Positions 1 through 64,000 of a DNA stretch of 64,000 nucleotides are shown here, one piece after another (positions within the stretch are counted from its first letter, which is position 1; each line of letters opens with the position of its first letter). The notes below the pieces were generated by a model. That model was given only the letters and a program-made list of their open reading frames with translations, searched no databases and was not told the DNA's origin. The DNA lies in assembly GCA_030390025.1 (NCBI GenBank), contig CM059447.1, forward strand, positions 3,534,001 to 3,598,000, in the 5' to 3' direction. Origin of the DNA: Squalus acanthias (Eukaryota). Both the position numbers and the translations under genes were made by a program.

Positions 1-1218
1 CAGAGGAGCAGGTTTCCTGCCTGGCCGGACTGTCGGGTGGTGTAAACCCATGGAAAGAAAAATAATCTCTTGCTTGTATAAAGAAAAGTATAAGATGGAG
101 ACCCTGTTACCACACCACCGGTCACACAGCATTGCATCTATCTCTGTGTGAAGTGTATTGTGAGATGTTTAACTAGGCAACAGTACTCTTCAATTGAACA
201 CCGTAATGTTTTATCGTTTTTTATGCTTGGGGTTTGGGGGGAAATCATTACTTAGTTTTTTAGTTTTTATTCAGTTCATGGAAAATTGAACATTAATGGT
301 TCTTTGAAAAAAAAATTTGCAAACTCGTAGACATTCTCAGTCACAGAAATTGACTTAATTGAAGCTGATGTGCTTACTTGAAATTAGAATGCCATTCACA
401 CTTTTTTTAAAAGAACAGCCATCAGCATTAATCAAGAAACCATTGCAAGAGTCTGCCCCTTTTCCTGCTTAACATTTTACTAACATTCAAATTAGACTGT
501 TAAAATAGTGTTTCTTCTGAGCACACAATTTGACAGATTGTGAAAGTGTTTGGGTACTTTTTTCATCAGTTAAAACTGATTGTTGTAAGCCCTAATTATT
601 CGACTACATAGCATGTAACTCTAATGCTTAGTAATATGCTGCTTATAATGTACTACTGTATGCTGTTAGAAGATTGGAGACTAGTATTTTTGTCTGAAAC
701 AGTTTCATTCCAGTCATAAGTGTAATTGGAATGCAGTCGGTCTCTGGAGGAGGGAAGGGGAATCTGGCAACAAGAGTAGTTGAGAGCATTATTCAGATTA
801 GAGTGTAGCCAGCCATTCATTATTACTACACGCGTTAGTACAGTGTATCATTGTGTTTCCACAGCTGGGACTTGTTTAAATTGTCCGATTATATGATAGA
901 GTAAAGGCGTGCAGCTGTTATCCAAGTTCACAAAATAAAGTAAGGTTTTAATAATTTTAATCAAATACCATTGCGGTCCATTATTAAAAGACAAAATTTT
1001 ACATCAAAATTGTTCTGGCTTTTGTGTGTGTATTTTTTTAATGAGCTGCTGAGTGTCCATGAACCTTATTGGAGCCTTGAAGACATGGGTCATCAAGCAT
1101 GATTAGAATGTCACTATGATTATGTGATGGTGTGCTAATTGTTAAAAGAAAATTCTTTTATATAAAAAAAGAGAAGATTTTTGTCTTCAACAAGCAAAGC
1201 TTAAAATTGCTTGTTGTA

Positions 1219-1327
1219 AAAGAAAGAAAGATTTGCATTTATATATTGCCTTTCACGACCTCAAGACATCCCAAAGCGTGTTACAGCCGATGAATTACTT
1301 TTGAAGTGTGGTCACTGTTGTAATGCA
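1219..1327 (-). mobile_element. 3' tail fragment of Deu-domain SINE (SacSINE1/AmnSINE1-like)
   Basis: aaagaaagatttgcatttatat...cctttcacgacctc...cccaaagcg matches the tail of the longer copies at 11812 and 61467. Confidence 0.7.
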
Positions 1328-1479
1328 GCATTCTTAATTCTGACCTATTGATTGTCAAAATCTCTTTCAAACTTATCTGAGCATGATGAGGTACCAGTGG
1401 TGATGGGAACTGTGATTTCTTGTCCAGTTGCCTGCCTCTGGCCTACCATCGCCCCACTGTCACTCAAGTCCAAGTTAAT

Positions 1480-2170
1480 AGTTTTGTCACCTATAAACTC
1501 TCTTTCTCCCATGTCCTCCTTGCTAGCGTCCCAAACGTCACCCTCAAAGCTCAAACTTATCCAAAACTCAGCCACCAGCGTCCTATCTTGCACTAAATCC
1601 CTCTTGCCCAGGGAAGGAAACCTGCCGTGATCCCAATCCCAACCAATGTGGTTGACTCTTAACTGCCCTCTGAGGTGGCCTAGCAAGACACTCCGTTATA
1701 TTCAAACACTACAAAGAATAATTCAGCGGATCAAGTCGAAGGTCCACCACCTTCTCCGTAACTAGGGATGGACAATAAATGCCGGCGTTGCCAAAAGACG
1801 CCCACATTCCGAGAAGGAAATTAAGCTTTTTAAATACAATCACCTTGCCCCATGCTACCTGTGCAACCTCCTCCAGCCTTGTATCCCCTCCAAATGCATT
1901 TTCCTCCTTCCCCCACCATTGGTGGCAGAGTCTTAAGCTACATTGGCCCTACTATCTGGAATTCACTGCCTGAACCCATCTCTCCACTTTCTCTGCCTTC
2001 AAAACTTCTCAACCCATCTTTTCAGCCAAGATTTCAGTCACCTTTCTTAACTTTCCCACAATGACCTAATGTGCGTCCCTTTATCCCTTTTATCTAATAT
2101 ATTTATTCTTTCTGTAAAGCACTGTTTATATTTTCTACATTAAAGATGCTATATAAATGCTTCTTGCTGT
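1480..2170 (+). mobile_element. L2 LINE 3' fragment, interrupted by a SINE at about 1600-1822
   Basis: ORF pieces KLKLIQNSA and TIGGRVLSYIGPTIWNSLP; L2-type tail gctatataaatgc. Confidence 0.75.
1600..1822 (+). mobile_element. 5'-truncated SINE sharing its 3' tail with the LINE at 5203-5735
   Basis: Body gggaaggaaacctgccg...tgtggttgactcttaactgccctctg (also at about 53700); tail ctagggatggacaataaatgccggc...gacgcccacatt. Confidence 0.7.
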
Positions 2171-3074
2171 TTTTGATGTGCTGCATAGTTTCATGCCCAA
2201 TTTGAGACCTGTTGATGTGACCTGAAAGAAATGGCACAAGGTGATTTTCTTTCTGCTCTCTTATTCCTGGAGCACAGCAGGCCAAAAGATGTCTGTCTCA
2301 AAGATTCTGCCGGATCTGCTTTGAACAGACACTGGGATCTGTGCAAGAGTTGGTTGGGGGCGATTCTCCCTCCATGTGGGAAGTATATGGCTTCTGTTAA
2401 ACCCCTTCCCATGATTCTACAAATGAAATCGGTAACTTACTGTGTGGGGGAATCGTAGCTGTAAACTTGTATTGTTGCTATAGTGCTGGGAATTTCAAGG
2501 TTGTATGGTGGAGAGAAAATAAATTTAGGGAAATAGCAATGAGACATAACAAAGCCACAACTTAAATAGTGGTAGTAGTGCACTTCTATATCACTTGCTG
2601 GCAGCATATGGTTAAGGCAGAGGTGCTCTAGAAATTGTTTTCAACATCATTCTAATATTGCTGCTGTTCAAAGCCTGTTGCTAACAGGTTGCTATAAATA
2701 TGAGGGTGAGGTGGAACCAACATTTTGTGCAGTGGTTTGCATTCCACAAAATTACATTCACAGCACTAAGAGGGGGACTGGGTTTTCTATTACTCTTGCT
2801 ACTACTCTTCAAAGTGCATTGGGATATTTTTGTATGTTAAACATGCTGTATAAATTCTAAACTGGATGTAAATTTAAACTAGGGTGGGAGCCAAATTTCC
2901 CCTTAAAATGGGGGACGGCTAAAGGTACAGAATTGCATGTTTTCAAGAGATAACATTGTAGAAGAATAGAGGAATACTAAAGGCCATTCAATCCATATAT
3001 ATAGATACTCAAACTACTTTCATATGTTTCCTGACTTGGTGCCAAACTCTGTATCCCATTGGAAAGAAATACCT

Positions 3075-4450
3075 GCATGTCGAGAGTGGTGGGGTAGAGT
3101 GGTTTAGGCAGGAAATTTTAGAGCGTATGCCTAGGTGACTCGGCACAGCTGTAAATTGGTGGGGTGAATGGAGGGGGAGGGATGCTTCAGAGGAGCACAA
3201 AGTTTGGGGTGGGTGGGGGGGATGGGTTGGAATTGTAGGGCTGGAGAAGGTAACAGAAATACTGAATGGTGAGGCCATGAGGGGTTTAAACATGAGGATG
3301 AAAATTTTAAATTTAAGGAGATGGGGAACCAGGAGTCGTAGGTCAGTGAACGGGAATTGGTGTAGAATAGAATACAGGCAGCAGAATTTTGGATGAGCTG
3401 AATTTTCCAGAGAGGTGAGGATGGGAGGCCGGTAAAGAGAGCATTGAAATAGTTGAGTCTACAGATAACAACGGCATTAATGAGGGTTTCAGCGACAGAT
3501 GGGCTGAGATGGGGGCAGAGGCACAGGCAGGACATGTTGTGGAGGTTGAAGTCGGTGGTTTTTACGATGGAGAGGATATGGAATAAGTCTCCCAAGGTTG
3601 CAAACAATCTAGTTCAGTCTGAGACGGTGTTCGGGGAGGGGGATGCAATTGGTGACGAGGGTAGAGTGTTTGTGATGGGGGTCGAAGATGGGCCAAGGGC
3701 ACCATGACTTGAAGGAGCCAAGGAAAGATCCTTGGGATAGGAAGGGAATCCATTGCTGGAGATGCTGTGGCTACGATCAGATAGGTAAGAGTGGAACCAA
3801 GTGAGGGCAGTCCTACAGAACTGGACAACTCTGAAAAGAATCGTTGGTGGAAGATGGTGTGGTTGACTGTGTCAACAGGTGCAGAGAGGTTGAGGGAGGA
3901 TTATGTGCCATGGTCACAGTTACAGCGGATGTCATTTATGATCTTGGCTAGGGCTACTTCGGTGCTGTGGCAGTGGTGGAAAGCTGATCTGAGAAATTCA
4001 AACATGGAATTGCAGAAAAGATAGGCATGGATTTGGGAGGTGACAACACATTCAAGGACTTTGGAAAGGAAAGAGGTTGGCGACGAGGCAGTAGTTTAAG
4101 GACAGAAGGCTTGAGGGGGAATTTCTTTTTAAGGAGAGAGGTGGACTCTGAGAAGCAGGAACCATTTACATTGTCAGCCAACGTGGGGCTCAGCAAGGGA
4201 AGTTGGGTGAAATGGAGGGGGAGGGATTAGTGAGAATGGGCTCAAGGGAGCTGGAAATGAGTCTCCTGGACAAGAGAGGCTCAGACAGAGCATGAGGGAA
4301 GATAGAAGAGAGATGCGGGTTCAGGGCTCAGGCAAGATGAATCTAGGTGAGGTGAGGTTTGGCTTTGTGGGCAAGGGAAGCAGGAGAAACAGCAGAGGCA
4401 GCTGAATGGATGGTTTCAATCTTAATGCAGATGTCCATGAGCTCGGAGGG
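3075..4450 (-). mobile_element. L2 LINE RT and 3' region, degenerate
   Basis: Minus ORFs 3131..3607 (AETLINAVVICRLNYFNALFTGLP...IQLIQNSAA) and 3954..4196 resemble the L2 ORF2 C-terminal half. Confidence 0.8.
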
Positions 4451-4604
4451 TCCTAAGTGAAAAGAGTGGGTAGTTTCAATTAAGTTCGTAGAAGTAGATG
4501 TGAACACACAAAACAAAATTGCCTGTTGTTTGCCATTCACCAGCAGAAGTTGCTTGAGTACAATGACATCATCTTACTGTGGTACGATTCCTACGGTATC
4601 TTGC

Positions 4605-4918
4605 ACCCTCCCATGTCTTTTGATGTGTGAACCTAGATATTGATGTTGGCAGGATAGTTGAGCGTGATGGGCGGATGGGGATTTGGGCAACATGACAGCT
4701 GAGCTCTTTTTTTTTTTGTCCTGAATCATCATCAATGTGCATTTCTAGCAGTGTTTTGATAGTAATCAAAAGTGGGATCCCTAACTGAATTCCCCTCCCA
4801 CCCTGCAAGCTGGGTGTGCTGGGGTCAATTGTAGTATCTCTCCTACAGTCTCAGCTGAGATCAGATAACTCAGCAGAGACAGTGACGCACTGTATTAAAC
4901 AGTTGAGCCATCAGGGAA
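4605..4918 (-). mobile_element. AmnSINE2-like tRNA SINE, degenerate
   Basis: gtgtgaacctaga...caattgtag...gctgagatcagataactcagca...tgagccatc; the same motif order recurs in about 7 other copies in the window. Confidence 0.55.
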
Positions 4919-5202
4919 GCTGATACTTTTTGTTTTGTTTGATACACTGATGAACGTGAGCCCGTCTTGCCTTGAAGATTGGGTAATGTTAGTGGCCTAA
5001 GTGTGCTGCTCTTTTGCATTTATGCCCACACACTGAAACCAATCTGAGTCATGCACGTGCACAAATGCCAAGTTTAATTTTGCAGCCAATCTATACTAAG
5101 ACCACCTCCTCCTAAAGTGCGGACATAAACATGGGAGAGCTTTGCCATGTCCTGGCCTACGATTTAAACAAACTTAGGTGGACAAGGTGCTAGTACATGT
5201 CA

Positions 5203-5735
5203 TTTACAAGGCACAAGTCAGGAGTGTGATGGCATACTCTCCATTTGCCTGGATGAGTGCAGCTCCAACAACTCAAGAAGCTCGACACCATCCAGGACAA
5301 AGCAGCCCACTTGATTGGCACCCCATCCACCATCTTAAACATTCACTCGCTCCACCACCGGCATACCATGGCTGCAGTGTGTACCATCTACAAGATGCAC
5401 TGCAGCAACTTGCCAAGGCTTCTTCGGCAGCACCTCCCAAAACCGCGATCTCTACCACATAGAAGGACAAGGGCAGCAGGCGCATGGGAACACCATCACC
5501 TCCAAGTTCCCCTCCAAGTCACACACCATCCTGACTTGGAAGTATATCGCCGTTCCTTCATTGTCGCTGGGTCAAAATCCTGGAACTCTCTCCCTAACAA
5601 CACTGAGGGAGTACCTTCACCACACTGACTGCAGCGGTTCAAGAAGGTGGCTCACCACCACCTTCTCAAGGCCAACTAGGGATGGGCAATAAATGCTGGC
5701 ATTGCCAGCGACGCCCACATCCCATGAATGAATTA
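5203..5735 (+). mobile_element. CR1/L2-group LINE 3' end, well preserved
   Basis: YKAQVRSVMAYSPFAW / KKLDTIQDKAAHLIG...IHSLHHR / GSKSWNSLP; tail gggatgggcaataaatgctggc...cacatcccatgaatgaatt. Confidence 0.85.
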
Positions 5736-6949
5736 AAACATTTTTTTAAAGTCTAGGGAGGTGGGTGGGACAAAAAACAGCGTGCAGTGACGTCGGCATG
5801 CGCTTGCATCATGGCATTGCTGCTAGGGATCACCTTGTAGTCTGGACACTGCATTTACTGGGGTAGATAGACTAGTGGCAGCAGAGAAGACCCTGTTTAA
5901 AAGAAAATAATGGGCCTTCCTGGCCCCCAGTCTTAACTAATCCGTAGAGTTTAGCTTCTGTCTGACACCAGCTGATCGAGACTTGTGTATCGGGAGCCAA
6001 TGGCACAAGACGAGCAGCTTCATTAGACTCTGAAAACTTGTTTTTTAATGATCGTGATCTCTGTGGTTTCAGAACTGTGCCGTACAAACATAAATAATCA
6101 AATAAATGTAGTTATGTATAAGAGGGTCCAGGTTACGATGAAGCTGTTCAGTTGTGAGGCTGATCGTAACCTGCTATCATGCACCCCTTGTTCATTAATT
6201 AGTCAACCTTAGTTGTGGAGATATTTATCCTTTCTGCTAGCTGTGATGCATCCTATGTATTTGTATCCTGGATAAAGATCATGATATGAAATTGGTATTT
6301 TTCATTTCAAAATACTCCTTAAAGATCATAATCAGGTGGGTGCTGGTTCTGATCTTCAGGCGGTTTAGACATAACAAAACTTATTTATACGTTGACCCTT
6401 ATTGGTAAGACTTTAAGGAATGCGTATTATAACAGTTGTCTGCTGTTCAAAGTGTGGAAATGTTTTTCATATTTCCACATTTTGATGACATAAAACTGTT
6501 AAATTGGTATTGTACAGTCTGTCATTGTAAAATTTTTAGACCTTTTATGGTTGCTGTCTTCAGAAAGAAATCAGCGCATGCACCATTTACATTTATGTTG
6601 GTCTTTGCTCATTGTATATGGACTAAATATAGAATGCTTCCTTGACTCCACAGTCTGGACACCAAGCATGCTTACCTACACTTTACACAGCCAAATAAGA
6701 GTAAAGATCACCCTATCCTTTCCAAGGAAGGTGCCTTAACCCAACTGCTCAAGAACACCCTGTTGTAAACTATGTTCGCAATTTGATGTCCTATTCGACC
6801 TTGAGCTGAGCTTTCGATCCTGGCAGTTTGGCATTGTCGAGGATTACTAGATTAAATTGCTTACCTTCAAACTTGCTGCTAACTGTCTTGTCAATATATA
6901 TGAAACATACTGTGTCTGTCAGCAGGAGATTGTAGCACATGATATGTTA

Positions 6950-7990
6950 GACATTGCTTTTTGGAATGTTGTGGTGCTCCATATACCTCGTAGTACCTGT
7001 CAGTAGGATGCTGTACACAGCCTCATGAAAACCTGTTTATATGACTTTCCAGCAAGATGGCTTGAATATAAATTAGGTAGTTCTTTGAGCCATTCTTTTC
7101 CTGCAACTTTTGAGAAAGGCTGGCTGACTAATATATCGTTGAACCTATTTACATTATCCTCTATCCTGTATTTGTTGGTGTTTCCCCACTTTCTAAACTT
7201 TTCTTTGAGTATAGTTTGATGCACATAATGGGCAAGTGGTAAATGTGTAAGTAAACATGATCTGTTACTCTGTGCCATTTTTGTGATTTCTGTGGGAATC
7301 TGTAGTGCATCACTTTTCTCGGTGCGAATTTTACTGGACCCGGATGATGGTGTCAGTGCTCTAATTTTTGAGGACATCTCCTGCCATGAGCATACAAGCA
7401 CCAAGGTTCCCGAGCACCCTTCCTCACCTTGTAATCACCAATGTATTCCATTTTGCGTTGAAAGTATTAAAGGTAAACTTTTCCTTGGGTCATAGAAATT
7501 ACTTTTGAATATCCTAAAGCCTTCATGTTTGGGCATCATAAGACATGCACTTGATTACTTTAGTGACCTTCCAGTCAATAGTTTACTGCTATGGCTCCTA
7601 GGTGTTTGAATTCACAAAGAAAGTAATTTTTAGCTTGGTACCCTGAAATGCCAGAGAACTATTGTGACACTGTAGTCCATGATGGGATTGCTGGTTCAGT
7701 CTTTGGGCTTCTCATGACCACAACAGATTGTGAATCCATTGAATCACTTTTGTCATATTTATTTTATAATCTTGATGTGTTGCTTACAAGCCTGAATCTG
7801 GAAATTGCTGGATTGATACAAAATTCTAGTTTAATGAGATCTGTGAACGATACGGATACCTGGCCTATCCCAGCATTCATCTTTCTGGATGACATTTTAC
7901 TGTGTAAAGGAAACATGAGCGCTGCATTTAACGATTTCTGGCAGAACCATTCTCGGCTGCAGAAAACTGAACAATTGACTGAAGCAATGT
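6950..7990 (-). pseudogene. Highly decayed Ty3/Gypsy-like pol relic (RT thumb, RNase H, integrase)
   Basis: Minus-strand motifs in Gypsy order, read across frameshifts: SQLFSFLQ / WFCQKSLNAALMFPLHSK / SFTDLIK / FRLVSNTS / HHPGPVK / EITKMAQSNRSC / NVNRFNDIL...KEWLKELP. Recognised by eye only. Confidence 0.4.
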
Positions 7991-8574
7991 ATGGGTAACA
8001 AAAACTGTTCGATGAAAAGAAATAAGTGGTGTTACATGTCCTCTTCCATAATATGAATTAAGGGTGTGATGATAGAATAATGTACACCTCTTGGTGTAAA
8101 TTATAATGGGTCACTTAAGTACTATTGGTGCAAGGTTTGCGTATATGTGAGGAGGTTGATTCCAGAAGACCATGGCCTGTGAGGCTAAATATCTTATGCA
8201 AAAATCTCTGAAGATGTAGTAATTTGCAGTTGCTTCTGCACCTTTTCTCTCCCCCACTTCTTTCCATTCCAAGTTCTTTTTCTCCCCCACCCCGTCAATC
8301 ACCTGTATCCATCGCTGACTCAGATAATTGACATATAAACAAATTACTTCTAGGCCTCTGCTATACTAAGTGTCTGTTGGAAGGTGCAGGAAAATTAGTT
8401 GGCTTGCTGTTTAATCTTTATCTTTGCGTGCCTGTGGGTCAGCGTCTTGTGTCTCTGCTCAGCTTGACCATGGCAGCTCAGGTGAGATCAGAAACACAGA
8501 ATGGAGAGTTTTCAATTTGATTTCAATTCCTATAAAATTACACTTTGTAAACTTTCTATGGCACTTAAAGTACC

Positions 8575-9378
8575 TTGGCAGATGGAGTACAATGTGGGAA
8601 AATGTGAGGTTATCCACTTTGGAAGGAAGAATGAAGAAGCAAATTATTATTTAAATGGAGTGAGACTACAAAATGCTGCGGTACAAAGGGATCTGGGGGT
8701 CCTAGTACATGAAACACAAAAAGTTAGCATGCAGGTACAGCAAGTAATTAGGAAGGCTAATGGAATGATGGCCTTTATTGCAAGGGGTATGGCGTATAAA
8801 AGTTAGGAAGTTTTGATGCAACTTTACAGGGCGCTGGAGAGACCGCACCTGGAGTACTGCGTACAGTTTTGGTCTCCATATTTAAGGAAGGATATACTTG
8901 CATTGGAGGCAGTGCAGAGAAGGTTCACTAGGTTGATTCCTGGGATAAAGGGGTTGACATATGACGAAAGGTTGAGCAGGTTTGACCTATACTCATTGGA
9001 GTTTAGAAGAATGAGAGGTGATCTTATTGAAACATATAAGATTCTGAGGGGGATTGACAGGGTGGATGCTGAGAGGATGTTTCCCCTAGTGGAGGTATCT
9101 AGAACTAGGGGGCATAGTTTCAGAATAAGGGGTCGCCCATTTAAGACAGAGATGAGGAGGAATTTCTTCTGAGGGTCATGAATCTTTGGAATTCTCTACC
9201 CCAGAGAGCTGTGGAGGCGGAGTCATTGAATATATTCAAGGCGGAGATTGACAGACATTTGAACTACAAAGGAGTCAAGGGGTATGGGGAGAGAGCGGGA
9301 AAGTGGTGTTGAGGCCAAGATTGGATCAGCCATGAGGGGCCGATTGGCCTACTCCTGCTCCTGTTTCTTATGTTCTTA
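8575..9378 (+). mobile_element. CR1 LINE 3' end
   Basis: WQMEYNVGKCEVIHFG...RPHLEYCVQFWSPYLRKD...RGDLIETYKI; tail ggcctactcctgctcctgtttcttatgttctt. Confidence 0.95.
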
Positions 9379-9379
9379 A

Positions 9380-9490
9380 ATCAGGGCTATGGGGAAAGAG
9401 CAGGGGAGTGGGACTAATTGGATAGTTCTTTCAAAGAGCCAGCACAGGCGTGATGGGCCAAATGGCGCCTCTCTGTGCTGTATGATTCTA
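9380..9490 (+). mobile_element. 3' UTR tail of a second CR1 subfamily
   Basis: cagggctatggggaaagagcaggggagtgggactaattgg...tgtgctgtatgattcta; same tail type at 40925-41065. Confidence 0.7.
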
Positions 9491-11811
9491 CGCAAGGGCT
9501 GCTTTTTTGTGCAACAGAATAGTCATGGCTCTTTGCAAAATGCTGTAAGGGTTAATAGTACAATACTACACTGCAGACGGTTGTTAAATAACTGAACAAT
9601 ATCAAATGTTGCAAAATAAGCCATGGCATTTTCTCTGACTTTTCAGAATCTGTGTGCATATTCATGTAATGATGTCGTAATATATGAAAGGCTTGGATAC
9701 GTGCCTAATAACACTAAAAATAGTACACAAACAGTGGGGGAGTCAGTTCGAGCAGCAGCCAAGGAACGCAGACCGTCGCATGTGTTCTGCATAAGTTGAT
9801 GCAGAAAACTCATTTGTTTGAATGAGTACCTTTTCTATTAATGGATTGAATATTTAATTTTCTGAGTGGGGAGGGGGTTAGAATTTTGATCATTATGTCA
9901 CACCTTAACGAAGAACAGACTGGAGATTAATGTGTTGCTCAAAAATGTCCTGAGGGAATTATGACTTAAGCTGTGTGGTTCCCGTCTTCCCTTTTTTTCC
10001 AGATGAAATTTTTTATTGGGTAGATTAGACTGTAAGGTTGGCACTTTTTCTTTCTTGTAGCATTTCCTCTAAGTTGCTGGCTCACACATGTGATTTGCAA
10101 AGGGCTGGTTACACTTCAGTTAAAACCATTTAAAAAGGGCACCATGAAAAGATGGAGCAGTCTTGGCTGTTTTGAGTCCGATGCTGCAGTGATAAATAGT
10201 TTGTGAATATGTTGTGCCAGATTCATGTATTTTAAGTAGTAAGAATGAAAACAATTGCACAAACCAGGATTTCCTAATGAAATCTGGTCTCTTCTAGGCA
10301 TTTACATCCATATTATTTACTACTTCAGTGGTTGGTTAAGATTTTGCAACATTTATCCCCTCTCCAGTGCTGCTGCTTGTTTGACCTGGTTGAAAGTGCA
10401 CCTAAGCGTTGCGGATAAGGATCGCTATGCAAAGCAGTTTACCCATCGGCTCATGCCTGGTGGAGACTATTGGAGCTTCAGGTGAATATCAGTCAAAATT
10501 GGAATTAGACCCCTCGTCTCCAAGTTCAATGTTGGAAAGCAGCCACTACACCAACTTGAATTTGAGTGCTAAAGTTCAGGAATAAATGAATCAGTGAAAT
10601 TGGCAACTTAAACATTGAGCTTGTGTGTTGCATAGTAAGCATGCCTACATAAAGTTAATACGGTTACATTTAAAACCACATCATTGGCATGAACTGGTAC
10701 CAGAAATAACATCACTAAGATTGTTTTCAATAGTAGCATGCAAACAATTAATACGTAAAAACAAACTATTATGGTTTGTTTATTAATCATTTGAGAACTA
10801 CAGCGAAATAGCTTGCACCAGAATTAATTTCTCACAGATTTCAAGTTTTATAAGAAAGATACTCTGAATTGTACCTTTCAGAAATCATTCATGATTCTTT
10901 ACATTGACTTTTAAAATAGGGAGCAATGCAATAGACTCTTTCTCCGAGACAGTCTACCAATATGGGACGGTACCCACTTGATTATTTTCTTTCTGTATAA
11001 AACTGTCTTTCCTGAATGGGGCACATCAGTTATAAATCATTGCTTGAGTGGGTCAGTATAGTCCTGTTGATCCAAATAAAGCACCTGCAGTTAAAATAGA
11101 CCTGCAAATTGCAAATATTATTTTGCTGATAGTTTCAAACATTTTTATTTGAGGATTGCTTCAAGTAGCACCCCTGCAACTGTTGTTTTGTACCCAATTT
11201 ATTGTTGCAAGCAGCGGCTAAATGAATGCATGATTCAACTCCTATTTGCCGCCATTGTTTTTGTAAATGTTAAAAAGCCTGCTTAAGATGTAACCTACCT
11301 TTTTTTGTGGGTTTCCAACAGTTGGGGATGCCAGATACAACGTCCACTGTGTTTTGTTCTCCCACCATAGCACAATGGTGGCAAAAGTAGTGTCATTGAC
11401 GGCAGAAAAAATATCAAGAGGATATTGGGCTGGTGACCATGTGTTTTGGTTGCTGATTACAGCTCCTCCCTGCCCCTGAACATTTTTTTAAAAAGTCATT
11501 CAGAGAGTTATAAAACTATGAATGCAGAGACCACTTTCAAAAGCTGCAGTATGGTATGATGCAGTGTAGGGTGAGATGTATCCAAGTTTTGAATCCTTGT
11601 GTTATAAAAATGTATGGTTTGAAACCTGGTGTCCAATGCACACCTTAATAATGATGAGTCAGTACAGTTATTGATATGGCTAAAGTATTGTCAATAGACA
11701 ATACAATACTGTAGTTTTGAGAAGTGTGGTGCATCATTCTTTGAGTTCCAATGTACTGTTCCATGGTGTGGTAAGATTTAGCATTTTGGACACGTTGTAA
11801 CCCACACTGTG

Positions 11812-12156
11812 AAAAGAAAGAAAGACTTGCATTTTTATAGCGCCTTTCATGACCACCGTCCCGTCCCAAAGTGCTTTACAGCCAATTAAGTACTTTTTAA
11901 AAATGTAGTCACTGTTGTAATGTAGGAAACGTGGCAGCCAATTTGCGCACAGCAAGCTCCCACAAACAGCAATGTGATAATGACCAGCTAATCTGTTTTA
12001 GTGATGTTGGTTGAGGGATAAATATTGGCTACGACACCAGGGATAGCTCCCCTGCTCTCTTCAAAATAGTGCCATAGGATCTTTTACGTTCACCTGAGTG
12101 AGCAGACGGGGCCTCGGTTTAACGTCTCAGCTGAAAGACAGCACCTCCGACAGTGC
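11812..12156 (-). mobile_element. Deu-domain SINE (SacSINE1/AmnSINE1 family), 5'-truncated
   Basis: Reverse complement of gcactgtcggaggtgctgtctttc...gttaaaccgaggccccgtc...gtaaaagatcctatggcactattt...aaattggctgcc, plus L2-type tail and (tttc)n. Confidence 0.85.
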
Positions 12157-13347
12157 TCTCCACCTCAGCTGCAGAAGGCATCTACCAAAAGCCAGGTTCA
12201 CCTGGTGCGTGATAATCAGAGGGAGAATGTTTTTTCCCAATTCCTCCCTTTTGGGCTATCAATGAAAGCCACCTTGTAGCCATATTGAGATAAGCATGAT
12301 TGTCAGATACCTAAGGGTTCATCATACCCAGGAGGTGGTGAATTGTGAGAGAGAGAGAGTAGAAACATTACTGGGCAAAAACTTTTTTTTTTTAAATTTA
12401 TGTAATGGCGTAGATTTACAATGATTTCTAGGAGAAGGCGGTGGTCAGAATAGTTGTTGGGCATTAAAAATTGCGTTGCAAGCTTAAAAGGAACTTTTTT
12501 CTTTTGCTGATTTTTTTTTTAACAATCAAAATGTGGAGAAAGGAATTGGAGTTCAACTTGGTGGGAAGGAAAGAGAATGGAATTTACAGCCCAGCATGTA
12601 AAGAATTTGATTGTAGCATAAAGTGCGACAGCTGCCTTTCATATTGAGTTTGTTGGAGTTTACAGAAATGTGGGTTTATTGCCTTTTGAGAACCTGAGTT
12701 GATGCATTGCCATTTGCGCAAATGGTTTGTTATTACTGTGAGCTGTTTTAGTATTTGCTGTAAAATATTGTACTTATTCAGTGTTTTTAAAGATGAGGGT
12801 AAACTGTACATAGTTATTTGCTGGTAGAGTGTATTGACTTTTCCAATGCAAGAATTAAAACTAATGTTTTCTTGCTGCATTAGCCAGGGCAGGCATATAA
12901 TCAGTTGACCAACTCTTACAACAGTTAGTGTGTTACCACTTTTTTTAAAAAGCTTCCAAAAAATTGCTTAGAGGAAAAAAAATGAGTTTGACTTGAAATT
13001 GTGGCATCAAAGTGAAATCTATTTTGCAAATATAAACTTGAAAGAAAGAACGTTCATGAATATAGTACCATATCACGTCCTTCGGCCATCAATATAACAG
13101 TGACTACACTTCGAAAGCAACGAATTAATTTTTGAAGTGTTATGTTAATGTACTATAAGCAGCCATGGGGTGAGAGAAACAAATGGGATATGCAGCTTAA
13201 ATTGTACGCTATGAGTTATTATATGGTAGTATGTGCAGTGTTTTCTTTGCTATAAAGTCACAACAAACGGTAAAATCTATATGTATTTCTTGTTTAATTT
13301 TCACAACTGTAAATGGGTTAAGTCATGAGGATGTTGCCTCTTTAGAG

Positions 13348-13809
13348 CAGAGGTTCCCAAACTTTCCATATTGCGTACTCCCTTCCAGATCTACCAACTG
13401 CCCGCGTGCCCCTACCAGCATACAGGTTTAACCCCTTTTCACTGTTATGTTCGGCAGATATAGTTATAGTGCGACGTATACACCCAAAAAAAAATCCGAC
13501 TTAGTTCTGAGCTCAGTTAGACTGGACAGTTGCTGGGCAACTGAAAGCACGCTGTAGTGTTTGGTGATTGGAGGTGAGGGCTCTGTATGTCATCGTCACT
13601 GTGTATCTGTGTTCTCATTGGTACATCTTGAAGCAAATTATCTACTTTAAAAAACTCTGCGGGAAAGAGTTATATAAAGTTTCGTCTTAGTAGCCTATTC
13701 TAAAAATGCAGTAAAGAAAATAATTAATAAATAAAAATCCACCATTAGACAATTTTTTCCCGTGCACCCCCCCAGAGATGTCTCTCGTCCCACAGTTTGG
13801 GAACCCCTG
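13348..13809. mobile_element. hAT-Charlie-type MITE
   Basis: TIRs cagaggttcccaaact / agtttgggaacccctg; 8-bp TSD ctttagag (13340-13347) / ctttagtg (13810-13817). Confidence 0.85.
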
Positions 13810-13924
13810 CTTTAGTGTAAAGGTACTGCATATCTACGTTGTGAACAAACAGAATTAAGTAGGTTGATAGTCATGAGAAGAAGTTAGTCAATACATTCAG
13901 ATAGGGTAGGCTGAATGTAGAAGT

Positions 13925-14090
13925 GCCAGCTTGGCTCAGTTGGTACCACTGTTAGCATGGAGTCCAAAGGTGGTAGGTTCAAACCCCACAAAGATTTGAG
14001 TTCATAATCCTGACTGACACTTCAGTCTAGTACTGGGGGAGTGTTACATTGTCAAAAGTACCTCCCTTCAAATGAGATGTTAAACCAACA
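13925..14090 (+). mobile_element. tRNA-derived head of Deu-domain SINE, degenerate
   Basis: A-box tggctcagttgg, B-box ggttcaaaccc, then gctgacact...gtactg...gagatgttaaacc. Confidence 0.6.
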
Positions 14091-16330
14091 TATATGTCCT
14101 GACTGGGACATACGTAGTCATTCCTTAAAGAATATTGTATCTAGCACCATTCTGGAAGCTCCATCGACAGCTGTGCAAGAAGGCCCACACCGTCTCAAAT
14201 GTCGCTCGTACTCCAACAACATATAAAAATTAAAGTGGTCCAGTGTTCTGTCTGGTCTGAATCTAACTGGAACAAAATGCACCAGCGGTGTGGAAAACAA
14301 ATGGTAGCCATGGAATGGGAGGATGCAAATTTGATTTTCCTCTGCTCAGTTCCTGATGAGCAGAACGCAAGAATTTCTCTGCCTCAGATCTTGGTGCTAG
14401 ATTGTAGCTGTTATACGCCTCCTGGTGGTTGGCCTAGGAGTAGAAGTAGCCAGAGTTCTGGTAACGGACTAACTGTTCATTCTCTATCAGACATGTGGCA
14501 CAGAAGAGCATGTGAAGGAGCTGAAGGGAGGAAAGCTTGAGAGGAGCAAAATTTGCCCTTAATTTCTAAAAATAACATTTGGTCCCAGATTCCGATTGAC
14601 TTTGCATGTTTGTGCATAACTAAATAAATAGAGTATTGTTAGCAATGAATTGACTGATGTCTCTGACAGAATGTGTACATGTGGTTTTAAAAGTTTGAAT
14701 TTCTGTGTTTTAGTATCACATTATGTAAGGCCAGTTATGTTTTAGGTAATTCCATTACTTTTATGTATAGCTTCCATCTGTAGTAATGAAGGTTGGATTA
14801 GAAATGAACTGCTGGCAACATTTCATTACAGCTCTTGGCACCCCTACCCCCTCCCATATTATCAGAGTACGTGTGCAATACTGGTTTCAGGAAAATAGGT
14901 GGTGTGGTCATTTAGGTGAATGATTTCTAGAATTAAATTTGTTGGATCTTGAATAATTCATCTTTGTAATTAAATCAGATTTTTTCTCCCATGAGGATGC
15001 TGTCTACCCATAGGATCTATCCCAGACTTTGTGTCCTAGATAATTTCTCTTCTTGTATCCCAGAGGCTATTAATGCACTATACAGGCCTGATTGGGCTCA
15101 TTTGATCAAACAGCAGCTGACGGATTTTTAAAAAAAAATACCGAAGCACTACTTGCAACGAGTGCACACAATGCTTGGCACATATCAGCTTTTAGGGAAA
15201 AAAATCTCATTACCTACATATCAGTATAATTCTGTCTCTGTGAGCCTTTTTTTATTTTGCATAAACATGTTTGCAAACCAGATCATTGCTTTGCCTCCAT
15301 TGATCTACAGTCAATAGCTGGTATGTTTGTGAAATTAACTTCTGTTTTTGTTGTCTACCTTCTATACAGGAAGGGCAAACATAACGGTTTCTCACCTATA
15401 TTTACCAAAATGTTAGAAAAATACAACATTGGCTTCACATTTCTGTTTTTTTTTCTATCCATCTCCTCCAAAAAAAAAAGTGTGGCCAACCTCCCAAGTG
15501 GAAATTTCTCTCCATTTGAAATGGTGTTTGGGAGTCTGTCGTGATGAGAACAAGCAAAATTCACCCAAGGCAGGTTCAAAAGTAATTGAATGCTGGCATT
15601 GAAATTTTGACCCTTGTGGTTTGGGATTACAGGATTCTACCACTGGAACTGCTGTACCAGACTGTCAGGGGATCTTTGTATCATATTACCATTTAAAATT
15701 GGGCGAGAAAGTGGTTTGGTAGCAGTGATGTATTGAATTTCTATTCATACAACCCTGAGCACCAGCCATGAATAACTCTGTTGAAGTCAGCCTACCCTCT
15801 GCATGTGTCTTGTAGTTCCTATCTTGGTGTTAAGAGTACACCATCTCAGGGGAATGGTAGAACACAAGAATTAGCAGGGAGATCTGTCCTGTAAAGTAGC
15901 TAGGAATGTTTTTGATTTAGCTTTGAAGCTGGCCTTTGAAGTCCATTTTGGTGCATACATTCTTGCCTCTCTTCCTGGATAAGGAATGATATGTTGAGGC
16001 AGGAATGTTGAACGATGAGGATATCAAAACAGGTAGGAAAAGATGCACTGGATCAAATATCAGGGCCACTGGTTAATAGTCACTAGATAAGTCAAATTAT
16101 GTTCTTGTCACAGGATGTTCTTGGATTTATAGATTGCATTCTGTGATTCATACATATGAAGAGAGAGATTTTTTTTTTAAATCACCTGGCCCATCAGTGT
16201 TCACCAACTGCTAGAAATGCTAACTCCTTGGAGAGGCAGAAAAACCTGCAAATAAATACTGGGAAATTCCTCCCTGAATCAGTAAAGTAATCGAGCAAAC
16301 TCCTGCAATCCCCACAATGCATCACTAGGC

Positions 16331-17118
16331 CCGCGTTGTCCAATCAAAATTGCTGACTAGCCATAGGTGTGGCCATGGCGACACTGTTAGCCGCCTGCAC
16401 TAATTTTAGTAGAAAATGTCAGACACTATACAGGGTAAATGTACTTCACATGTATATTTACTTAAACATCTACCACCATTCAGTGGAAAACTTTGCAATC
16501 TTTCTCTTTCACCAAAGTTTGGAACTCTGGCATGAATTTATCAGACACAGCACACCTTGGTGCAGCTTCTAGGTTTGTGTCCAGCAGTTGTGAGTGGTAC
16601 TTTGACTTTATCAGAGTGATTGCTGAGAATGTTGACTCGCACAATGAGACGCGCCAGGCCCGCTCCCGCTCGCCATCCAGAACATGGTTGGATGCTGCTT
16701 GTCCTTTGTCATGAAGTGCTCGGTTGCGAGTTGCTCGTTATTAGTCGGGATTGATTTCCTCGGCTGGCCTGGAGCGGTTATTCTAGTTGAGCTGATCACG
16801 ATGACAGCTTCCTTCTCCATACAATGTTTATTGGTGTTTCCATGGTGCTGAAGGCCTGCATTTTCACTCGTGTTACACACCATTTTAGCAGATAACTAAT
16901 GAGCAGTGAACAAGGAAGAAAATGCACACAATGATCAAAAAACACTCGCACATTCTGCTTTTTGTCTTGCCATTTTACCAATAAATGCACAAAACAGTTA
17001 AATTACCCATGTTCAATGACTGTCTATTACTCATTTTTTAATTTACTAATCAAAAATGCAATTAGCCACTTCTGGATTCCCAAATAGCCATATGTGGCTA
17101 ATGTATTGGACAACATTG
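16331..17118. mobile_element. Non-autonomous hAT-Charlie (MER3-like ends) DNA transposon
   Basis: TIRs ccgcgttgtccaat / attggacaacattg; subterminal tagccat/tagccac and gtggc motifs; 8-bp TSD cactaggc / cacgaggc. Confidence 0.75.
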
Positions 17119-18937
17119 CACGAGGCATACTGAAACTAACCCTCCTTTCTCTCTTTTCCCCTCTATTCCCCCCCCCCCCCCCTGCATAGGACTACGCGAA
17201 ACAAAAAACATTTTTTCCTGAAAACAGTAAATTAGTCGACCTGACTATGATGAAACTGCTTAAAACATACAAACTGGGTTGATGAGAACCTCGTTTATCA
17301 CAATCCATACTGAATTGTAAGAAGATTTGCTTTTGTATGGAATTTACAAGCTTGTATTTTTTTGTTCCCTTACAATTCAGCGTTGTTTCGTTCCCTGCCC
17401 CGCATCTCTCTCATTATTCTTTGTCAGGTTGGACAGCTTATGTACAGCTCCAGATATGCTCTTTTCAGTTTTCCGTGGGCATGCTTGAGTGATATGCCCA
17501 GGTATCCTCAGCCAGACAAGCTGCAAACTCATTGTACAGTGGCTATGAAAGTGTAATTCTCTTAGCCTGACAGATTATACTATTTAAAGTTAGTCTATCC
17601 ATGTACCCTGGGCTTTCCTCAAGGTACATCACCTCCGAACATGTTTTAGGTTTTGTCTCCTAGACAGCTACAGTAACCAACTACATGTAAGATGCTATTA
17701 GTTCAAAATTCATGTTCGTTGTCTGCTACTTACTTCGCTCAGTTAACCTGTTCGGTTCCGGTATAGCATTTAAGAATAAAGCATTGTCAGCCTGTGTGTG
17801 GGTCAGAAATTAGTGAAATGTTGAAACATTGCAAACAGATTGAAATTGGTTTCTTTTGTAGAATTTTCAGAGTAGATTTCACTGATTTGTAGGGTATTAA
17901 TGCAATCTCTTGCAGATTAATCCTGAGCTTTTGTGTTTGTAAAAAATGGATCTTGCTGCTAAATGTCAGGACTTTTGATTTAGAAAAGAGTGATTCATTT
18001 CTTTGGAGCTCCGTGCATTTTCTTAAAATCCATATTTGATGTAGAGTTAAGAACTTTACTGATCCTAGGTCTGGAATCTACCATGTATACTGTTGGGATC
18101 AGCAAACCATATTTCTCACATGCTCCATATACAAGTAGGTTAAGTTTAAATGTATCTAATTTTATACCCCTTTTACCATATACCCTTGGAGAGTGACACT
18201 CAAACTATCTCTCTACACCGCTTTCACACATTTATATTGTCATTAGGCACTGCACTCCTATATTCTGAAAAAGGGGACCATTTATTCTGCGTATCACATA
18301 TAGCAATGCAATGTGAGCTATGAACTTGAGATAAATTACTTTACTGGCTGGTTAGGGTGATGGGAAATCAATAAATTAACAGAGCCAGTACTGTTGTTCA
18401 GTGCTTTCGCAATATCACCTTATTTTGCGCTGTAAAATAAACACATTAATGCACTGAACCAGCACAGTGTTTAACAGACAATTAATAGAAGAGCTGGCAG
18501 ATTGCAAGACCCACGAAAATGTTGTTGATGTGCTGCCGTCAGTTTGCTGGAGATTGGATTGTTTATGTTCAGGAGTGCTGTCAATGACAGGAGAAATGCA
18601 CGTCACGGTACAAGGGTTTAATATCAATACTGTGATGGCTCCTATAGCTTTGTGAATTCTCTGCTGTTCTGCAGAAACTTACTCCTTGCTGGTGTGACTG
18701 TCTTTGTAATTTGGCACTCTGTTTCATGGTCGTGTAATCAGTAGTCGTTATTTCAAAGTATTTTATTAAAAAAACACAACACCCATTCATTGGGTGATAC
18801 AGAATTCAGCTTCTTGTGTCCAATTGATCACTGCTGTACTTGAAAACAAACATATGCCTTGAGTACATTGTTGCTATTTGATGCTATATGGATTACAGAA
18901 TGGATGTATTTTAAATAAGATTCTTAAATATCTTAAA

Positions 18938-19602
18938 TATGTGCACAAATCGTTGAAGATGGCAGGGCAGGTTGAGAAAGCAGTTAAAGCTTACAGGATC
19001 CTGGGCTTCATGAATAGAGGAATAGAGTACAAAAGCGTGGAAATTATGATGAACCTGTATAAAACACTGGTTCGGCCTCAACTGCAGTATTGTGTCCAAT
19101 TCTGGGCACCGCACTTTAGGAAGGATGTGAAGGTCTTAGAGAGGGTGCAGAAAAGATTTACGCGAATGCTTCCAGGGATGAGGGACTTCAGTTACGTGGA
19201 TAGACTGGAGAAGCTGGTGGTCTCCTTAGAGCAGAGAAGATTGAGAGGAGATTTGCTAGAGGTGTTCAAAATCATGAGGGGTCTGGACAGAGTAGATAGA
19301 GAGAAACTGTTCCCTTGGCAGAAGGGTCGAGAACCAGAGGACACAGATTTAAGGTGATTGGCAGAAGAACCAAAGGCGATATGAGGAAAAACCTTTTTAC
19401 TCAGCGAGTGGTTAGGATCTGAAATGCACTGCCTGAAAGGGTGGTGGAGGCAGACTCAATCACGGCTTTCAAAAGGGAGTTGGATAAGTACTTGAAGGAA
19501 AAAATTTTGCAGGGCTACGGGGAAAGGGTGGGGGGGAGTGGGACTAGCTGAGAGTCGGGACGGGCCAAGTGGCCTCCTTCAGTGCTGTAACCATTCTATG
19601 AT
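18938..19602 (+). mobile_element. CR1 LINE 3' end
   Basis: ORF 18878..19357 (YKTLVRPQLQYCVQFWAPHFRKDV...RRLRGDLLEVFKIM); tail ggcctccttcagtgctgtaaccattctatgat. Confidence 0.95.
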
Positions 19603-20062
19603 CTTAAAAGAAAAAGGTTAAATGGATGCAACGTAGTTCCAAGTTACAAGGATATTCACACCAGTGGCAATAAGAAGCGTTTATGAAGTGTAGCCGGGAT
19701 TTTACAGTGCTGTGGTAGCTAGTCACAGTATTGGCATTGATTTAATAGTGATCCAAGTTGGGATAAATTTAACTTATTTTCAGTACCCTTGGAACTGTAT
19801 CAGAGTGAGCAAGCAGGGGCTGCTTATGATATGTAGTTTCTGTCCAATGCTATAATGTTTTTAGTAGGGCATTCTTTCCTAGTGGTGATTTCAGATTAAC
19901 AGCATTTGTAGTTTTCCTTAATCTATAATTGATCCTATCTAATGAGTTGCATTGTTTAAATTAACATTAATCAAAATGCTTGGACATTTTATTAAGTTAC
20001 TGGAATCAAATTAAATGTTGTTTCAGATTTTAAGTAATTTTTTTCCTTTTTTTTATTTCTAG

Positions 20063-20101
20063 TATTATGTGCTAAGAATTTGGTGAAGAAAGACTTCTTC
20101 C
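20063..20101 (+). CDS. SMURF2: SMURF2 coding exon 2 (C2 domain: (V)LCAKNLVKKDFF(R))
   Basis: Polypyrimidine tract + tctag acceptor, gtaagt donor; 39 nt, phase 1-1; translation matches the SMURF C2 N-terminus and joins exon 3 in frame (C|GA = Arg). Confidence 0.95.
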
Positions 20102-20659
20102 GTAAGTATTCCAGCTGCATGTCACTAGACGAGACTATCTTGGCAATGTTCATAACCCTAAAAGTAATGAAAGTTAGTTGTATAATAATGCACTTTAAAG
20201 ATTTTTACATATCATTCCGTTAAGTCGTGTAAAGTAGGCTTTAAAAAAAAATCACTTGCCAGAAAGCTATTCTATTTGTAGTTTAGTGTATAACATTAGT
20301 CAAATTCAAGTGTATACATTTCTGAGGTATGATATTGATACACTTCAGCTTTACAACAACTGATCCAAATTGGTAGTATTTGGAGAGATTGTGTTCTAAT
20401 GAGTTTAGATACACTGAACAGCAGTGATTATTGACTGAACTGCTCAGTAGAGTAACTTCACCATTACTGATGTGGCTGTGTGTAGACTGAATAGTGTCAT
20501 TAGATTTGCATGGAGCTGTATGTTTCAATTTTTCGTTGTTTCCCTTTCCTGCTCTTCCCTTATTTACCCCCTACCACCAGCAGTTCTCCTCCTGGAAGTA
20601 CGTACCATAAGCAGCCCCTGTGTGCTCACTCTGGCACAGTTCCAAGGGTACTGGCAGCC

Positions 20660-20985
20660 CTCCACTGACCTGGTCGAGTTGACATTCATATGTGGACTTA
20701 GATATTGAGTATTAGCGGGCTATTGAACTGTGGGGGGCATCACATCCCAGCCCCATGCTATCTTTACTCAGTGTTCTCATACGTACTTTACAGCAGGAGT
20801 CATTGGATAGCAACTAGCTTTCTTCTCTATATCCATCCCAGCCCAGGGACAGTGTAGCCTAATGTAGCACTGTATTGCCAGTTGATGCTCACTAATTCAA
20901 CACAAACCAGAGATTGAACCAGGAACCTACCTAGTCTATATGGTTCAGTTGCACACCACACAAAGCAATTGGTGGAGCCCCAGTG
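20660..20985 (-). mobile_element. AmnSINE2-like SINE, degenerate
   Basis: gggggcatcacatcccagccc...cagcaggagtcattggatagc...gattgaaccaggaacc. Confidence 0.55.
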
Positions 20986-21681
20986 TATTTCTATAATGGA
21001 CAAAATCAGTGGGCCAAGTGGCATATTTTGGAATGAAGTATTGATACAAGTTTCTCATTTCTCAAATCAGCGTGACCTACTCTCTACACCAGTCTCACTG
21101 TCCTCACTGGCCACCAGGGATTATCACATGTGACTCTATAGGGAAATTTCACCAGATTATTCCACCAACTTCTGTACTGTGCAACACGGATGCGATCAGG
21201 AATTTAGCACCAAGTGCACTAGCCTATCTCCCTCATTTCATGGTATGAAGACTATCAATTGTAATTACTGAAAGTTGTTGGGTTAATGGGACATCATTCG
21301 ATGAATAAACTTCAAGTTGTACAATACTTACATTAAAGCCAAGGCTACCTGATCAGCTTTGTCCCTTTTGAATATTTTTAAGAGTAAGAACAATGTAGTA
21401 AAAAAATCAAGATTCTAACTGTGTGTTTTTGGAGAAACCAAAACAATGTAAAAAGGTTTTCATAGTTTGATGTATAAATGATCCTTTATGATTAATAAAA
21501 TCCTGTTCTGGTTTCTTTGGTCATTTGCAGTGCTCATGCATCATAACAAACGACATGGGTTGGAATGGGACGTTCTTGATCCCTATAATCATTATGGTAG
21601 GATTAATTAGCACAGGGTGATCCAAGAGGAACATCTGAATTCAACAGTGGAACTGCTTTCATGCATTGATTAATTAGAATA

Positions 21682-22320
21682 CAACAACAACTTGTATTTA
21701 TATAGCGCCTTTAATGTAGTAAAACCTCCCAAGGCACTTCACAGGAGCGTAATCAGACAAAATTGACACCGAGCGAAAGGAGGAGACATTAGACGGAGAG
21801 GTTTAGGGAGGGAATTTCAGAGTTTAGGGCCTAGACAGCTGAAGGCACGGCTGCCAGTGTTGTGGCGAAGGAAGCGGGGGATGCACAAGAGATCAGAGTT
21901 GGAGGAACGCAGAGTTCTTGGAGGTTTGTAGGGCTAGAGGAGGTTACAGAGATAGGGAGGAGTGAGGCCATGGAGGGATTTAAACACTAGAATGAGAATT
22001 CGTAAATCAATGCATTACTGGACCGTGAGCCAATATAGATCAGTGAGCACAGGGGTGATGGGTGACTGAGACGTATGGACAGCAAAGTTTTGGATGAGCT
22101 TAAGTTTATGGAGAGTGGAAAATGGGAGCCCGGCTAGGAGAGCATTGGAATAGTCAAGTCTGGAGGTAACAAAGGCACAGATGATGTTTGCAGCAGCAGA
22201 TGGGCTGTGGCAGGGCCAGAGACAGGCAGTATTATGGAGGTGGAAGTACGTGATCTTTGTGACGGAGAGGATATGTGGTCGGGCTCAGCTTGGGGTCCAG
22301 TACGACACGGAGGTTGTGAA
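21682..22320 (-). mobile_element. L2 LINE 3' end
   Basis: (caa)n + cttgtatttatatagcgcctttaatgtag tail; collinear with the copy at 37338-37885. Confidence 0.85.
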
Positions 22321-24849
22321 TAGAATAGCAAGACTAGCTCAAGCGATAAGGTTTTGCTAATGGTTAGTGTTTAAAACAAACTCTCGACTGAGAACTGTTT
22401 TTATTCGCTTTCTCCTCTTTCTTCGAATCTTTTAGCTGTTCCCCCCTCTTTCTCTTCCCCCCCCCCATCCTCCCCCCTGCCCCCATCCTATAACTGGGCA
22501 AAATTAGCTCAATCACACCATCAAACACAACATAAATTACAAACCATGTCTCACTATAGAACTGAGGCAGACTGCCATGCAGTATATAATTGGCCGCTAT
22601 GTAAAAATACATTATAAAGTGAGTAGGGAAGGGAAAAGTGTTGCATGACTTCACTATTGGCGTAGGAGACTTGACCAATATAATGTGTTAGAGTGCTCTA
22701 TAAATTGGATCGAATGATGTATAGGCAGAATGGTGCATAATTAAATGTGCATGCCCTGACCTGATGTAGTTAAGTGTGGCACAGTTAAATTCATGCCCAC
22801 AATTGTACATCATAGCCTTTGAGTGTCTTTAAGTCTTATTTATTAGTTTTAACAATAAAGTCCTACTGGAGCCATATAACATCATATTGAATTAATATAC
22901 AGAATATTATGAAGAATCCAGAGATGGTGCTAAGAAACAAATTCTACAAGAATAGGACAAAAGATGATGGAAGAAATTATAGAGAAAAGGGCACTCTAGT
23001 ATATATTTGAATGTTGGGGTCATGATTAATTTACTTTATAAAAGTGAGCTACGGAGAGCAGAGGATAAATGACGGTGTTTGACACGTGGGCCACTGCTCT
23101 GATCATTGAGCAGCACCGTTCTTCTGGTTCAGAATTTGTGACATTCACAAAAAACACAGCTGTTCTTGTATGTATGAAAATAGCTGTACAAAGATGATCA
23201 CAGTGTCATGTCATAATGTTGCAATTTTAGATTTTAAAGGACAGGCAGACATTTTACGCTGAATTTTTTTTATTTAAAGATCACAGGATTTTAAATTTAA
23301 GAAATACATGTGATTTGGTCAAAGATGGCAGTCTCCTCTGGTTGAAATCGCATCGGAATGGAAAAGCTTGACATTTACTTGCTGCATGAGTAGCATACAA
23401 AATAGTAATTTCGAGGAGATGTTGAGTTGGAGGAAACTTTTTCCAACAAGACAAACTATTATGACAACTTCCCCATACCTCACCTTTACTACTTGAGAGA
23501 TTTTATTGCTTGATTTCTGCAATTAAAAATACCCCAGAATATTCTAAGGAAAATACTTGCCCATTTGTTATTGGGGAAAACCAGTTGTACTATACACCTC
23601 TTGGAGCAATGCACTGTTAAAAGGCCAGCAAAAAATGTGGGCCAAATTCAATTTAATGACCTGAGTATTACATATATGACAGAAAAAGGCAATTGTTATA
23701 TATACTAAAAATTAGGTTTTTTGGTGGGGTGGGAGGGTTCTTTTTTTTTGTTCTGTTCAGCAGGTTGTACATTTACTTTCATAATCTAGTTGTCCCATCA
23801 CATCTCTGGTTCTTAATGGTTTTCATGAAAAAATACAACCCACACATTTGGAACAGTGACAACATCTAGTTACATATTATCTCTTCTGATGCATTGAATT
23901 CAAAGCACTGCCTACTAAACCCATTTGCTTCAACATTTGTAGAATTAATGGTACAAAATAAAAGTTCCTTTCACTTTGTTTCAGTGGAAAATTGATTGAA
24001 TCCTAACTTTATAAGTGAAACGTTGACCTATCGATACTGAACTCTTGGAACTGGAAGTTTCAAGGGTGAAGGTAGAGTCGGGTCAGGGGCGGTGGTGAGA
24101 GCTCAAAGCAGGGTAATAAGACTTTTCAATGAAATGTAGTCGAACATAGTGAATCTAGTAATGTATATAGATTTTCTCCCATGGTTGCTAGGGAGAGGGA
24201 ACGATAAGATTGTGGACTTTTCCAAAAGATGATATCACTTCTTTCCTGTCAGTAGGGATGTGATTTGTTCTGGAATGTATTTCATACTTGTAAAGAATGG
24301 CGCACACATCATATACCAATCACTTTATTGATTTTCATACAGCATCAGGGAAATTCAATGGCAGACATGACAAAAATGACAAGTACAAATTACTTGATGG
24401 TAGTCTTCTGAAATGGGAGTGCTTGTGTGTCGTGGGCAGTTATGACTGTTGTTGTCAAGGTAGATCATGATGTCTTTAAAAGTTTTATACAGATTTAAAA
24501 GTCTAAACCTTTTGCATGGGGCCTTCAAAAGTGTACTGTGGGGACATTTGAGAGTAGAGTTACTTTCAGTTAAGTTAAGAGCAAAATCACTGTTTTCCCT
24601 ACCTGATTGCAGACTATTGTATTTGTTCAGCCCCCTGGACTTGCTCATTATCCCTTCACCAATACTACTCCCTGCTGCCATTTCCTTGTGTATTTTGTCA
24701 TGCGATGGACTGTGTACTATAATTGTCTTATATTTTGTTAAGATTACTATTTAGCGGTCTTCTCATGCTGCCCAGCTTCAAACAGCAGTGATCTGCTTCC
24801 AGACCTTTGCCAATGATGCTCTGCATTTGGCTACAGCAGTACTATGTGG

Positions 24850-25035
24850 TGAAAAGCAAACTACTGGTGATGCTAGAAATCTGAAATAAAAGCAGAAAAT
24901 GCTGGAAGTACACGCACAGCATGTCCGTGAACATTTGTGGAGTGAACAGACAAGTACAAAATTTTGGGTACTGACATATCTTTAAAACTGTTTGAAGAAA
25001 GGTCTTCATCAAAAACATTAACAATAGTTCTCAGA
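24850..25035. mobile_element. Penelope-derived terminal repeat, degenerate
   Basis: gatgctagaaatctgaaataaaagcagaaaatgctggaag; same family as 46689-46903 and 63880-64000. Confidence 0.55.
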
Positions 25036-25313
25036 GTTGGAACTGTATTGCAGCATGCCTCTCTGAACTGCCTTTCAGAGAGGAGGGTGAAATACTTTTT
25101 TTTTGTGGGGGATGAGAAGAGAGAGTTTTCTTTGAAGGAAAAAGTCTTCATAAAAATAGTGTGGTTTGTATACAGTATTGTTAAAATGTCATTCTAATGT
25201 ATAACTTTCTAAGAATAAATGGAAATACTTTTGTAGTAATCCTTTTCTGTGAGAAAATTAAGATGGCATAGTAACTGAACAAAATTTCTTACTGTTTTTT
25301 TGTTTCCCTTTAG

Positions 25314-25422
25314 GACTCCCTGATCCCTTTGCAAAGGTGGTAGTAGATGGGTCAGGTCAGTGCCATTCTACAGACACAGTGAAGAACACCCTAGACCCAA
25401 AGTGGAATCAGCATTATGATCT
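25314..25422 (+). CDS. SMURF2: SMURF2 coding exon 3 (RLPDPFAKVVVDGSGQCHSTDTVKNTLDPKWNQHYDL)
   Basis: ttttttgtttccctttag acceptor, gtgagt donor; 109 nt; translation is the SMURF C2 core. Confidence 0.97.
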
Positions 25423-27851
25423 GTGAGTACTTGATTAAATTCCAAGAATTATTACTGCAATGAAAAGTACACCAAAGATAATGTTGCCAAGTCAAATGTT
25501 TAGAAACAAAAATTGTTGTTATAATAAATGTTTAGAAAAATATGATTTGTCTCTCTTTGGAAAGAGAAAGTTTTTACATGCTGTTCGTGGTCTGACCAGT
25601 GTGAATTTGTGTCTACCTGATAGTACATGTCCTAGAAGAAGAAAAGCTTAAAAATCAGCCCCACAGTACCTTGAACAAGGCTGAATACCAGACACAACAT
25701 ACTGGGAATTATTACTTATAGCTGTCTTCATAACCATAGCAGTTTTGTTTTGAATAAATGTCTTCTCGTTATAGACCTGTAGATTTTTGATCACTCGGTT
25801 CCTTTCTTTTGGCTTGACCAATGCAACTTTATATCTGTCTGAAGGCTGTGATTTGAAATTGGGGGATGGGGGACGGACTGTAATACTTCTAGTGTTGGCA
25901 TGGATGATGTTGGGATCTTAGGCTAGATGTTATGGATTGAAACCCATGTCCTGCCGCACCATGGCACGTGAGTGTTGAAACTCCAATGCGCAAGGCTACC
26001 ATAGTAAACTGTAATGTTCTGGAGAATGAGATAAAGAAAATGTTGTGTACTTTAATGCACATATCAGATATAGACATTGTAAATAGGTTGAAAGAGGAGT
26101 GCTGTTAAAAAGAAATACTTCTTCCTATTATGTATCCAGCAAATTAATTAATTTCTACCACAACAGCATAATCTTGACTCAAAAAGGTTATTTGGTTATG
26201 CCAAAAAGAGCTTCTGTCCCATCAAAGATCAAGTGTTTATTCATCATTGGTTTAAAAACAGGAGAGATACTTGTGGAGCAAGGCCATTCGTCAAAATTTC
26301 TATGTGGGGTGGTGGAGGAAGAGAAGAAAAAAATGCTCTGCTTCCAATTGGTCTGTATTTAAAAAGTGGCATGATAGAGCAGTGCCTTGACGTTACCTGC
26401 ATGGATTCCAAGTGGAGGCCAGATGCATTGCTATATGAAAAGAAACTAAGGAGAATGTGCACCTGTCAGGATCTAGTTTCATAATGGTATTAGTGTAGGT
26501 CTGGGAAGGGTGGTTAAGGCAAGTGAACGTGGGTGATGAATCATTTGAGACAAATTCCACGAGTTTCTATACTTGCCACCTATAGTACAGTTTGCTGTCT
26601 GATTACTGCAATTTTGCATTAAGCATCCTGGAAGACAATGACAATGGTCGTTCCTGAGTGGACCTGAGGAACAAGAAATCACTTGCCTTGCCACAGCAAA
26701 TCACTTGCCCAAGGCATGGCACAAGAGGAGGAAAAATATCTTTTAAAAAAAACACGAGTCTTGTCTTGGCACAAAAAAAACCACTTTGACAATTGTATTA
26801 GCTGCCAAAAGTGCTGTGCAATGATCCTGGTGCTGAATCTCCGTGAAGTGCATCTAGTTTGCTTCTGGTTAGATGAAGTGTTGTTCTCCTGGACTACACG
26901 TGGTAGTTTTTCAATTGAGGATTAATCTGTAACATTTACAATTTATTAAACTCAAACTAAGGAATATGTATATGATGGTGTGAATACTTAATATTGTAGC
27001 AGTACTTCCTCTACAGAATTATTCTCCTTTATTGCTGCAGAATTTGTCCTTGGCACATGCTGAAATTATCAAATAATTACTTATGAAATACAACATTACT
27101 GTATTTTGAAATATTGCCACAGTCGAGATTTAAACTTTGATGATTTGGAGCGCCTTTGTTTTTAATATGTAATGTGAAGTTGTTAGACTTGATCATTTTT
27201 CAACAAAAAAAAATATCGGACTCTAGCTTAGGAATGATGGTGTGGATTTGTAAAAACATGCACAGTATTGTATGTGTCAAAATCCCTGGAAAACTGTATA
27301 TTTGCAGTCTGCCACACAAAGTTTTTGTATTAAAAGCAGACTGCGACTGACCTATGATACATGCAGTGTAACAGGAAATAGCTTACATGCCATGGATGAC
27401 AGATGGTGTCTCAATGGCAAAGTGCCAACTTGTTCATTTGATTGCTGTTTCAAGATTAAAAGAGATTAGGGCCGACATGCCTGCAGAATGGTCCTTGCTG
27501 ATAATTGTAGATAGTTGTACATATTTTGCTGTGGTTTTCTTTAAAAGTAAATGCAGAAATGTATGCATAACTATACACAGTTACATTGAATAAGGCGGCA
27601 GTATACAATGAAACCAGTAAGATTTGAAAAGGTCATAGTGTTGTACAGTAACGCAATTGGTCTTTGTGTTTGTATTAATCCACGGGGGGGAGAAGGAATA
27701 AATCAAGGTAATATAGTTTCTATTTCTACAAATAAGATGTACAGCCTTACAGTTTCCTGTATATCGTGGCTCACGCGATCCATGCCAGTAGGTTATCACG
27801 CTTGCTTGCAGGTAATTAATGTCTACATTTCCTTTGCAGTTTAGGAATATT

Positions 27852-28324
27852 GGCCCGTATTTTTCGATCGCAGGCCTCCCGCGTGGGCAGAGGCCTGCGA
27901 TCTGGAAAAATCTGCGCCCTTACCTGAGGGCTCCCGGAACGCACACGCTTCCGCACCTGGGCCTCACCAACCTTCAAGTGCGCAGGGCCCACGTATCCCA
28001 GGGGCGCATGTAATTTGCAGCGTCCCTGGGATCACGTGGGCCATGGGGAGCCAATCACCGAAGGGAATCTTCCTTCATACATTTGACAGGAAGACCTGTC
28101 AAATATATGAATGGAGATCAATGAAAAAACATAGTAAAACTTTAAATAAATTTTTTTTTAAATCACATTTTTAAAATGACTTAAAATTACAAGAGCATTC
28201 TTGACTGATCGAAAATGCCGGTTTTCAGCGCATACGCTATGCATGCCTGAAACCGGCATTTCCGATGTCCCTATGGGTGGGTACACCGCACGTACCCACC
28301 TGTAGGGATCGGAATATCTGGGCC
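27852..28324. mobile_element. PIF/Harbinger-type MITE with multiple internal hairpins
   Basis: Imperfect TIRs ggcccgtatttttcgatc / gatcggaatatctgggcc; 3-bp flanks att / act; CpG-rich relative to the surrounding intron. Confidence 0.65.
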
Positions 28325-28952
28325 ACTGGCTACAAGGTTGCTTATGGAATCAGAAATGGCAATCAGATAATTTTCACAAGCAAAACAACAGAACAATTAG
28401 CTACTATGTTCTGGAATTAATTTTACAATGTGTTTCAGGTGCAGTCAGAAGACACAAATCCCTAGAAAAATATATAGAATAACTTCTGGAAATATTGTAA
28501 ATGGTGAGAGTGATGTGGAGTTCGAGTGCTGCAGGTTCTTGAGATTGAATTACTGCCTCTGCTTGTTGACCACTACTTTATTCTTTATAATTTAAATGTT
28601 TTCATATTTTACCAAAATGTGGAGGCACATGGAACATGTTAAGGCCAGAATTATGTAGAATCATATGTTGATTTTAATGTAGTTGATATGGCATCATATA
28701 AATGAAAGTATTGTGTTATTTATAGTGTTTTACTGAGAAATAAAGAGTACTTTAAGTACATGATGGACAACAGAAACATTGTATTGCCCAATTTATTCCA
28801 CAAGTGTCTTTTCATAGCTCAAGTGATGTGATCGCTTGCCTCCATTGTGTGTTATGTCTCCAAATGGGGGGATAATTTTAAGACGAGAATCATGTTTCAG
28901 CCACTTATTCATTTAGTTATTTGCAGTAGTGGAATGTGGAATAGATCCCAAC

Positions 28953-29207
28953 ACAACAACAACTTGTATTTATATAGTGCCTTTAATGTAATAAAACGTC
29001 CCAAGGCGCTACACAGGAGCGTTATCAATCAAAAATTGACACCGAGCCAAAGAAAGAGATATTGGGACAGATGACCAAAAGCTTGGTTGAAGAGGTAGGT
29101 TTTAAGGAGAGTCTTAAAGGAGGAAAGAGAAGCAGAGAGATTTAGGGAGGGAATTTCAGAGCTTAGGACCTAGGCAGCTGAAGGCACAACCGCCAGTAGT
29201 GGAGCAT
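28953..29207 (-). mobile_element. L2 LINE 3' end
   Basis: acaacaacaacttgtatttatatagtgcctttaatgta...gaggtaggttttaaggag...ggcagctgaaggcac. Confidence 0.85.
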
Positions 29208-29290
29208 CTAAAAAAGTTAATGCTTTCTAAATTAACTCCTGAAAAAAATATTTGATTGGAAAATGGAATCCAAAGTTATAGGGATAAGTA

Positions 29291-30562
29291 TGTAGGGGGT
29301 GGTGGTTTGTGTCAGCTTCACCTCTGACTTCCGAGCAGGTTCGAATCGCTCCCACTCCCTTGGTTCTAGACCGTGGACTTATTTGGGGGTTGTGATAAAA
29401 AGTGCAGCAGACAACTGGTTTTGATGCAAGAACTTTGATCTTTATTTAAGAAAATAAAACACAACACAAACACTCTTAACACTCAAAGTGGGGAACACTT
29501 CGGTACAAACGAGGGAAATAACATTAGAAGAATACTTCACCCCTCCCAATCCCACTTCTCTAGCTAGGTTGGGCTCTGGAGAACCAGGGATAATGCTCAT
29601 CAAACAAATCCTTGACAGTTGAGAGTTAGGGTTTAGAGTCTTTTGAGTAAAAGTTTCGTAAGGCCCTTGTTGCCGCGAGGTGTCCGATGATCACTGAGGC
29701 AGGTCGCTCTGGTTTCTTCTTGCATGTCGGCCTGCTTCTGGAGCTGCTGGCCTCTTTGTTGAACTTTTATCTGTTGCCCCCTCGCCTTGTTGAACTGTCT
29801 TCAGAGCTGTGGAACTGCCTTCTTGCAGAACTGTGGAACTGCCTTCTGCTGGACTGCTTGCTGAATTCCTTGCTGCTGTGTAACTGTTGAACTGCTTGTC
29901 TCCTTGAACTGCCGTGTAACTCTACTGGAGAACTCGAACTTGAGAACTTGTTGTAACTGCTGAACTGACTTCTTGCATTGTAAGATTTTGGAGGGCTCGT
30001 TAACAGTAACTGGTTTGTAAATGTGTGAAGTGGTTTTGGGATAGCTTGCATCCTGTCGATCTCCTTGGTTGATTACAGGTGATTGTTTTTGTGTTTGGTT
30101 TTCTATGGAATGGACCTAAGTGGTTTGTATTCTGCATGGTTTTGATGGGTCCTGTGATAGGTTTTGATGGGGCCTGTGTTTTGGGTGGGACTGCCTTCTC
30201 CCAGGGTCTATTGTCAAAATGTTCATATCTGCTGGGGTTTTGAGTGACATCATGACGGTTCCCCAGACAGTGTAATTAACTGCAATAGCCAAACTGCTTT
30301 TACAGAGGTAAATCCCACCTTCCTTCACAGCCTTTACTCCCTTACAAGTCCAGACATGTTTTTAAAATCCCAAATCTTGGTTTTTGCTCAAAGTCCTTCG
30401 GTTAGGCCCAATGCACTTCACCATCCTGTAATAGCTAGGAAAGAGTCCAAAGTCTTTTTTCCCGAGGGGTTTTCTTAGAGTTTAGGGGGATCTGTGAATT
30501 TTGAGAATCTTACTCCAAGGGACATTAATTCCTGGGTCAGGGCTGTGGGGCATTTTTCTACA
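29291..30562 (-). mobile_element. Probable solo LTR (Gypsy/ERV type)
   Basis: Bounded by TGTAG...CTACA; minus-strand AATAAA about 150 nt from the 3' end; internal degenerate tandem repeats; no clean TSD (agta / atga). Confidence 0.5.
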
Positions 30563-30679
30563 ATGAGCAGCAAGCCAGGTTTGCTTAATGGTGATGGATA
30601 TATACTCTAGAGTGAGGTGGAGCCCATGATAGAAATACATTTTGAATTAATATCATGTTTCTCAGAGACCTCTCGCAAA

Positions 30680-30935
30680 GTGAGCTTCTTTGAAATGCAG
30701 CAACTGTTATGTAGGTAAACGTGCCAGCTCTTTTGCGTACAGAAAGATCCCACAAATAACTGAGCTAAATGGCAATCTATTTTTGGTGATGCTGCATTGA
30801 GGCATTGTGTTTGGCTCGGACATTGTGAAAACTCTCTTCAAATAATGCTATGGAATCTTTAATGTCCATTTTCAACCACTACAATAGACACACTGGGGCA
30901 TTGGCTTAACATCACACGAGAAGGATGGCCACTCC
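30680..30935 (-). mobile_element. Deu-domain SINE, degenerate
   Basis: agatcccacaaa...tatttttggtgatg...ctcttcaaataatgctatggaatcttt...ggcttaacatc. Confidence 0.55.
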
Positions 30936-31599
30936 TTCCGTTCCTGCTATTCTGTTTCTGAGTCATGTTATGTGGAAAAGATAATGCTCCTGATGGTGAA
31001 GGAAGACTGGATGCCAAACAAAGAACATTCACATTTTTACAGAGGGTGTAAGACAGTTCCTGCAGTATGAAATAAAAAGCAGCGGCCAGGGATTTGATAT
31101 CTACCCACCTCAAACAGAATGAAAACAGAAAGTTAATTGTCTCTGAGTTAGTACCGCACTAGAGCGGCAACCTAGATAAGGTAAATTTTACATACTATGT
31201 AAAAGGATTAGCTTAATATGCAAAATAGCGATTTTTCTCATTCCATGCTCCTTTTAGCTGAGACTTAAACCAAAGACTAATATTTTTCAGTGTGTGCCAA
31301 GCTCACTGCCAGCTGCAGTAGTGAAGAAAATATTGTCCTTGCGGTTTAAGTTCTGTATTGCCGGACATTAGCATGAAACTGCTGTCTTACAGTGGCCAAA
31401 AAGAAATGTTACAAGGTTGGGAAGGAAATGGCAGTTCAGTTTTACAGTGTAATGAGTTTTTGCATTGTACTGGAATGTGCTAACTTTAAAAAAAAAAAAA
31501 AAAAGTTTTAAGCAAATTCTTGAAATGGCATATGTGAATTGAATCATTCCTCAGCAATGATGGTCAGTTCTGGGTGTCTTTAACATGATGGTTTATCGG

Positions 31600-31910
31600 C
31601 ACTTGTCTAAGAGCTGCTGTTGTGTCTGTCGCTCTGTGTCGATAGGCTATTCTATTGTGATGTGCGTCAAAACCAAGCCTGATCCTGTCCTTGCCCATTG
31701 TACACGTGTGCACTTGCAACATGGGTTGCAGGATTGTGATCAAAAGCATGATTTCCCCTCCCGAACCCAGGGGGTGCTGAAGGCAGTTGTAGCACTCCTG
31801 TCATGCAGTGGTTGAGATCTGCTAACTTGGCACAGAACTTGGATTGAACTTTGGCCTTCCTCATGAGTTCAACAGCTGCTTACTGGATAAACTGGCTGAG
31901 CCATCAGGGC
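31600..31910 (-). mobile_element. AmnSINE2-like SINE
   Basis: aagcctgatcctgtccttgccc...ggtgctgaaggcagttgtagcac...gagatctgctaact...tgagccatc. Confidence 0.6.
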
Positions 31911-33299
31911 ATCAAGTGCAGTGCAATTAACTGACTGCACAACTTGCCACCTGCTCTTTATTTTATTTGGGGTGGAGTAGCACTTTGAACAACTGATAAA
32001 CCATGCCATTCAGTAGTGGGACACTGAGTTTCTGTTCTCTGTTGTGTAAGGTGCTGATTTCTTCGTGCAGGTGCACTCGCACATCACTTGTAGCATTAGC
32101 ACCTAACCCCTCGGCTGCAGTTCATGCATGGCTCGCACTGATCTTGGGCGGGGTCATGAATGGGAGTGAAGAAATGGAAGGGATTTACCCCAAAAATAGT
32201 TATAAAAGTTCAGTCATTTTAGTATAAAGGCCCTTTGACTTTTTTTAAAGTAGCACTTATAGCCAGTGTTTGTAGTTCAAAACTCAACTGAGTCTTAAAC
32301 TGCTCATCATAAACTTGGGGTTAACGATGCCTCAGTTGCACTGCATATACTGTACAGTGACTTCCGTAGTGCGTGCCTTGCTATGCACACACAAAGTTAC
32401 AAGATAAGAATTTTATTTGAGAGGTTGCTGTCTGGTACTAAAAGTAGTCCAGGGATTTCAGTGCTTGCCAGGTGCCCTACCCAGTTTTTTTTGTTCTCGT
32501 GATTTATTCTAACAGGTTCTTTTTTAAGGTTATTAGTTCTTAACAAGGAACAGGGTTTCCACATATTCAAAGTTACCATTCTGGAGTGTGTCCAAAGAGA
32601 AAGCATCACACACCCGATACTGAGCATTTTCCTCCATGAGACATCTATTGTGTATTTCCCTCGTGGTCTGACGTTGCCCTGTGGTAACCTTTAGGAAGAG
32701 GCTCCGCCACAGGCGACACAGAGCTTGGCCCTCAAGACTCCAGCGTCCGCCAATTAAAGAAAAAGTGAATTTAGTTAATCATGAGAATCGTGCATATTTA
32801 AAAGAATGTGCTAATCATGGAACAGTATAGCATTTAGATCTATTTATATTAATGGTGATAATATGAAAACTTGAATAATATTTATGGCTATTTTTCCCCC
32901 TCAGAATAAGAATGACTTCCGCTTCAAAGAACACATTTGCTTTGACTTCAGTTAAGCACCAGCTAAGGGATATGTCAACATATTGTATTGTAATATGTAT
33001 TGTATTATAATACGTATTACAAAGCAAAACTTCTCCAGGCTGTACTTGGGTATTCTTAGGGAATATGCTGTCATCTGATTTGGGAATTGTTTTGACATCA
33101 TGATGAAATAAAATTATTCTTGTCTTAATATATTTAGATACTGAAAGTATATAGGCAGACGCAGTTAGATTTGATTCTAACAAATAGTTGCAACAATTTG
33201 ATTTTTAGTAAAAAGCACCAGGGAGAATGGGGACCAGGTAGTGCACTGTCCACTGGGACCGAACATCGCCAACTTCTTTCCTGCCCTGCTCACACCACT

Positions 33300-33945
33300 C
33301 ACCACTTAACCTTGGAATCTGCCAGTGGATACACAATCGCCACTCCTTTTCACATTTCCCTCCAGAATGTACATTCACTCAAACAAGGCTTTGCCACCCA
33401 TGATCTTGTTGTGGATGATTGCATTGACATCCTAGCTTTGACTGAAACTTAGTTCATGGGTGGCGACACCTTGATCTCTTCCCTATCTCTTCTGATACCT
33501 TCTCCTTCAAGCACTTAATCTTGTTCCACCCTTCCTCCCTCTCCTTTAAAATCATCTTTGTCTACTGCCCCCAAGCCCACTCAGAGTTTCTCACCAAGAT
33601 ATCCTCTCTTTCTTCCTGTCTGCATTGTGACGACTCATCATTAGTGATTTCAGTCTTTATTTAAGCACACTCTACCCTCTCTCCTCTAAATTCACTGCCC
33701 TCCCTGACACTCTTCCTCCATATAAACTCGTATTCATGGCCACCCCTTGACCTTCCTGTAGCCTCTCTACTCTCTCGGTCTCTGATCACAGGCAAGGTAA
33801 TTTTTGAATACTTCCTTGTATTTCTCTCTACCCGTATTCCTTTAACCACTTCCTTCTGCTTCCACCCCGGGAAAGAACTCTTTGTCCAAGTCACTTAGAG
33901 CTGCACTTTCAAACTCCAAACTGCCTAGCCTCTAGCCCTTCATTC
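33300..33945 (+). mobile_element. L2 LINE endonuclease-region fragment
   Basis: ORF 33171..33452 ends in HISLQNVHSL...VVDDCIDILALTET (APE endonuclease motif). Confidence 0.7.
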
Positions 33946-33949
33946 ACTA

Positions 33950-34600
33950 TGGTACTAACACCACTGTCGATCTGCTCCACCATTCCCTCACTCTCCTGGG
34001 GAACACCACTAGTCACATCCTGCCAATTGAAGTACATAACCATTATCCCTACTCTCTGTCTCCAGCCTCCTAACCAGTTCCCTACCCATGTCAAAAGGTT
34101 GCCTCCAATTCCATACGCTTTCATTTTTCCTAATGGTCGCTTATGTGGAACCTTGTCGAATGTCTTATGGAAGTCCATACAAGTAACATCCATAGTCACC
34201 CCCTTATTTACCATGTAGTGACACCTTCAAAAAATTCAATTATGTTAGTTAGACATGACTTGCCTTTATATAAATCCATTCTGGCTCTCTCTGATCAGTT
34301 CATTTTTGTCCAAGTGCTCAGTCACTCTGACCTTAATAACAGATTCTAGTAACTTCCCCACAACAGACTAATAGGTCTATAATTTCCTGTTTTTTCTCTC
34401 CCACCCATCTCAAATAATGGGATGACAATTGGCAATTTTCCAATCCAAGAGGACAATTCCTAAATCAAGAGTTTTGGAATAACATGACTAAAGCATCTAC
34501 AATTTCCTCACTTACTACTTTTAATTCTTTTGGGTGGAAACCATCACGTCCTGGAGACTTGTTTATCTTCAGTCTCATTATTATCTCCATTACCATTTTT
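33950..34600 (-). mobile_element. CR1 LINE RT fragment
   Basis: ORF 33909..34214: MDFHKTFDKVPHKR...YGIGGNLLTWVGNWL...VTSGVPQ. Confidence 0.85.
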
Positions 34601-34624
34601 ATTTAAACTTCTTATTTTGTTACT

Positions 34625-35040
34625 TATCACCCTTGTCCTCGCTGACCTATATTGGTTCCCACTTCCCAATGGCTCAAATTTTCATCCTTATGTTTAAATT
34701 GTTTAATAGCATTCATTATTCCAATCTATGTAACTTCTTCAGTCATACCTGCACGCACGCACACAAACAAATGCTCTGTTCCTCTGACTCTAGCCTTTTC
34801 TTCATTAGCCCTTCGCCTTACCATTGGCAGCTATGCCTTCAAGCGCCTGGGCTCCACGGTCTGGAATTCCCTAAACCCTTCCACTTCTCTCTCCTTCTTG
34901 AAGACACTTCTGAAAAGCCACCTCTGACCACCCCTCCTAATATCACTTTCTTTGGCTCACCATCCATTTTTTTCCTGATTTAGCTTCTGTGAAGCACTTT
35001 GGGGCATTTTTCTACATTAAAGACACTGTATGGATGTATG
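34625..35040 (+). mobile_element. L2 LINE 3' end
   Basis: LTIGSYAFKRLGSTVWNSL...FLKTLLKSHL; tail ctgtgaagcactttgggg...tacattaaag. Confidence 0.75.
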
Positions 35041-36225
35041 TTAATATTATTTATTATTACAATTTTCACCATTGAAGTACAAATAGCCCAGACTGATGGA
35101 TGGAATTCTGCTCTGTCTGCTGGCTGTATGGGAAATGAGTTGGCAGCTGCAACCCAGTTCTGGCTTGACATGGACTGCATTACATAAGTGGTTTCTAATT
35201 TGGTACTAAATTGGCATAGAAAAATCTCATATTGATGCCATAGAGGGTGCTCTTCTATAATTTAGACCTAGGCATATTGTTGGGGCAGAATGGAGGGAGG
35301 AAGTTTTATTCTGCATCTAATCATGCTATACCTAGCCTGAGAGTACCCGATGCTCACAAGAAATCAAAACTTCCCAAGTTAAGCTTTCTATTTGCTAGAG
35401 GAGTACAAACTTCAAAAACACAACTGTGATTAAAAACAAGGTGCATTTCCAGGTGTTGGTAATTAAGTTTGACTGTAGTATGATGTTTGGATGTGTTGCA
35501 GCTGAATCTCTAATTGCTAGTGATTTATTCCAGCAGCATATTGAGCTGTAAGTGTATTTTTACTATGCAAAGGAGCTGTTTGGTTTTCTTGTACATTCTG
35601 ATTAAAGTAGATTACAGCAGCAGGGTTCTGTACTTTCAAGCACAATAATGAGATCTAAGCTAATTAAAAATGAAAGGTGCAGAAAGATTAATGGTTTGGT
35701 AGAAATGAGCTCTGGTTTGTTTTAATAGGCAGTTGTCATATTTCTAATAGGTGCAGTAATTAGTGTCTTGTCACTGTGTTCATACTGATTGCATGCTACA
35801 TTGTGCAAAAGTAAGGTTCCTCTGCTGATACTGAGCTTAATTCACCATCTTGTAATCCTCCGAATGGAACTTTATTTAAATTATATAACTTGAATTGCTT
35901 TTGCACATTGTATTTGTTCCTCTAAAATATAAAGCAGAGCCATACCTATAGTATGAATAGCAAGGATTACGCTTCATAGACATTGTTCTTCCTCTTAACC
36001 CCCAATGTTATGACTACCCAGCCTCCTATTTGGCATTTCCTAGGTCTTTTGTTCCATAAAGCATTAGAGCGCTAGACTGGAGTGATTTGAATTGATTTGT
36101 TCTCTGCCAGACAGGAGATGTTATTCTGTGGCACAGTGCATTAGTGAAGCTAGTATTCTGGACTACCTGCTCACCGAAGATATAGACAGTCTGATACACT
36201 GGCGTGAGAGACCTGAGTTTCTACT

Positions 36226-36276
36226 GTTGCTAATGTAACCTGGTTGCTAATGTAACCTGGTTGCTTATGTCACCTT
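36226..36276 (+). repeat. 17-bp tandem repeat x3 (gttgctaatgtaacctg)
   Basis: Two exact copies and one degenerate copy read directly from the sequence. Confidence 0.9.
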
Positions 36277-36999
36277 GCACATAATGGTTACCACCATGGT
36301 TCTGAGCAGCTCTGACTCCTTATCTCTTCTCCTTACCCATTTCCTGGCCCTTTGCCACCAAAATGAGTCTCCTTATCAGCCCAACCCTCTGTGACTAAAT
36401 GTTCCATGGCCCTCTGGTCTGTAGCCATCAGCGTGGCTATTTCTCTGCTAAATTCCTCTTCCTGGACTCTTGTCTTTTATTAAATTGCTTCACAGATTCC
36501 CTCTGCATCAACCTGGAATTCTTTGGTGTGCCCACCATGGCACACACCAGTATAGTCCGCTTGCCTGTCTCATTTCTCTCTCCTTGTACCTTCCTCGCCT
36601 TCCATGTGCCTCTGTGGCTAATCTTGGAAACCTCCTCCCCATCTCAATCTCTATTTTTGCTTGTACTATTTTGGATCCCCATCCCTGTGAGTCTCCCTTT
36701 GTCTTTCCCTGACCCCAAAAAACCTTCCCCTCTTTATTGCACTCCAAAACTTTATGCTCTCATGAACAAACCCCCCCCCAGCCCCATTCTTCAGCTCATT
36801 TGTAGAAACAAATTGAAATTGTGGGTTTTACTGAAACCTGGCTTTCCACTGGTGGATCCTTCCCTCTCACCAAAGTCAGCCTGCCTGACTTCACATTCCA
36901 CCACATCCACTGCCAAACCAAATGCTGGAAACAAAACTTGTAAAATATGCAAGCTGAATTTTCCTAGGGTACGGCAGTCGTTATGTATCTCACTCCAGT

Positions 37000-37230
37000 A
37001 ACTATTCTTCCTGTATGAACCTGGAGAATGAAGTGTTGGTGGGCTGCTCGACTGTGTAGGACATCAGGAGAGACCTAGCCTTTTTTCCTCTTAACATTTG
37101 CACATGTACACTTTGTAGCAGAGGTCACCGAGTGCAGGAACCTTGGCCAAATCTTCCCTCCCCTAACCCCACGAGCGCGGAGGCCAGTTGCAGCACCCCA
37201 AATACTGCCTTGTTTGTGATTGGATGCACA
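37000..37230 (-). mobile_element. AmnSINE2-like SINE, degenerate
   Basis: tgtatgaacctgga...agcagaggtcaccg...ggaggccagttgcagcacccc. Confidence 0.5.
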
Positions 37231-37337
37231 GAGATTTAATAGCGTGCTTGTCAACTAACGAGAGAAAGTTTGGAATCGCCATTATTATTACTTTCTGCTC
37301 TGTGGCTCCAGAATACTGTGTAAACATGACATAGATC

Positions 37338-37885
37338 TAACAACAACTTGCATTTATATAGTGCCTTTAACGTAGTAAAATATCCCAAGGTGCTCACAGG
37401 ACCGTTTATCGAACAAAATTTGATACCGAGCCAAATAAGGAGATATTGACAGATGACCAAAAGCTTGGTCAAAGAGGTAGGTTTTAAGGAGCTTCTTGTA
37501 GGAGGGGAGAGAGAGGCGGAGAGGTTTAGGGAGGGAATTCCAGAGTTTAGGGCCTCGGCAGCTGAAGGCACAGCCGCCAATGGTGGAGCAATGAAAATCG
37601 AGGATGCGCAAGAGGCCAGAATTGGAGGAGCGCAGAGATCTTGGAGGGTTGTAGGGCTGAAGGAGATTACAGAGATAAGGAGGGGCAAGGCCCGGAGGGA
37701 TTTAAAAACAAGAATGAGAATTTTGAAATTGCGGTGTTGCCGGACCGTGAGCCAATGCAGGTCAGCGAGCACAGGGGTGATGAGCGAACGGGACTTCGTG
37801 CAAGTTACATGAGCTCAAGTTTATGGAGGGTGCAAGGTGGAAGGTCGTCCAGGGGAGCATTGGAATAGTCAAATCTAGGGGTAAA
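37338..37885 (-). mobile_element. L2 LINE 3' end, well preserved
   Basis: LADLHWLTVRQHRNFKILILVFKSL / TIGGCAFSCRGPKLWNSLPKPLRLS...KKLLKTYLFDQAF; (caa)n tail. Confidence 0.9.
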
Positions 37886-40800
37886 AAAGGCACAAGATTA
37901 AATGTAAGAGATTTAGGACCGAGATTAGGAGAAACTTTTTTTATACAGAGGGTTGTGAGGATATAGACTGCACTACCAGAGTTGGTGGTTGAAGCAGAGA
38001 CCATGTCAACTTTGAAGAATAGGTTAGAGTATTTACAGATCTTAATCTGAGATTGCATGATCAAATCGGGCGATCCAGTGCTGAGTAAGATAATTGTTCC
38101 TTGCTCAAGTTGTGATTTCTCAAACCTCTGGATTTGCTTCAATGGGGCAATAGGTATGCTTAAAATTGACTTTAATATGAGTGAAATTAAGTTTGTGATC
38201 TTTGATCAAGGATCTCTTAAAGACCGTTTGAATAATTATTATTATTGTTATTTCATTTTGTGCCAGACAAAAACCAACTCATTTGCTTTGATACAAAGAC
38301 CAGCGTGGTAATGATTTTCTAAATGAGATGTTGTCAGCACAAATGCTTACCTCATTCAAACTGTCTCTGCACAGACCAGTAACATTTCTGCCTTGCCAGC
38401 AGGAGAAATATATTCAGAAGTTTTGAGCAGAGCTTAAATACTAAACTAAATCCTACTGTAAAAGCAGGTCTGCATACAAGTGAAAATCCTTGCTTGTTGA
38501 TCCTCTCATTATTGAGGTTTGCTGAGTTGCCATTGTTGGGGTGTTCTTTTTATTTACTCCCTATTAAATGCAATTTTTGCAGTATTTACACGAATAAGGA
38601 AGTATTTCTGATGGCATAGGAAGGCAGATGCACATTTTGATGTCTGGTGCTCCTACATGGGTCCCCAGAAGCCCTTGCATTCGTACTGGATTATGGTGAA
38701 TCCAAGAGTATTTACAAAGTGTGTTAAAGACTTCCAGAAGTATTAAGAGTGCTATGTTCCTATTTTAAAATTGCCCCAATGGAAACTTAACCTCAGTTTT
38801 TAAAATGTTTCTATTTATAAGAACATAAGAAATAGGAGCAGGAGTAGGCCAGTCTTTTTTGCCATTTAATGCCAAGCCACCATTGCCTGACCTGCTCCCA
38901 GGACTCTGCTGTTGATCTGGTCTCTGACTCCAGCCCTATCCTGTTGGGTATGTGCCTGGCCTTTGCTCGGAATTAGTGCTCCAGTATATTGTGCCAGAAG
39001 GCACTGATCTTTGACTACCTCAATGTTAGCAAAAGAACAGCCCACCGTTCTATTTTGTTCTGCTGATAGTTTTGTATGGAAATATTGAACACTTCATGTG
39101 CTACTCTTAATCAGTTCCAAATTGGAAAGGATGTCAGCAAATTGGACTGACATTATGATCCCAATAATTGTAAGTCTGATAGTCTTCTGTAAATCCCTAT
39201 CTTTAAACTACTTAAATATAGAAGTACATTGGATGAAAAGTATGCTACACAAAACTAAGTGAATCTTTTAACCATAGTTTCTAAAAATGGTTGTTTCCTG
39301 GAAATCCATTATCTTTAAATTTGTTGTGGAGGTGGAGAAATCCGCTGTAATGTTTCATTAACTGGTAGTTTATCTCGCCATTCGCAGAGTTAGCAAGGGA
39401 GATGTATTCCACTGAATTTTTTATCTAATCCCAAATGTTATAAAATAACCTAATTGAACACTGATGACATGAAGTTCTGCTACAATGACAATGTTATTAA
39501 CAATGGTGCAATAACTCCAGGTTGTGGCGGGGGGGGGGGAGAAAATTGAACAAAAAAAAGGTGCTGGCTGGCGAAGATTTTGCTTTTATGTCATGACATT
39601 AAAGTGAAACTTTAGGATATATTTTAGGAAGTGGGGGTGTTTCTACACAAAATATATATTGTTGGCTTCTTCCAAGCACTAGATCTGAAGTACATAGGAT
39701 TTTGTAGCAAGGTGACTGAAGAGAAGTCAGTAATTGTGCAGATAGTTCACTTTTTATGACATTCGGAATATGGACCAATTCATATGAATGTGAATGCCCA
39801 CCTCATTCTTTACATGCAATTTATTTCACAAGAAAGTGGAAAATTCTTTCCAGTCCTGCATCATCCAACCAAACGAGAGTGTTCTCTTGCTTTTTGTGGG
39901 AATTTGACAGGTGCCCATGGTCATTCCTGCATGATTACCCTTCCCTAGGATTGAAGTTGCAGCCAATAAATGTGAGGCAACTTCATAAAAGGGTGTTTGA
40001 GGAAGGTGTTCCATGCAATTGAAAGACACTGCAACATATCGTTGATTTAAAGAAAAATACTGGTATTTATCTGACTTGAGTCAGTGTTTGGTTCTGCTCA
40101 TTTAAACAATGATTAAAAATAAATGCTTCAGTGACAAAACTGATGAATGTGAAGGATATTCATGTTTATTGTGAAAATCATTCCCAAGTCTTTTGTAACA
40201 GTATGATGTTTGTACGTTTCGTTTTATTTGTGCTGTGTTCGACTTAAATTTCTATTTGTTGTGAATGGGTTGCCAATAAAAAAAAATGATTGCCCAATAA
40301 AGGAATGGATCATCAGCTCAGGATTTTAATATTAATGGTCATTAATCTGTACCATTCACTGAGACTCAGGGGAAGAATTCCTGTCAAGATTGTTAACTTG
40401 TATATATTTAATACTTTTTTTTTTAAAAAGTCGTTTTACATGTATTATTGAAACCTTACAACACCTCCTCTGAGGTGTCTTTTAACCTTCAGATCATATA
40501 CCTCAATCAGCTTTATTACTATTTGAAATAAACCATTTAGTATACATTGTGTACAAAAATAGCTGTCCGTGAGCTACAAGGTGGTAATTCAGATTCAGGC
40601 ATCTGACTTCACTGACTGTTTGACATTCTCAGAATCCTTGATTGAATTACAGTTTTGGAATTCGTAGCTATCTATTACTACTTATGTATGTATGTGTATG
40701 CATATATAAATTGTATGTATTGTAAAATATACCAGATAATGCAGAATGCTAGTAGAAGGCTGCAATCTAGTCTTGGGATATAGATAACTCTGCTAAACTG

Positions 40801-41459
40801 GTCAGGCTTTATTTACTCTTACTGCTTCTGACAACATGGGCCCTCCCCTTATTCCAGGATTAGATTAGATTATACAGGAAACGTTTTGAGGTTTCAGTCA
40901 ACCTGTACATAATTAACTGACGTAACTTTCAAAAGGGAATACTTGAAGGGGAATAATTTGCAGGGCTTTAGGGAAAGGGCTGGGGAATGGAACTAATTGA
41001 ATAAATCTTTCAAAGACGCAATAAGCCGAATGGCCGCCTTCTGTGCTGTATCATTCTATGATTCTACAATATGCAATCTACAATAGGCCCTGCAATGGAC
41101 TTAAGTACTCCTGTAAAAAAAAATCCTCTGCATTTAATTTTAAAAACTTTCAAACAAAAATGTTTTTAAAGCTCTTGTGGAGCGGTGGCTGATAGCTCAA
41201 TTGGGGGAAACTATCTTTACAATGTTTCTGAGGCTCAATACAGAAACCCCAGCATTTGTGTGCTGTTTCTTAGCTTTGAATCCTCCCATTGAAAGTAGAA
41301 GTTGTGATAAAGGTATTGCGGTTAAAATCATAGCATGCAGCCAAGTATAAGGAGTCCAATCTATCCTTGTTAGTAACACTAACTCTTGACATAGTTTTAT
41401 TAAAGTGACATTGTGAAAACTGTTTAGTCAATCCGATACAGTAAAAGGGAAGAAAATAG

Positions 41460-41830
41460 ATTCCCTCAATAGTTCAGTTGGTAAATCAGCATCTAAACGA
41501 GCATACAATTCCAGGTTTGATTCCTAGTCTGTTCTTCGTTAATTTATTTCAGATGGTGTGGCAGATGTTCTCCGTATCCTTGGGATGCGGAGAGGAACAT
41601 CAGTCAGAGCTTCTCTTTCTGATTGTTGTCCAGTGTCATCCTGCCAGAAAGTCCACTTGTTTCAGTGTCAGCTGAGGGTGGGATAGGGTAGAATCAGACT
41701 TGGCTATGATCTTGCCCACTGTTACATAGCCTGCATTCACTGTCTAGCCTCCAGAAAGAATGGCCTTTTGGGCACCATCAAACTGTGCCACAGCAGCAGT
41801 TGATGAATTCAGGAGAGGAAGCAAAGGAGG
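41460..41830 (+). mobile_element. AmnSINE2-like SINE, degenerate
   Basis: tagttcagttgg head, ccaggtttgattcc B-box, cactgtctagcc...gaatggcc...ttcaggagagga. Confidence 0.55.
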
Positions 41831-41904
41831 TGTGCAAATTGGTTAAAAAAAAAATTATAGGTTGTTAAGGGCGATAATATTCTACTGCACTTCTCTGCAT
41901 TGGT

Positions 41905-43218
41905 GCTACAGCTATACAAAGCCCTGGTTAGACCACATCCGGAGTACTGTGTACAGTTCTGGGCAATGCACTGTAGAAAGGATATATTAGTCTTGGAAGA
42001 TTCATCAGAATGTTACCAGGGCTCCAAGGGTTAAGTTATGAGGAGAGATTACGTAAACTAGGATTGTATTCCCTGGAATATAGAAGTTAATTTTTTTTTG
42101 AAGATAGGAGCAGGAGTAGGCCATTCGGCCCCTCGAGCCTGCTCCGCCATTCAATGCGATCATGGCTGATCATCTAAATTCAGTACCCTGTCCCTGCTTT
42201 CTCCCCATATCCCTTGATCCCCTTAGCCTTAAGAAATATATCTAACTCCTTGAATATATTTAATGAATTGGCTTCAACTGCTTTCTGTGGTAGAGAATTC
42301 CACAGGTTCACCATTCTCTGGGTGAAGAAATTCCTCCTCATCTCGGTCTTAAATGGCTTACCCCTTATCCTCAGACTGTGACCTCTGGTTCTGGACTCCC
42401 CCGCCATCGGGAACATCCTTCCTGCATCTAGTCTGTCCAGACCTGTCAGAATTTTATAAGTTTCAATGAGATCCCCTCTCATTCTTCTAAACTCTAGCGA
42501 ATATAAGCCTAATCGACCCAATCTCTCTTCATACGTCATTCCTGCCATCCCAGGTATCAGTCTGGTGAATCTTCGCTGCACTCCCTTCATGGCAAGAACA
42601 TCCTTCCTCAGATAAGGCGACCAAAACTGCACACACTACTCAAGGTGTGGTCTCACCAAGGCCCTGTACAACTGCAGCAAGACATCCTTGCTCCTGTACT
42701 CTAATCCTCTCGCTATGAAGGCCAACATACCATTTGCCTTCTTAACCGCCTGCTGCACCTGCATGCTTACCTTCAGCGACTGGTGCACAAGGACACCCAG
42801 GTCTCATTGCACTTCCCCTTTTCCCAATCTATTGCCGTTATGGGGTGCTTTTATTGAGGCTTTTAGAATTTTGATAGGAATTGATAGGGTCGACAGAGAG
42901 AAACGTTGGTAAGGGAGTCCAGGATAAGGGGACATAACCTTAAAATCAGAACCAGGCCATTAAGGAGAGAAGTTAGGAAACACTTCTTCACACACAGGGT
43001 GGTAGAAATGTGGAACTCTCCGCCACAACAAGCAGTAGATGCTAGCTCAATTAATAATTTTAAATCTGAGATTGATAGATTTTTGCTAGTCAAGAGTATT
43101 AAGGGTTATGCAGCCAAGGTGGGTAGATAGAGTTTGGATACAGATCAGCCATGATCTCATTAAATAGAAGAACAGAATCGAAGGGCTGAACGGCCTACTA
43201 CTATTCCTATATTCCTAT
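41905..43218 (+). mobile_element. CR1 LINE 3' end (outer copy: 41905-42089 plus 42837-43218), split by an antisense CR1
   Basis: The CR1 sequence (...tattccctggaatatagaagtta | gttatggggtgcttttattgag...) resumes across the insertion; ORF 42906..43130 continues CR1. Confidence 0.85.
42090..42836 (-). mobile_element. CR1 LINE 3' end (inner, younger copy)
   Basis: ORF 42180..42632 is an intact CR1 C-terminus (QFWSPYLRKD...VNLWNSLP); gtta on both sides. Confidence 0.95.
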
Positions 43219-43425
43219 AGAGGGCTGGGCTGTGTTATTTGCCTACTGCCTTGAATGGTTTGTGGCATAGAGAAACCAAAAAGTGGAGCCGGGGGGGGGG
43301 GGTAAAAGGAAAAATAGGAGTCATCTGTTTGCTTTTCTTTTGAAGTCAACTTTGATCAAAACAATACTCGTAGAATATTATATGAATGGTTGATCTGATT
43401 CTAGTACCTCTTGTATTGTTTCCAG

Positions 43426-43559
43426 ATATATTGGGAGATCAGATTCTATAACCATCAGCGTTTGGAATCACAAGAAAATCCACAAAAAACAGGGTGCTGG
43501 TTTCCTTGGCTGTGTGCGACTCCTTTCCAATGCCATCAATCGCCTTAAAGATACTGGTT
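43426..43559 (+). CDS. SMURF2: SMURF2 coding exon 4 (YIGRSDSITISVWNHKKIHKKQGAGFLGCVRLLSNAINRLKDTG)
   Basis: tttccag acceptor, gtgagt donor; 134 nt; in frame with exons 3 and 5. Confidence 0.97.
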
Positions 43560-45297
43560 GTGAGTATAAACAAATTTGATAGTCTACATTTTTTTTTTTA
43601 TCTTCACCAATATCATAACTCTCAACTGTCCCGTTTTAATTGGTAAAACCTTGATCATTGAGGAAAGCAAAAGCAAACTGATTTTCCACTTGCATAGAAC
43701 CCTGTACTCCTGCACCAAACATTGACCTGAATTTCACCCTTTCAACACTTTGCAGGTTGAGAGGCATGAATAATGTGAATTATTTGTTTCGCTGACACTT
43801 TTGGATTGTTCATCAGCTTAAAGTTGCTCTGCCACATTGAAATATGATTTTTTTTTTTACAAGTACGTCAATTGAGTACTAATGTCCAGCAAGAATGAAT
43901 GGAAGGAAATGGATTCAGTTCCCTTTTGCCAAATTGTCAGTCTGTTGCACTGCTGTGGGCGGCGTCAAATGGCTTCTCGGGACCTCCCCAAAGGGGGAAG
44001 CAGTTACCGGGTTGCTGTTGTGTGACTCCTGGAGGCATTTACCTGTTGTCTCAGCTGTACATGCTGTGTAGCCCAGTGAGGCTGAAGGGGACTAGGGGAA
44101 AATGGATGGATTCATACTGTTTTTAAATTTCAAAACTGAATTCAGATTACTTGATCTGTGCTCTTCTACTCCACCTCTTCCATCTGCTTCTTCAAGGTCC
44201 TGAAATGTTAACTTGTGAATGTGGTGTCATTCCCAATGATTGGCCCTATACTTGGTTCCCCCCTTTCTTTCCACGCCACCCCCCAATTTTTTTTTGCTGA
44301 AGTAGAGTGATTGATTAAGTTCTTAGGTTATTACCAAATACTTGTGAAGAACTCGTCAAAAGGTTGATTTTAATTGCAAGGGTCATGGGCACTTTGCATT
44401 TAAGAGCACCCATTGTGCAAAATAATGCTCTATTTGCTTGTAATACTAACTCCATAGTACACTCGTGGAAACCAAGCGCCTTATTGTTGTGTTCGAAGAG
44501 CCTCTAATACTGAAGTTCTAAACTCTATGATAATAAAGTCCTTGATCGTATAAATAGGTTGTGACTCAAACTAAAACAATATTATATACATAAATCTCAG
44601 GAATTAGAATGCTTTGTCAATGTTTTTTCTGTGGGAAACTCCTTCCTTATCGCTTCTCTTTCTCTCCTGGTGTCCCCGAGTGACCTGCCAACTGCAGGCT
44701 GCTCCCAGGTTTCTGCAATTGCTGCTCCAAACTACTCACTGGGAGATGTGCGAAGTAGTTAGGGGGTGACCCTTCCTGTGAGGCTTCTTCCTTCCTACAG
44801 TCATATGGTGGAGATCAGGAACGCCATTGAGGTGCATCCCATCATTGCTGCACATTGTTGCTCCAATATATTCCACCACCGTGCTGCCACCTATTTTGTA
44901 TATTTTTTTAATTTCTCCCTCTCTTCCCCTCCCACTTAAATTATGTTTTCCTTATTAATATATTGCAGTGTAGTTCCCATTCACCAGAAGATTCACTCCA
45001 GATTTTTAATAACAGTTTGTTAAATCAAGGCTTTCTGTTTGAAGTATATGTAATTGTAGTTATGCACCCATTGTAATCACTGAAGTTCAAAGGAGTTATG
45101 GCATGAAGTTAAAGGTTAGCTCCTGTTAGAGACTACAGAATGCTTAGCACTTACTGGTTTAAAAACTGTCTGTGTGCTGTTAACTTTGGCAAAAGCTTCA
45201 ATTAGTCTGAATCACGCGTGACACTGCTGAATATCGTGTGACAATGCCGAATATTTCTAAGAGAAAACAGATAATGAGAAATTTTCATTTTCCACAG

Positions 45298-45363
45298 ATC
45301 AGAGACTGGATCTATGCAAACTGAGCCCTAACGACAATGATACAGTAAGGGGGCAGATAGTAG
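45298..45363 (+). CDS. SMURF2: SMURF2 coding exon 5 (YQRLDLCKLSPNDNDTVRGQIV)
   Basis: ttttccacag acceptor, gtatgt donor; 66 nt; NDNDTVRGQIV is SMURF2-type. Confidence 0.96.
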
Positions 45364-45669
45364 GTATGTATAAAAAAATGTAATAAAGGTAATTGTTGGA
45401 ATACTTGGCACTGAAATATTTAAGCGTTCAATGGTGTAGAGGCTTAGTGCACTCTTCTGTCTTATAATGGTATGTCACAGGATTGACATTTGTGCGAGTG
45501 ATCACCATGCAGTGATGTTCTGATCTCACTTGGTGAGAGGTATCACTCAATAAGAGAAGGCAACGTGATTTTCTGCAGGTGAAAATAAATCTCGGGGCGA
45601 ATCAGCCTGGAATACTTTGTAGTAATTGAAGATTGTTGCAAAGGCTGGGGACAGGACATTTGCCTGGGG

Positions 45670-45970
45670 AATGCAGAAAAAGAGAGCGTAATCTTAAAAT
45701 TAGAGGCGGGCCATTTAAGAGTGAAATCTGGAAGCATTTTTTAACGCAGAGGGTAGTGGAAATCTGGAACTTTCTCCCCCAAAAGGCTGTGGATCCTGGG
45801 TCAGTTGAAATTTTCACGACTTGGATTGATAGATTTTTGTTGGGTAGGTGTATCAAGGAATATGGAACAAAGGCAAGTAAATGGAGTTGAGGTACAGATC
45901 AGCCATGATCTAATTGAATGGCGGAACAGGCTCGAGAGGCTGAATGGCCTCCTCCTGTTCCTATGTTCCT
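45670..45970 (+). mobile_element. CR1 LINE 3' end
   Basis: NLKIRGGPFKSEIWKHFLTQRVVEIWNFLP; tail aatggcctcctcctgttcctatgttc. Confidence 0.85.
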
Positions 45971-46135
45971 CTTGGTTGAAGAATGGCATTTGGCACAGAG
46001 GAACCAGACGAAGAGAGAAAATCTGTTTGTTTTATTTATTTAATGTATTTATCTTATTTATTTGTGTGTTTCTAAATGAGCGGAAAATGTACAAAAATAA
46101 ATTGACTGAACTGACTTCTTGTTTATCTATTACAG

Positions 46136-46220
46136 TAAGCCTTCAGTCTAGGGATCGGATAGGCAGTGGAGGTCCTGTGGTGGATTGCAGTCGTTTGTTT
46201 GATAATGACTTGCCAGACGG
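46136..46220 (+). CDS. SMURF2: SMURF2 coding exon 6 (VSLQSRDRIGSGGPVVDCSRLFDNDLPDG)
   Basis: ttacag acceptor, gtaaga donor; 85 nt; SRLFDNDLPDG separates SMURF2 from SMURF1; visible at the end of ORF 45805..46224. Confidence 0.96.
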
Positions 46221-46688
46221 GTAAGAAATAAGTGGTAATATCGGTGTTTGAGAAGTTTGGTGAGAAATTGAAGCAATTATAAAATGTTGCAACCTGCTAC
46301 TAGTAAATAGCTCTTTGAGAAAATGTTAAAAGTAGAACTACTTTGGGTTTTAGGATTTAGTGTTTAATTAACCTGAAGTTGCTAAAACAAGAATGCTTTC
46401 GCTAGCACTCGTTTGCTTTTCATTGATTTGTAATTATTTTCCGAGATGGTCTCTTTAATTTTGCACAGACAGAAAAGGTTTCAGTTTGCAGGTTCCAAGC
46501 AAATTTTTGATCTGAGGGAGAAATAAAAAAAAGATGATCTTTAAGCCAAGCTTTAATAGCTTAAGAACTTGCTCTTTTTATTTTTTTTTGTAATTCTCTC
46601 TCCTCACTTTTTAATAGGGTATGCTCATTAATAACAAACACTTCGATTAAAGGGAAAGTGCCTTGTGCCAAAGTTTCATATAATTATA

Positions 46689-46903
46689 AATAAAAACAGA
46701 AAATGCTGTGAACACTCAGCAGATTAGGCAGCCTTTGTGGTGAGAGGAAGGTCGGGTTAACGTTTCAGGTCAATGACCTTTATTCAGACCTGGAACATTA
46801 ACCCTACCTTGCTCTCTCCACAGATGCTGCCTGACCGGCTGCATGTTTACAGCGTTTTCTGTTGTTATTTCAGATTTCCAGCATTTGTAGTATTTTTCTT
46901 TTT
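46689..46903. mobile_element. Penelope-derived palindromic repeat containing a hammerhead-like core
   Basis: Arms aaaacagaaaatgctg...ggcagc...tgtgg...gttaacgtttcaggtc and acctggaacattaac...ccacagatgctgcc...cagcgttttctgtt are reverse complements. Confidence 0.7.
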
Positions 46904-47444
46904 GTTACACACAATTATGTTTTGCAGGTAGATGTCTTACACTTATTTTTGAGCTTCTTAAACATTTGTCACTGTATTCTTGGTCTCGGCATCCTTGGGA
47001 GTATCCATTTTATGTGGATTTCCCCTTGATACAACAATTGAAACTCCACTGCAGTGAAAACCTGAACTTTATAACAGATCAGGGAAAAGATCTCACAAAA
47101 AATGTCTGCTCAACATTGTTGACGCAAACCAGTAGTTTGGAAGCACGGGACACAGTAACAAGGAGATGTACAAAGATATTTCTTTTTTGTAACATTAGGA
47201 CTAAGGGGCAATTCATGACTTTACATTGAAAGTTGAAGCCACTATTTGAATTTTTTTTAAAGTTGCTTTCATTGGTCACTTAAGCTTTGTTGTTGGCATG
47301 AATTTGGCTGCAGGGCCACAGTGGGATATGAGAAATAATTTGACTTAACTTTAATCTAAAGGGCTGAGTAGATTATGTGCTTTTGGATGTTATGAATTGA
47401 ATTACTTTTTTTCTTTATGGAAATGCTCCCCTTCAAGCTATCCT

Positions 47445-47835
47445 ATCTCATTGAAGCGTATAATCTCATTGAAACGTATAAAATTCTTAGAGGGCTTGAC
47501 AGGGTAGATGCTGAGAGGCTGTTTTTCCCTGGCTGGAGAGTCTAGAGCTAGGGTTCATAGTCTCAGGATAAGTGGTTGGCCATTTAGGACTGAGATGAAG
47601 AGAAATTTTTTCACTGAGGGTGTGAATGTTTGGAATTCTCTTCCCCAGAGGATGCTCAGTCGATGAGTATATTCAAGACAGAGGTCGATAGATTTTTGGA
47701 CACTAAGGGAATCAAGGGATATGGGGATAGGGCAGGAAAGTGGAGTTGATGGAGAAGTTCAGCCATAATCTTATTGAATGGCGACGCAGGCTCGAGGGCC
47801 CGTATGGCCTACTATTGCTCCTATTTCTTATGCTC
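47445..47835 (+). mobile_element. CR1 LINE 3' end
   Basis: atctcattgaaacgtataaaattc...tggaattctc...ggcctactattgctcctatttcttatg. Confidence 0.9.
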
Positions 47836-49084
47836 TTATCCTCTTCCCTTTGCTGATCGGGTTTTCCTGTTCTGTGTATCAATCACAGCTGAGAGGATGC
47901 TCCTACTCATCTGCCAAGAAGTGTGAGCCAGTATCCTGGACATGGTCTTTTCTCTGCTTTCCTGTAGGGTAACGCCTGGCATTTACTCAATGTTTGGTTT
48001 TGCCCCGAGTCGATGCAGGAAAGATTGGAAGTTTAGTAACCTTGGCGTGCACCCGCATTCCACTGTACTGTGCTTCCTTGTGTTTTTAACTGAGAAACCA
48101 GTAAAATAATAAAATCTTTCCATTCTTAATATAAAAAAATCTGGAGACAATTTAACATGAGTGTCACCTAAGTCATGTGACATCTGTATTCCTTTCATGT
48201 TGTGAAAGAACTGCAAATAATCCGCTGGGTCCAAGACCACAATCTCTGAAATATGAACCTCTAAACCGAGCTGCATGTTTTACAGTAATGCAAGCTGATT
48301 GTAATTTGTTCCAAATACTGGAGCACTTTGTTCCTGTTCACACTACCGGATATAGTGAATGATGCCCAACTTAGAAAGTGAACCCTTTGTCACGACACAT
48401 ATATAAGGAATGCGAAAGTTCCACTTGGCTCATCTGGCACATTTGTCTAGAATCACGACCACTGGATCAGAGTCCTAGACGTTCATTTCCCTCCCAATCC
48501 TCAACTCCATTCCAGCTTAACCACAGTTCCCAATTAGAATTCCATTTCAAACCCAGTTTCAGATTTGTTTTATCCTCGCCTTATCCTGTAATCCTCAAAT
48601 TTCTGTTGCAACAAAAACTTGCCCACCTTTTTTAATGAGTGATAATTCTTGTGTTATTACACTAGTATTTTTCTTGCCCCATCTATGATCCAAGGCAAGA
48701 ATTTCTCACCTAACTAGTTTACCTTGGCACCTTGCTTGCTTGGTGTACGTCACAACACAAAAGAACAGTTTGCAGGCAACATTGAAGATGATGGGTTATT
48801 TGCTTTGCTCTTGTGCTGAGAAAATACAGGCACTGGTGTAATCTACTTTAAAACTTTTACAGGACCCATAGTAGCTGGTAAAAGCTTTTGCTCTGGTTTT
48901 ATGCTTCAGTAAAGTTTTGATTGAGCTTACTTTGAAGACCAGGCTTATCCAGAAGCAGTATTGGTCCTAAACCTGTGTCTGGTGGAGTGACATTCCAAGT
49001 AGACTTGCAGTTGGAATTCAAATTGCCCACATTGCTGACCTGTTTGTATAATTAGAATTCATGTATTGTTGCTGATTTTATATT

Positions 49085-49470
49085 ATTCGTTCACGGGATT
49101 TGGGCGTCACTGGCAAGGCCAGCATTTATTGCCCATCCCTAATTGCCCTCGAGAAGGTGGTAGTGAGCTGCTGCCTTGAACCGCTGCAGTCCGTGTGGTG
49201 AAGGTACTCCCACGGTGCTGTCAGGGAGGGAGTTCCAGGATTCTGACCCAGCGACGATGAAGGAACAGCGATATATTTCCAAGTCAGGATGGCGTGTGAT
49301 TTGGAGGGTAACTTGGAGATGATAGTGTTCCCATGAGCCTGCTGCCCTTGTCCTTCTGGGTGGTATAGGTCGCGGGTTTGGGAGGTGCTGTCGAAGCAGC
49401 CTTGGCGAGTTGCCGCAGTGCATCGTAGATGGTACACACTGCAGACATGGCGCACTGGTGGTGGAGGGAG
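49085..49470 (-). mobile_element. CR1/L2-group LINE 3' end (same family as 5203-5735)
   Basis: ORF 49139..49423 MHCGNSPRLLRQHLPNP...GSESWNSLP is nearly collinear with ORF 5257..5628. Confidence 0.88.
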
Positions 49471-50699
49471 TGATCTGCCGCTAGATATCACTGGTGCATA
49501 TGTTAATGAATACAGTGTTGTGTCTGATGGTATCTTCTTGCAAAACATAATTAATGTGCTGATTTTTTTCTCGACGTGACTCCCTGAATCCATTATTAGA
49601 CAACTGAAAATTGGATGTGGGCGTCTAAATGGATTGCAGATCTTACAATTCTGAATCTAGTAAGGTATAAATAACCTAATGAGACTGACAGAAACTATAA
49701 GCGTGTATAGATCGTGAGTTTAAATAGCATGTCTTGGAATTTGAATTGCATAAGTATGAGAATTCAAATATCTGTGAATATATCTTACTAAAAATGTAAA
49801 AGGAGTAACAGTAGAATTAGATACTATGAATGGTAAGTAATTCCAGCTAGATGTGCCCCTCTAACTGATTGTTTTAAGGAAGAAAACTAATTTACAGTTT
49901 TCCTTGCATTTAATCAAAATCTCAGCACTAATGGCTAGCAGTTGGTCTGAAAAGAGGCTGAAATCACTGCCGCTCATGATAAGCAGACAGACTCCAAGGA
50001 GATCCTTTTCACTGACGTCACTAGAATGCATCCGCTTCACCGTTGTACTAAGAAAATGTAGAAGCATTGAGGCTCCATAGAGGAACGTGTCAGTGTGGGA
50101 ATAACTTTAAAACAAATTGTGAAAAGGAAATAAACAGCTTCCTACATGTTTTTAAAACAAAAATGCATTAAGTACTTAGTTGGAGTGTACTCCTTTTAAA
50201 GAAGAGGTCTCATCATCTGATTCCTTTTAATTACTTTCACCTTCATATACAAATCTTAAATTCATATCTGAGAATTGGCTTGCATGCAAAGCTTCAGCTT
50301 AGATCACTAAGCCTCTGCAGGCCTCTAGATCCCAGCTTTTGTGATTCAGAGGACCCCCTAGCCTAATCTTCAATATTCCTTATTTAAGCAGTGTCCAAAT
50401 TGTGTTCTTGATCCCTGTCAATCCAGCCCTCAAAGCCCAGGCAATTTGATCCTATTTTTTGCTTGTATTTCTTACTTGCTGGATTTGTTTTTCAAATTTT
50501 GTGTTCCTGGATGTTTGCCAAGGACTGTTGTTAACACTATTGCCTCATTGGCAGTGAATTCTAAATCAGATCACCAAGGACTGTTGGTGTCCCCAGCGTA
50601 AGATGTACGTAAATTAAGGGGACGATGGACTTAAATCTTGTATGTGGCTCTGAAGTACGAATTAATGGGAACGTTGATTTAAACTTTCTACGTGCCCCT

Positions 50700-50990
50700 G
50701 AGACTTCATGGTACACATCTATGCTGCCAGATAATCTGTTTTGGTGGTGTGGTGTTAATTGAGGAATAGATTTTGGCCAGGGCACCTGGAAAACTCCCTG
50801 TTCTTTGAATAGTTGCATGGGGTATTTTGCGTCCACCTAAGCAGGCAGACATAACCTTCATTTTGATGTTCAATCCACAAAAACCCACCTCTGACAATGC
50901 AGCAGCCCTTCAGTACTGCACTAGCTAGCATAGATTATTTGCTTGTCTTGGAATGAGGCTTTAACCCACAATCTTCTGACTCAGGAGAGG
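50700..50990 (-). mobile_element. Deu-domain SINE, degenerate
   Basis: ccagataatctgttttggtg...ttggccagggcacc...gtccacctaagcaggcagac...cagtactgcact...acaatcttctgactc. Confidence 0.6.
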
Positions 50991-51193
50991 GTGATTTATG
51001 GCAAATGGTTTATAATCACTCCACCAGAACAGGCTACATTCTGGCAACCACTGAGTTTGTAACCAAGTTTTGGAATGTGTTTCTTGATAACCATTTCTTA
51101 GTATTGAATTGTTTCCTATGTTGGTTTTGGACACATTCCTATCCCTGTTTCCAGGAATTGTCACTTATTACTTCATCTGTTTCTGTTGACTAG

Positions 51194-51277
51194 TTGGGAA
51201 GAACGAAGAACTGCCTCAGGTCGGATACAGTATCTCAACCACATCACACGAACGACACAGTGGGAGAGACCTACTCG
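51194..51277 (+). CDS. SMURF2: SMURF2 coding exon 7 (WW1 domain: WEERRTASGRIQYLNHITRTTQWERPT)
   Basis: gactag acceptor, gtaagt donor; 84 nt, phase 2-2; canonical WW signature W...Y.NH...T.W..P. Confidence 0.97.
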
Positions 51278-51326
51278 GTAAGTGCAGAATAATAGTCATC
51301 CCTTTCTGCTGCTGTAGATTCTGAGG

Positions 51327-52458
51327 TCATAGTCATAATGGCACAGAAGGAGGCCATTCGGCCCATCGAGTCTGTGCCGGCTCTCTGTGGAGCAATCCAG
51401 TCAGTCCCATTCCCCCGCTCTATCCCCGTAGCCCTGCAAGTTTATTTCCCTCAAGAGCCTATCCAGTCTCCCCTTGAAAACATCGAGTGTCTCCGCTTTC
51501 ATCACTCGCTGCGTAAAAAAGTTTTTCCTCACATCCCCCTGTATCTCTTGCCCAAAACCTTAAATCTGTGTCCCCCTAGTCCTTGTGCCATCAACTAGTG
51601 GGAACAGCCTTTCCCCATCTAGCCTATCCAAACCCGTCATAATCTTGTACACCTCTATCAAATCACCCCTCAACCTCCTTTGCTCCAATGAAAACAAATC
51701 CAGCTTCTCCAACCTGTCCTTGTAGCTAAGATTCCCCCATCCCCGGAACCATTCTGGTAAATCTCCTCTGCACCCTCTCAAGGGCCTTCACATCCTTCCT
51801 AAAGTGTGGTGACCAGAACTGGACGCAATACTCCAGTTGTGGCCTAACCAGCGCTTTATAAAGGTTCAGCATAACTTCTCTACATTTGTACTCAATACCT
51901 CTATTTATGAAGCCCAAGATCCCTTATGCTTTGCTAACCACTCTCTCAATATGTCCTGCCACCTTCAGGGACCTGTGCATATTAACTCCCAGGCCCCTCT
52001 GTCCCTGCACACTCTTTAAAACTGTGCCATTAAGTGTATATTGCCTCTCCCTGTTCCTTCTGCCAAAATGCATCACCTCACACTTCTCTGTATTAAATTC
52101 CATCTGCCATTTGTCTGCCCATTCTGCTAGCCTTTCTATGTCCTGTTGCAGTCGATTGGTATCATCCTCACTGGTTGCCACACCCCCAAGTTTGGTGTCA
52201 TCGGCAAATTTAGAAATTCTATTCTGTATTCCAATATCCAGGTCATATCAAAAAAAACAGTGGCCCCAGCACTGACCCTTGGGGAAACACCACTGTCTAC
52301 CATCCTCCAGTCTGAAAATCAGCCATTTACCACAACTCGCTGTTTTCTATCCTTAAGCCAATTCCTTATCCAAGCTGCCACTGACCCAGCTGTTCCATGA
52401 GCCTCAGTTTTGTTAACCAGCCTTCTATGTGGTACTTTGTCAACCGCCTTCCTAAAAT
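51327..52458 (-). mobile_element. CR1 LINE 3' 1.1 kb, starting about 50 nt after the exon 7 donor
   Basis: Minus ORFs RLQQDIERLAEWADKWQMEFNTEKCEVMHFG; YKALVRPQLEYCVQFWSPHFRKD; RRLRGDLIEVYKIM. Confidence 0.95.
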
Positions 52459-53679
52459 CTGTCTGTGCTTGGTTAATACGATACTTTTAAAGCTGCATTG
52501 ACCTGACTACTTCTTAAAAATAATAATTGAAGAAAAGTGCCAGCCACTTAACGGGGCATGAAAGTGGAATAGGCCAATTTACCTTTTTTCCTTTTAAAAT
52601 TTCCTTCCCTTCGTGTATCTGCCCTCTCCTTGGAGAAAGAATTTGCATCCTCCTGTTTGCAGCCTTCCTGCATCACTCAGCACTTCTGTGCTTTTCACAT
52701 TTCTTAATTTGCTTTTTCAGAATTTCAGCCTTTCTGAATCTAAATGACTTATTTTAAGCTTATCCACTAAAGTTGATGATGGCATCTGTTTAATGCCCCT
52801 GCTCCACAATATGCTTGTAAAGATGGTGCTCTGCTCTGGTTGAAATACGGTATAAACAAAATCTTTAATTAAAAAGTCTGTAATTGGATTTGTTGTTGTG
52901 CAAGGAATTGCACGAAGTAAAAAGCATATTAGCATCCCTTGAATGTAATAGATAAATGATTAATCTACAGAAAGCACTGTCCAGTATTGTATAATGCAAT
53001 TCTTTGTAAAGGATAAGTGTTTATTAATGGACAGTAAACAATGTAATATGTGTTTTTGCAGTTTGTTTCCCAGCGATTTATGTAATTAACTCTTCAATCA
53101 TTCGCAAATCCAGTCTCTCTGCATTAGTGTAAGTTTTCAGTCCCCCACCATGCTGCTGAAACATACACTAATACTTCAGTGATGGAGTTACTGAGATGTC
53201 AGGAGTAGCTTTATTATTGTAGTATCCCAATACAACCAAAATACAAAATATCACATTTTTAAAAAATATAAACACTCCTCACCTCAATTTCTCTCTCCTG
53301 TTTTTATTTTAACTTTTTAATTTTACTTTTGAATCTATATTCATTTTTATTCTTCTAAACCCTTTCCTTACATTGTTTCTGCTTTCCCTGGCTCCCATCC
53401 TTTATTTGGAGGTGGAAGCAAATTGCACAAAGGTGGGTTTTGATTGGCTAAAGACTCTATCCAAAAATTATTTTTTTAAGCTAGTCAAAAGGCAGAAGAC
53501 TGTAGATTATCATGGCCCTCTGATGGACAAGCAAACTGATTGACAGCCACGGAGAAAATCATGCCAGACAAATGGACTCATTTGTGGTGTGCTATTTAAG
53601 TATATTTTGAGCAAAAGCTTCAAAACTTGATTGAAATGTAGCCCTTTTCGAAAGATATAGATACAGCTAAGGATATGTA

Positions 53680-53810
53680 ACCAGGGTACGGTAGTGTAGT
53701 AGTTACCCGGTCTGGCCTATGTGACTCCAGTCCCACGCCAACATGGTTGAATCTTAACTGCCCTCTGAAGTGGCCTAGCGAGCCACTCAGTTGTATCAAA
53801 CCGCTACAAA
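53680..53810 (+). mobile_element. Internally deleted SINE (same family as 1600-1822)
   Basis: ggtagtgtagtagtta head joined to cccggtctggcctatgtgactccag...cttaactgccctctgaagtggcctagc. Confidence 0.6.
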
Positions 53811-53924
53811 GAACTTCTGAGCACACTTTTTTTGTGCCAACTCTCTCCCATCCTCCATTCCTGAAAGCATCGACTCTTGGTAGGGTGTGATCCCACAGAT
53901 TGCTTGCGTCATCTGAAATCTCAC

Positions 53925-54260
53925 ATATGACCACTCTTCATATGTGAGTCTAGTCAGTGAGTGTTGGCCAGCTCTTCAACTATGGAGGGTGAAGTGTGGC
54001 CTTCACAGCTGAGACTAATTCTGACTTAACCATGATCTAGTAAACCCTGTTGAAAAGCAGGTGCATGGTATACTATTAGGAGTGGGATCCCAGGATGATC
54101 ATTTTCTTTTCAAACCCCCCCCCCCCCCCCGCAACCCCAGCCCGCCATCCCCCAGCCCAGCGGTGCCATCCTGGCTGAGATTAATGAACTCAGTGTGGAC
54201 TAGAAATTGAACCTGGGATTTGTAGGCTCTATGGGCCAATTACATGGTGACTTTACTAAC
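53925..54260 (-). mobile_element. AmnSINE2-like SINE, degenerate
   Basis: ttcatatgtgagtctagtcagtgagtgttggc...ctggctgagatt...attgaacctggga. Confidence 0.55.
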
Positions 54261-55094
54261 TACACCATTGGGAGAGCTTTTGAGCTCAATTTTCCATTAA
54301 ACATGGTGCACTTTAAACATGACATTTTAACGTTTATATGAAAAAAAAATTGAGCGTATGTATAATGAGAATTCAGGTTGCAAATTATACCCATATCTCC
54401 ATAATGATTAACTTTACTTTTTGCACTTAATTGCTGGCTCTCTGTGTAGACTGAAGTTAAATACCATTTGTCAATAAACCTCATTGTTCATAATTTTGAT
54501 TTCTACCTCTTTTTCCATCCCCCCCCACTTCTCAAAATACAATTTACAAAATTGTTTATTATGGCTAACATTTTTGTGGCAGGCAATCTTCTTTGGCTGT
54601 GAAATTTTGAGCGGAAAACAAGTGGAAGTTGTAGGGCAGTGGCGCTTTAACAGCGGAAAACACAAACCATTCTTCAAACTCCTTTTAAGGGTCAAAATTA
54701 ATGACTTTGTTATCAGTGCATTACGTGCATAGGCTTCAGCAACTAAAATTGTGTTGTACAGTACAGTGTGTTTAAAAAAAAAAAGAATCCCAGATAAACG
54801 AAGAAACCATGACATCACCAGACACTCAGACCACAGTCTCCTTCAAAAATTCCACCATATCTGACTCTTTCCTGTCGTGCAACATGACGGATGTGAGTCA
54901 TGTGAGCATAAATCAGTCTTTCTATTTCAGTTGCTTCCTTAAATGCAGGGGGAGGGGCGGATCTGAGTTTCAGCTGATTGACTTGTTTGATTAGTTTTTA
55001 AATAAAGATCAGCATTGTTTCAGTCTGTAACTTCTGTATCTTTTACTAAAATTAATTGATGATTATTAGATTTCAACTATTTTCTTTAGTTTTC

Positions 55095-55455
55095 CTGGCT
55101 CAGCGGATACTTGCACCATGAATGTGGTTTTCAGCCACATGAACCTCAAAGGTTCCTATTCTGTGCTGAGTTAGTAGATTTTGGATGGCATGACAGTGCG
55201 CATTCCGTAATTGACCTCAATACCCTGGCCACTAGCCAATGAATTCTACTGGAAAGTGCATTTGTGTGTGGATGCCGGCTGAGGGCAGGATCAGGCTTGA
55301 CTGTGATGCTGTCCACAGTCAAATATCCTAGTGATATTTACTGCCTAGGCTCACAAATCAAGAATGGCCACTTGTCAAGGTACTAGAGGGCATCTCCGTG
55401 GTTTTGAAACGACCCCAACAATAATAAGCATCCTCAGGAGATGGGGAAAAGGGGA
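55095..55455 (+). mobile_element. AmnSINE2-like SINE
   Basis: tggctcagcgg...ctgtgctgagttag...ggcaggatcaggcttgactgtgatgc...ctaggctcacaaatcaagaatggccactt. Confidence 0.6.
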
Positions 55456-55729
55456 GAAACCTGAGGATGAGTCCATGCACAGACAGAGGGCAGGTGGCTA
55501 ACCTACAACAGGCTTTCAGCAATGCTGCTGTGTAATTGGCTGCTAGGAGATGGACCAGTGCAGCCAGAGTTGACGCCTTCCAATTTATATTTCTTTTACC
55601 TCTCTGAGACCTTATGAATTGCTTAGCCTTCAGTTTGTGCCTTCCCCTGTCATCATAGCTGAGATATGGAACTCAAAATGGGGAATGCTAGCAATATTCA
55701 TCACTCAAGACACAAAGCTTTGAAGTTCC

Positions 55730-56360
55730 AACAACAACTTTCATTTATATTGTACCTTTTAATGTAATAAAACTTCCTATGGTGCTTCATTCACATTGGA
55801 GAGTGCGGATCAAGCAGTAGTAGAAGAGTTAGATGAGTTGACCGAAGATTTCTTGGAAAGAAATGTTTTGAGGAGGCTCATAGAGACAGGGAGGAACATA
55901 GCAAGCTGCAGAGGTTTAGGGAGGGAGTTCTAGAGGGTAGAACGTCGGTGAATGAAAGTTCTGCCACTACAAGGAGAATTGGGTGGGCAATGAACAGTCG
56001 GCCTGAGTCAGAGGACTGTGTGGGAGGTAGGGTAACAGGAGGTTACCGAGATAGGGTGGGGCAAGACATAGAGGTATTTGTAATCAAGGAAAATGATTTT
56101 TCAAATGGTATGTTGGAGAACAGGAAACAGTGTTGGTTGATGAGGCACCTTCTATGAGACAAGGTGCAGGTGGTCGATTTTTTGACTAGTTGGAGTTTGC
56201 AGAGGTTGGTGAGGAGAGCTTTCAAGAAATCAAGTTTTGAGGTAATGAAAGCGTGATATGGCCAGTAGGAATATGTTTGGTGGAGTGCGGGAGTTGGGGA
56301 AATCAGTTGGTGATTAATGCATGGATGAAGATTTCATTGGCAGAGAGGCTGAGGTAGGCC
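55730..56360 (-). mobile_element. L2 LINE 3' end, degenerate
   Basis: caacaacaactttcatttatat tail; agaggtttagggagggagttc. Confidence 0.65.
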
Positions 56361-57726
56361 CCATCTTATTTCAACTATCCTTTATGGAAAAATAATTCTC
56401 ATCATTTGGTTTACATTCCTTCTCCTTCCCACCCTGCAAATATTGCATGCTGTTTGTCTAGCGTAAAGCCTCTATTACCAATGGCGATCTATAATTAAGC
56501 ACCAGAAATTGTGCAGAAGTGGTCTGTGACTGCTCCATCTGCGACAGCTTGCCCTTCATATGGGGAAGTCCACTTGGTGCCTCTTCCAGATCGCTCAGCT
56601 GACACTCCAGACATGAACAGGGCAGTTGAGATTTTGACCTTGATTTACATCATAAGATTTATTGAAGACTCTCCAGTTGTTTTTCTATATGGTTAACATG
56701 CCATAGAAGCCAGTTTGTTACTTTCTGTCTGCAGCTTGTCAGACTTGGATTTAAACATCCTAGCATCCCTTGATTTAGTGTGAAGACAACACTAAAACAT
56801 TAATTAAATAAGTCTCTAACTACAAACAAAATGCTTATTGGGCATTTCCTTACCAAATATAGTCTTCAATATCAACTTAAAGGAACTTGGAATTAAAAAA
56901 CGTTTGTGAAGAATATGAACATTTGTTTTACCTTCTGTTCATTTTCAGATTGCCTTGGTACTAATATTTAAAATACTTGTAAAACATTGTTTAAAGTTGC
57001 AATGGGTTTGACAAATTTCAAATTTTGCACATCGCATACCATTCAATTGTGATTTAAAAAAAAAACTTTCCTCTTTCTCTATATGCCATTCTCTAACCTG
57101 TTCCAAGGCCCCTTTTCAATGTTGCTCCATTACTGGAAGCTAGGAAGTGTGTAAGAGGGAACCCCCCTCCTCTCCCTTCCAACCACAATAAGTTGATTCA
57201 TTATCTTTATCTTTATTTTCCTCTTCTTTCCTGTGTGGAAGAGCTTTCATCGTCAGCCGGGTTCCTTACGTTAAATATTGTAGAGTTACACCAGCTTGTT
57301 GCCATTCCACAGCACACTTCCGTAGACTGCTATTAAAGTACTATTATTTTAACAGTTTCCTTTGATCATTTTTTTTTCTTCTTCCTTCCCAGTATCCCCA
57401 AATACCTGATCCTATCCTCAACTAGGAGGGCGACCTAAATTTCCCAGGTCTTCCCTTCCTCCCTTTAAGCAAAGACCGAACCTCCACTTTCCACCTTTGT
57501 ACCACGGCATGACTGAGATCATGGGTGCACTGTTGGTGCACACCTATGCCTCACCTCTCTTTTGTTACCCATATTTTCATGAAAATGACATAGCTATATT
57601 TGTAGGGCACAGGTTTGGTTTTATTGTACATTGCTGTCTTAGTGTTGTGTTTAGAACGGCTTCATTATTTCTATATAAATACCAGAAGTAGAGTGTTAAT
57701 TTCTCTCTTTCCCCACCTGGTCATAG

Positions 57727-57929
57727 GCCGGCCTCTGAATATGCCAGTCCTGGCAGGCCACTGAGTTGCATCGTGGATGAGAATACACCAATTACACCAG
57801 CTAATGGCGCCTCATGTGGACAGACCCCTGACCCAAGGATGGCAGAGAGGAGAGTGAGGTCACAAAGACACAGGAACTATATGAGTCGGACGCATTTGCA
57901 CCTCCCACCCGATCTCCCAGAAGGTTATG
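57727..57929 (+). CDS. SMURF2: SMURF2 coding exon 8 (linker to WW2: PASEYASPGRPLSCIVDENTPITPANGASCGQTPDPRMAERRVRSQRHRNYMSRTHLHLPPDLPEGY)
   Basis: tcatag acceptor, gtaagt donor; 203 nt; part of ORF 57773..58024; ends at the WW2 start LPEGY. Confidence 0.96.
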
Positions 57930-58119
57930 GTAAGTTGCCTAATTTCACTTTGAGTAGAAGCCTGTCTAATGTAATCTTGGGGATTGTTATAATCCTGTTT
58001 TGCATCACGTGTGATTTTGGTTAGCATTATTTTGAGTATTATAAGCAGATAGGGAGTTTGCTGTACACAAGTAAATATTGTCAGTATATACAAAAGGCAG
58101 TTGAGTTTCCTGCTATAAC

Positions 58120-58531
58120 ATAAGATTGAGTAGACTAGGCCCATATTCTCTGGAGTTTAGAAGAATGAGGGGTGATCTCATTGAAACATATAAAATTCTG
58201 AAGGGGCTCGACAGGGTAGATGCAGGGAGGATGTTTCCCCTGGCTAGGGAGTCTAGAACTAGGGGTCGGCCACGTAGGACTGAGATGAGAAATTTCTTCA
58301 CTCAGAGGGTTGTGATTTTTGGAATTTACCCCAGAGGGCTGTGGATGCTCAGTCGTTGAGTACATTCAATAAAGAAATCGCTAGATTATTGGATACTAAG
58401 TGAATCAAGGAATATGGGGACAGTGCGGGAAGAAGGAGTTGAGGTAGAAGATCATCCATGATCTTATTGAACGGTGGAGCAGGCTCGAAGGGCTGAATGG
58501 CCTACTCCTGCTCCTATTTCTTATGTTCTTC
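58120..58531 (+). mobile_element. CR1 LINE 3' end
   Basis: SRLGPYSLEFRRMRGDLIETYKILKGLDRVDAGRMFPL; tail ggcctactcctgctcctatttcttatgttctt. Confidence 0.93.
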
Positions 58532-59359
58532 TTAACATCTATAAAGCTCAACTAAAATAACATTTGGTAGCAGGATTCTTTGAAGCAATTTTTTTTGATG
58601 TGTGGAGTGGTGGAGGGAGGGGGTGCTCAGGGGTGTGTAGAGAGCTCAGAGGTGAAGGGTTTAAAACACAACTTTACATTAATCCTCATCTCCCTAATCA
58701 CTAGTATCAAACCATTTGACAAGCCTTGTATTGTGCTTGTAGTGATGTCAGGCCTTCAACTGGAGCTATTAAATCATATTTTCCTGGCCTTTCCCTGGAT
58801 CCTTTTACGCCTTCCTTTTCAAATAACTTATCCAAATTTTTTTAAATGATCCGTAATGGTGACTTGTGGTGAAGCATTCCATATTCTAATCACTCTTTAT
58901 GTAAAAAGTATCATCCAAGATCTTTGTTTCTTGACGCTCGTTCTCTTTCTTCCTCCATTCCCTCATTCTAAGGTTTACTTTTTTGGCTCTCTATTTGTTT
59001 AATTTTTTTATTACTTTCAATTTTACTATTTTTTCCATTGTTTTCACACTTTATGGGAAATGCTGCAGGTTCGATTGGGGTCTTGTGTAACCAAGAGAAA
59101 TGGATGAGTCACTTTACACAGTTGGGGCTTTCCATGGTGAGAAGGAATGGCAGGAAAGCTTGTCTACAGTATCAAGGGCTTATGGAGCTGAGTTGAACAT
59201 GTTGTATATATTTGTTGAAAGCTGGAGAGTTGTCCTTGTTGAAGCAGGAAGGATGCTAAAAAAGATAGTCTATGATGCTACCGCTTTGAGGAACTGCAAG
59301 GGATGGGATGGTAGTTAGGCTAAGTTTTGTAAGGCAGCAAACTTGCTGTGCAGAAGCTT

Positions 59360-59835
59360 ATAGAATCATAGAATGGTTACAGCACGGAAGAAGGCCATTC
59401 GGCCCATCGAGCCCGTGCCGACTCTCAGCTCGTCCCACTCCCCTGCCCTTTCCCCTTAGCCCTGCAATTTTTTTCCTTCAGGTACTTCTCCAACTCCCTT
59501 TTGAAAGATAAAATTGAGTCTGCCTCCACCACCCTTTTCAGGCAGTGCATTCCAGATCTTAACCACTCGCTGCGTAAATTTTTTTTTTCTTATGTCGCCT
59601 TTGGTTCTTTAGCCAGTCACCTTAAATCTGTGTCCTCTGGTTCTCGACCCTTCTGCCAATGGGAGCAGTTTCTCTCTATCCACCCTGTCCTGACCCCTCA
59701 TGATTTTGAACACCTCTATCAAATTTTTTCTCAATCTTCTCTGCTCCAAGGAGAACAACCCCAGTTTCTCCAGTCTATCAATGTAACTGAAGTCCCTCAT
59801 TCCTGGAATCATTCTCGTAAATCTTTTCTGCACCC
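59360..59835 (-). mobile_element. CR1 LINE 3' end
   Basis: ORF 59609..59833 QKRFTRMIPGMRDFSYIDRLEKLGLFSLEQRRL; atagaatcatagaa tail. Confidence 0.93.
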
Positions 59836-61319
59836 TTATATCTGCGGCAGTAGGTCATAATGTCATTAAAATAGTTTATCAGAATATGCATCTCCTAGAG
59901 TGTCTGAACTTTTTTTGTTTGTGTGGGCTACCTAGGTTTGTATCACGGAGTCCTTTGGCTCATGTAAAAGTTTAAATAGATGTTCGCATTAATTATCTTA
60001 TCCTGGTCCAATACTAAAATATCTTGGTGTACAGATTTGATTTCTTTGCCATTGAGGGAGGAGTATCAGAGAGCAGAACTTTTGTTGTTTGGGTATCCCA
60101 GCCCTTGATCTCTAATAGAATGCTGCTGCTCAGCACCATCACCACAAGGGTTCAAGGAGAAAACCCAACACCACCTCAGGCCAGCTAGGGATGGGCAATA
60201 AATACAAGCTTGCCAGCATTTCCCATTTCCTGAGATTTTTAAATAAATCGGTTGTGGGGATGGAGAGGCAAACTGTGGTTTGTTTGCTGTGACCTTTACA
60301 GAGCCCAAATGCTTCGAGAAGTCGTCTGGGAAGATAGTGGGAATAAAATATTCACCTATCGTTCAGTTACAGCAGCCCTTTTGTACTGGCCCGTCAGGAA
60401 AACCACCTGTAACCTTTACATTCGTGTAGAGATGAATGTGTGGATAGGACTTGTTTTGCTTTGTTGTATATGGGGATCTTAACAGTCTTTCATGCCAATG
60501 TTTTATTAGGTGAATGTGGACAGTACAGGTATCTTGAAATCTGCAAAGATATTTTCATGCTGGTAACCAAGATTGTGATAGAAGTATAATAAATTGCTTT
60601 ACTGCGTAGTGCTTTTGGGCTCAAGGCACATTGTGGGTTTAAGGGTGTAGTGAATATAATCTCTTGTGTGGAGTATGAGGTTATTTATTAAATTAATGTA
60701 CACCATACGTAAAACAGAATTACTGATTGAGGAAGAGGAAGTGAGGGGGATTCTGGTTCAAACGGAGCAATTAAAAAATGTATATTAATGAGAAATATAG
60801 GTGACGAGTCTGGGCCCAAAATGCAAGAAACCATCAAGATTGAAGAGAGTAGAATCGAAGATGAGCTAAATTCAGAAGCAGTGATTAGGTTACAGCAAGC
60901 TTGGGTATTAAAATCTTACAGATTGTGGGAGTAATACTCACGTTTAAATCAAACTGCCTCTCACGTGCTTGGTCATGGGAAGGTTTTGTTCAGAAGACAG
61001 GATTTACAAACTAGCGAAACTTTTCATTGTTGTATCGTTTCAAATGTTGCTAGTAAAGATAAGTGATCTTTATGAAGAAGGGGGAAAAAAATGAAAAAGC
61101 AGGTGGACTTGTAGCAATTCAAATGTTGTATTTGCCCCAGGCATGGCTCGTGCTCTCGAGTCTGCCAGCAAGACCACACTGTTTATTTGAGGATTAGGGA
61201 CACTGGCTGACTTGTGGAACATGGTGTCTTGCATATTTATGCTTACAAAATATGGCCAAGACTCATCAGTTAGCTGTTTTCGTTGGCAGTGAGGAGAGTG
61301 TATTTTTTTTTGCTATTTC

Positions 61320-62110
61320 CCATCCTTATCTTCTGAAGTCATTTATTCCTACTGGGCTACAGTTCCATTGGTACTGATTGCCTGCGGCACCTGGTGCAAC
61401 CCAGCCATTCTTCATGTGTGAGCCTAGATGGTAAGTACAAATAGGCTTGTTGACCGATGACCGGCATAAAAGAAAGACTTGCATTTATATAGCGCCTTTC
61501 ATGACCACCAGACGTCCAAAGCGCTTTACATCCAATTAAGTACTTTTTGAAGTATAGTCACTGGTAATGTAGGAAACACGGTAGCCAATTTGCGCACAGC
61601 ATGCTCCCACAAACAGCGATGTGATAATGACCAGATAATCTGTTTTAGTAATGTTGGACAGGACATCAGGGATAACTCCCCATCTCTATTTCGAAATAGT
61701 GCCATAGGATCTTTTACGTCCACCTGAGAGGGCAGCTTAACCTCTCACCAGAAAGACAGCACCTCCAACAGTGCAGCACTCCCTCAATACTGCACTGGAG
61801 TGTCAGCCTAGATTTTTGTGCTCAAGTCTCTGGAGTGGGACTTGAACCCACAACCCATAACATCGCAGCCAAGCCTGATTTTGTTCTTGCCTGTCATCCA
61901 CCTGTTTTCCAATTCTGGATCGCGATTGGGAGTGGGAAACCTGGTCGATCCTCAACCTGTTGGCCCAGGATTGGTAAGACCAATTATAGCCTCCCACTGT
62001 CACTCTAGCTGAAATCAGCTAACTCGGGCACTGATCAGGCTTTGAATCTGGGGCCTCCTGGTTTGTGTTGCTCAGTTACACCCAAGCTTTATCAACTGAA
62101 GCATTGGGAG
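61320..62110 (-). mobile_element. AmnSINE2-like SINE split by a Deu-domain SINE
   Basis: ccattcttcatgtgtgagcctaga...ggcat | catcgcagccaagcctga...gctgaaatcagctaactc continues across the insertion. Confidence 0.6.
61467..61858 (-). mobile_element. Deu-domain SINE, near full length
   Basis: Collinear with 11812-12156 and extends into the tRNA head (gggacttgaaccc, the reverse B-box). Confidence 0.88.
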
Positions 62111-62428
62111 AATTGTAAAATAAGCAGTTGTGACAGTTCGGCAATCACAACAGAGCTGAATTAAGAATTCTTGGGGCTCTGGACATTAAGAACATTCAGG
62201 GCCAAATCTGCACTGCTTGCACAACCCACCACTGATCCATTAAACCACAAACATGTTGTAAAATGCACGAAGAAATAGTCTTATAGAATGCTTACACGCT
62301 GCATTAATAATAAAGGAAATCATATCACATTATACTACGCTGAAATGAAACTGCTTAATTTTCTCTCATTCACAAAAAAAGGTTTACTGTAAATACTGAG
62401 CATCTAATACCGAGGCTCTATTGTAGCA

Positions 62429-62837
62429 CATCGACGTCTGCCCTTGTTGACTGTAGGCTCCTGAGGTATGGAAAGTGGTTCACGTTGTCCAAGGCCTTGT
62501 CATGGATTTTGATAATCGGGGGGGCAGAACTGTGGCGGGGGCAGGTTGGTAGAGGACCTTTGTCATACGGACACCTGGGAATCCCTGGCCCAAGACCGTA
62601 CAAAGTGGAGGAGAAGCATCCGGGAAGGCGCTGAATACCTCGAGTCTCTTCGCCGGGAGCAAGCGGAAGCCAAGCGGAAGGAGCGCACGTCAACCCAAGC
62701 ACCCCACCCACCATCTGCCCCACCTGTGACAGAGACTGTTGTTCCCGCATTGGACTCATCAGTCACCTGAGAACTCATTTTTAATGTGAAGCAAGTCATC
62801 TTCGGTTCTGAGGAACTGCCTGAGAAGAAAGAAGATG
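62429..62837 (+). mobile_element. RTE-clade LINE insertion with an inverted 5' segment
   Basis: + strand DTWESLAQDRTKWRRSIREG...CPTCDRDCCSRIGLISHLRTH with gaaga tail; - strand TKVLYQPAP...IKIHDKALDNVNHFPYL...TRADVD; TSD attgtagca / attgtaaca. Confidence 0.85.
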
Positions 62838-63117
62838 ATTGTAACAATTATCTACTGTCAGCATCTAATTATAATTCAGGATGTAAAACACTAAACCAGT
62901 CAATTGCAGTATTTTCTCATCAAGAACAATCCAAGATACGTCTGCCATATGCACTATTTCTTCAGAATAATTGAATTTGCTTGCTATCGGAGTGTTATTT
63001 CGCCTCAATTTAACAGTGAAATATTTTTTTTTGAGGCAGGAATGGCAGGAAATAAATGTGGAGTGCTTATTCAACATTAGGTGGGATTCCCATCAGGAGC
63101 AGAAAATCTTGTAATTA

Positions 63118-63473
63118 CAGGAAACTCTTTATTAACCGGGACCGGCGTGGTGCCGGTTAATCAAAAAGTCCGGATAACAGGAGAGTTATATCTCCCAACG
63201 TACGAGAGCCCCGTACACATTGACATGCGGCTGCATTCGGAGCTCCATCTCCCCGGGGACCGCCAGCTGACCATCTGTCGTGTCCGCTGCCTACCCGGGC
63301 TGCACATTCCCCTCCCAATCTACACGCTCCGATACAAGGCAAACGCCTCAGTTTTTTTTTTAAAGTTAATTTTAAACGAGAGATGAAGGAAAAGCCCGGT
63401 TACCTACTCAAGAATTTTGCCGGTTAAGAGAGATTTCCGGATATTTGGGTGCTGGTTAATAAAGAGTTTCCTG
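63118..63473. mobile_element. Tc1/mariner (Tigger/pogo-type) MITE
   Basis: Perfect 20-bp TIR caggaaactctttattaacc / ggttaataaagagtttcctg; TA on both sides; subterminal ccggttaa / ccggata repeats. Confidence 0.92.
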
Positions 63474-63559
63474 TACTATGAATATTTAAGATATACGCTT
63501 TAATACTGCTACTTCAGTTTTAAGTAACATCATTTGGATCTATATAAAAACAAAGCCGA

Positions 63560-63871
63560 GCCCGTTGCTAATCCTAGAACTCGCACTGTTGCCGCAGCCT
63601 TCCCTCGGTGTGGACCGCTCCGCACCGCAGTCTTTTAAGTGTTCATGAGTCTGGGGGGCGGGAAGGGTTTTTTCACCAGAAGCTGCCCCGTCTCATGCGA
63701 GAAGTTCCCAGACTGGGAGGCCGCTGCGAGCAGATGAAGAAAATCCATAGTCGCGCGCAAACCTCAAGCTCTACTTGCCTATTTTCTCCCGTGTTGCTCA
63801 CAGCAGTGTCCGGGAAATTAGTCTTTCATTCCTGGGGACTCCAGGACAATCTGGGCGGGTTGGCATCCCTA
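63560..63871. mobile_element. hAT-type non-autonomous element (right end recognisable, left end decayed)
   Basis: Right end gactccaggacaatctgggcgggttggcatcccta (reverse tagggatgccaacc, a TAGGG-type TIR); CpG-rich interior. Confidence 0.45.
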
Positions 63872-63879
63872 GTTATGGT

Positions 63880-64000
63880 GAAATAAAAACACACAATTCT
63901 GGAAACGTTCAGCAGGTCAGGCGGCATCTGTGGACAGAGAAGCATAGTTAATATTTTAGGTCGATGACCTTTCATCAGAATTGGAAGATGTTAGAGGAAC
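63880..64000 (-). mobile_element. Penelope-derived terminal repeat with hammerhead-like core (runs off the window)
   Basis: cagcaggtcaggcggcatctgtgga...aggtcgatgacctttcatcag; same family as 46689-46903. Confidence 0.7.

What the first reader, a model, noticed from the sequence alone, without database searches (positions are those of the whole stretch)
57727..57929. SMURF2 lacks the T249-P site linked to ERK5 control of cartilage/bone programmes, and has two other T-P motifs
Seen: exon 8 reads THLH-L-PPDLPEGY, with Leu encoded by CTC at 57902-57904. Established (recalled): mammalian SMURF2 reads THLH-T249-PPDLPEGY, and mouse work reports that ERK5 phosphorylation of T249 speeds Smad degradation and restrains Sox9 in skeletal mesenchyme. 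CTC is two substitutions from any Thr codon, so a single-base error cannot explain it, and the flanking residues are otherwise invariant. The same exon has ITPA and QTPD where I recall ISGT and QSSD in human. Inference: in a probable cartilaginous fish the ERK5-SMURF2-Smad-Sox9 brake may be absent or moved to other sites, which could bear on a permanently cartilaginous skeleton.
Basis: partly seen in the sequence, partly recalled or inferred. Interest (0 to 1): 0.7.

Follow-up and report, generated by a model that had tools for sequence, protein, structure and literature searches.

The report
SMURF2 phosphosite gained by bony vertebrates
Sharks, a ray and a chimaera have leucine, and lampreys and hagfish glutamine, where bony vertebrates carry the threonine whose phosphorylation activates the protein-degrading enzyme SMURF2 in mammals, so this switch was likely added in bony vertebrates rather than lost in sharks; any role in building bone is untested.

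Summary
Exon 8 (57727-57929) of an intact, spliced SMURF2 gene has CTC (Leu) at the position of mouse Thr249, confirmed in 6 of 6 laid runs covering the codon. All five named chondrichthyan species retrieved have Leu; tetrapods and sturgeon have Thr-Pro. It is one of only 3 of 736 columns fixed differently between the two classes.

It lies five residues after Arg244 of the autoinhibitory linker, whose lock residues sharks keep. In teleosts the motif is lost only in one duplicate type (13 of 39, against 0 of 41).

The skeleton link is weak: one evolutionary event, cartilage-rich sturgeon keeps Thr, and mouse data point both ways. Of the two extra T-P motifs only T223-P is fixed in chondrichthyans. 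ERK5 was not found in this assembly (unresolved); a MEK5-like exon was. No paper or earlier scan note on this was found.

The parts
20063..20101 (+). SMURF2 exon 2 (C2 domain)
   Evidence: tblastn; splice sites read
25314..25422 (+). SMURF2 exon 3 (C2 domain)
43426..43559 (+). SMURF2 exon 4 (C2 domain); carries R71 at 43436-43438, a chondrichthyan-specific change from Lys
45298..45363 (+). SMURF2 exon 5
46136..46220 (+). SMURF2 exon 6
51194..51277 (+). SMURF2 exon 7 (WW1, with lock residue H178)
   Evidence: spliced to exon 8 in contigs X7, X11
57727..57929 (+). SMURF2 exon 8: WW1-WW2 linker and start of WW2 (residues 191-257, mouse numbering)
57743..57751 (+). A196-S197-P198: Ala196 is chondrichthyan-specific (Ser in bony vertebrates); S197-P is shared with mouse
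57785..57790 (+). T210-P211, S/T-P motif shared with mouse, sturgeon and most teleosts
57794..57799 (+). T213-P214 (ITPA): T, S or A among chondrichthyans, not fixed
57824..57829 (+). T223-P224 (QTPD): present in the window and 6 of 6 other chondrichthyan-type records, absent from the bony vertebrates listed; only candidate substitute site
57878..57889 (+). Y241-M-S-R244: linker residues that dock on the HECT domain in human SMURF2; kept in the shark
   Evidence: PMC6639328 passages
57902..57907 (+). L249 (CTC) - P250: the position of mammalian T249-P250

Best explanation
This is an intact shark SMURF2 with leucine at residue 249, where lampreys, hagfish and SMURF1 have glutamine and bony vertebrates threonine, so the ERK5 site T249-P was likely gained in bony vertebrates and the shark enzyme likely never had it. 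Shown here: the three residue states and their distribution, the intact spliced gene, and the retention of the lock residues H178, Y241, R244, Y368, E440, Y443 from invertebrates to mouse. From papers: in human SMURF2 the linker (Y241, R244) docks on the HECT domain (E440, Y443) and holds the ligase shut; phosphorylation of T249 raises ligase activity. Inferred: T249 sits five residues after R244 at the linker/WW2 border, so its phosphate likely loosens the linker from HECT; bony vertebrates would have added a kinase-operated key to an ancient lock, by Gln (or Leu) to Thr next to a proline that was already there. The shark enzyme would be opened by the older routes (Smad7 or PY-motif binding) and keeps the c-Src (Y314, Y434) and ATM (S384) sites. 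Its Leu is one base change from Gln and likely has little effect of its own.
For: Tally of 307 stored records with this linker end (records and isoforms, not species): TP 255, SP 2, LP 12 (10 named chondrichthyan, 2 unnamed), QP 10 (Lethenteron, Petromyzon, Myxine, Eptatretus), TH 12, MH 7, ST 6, AP 3 (all teleost). SMURF1 in this genome has CAG Gln at the aligned place, as do whale-shark and teleost-type SMURF1. 0 of 69 invertebrate or unnamed invertebrate-like records have S/T-P. The tree puts cyclostome Smurf and SMURF1 outside jawed-vertebrate SMURF2 (SH-aLRT 98; their order unresolved), and both carry Gln. Fewest base changes Q-L 1, Q-T 2, L-T 2: three steps if Thr arose in bony vertebrates, four if it arose earlier and was lost in sharks (counted by hand). 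Signs of selection on the motif in bony fish, 76 named teleost species: type-a copies keep S/T-P in 41 of 41 (Anabas swaps to Ser-Pro), type-b in 26 of 39; Thr becomes Met only where Pro250 is already His. Lock residues conserved (PMC6639328 passages). T249 function: PMC7358609, PMC8752672, PMC8948490 passages, PMC11104408 whole text. Downstream exons intact, catalytic Cys TGC across a junction.
Against: The parsimony margin is one step over about 450 million years, so gain in the jawed-vertebrate stem with loss in chondrichthyans is not excluded. No bichir, gar, coelacanth, lungfish, amphioxus or tunicate record was among the named hits; each homolog search listed only 120 hits (of 274, 263 and 238). 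For 12 of the 16 teleost species with a copy lacking S/T-P at 249-250, no second copy with it was retrieved (four cichlids, two gadiforms, Paramormyrops, herring, four whose congeners or relatives have one), so some bony fish may lack the site. The a/b labels come from a linker motif, not from the tree, 11 copies were unclassified, and the losses are about four events, so the Fisher value overstates. That phospho-T249 acts by releasing the linker is my inference; no solved structure found covers T249. The T249 work read here comes from one group, and the primary paper was not held. In glioma ERK5 is thought unlikely to be the T249 kinase (PMC8752672).
Confidence: 0.7

Rival explanations
1. One reading: chondrichthyans lost T249, removing an ERK5-SMURF2-Smad-Sox9 brake, and this helps keep their skeleton cartilaginous.
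For: Leu is fixed in all chondrichthyan records and Thr in nearly all bony vertebrates. Prx1-Cre Erk5 loss delays long-bone mineralisation and is rescued by Sox9 heterozygosity (PMC8948490 passages). The shark-bony fish ancestor had perichondral bone, perhaps endochondral bone (PMC8727550 passages), so a shark-side loss would fit the fossils.
Against: Outgroups have Gln; loss needs four base changes against three. One event on one branch cannot show correlation. Sturgeon, whose endoskeleton is largely cartilage (recalled), keeps T-P. Erk5 loss in adult marrow stroma increases bone and T249E knock-in femurs are unchanged (PMC11104408); Smurf2-null mice are described as osteoporotic yet form more BMP-induced bone (PMC9455957 passages). 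The mouse effect also runs through SMAD1 S206, not checked here.
Confidence: 0.07
2. Thr arose in the jawed-vertebrate stem and was replaced by Leu in chondrichthyans, with no marked effect on the skeleton.
For: Only one step less parsimonious; teleost duplicates show the motif can be lost repeatedly; ERK5 was not detected in this assembly, and loss of the kinase would free the site.
Against: Chondrichthyan SMURF2 is single copy here and slowly evolving, and no single-copy tetrapod or sturgeon record has lost the site. A MEK5-like exon is retained.
Confidence: 0.15
3. The control is kept but moved: sharks use T223-P224 (or T/S213-P) as their own proline-directed kinase site.
For: T223-P is in the window and 6 of 6 other chondrichthyan-type records, ray and chimaera included, in an otherwise variable stretch; cyclostomes have an S-P nearby.
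Against: It lies 18-21 residues before the docking residues Y241 and R244; T213-P is not fixed; S/T-P pairs are common in this linker (mouse has two more; teleosts carry one near 214 alongside T249); chondrichthyan SMURF2 changes slowly, so fixation alone means little.
Confidence: 0.12
4. Thr249 is conserved in bony vertebrates for a reason other than ERK5 or the skeleton: another proline-directed kinase, or control of TGF-beta receptor turnover in other tissues.
For: pT249 controls TGFBR stability in glioma cells where ERK5 is judged unlikely to be the kinase (PMC8752672 passages). The Ser swap and the loss order fit any S/T-P kinase.
Against: T249E rescues the Erk5-null marrow phenotype in vivo (PMC11104408). 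This rival is compatible with the gain scenario and differs only in what selected the site.
Confidence: 0.3

Closest known systems
Mammalian SMURF2 and its ERK5-pT249 switch (Iezaki 2018, known here only through PMC7358609, PMC8948490, PMC11117709 passages and PMC11104408 whole text)
   Same: Same gene: C2-WW1-WW2-WW3-HECT, exons 85-100% identical to mouse, lock residues, catalytic Cys, Y314, Y434 and S384 kept.
   Different: Leu replaces Thr249, so the site cannot be phosphorylated; T223-P is added; Ala replaces Ser196.
Multi-lock autoinhibition of Nedd4/Nedd4L/SMURF2 by C2, WW1 and linker L (PMC6639328, passages)
   Same: All six interface residues named for SMURF2 are present in sharks and, with Tyr/Phe at 241, in cyclostomes and invertebrates.
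   Different: The passages seen do not discuss T249; placing the phosphosite on this lock is my inference.
Cyclostome Smurf, SMURF1 and invertebrate Smurf
   Same: No S/T-P at 249-250; cyclostomes match the shark on both sides of the residue (RTHLH-x-PPDLP).
   Different: They have Gln (Asn, Asp and others in invertebrates); SMURF1 has a Ser-Pro shifted by one residue (250-251) and a diverged linker.
Known molecular correlates of the cartilaginous skeleton (SCPP genes, PMC3964593 passages; a later scpp report in elasmobranchs, PMC9122587, listing only)
   Same: A difference that maps to the chondrichthyan/osteichthyan split and touches bone formation.
   Different: A single regulatory residue, with no loss-of-function test yet in any fish.

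Membership tests
SMURF2 (NEDD4-family HECT E3) | C2, three WW domains, HECT in order | tested here: met
   tblastn of SMURF2 records finds exons 2-8 in the window and the rest in L003-L007; three WW hits on C24 at this gene. Exon 1 not found in the window or 60 kb upstream.
SMURF2 (NEDD4-family HECT E3) | Catalytic HECT cysteine (C716) and open frame | tested here: met
   TG|C across the exon junction; no stop in matched exons.
SMURF2 (NEDD4-family HECT E3) | Orthology to SMURF2, not SMURF1 | tested here: met
   Exons 97-100% identical to Narcine SMURF2 over their true lengths; shark records group with jawed SMURF2, SH-aLRT 98 (the window's own protein was not in the tree); a separate SMURF1 lies on C18.
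ERK5-SMURF2(pT249)-Smad-Sox9 axis | Ser/Thr-Pro at 249-250 | tested here: not met
   Leu-Pro.
ERK5-SMURF2(pT249)-Smad-Sox9 axis | ERK5 (MAPK7) gene in the genome | tested here: inconclusive
   Not found by 4 patterns and 3 protein searches nor in 800 kb around NOSIP; the tool scores only best candidates and the assembly may have gaps.
ERK5-SMURF2(pT249)-Smad-Sox9 axis | MEK5 (MAP2K5) gene | tested here: inconclusive
   One exon matching a recalled MEK5 activation-loop motif on C23; rest of the gene not examined.
ERK5-SMURF2(pT249)-Smad-Sox9 axis | Phosphorylation of the linker raises Smad ubiquitylation | not testable with these tools
   Needs kinase and ubiquitylation assays.
ERK5-SMURF2(pT249)-Smad-Sox9 axis | ERK5 site S206 in the SMAD1 linker | not tested
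   Named in PMC8948490; shark SMAD1 not examined.
C2/WW1/linker multi-lock autoinhibition | Interface residues H178, Y241, R244, Y368, E440, Y443 | tested here: met
   for other sharks; for this gene.
C2/WW1/linker multi-lock autoinhibition | Physical linker-HECT binding | tested here: inconclusive
   AlphaFold model of Narcine SMURF2 has pLDDT under 50 over residues 201-255.

The most novel reading that the evidence does not exclude
Bony vertebrates invented the ERK5-to-SMURF2 switch by one residue change beside an ancient autoinhibitory latch, giving ERK5 control over Smad and Sox9 levels and so over when cartilage is replaced by bone; sharks never had the switch and may even lack ERK5 itself, and restoring Gln or Leu in a mouse or zebrafish would delay endochondral ossification.
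Probability: 0.12. Interest if true: 0.75.

Novelty: new variant of a known kind. Interest (0 to 1): 0.44.

Why it matters
It dates a functionally tested mammalian phosphosite to the chondrichthyan/osteichthyan split, in a protein that otherwise hardly changes, and gives natural alleles (Gln, Leu, Thr, Ser, Thr-His, Met-His, Ala) for testing how the site opens the ligase. If the site affects ossification timing it would be a rare single-residue regulatory gain behind cartilage replacement. As it stands it is a clean, cheap hypothesis with n = 1 in evolution, and a genome-wide hunt would be expected to turn up other class-specific phosphosites by chance.

Tried and rejected
Sequencing or assembly error: rejected. 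Pseudogene or second copy with Thr: rejected; one SMURF2 and one SMURF1 match in the genome, gene intact. 'Percomorph fish generally lack T249', suggested by Xiphophorus MH: rejected, only one duplicate type loses it. PDB search with the exon found nothing; with linker+WW2+WW3 the SMURF2 entries begin at P250/P251. AlphaFold model uninformative for the linker (mean pLDDT 58). First FastTree run misplaced whale-shark SMURF1 because of a mis-predicted N-terminus; it was masked, a quick tree in which teleost a and b copies did not resolve. No model-based estimate of the ancestral residue is available, so polarity rests on outgroup states and base-change counts. No RNA holder was on record as RNA; X7 and X11 are RNA by guess and by their spliced ends. 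ERK5 searches and the PB1 search (three PAR6-like hits, one read) did not settle ERK5; NOSIP is present, so that control shows no assembly gap. Primary paper not held. Paper searches for an evolutionary survey of T249 or of shark SMURF2/ERK5 (listings only, open-access library only) showed none; supplements were not read, and an alignment in the 2018 paper could bear on novelty. Earlier scan notes: nothing relevant.

Full report
Observation. The window holds exons 2-8 of a SMURF2 gene on the + strand; the remaining exons follow within 46 kb beyond the window and are open, with the catalytic Cys split as TG|C. Exon 8 spans 57727-57929 and ends ...RNYMSRTHLH-L-PPDLPEGY. The Leu codon CTC at 57902-57904 aligns with T249 of the mouse record. 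Six of eight laid runs cover the codon and all six agree with CTC; two of them are contigs that splice exon 7 to 8 to 9 exactly. The genome search finds one SMURF2 and one SMURF1 match. So the residue is real, transcribed and not backed up by a second copy.

Distribution. Among the 120 listed hits of the first search (274 passed), 112 have Thr, 7 Leu and 1 Ser. The Leu records are Rhincodon, Chiloscyllium, Scyliorhinus, Narcine, Callorhinchus and one unnamed. Across all 307 stored records with this linker end the pair 249-250 is TP 255, SP 2, LP 12, QP 10, TH 12, MH 7, ST 6, AP 3. In a column comparison of 52 records that I chose, only 3 of 736 positions are fixed differently between chondrichthyans and bony vertebrates: K71R, S196A and T249L. 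T249L is the only radical one.

Direction. Two lampreys and two hagfish read RTHLH-Q-PPDLP, identical to the shark on both sides of the residue. SMURF1 has Gln at the aligned place, CAG in this genome. None of 69 invertebrate or unnamed invertebrate-like records has S/T-P there. The quick tree places cyclostome Smurf and SMURF1 outside jawed-vertebrate SMURF2, in unresolved order; both give Gln as the outgroup state. Gln to Leu needs one base change, Gln to Thr and Leu to Thr two each. A Thr gained in bony vertebrates costs three steps, a Thr gained earlier and lost in sharks four. That is a narrow margin, and early bony fishes other than sturgeon were not sampled; I put the gain at about 0.75-0.8.

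Selection on the motif. Teleosts carry two linker types, which I take to be genome-duplication copies (labelled by motif; the tree did not resolve them). Type a keeps S/T-P in 41 of 41 species-copies, with a Ser swap in Anabas; type b keeps it in 26 of 39; 8 of 11 unclassified keep it. Thr becomes Met only in fish where Pro250 is already His. Four species show both a copy without and a copy with the motif; for 12 others the second copy was not retrieved. This is the pattern expected of a used proline-directed phosphosite that becomes dispensable in a spare copy, but it rests on about four events.

Mechanism. In human SMURF2 the linker residues Y241 and R244 bind HECT E440 and Y443, WW1 H178 binds Y368, and mutating them raises activity (PMC6639328, passages). 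All six are kept in sharks, and in cyclostomes and invertebrates with Tyr or Phe at 241. T249 is five residues past R244. ERK5 phosphorylation of T249 raises Smad ubiquitylation, T249A blocks it and T249E mimics it (PMC7358609, passages). I infer that the phosphate loosens the linker from HECT, so bony vertebrates added a key to an old lock. The shark keeps Y314, Y434 and S384 (for other sharks, for this gene). No structure found covers T249 and the fold prediction is unusable there.

The other T-P motifs. Exon 8 has four S/T-P pairs. S197-P and T210-P are shared with mouse. T213-P varies among chondrichthyans (T, S, A). T223-P is in the window and 6 of 6 other chondrichthyan-type records and in none of the seven bony vertebrates printed. 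It is the only fair candidate for a substitute site, but lies about 20 residues from the docking residues.

Skeleton. For: Erk5 loss in limb progenitors delays mineralisation, rescued by Sox9 heterozygosity (PMC8948490, passages), and living cyclostomes and chondrichthyans lack both the site and endochondral bone (PMC3964593, passages). Against: a single branch; sturgeon keeps T-P though largely cartilaginous (recalled); adult Erk5 loss gives more bone and T249E femurs are unchanged (PMC11104408, whole text); the site also works in glioma, probably through another kinase (PMC8752672, passages); bone may predate the split (PMC8727550, passages), which would not match a later gain.

ERK5 in this genome. 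Seven searches recovered ERK2-, ERK3/4-, MAPK15-, NLK- and p38-like exons (named from recall of their sequences) but no ERK5. The lack of ERK1 agrees with PMC4559367 (passages). A MEK5-like exon is present. 800 kb around NOSIP, chosen from teleost synteny (PMC3554528, passages), holds no kinase exon. An assembly gap or the tool's candidate filter is more likely than true loss, but this is open.

Novelty and verdict. Eight paper searches (listings of an open-access library) and four look-ups in earlier scan notes showed no account of this site's evolution; the 2018 primary paper could not be read. The gene is an ordinary SMURF2; the new point is a three-state, class-diagnostic residue that likely dates a known regulatory switch to bony vertebrates. 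New variant of a known kind; interest 0.44.

Noticed in passing
G000 whole genome; MEK5-like exon L064 (C23:56398952-56398974, minus): ERK5/MAPK7 not detected in seven searches although a MEK5-like exon is present and other MAPKs were recovered; only one ERK1/2 gene (C13), as published for chondrichthyans.
   Followed up: partly
L002:1486-1755 (G000:C18:57679214-57679420): SMURF1 paralogue: Gln at the 249 position followed by Ser-Pro, a proline-directed motif shifted by one residue; herring SMURF2 has a similarly shifted Thr-Pro.
   Followed up: partly
window 43436-43438 and 57743-57745: K71R and S196A are the only other fixed chondrichthyan/osteichthyan differences in SMURF2; cyclostomes have Lys at 71 and Gly or Ser at 196.
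   Followed up: partly
teleost records P0336-P0413, P0464: One teleost smurf2 duplicate type has lost the T249-P motif several times (TH in cichlids and medakas, MH in killifish and livebearers, AP in cods, TH in bonytongues), a natural allele series.
   Followed up: yes
cyclostome records P0466, P0470, P0494, P0499: The ATM site S384 is Ala in all four cyclostome records but Ser in sharks, so it looks like a jawed-vertebrate gain.
   Followed up: no
P0002 (Rhincodon record) and P0448 (Larimichthys): Database models fuse SMURF2 exons to importin-alpha; likely annotation artefacts of neighbouring genes. No importin-alpha exon within 140 kb downstream or 60 kb upstream here.
   Followed up: partly
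window 1-20062 and L017-L022: SMURF2 exon 1 was not found in the 80 kb upstream of exon 2.
   Followed up: partly
window introns, e.g. 8486-9169, 18863-19354, 42183-42635, 58105-58356: Many decayed LINE-like (CR1/L2-type by recall) reverse-transcriptase fragments in the introns.
   Followed up: no
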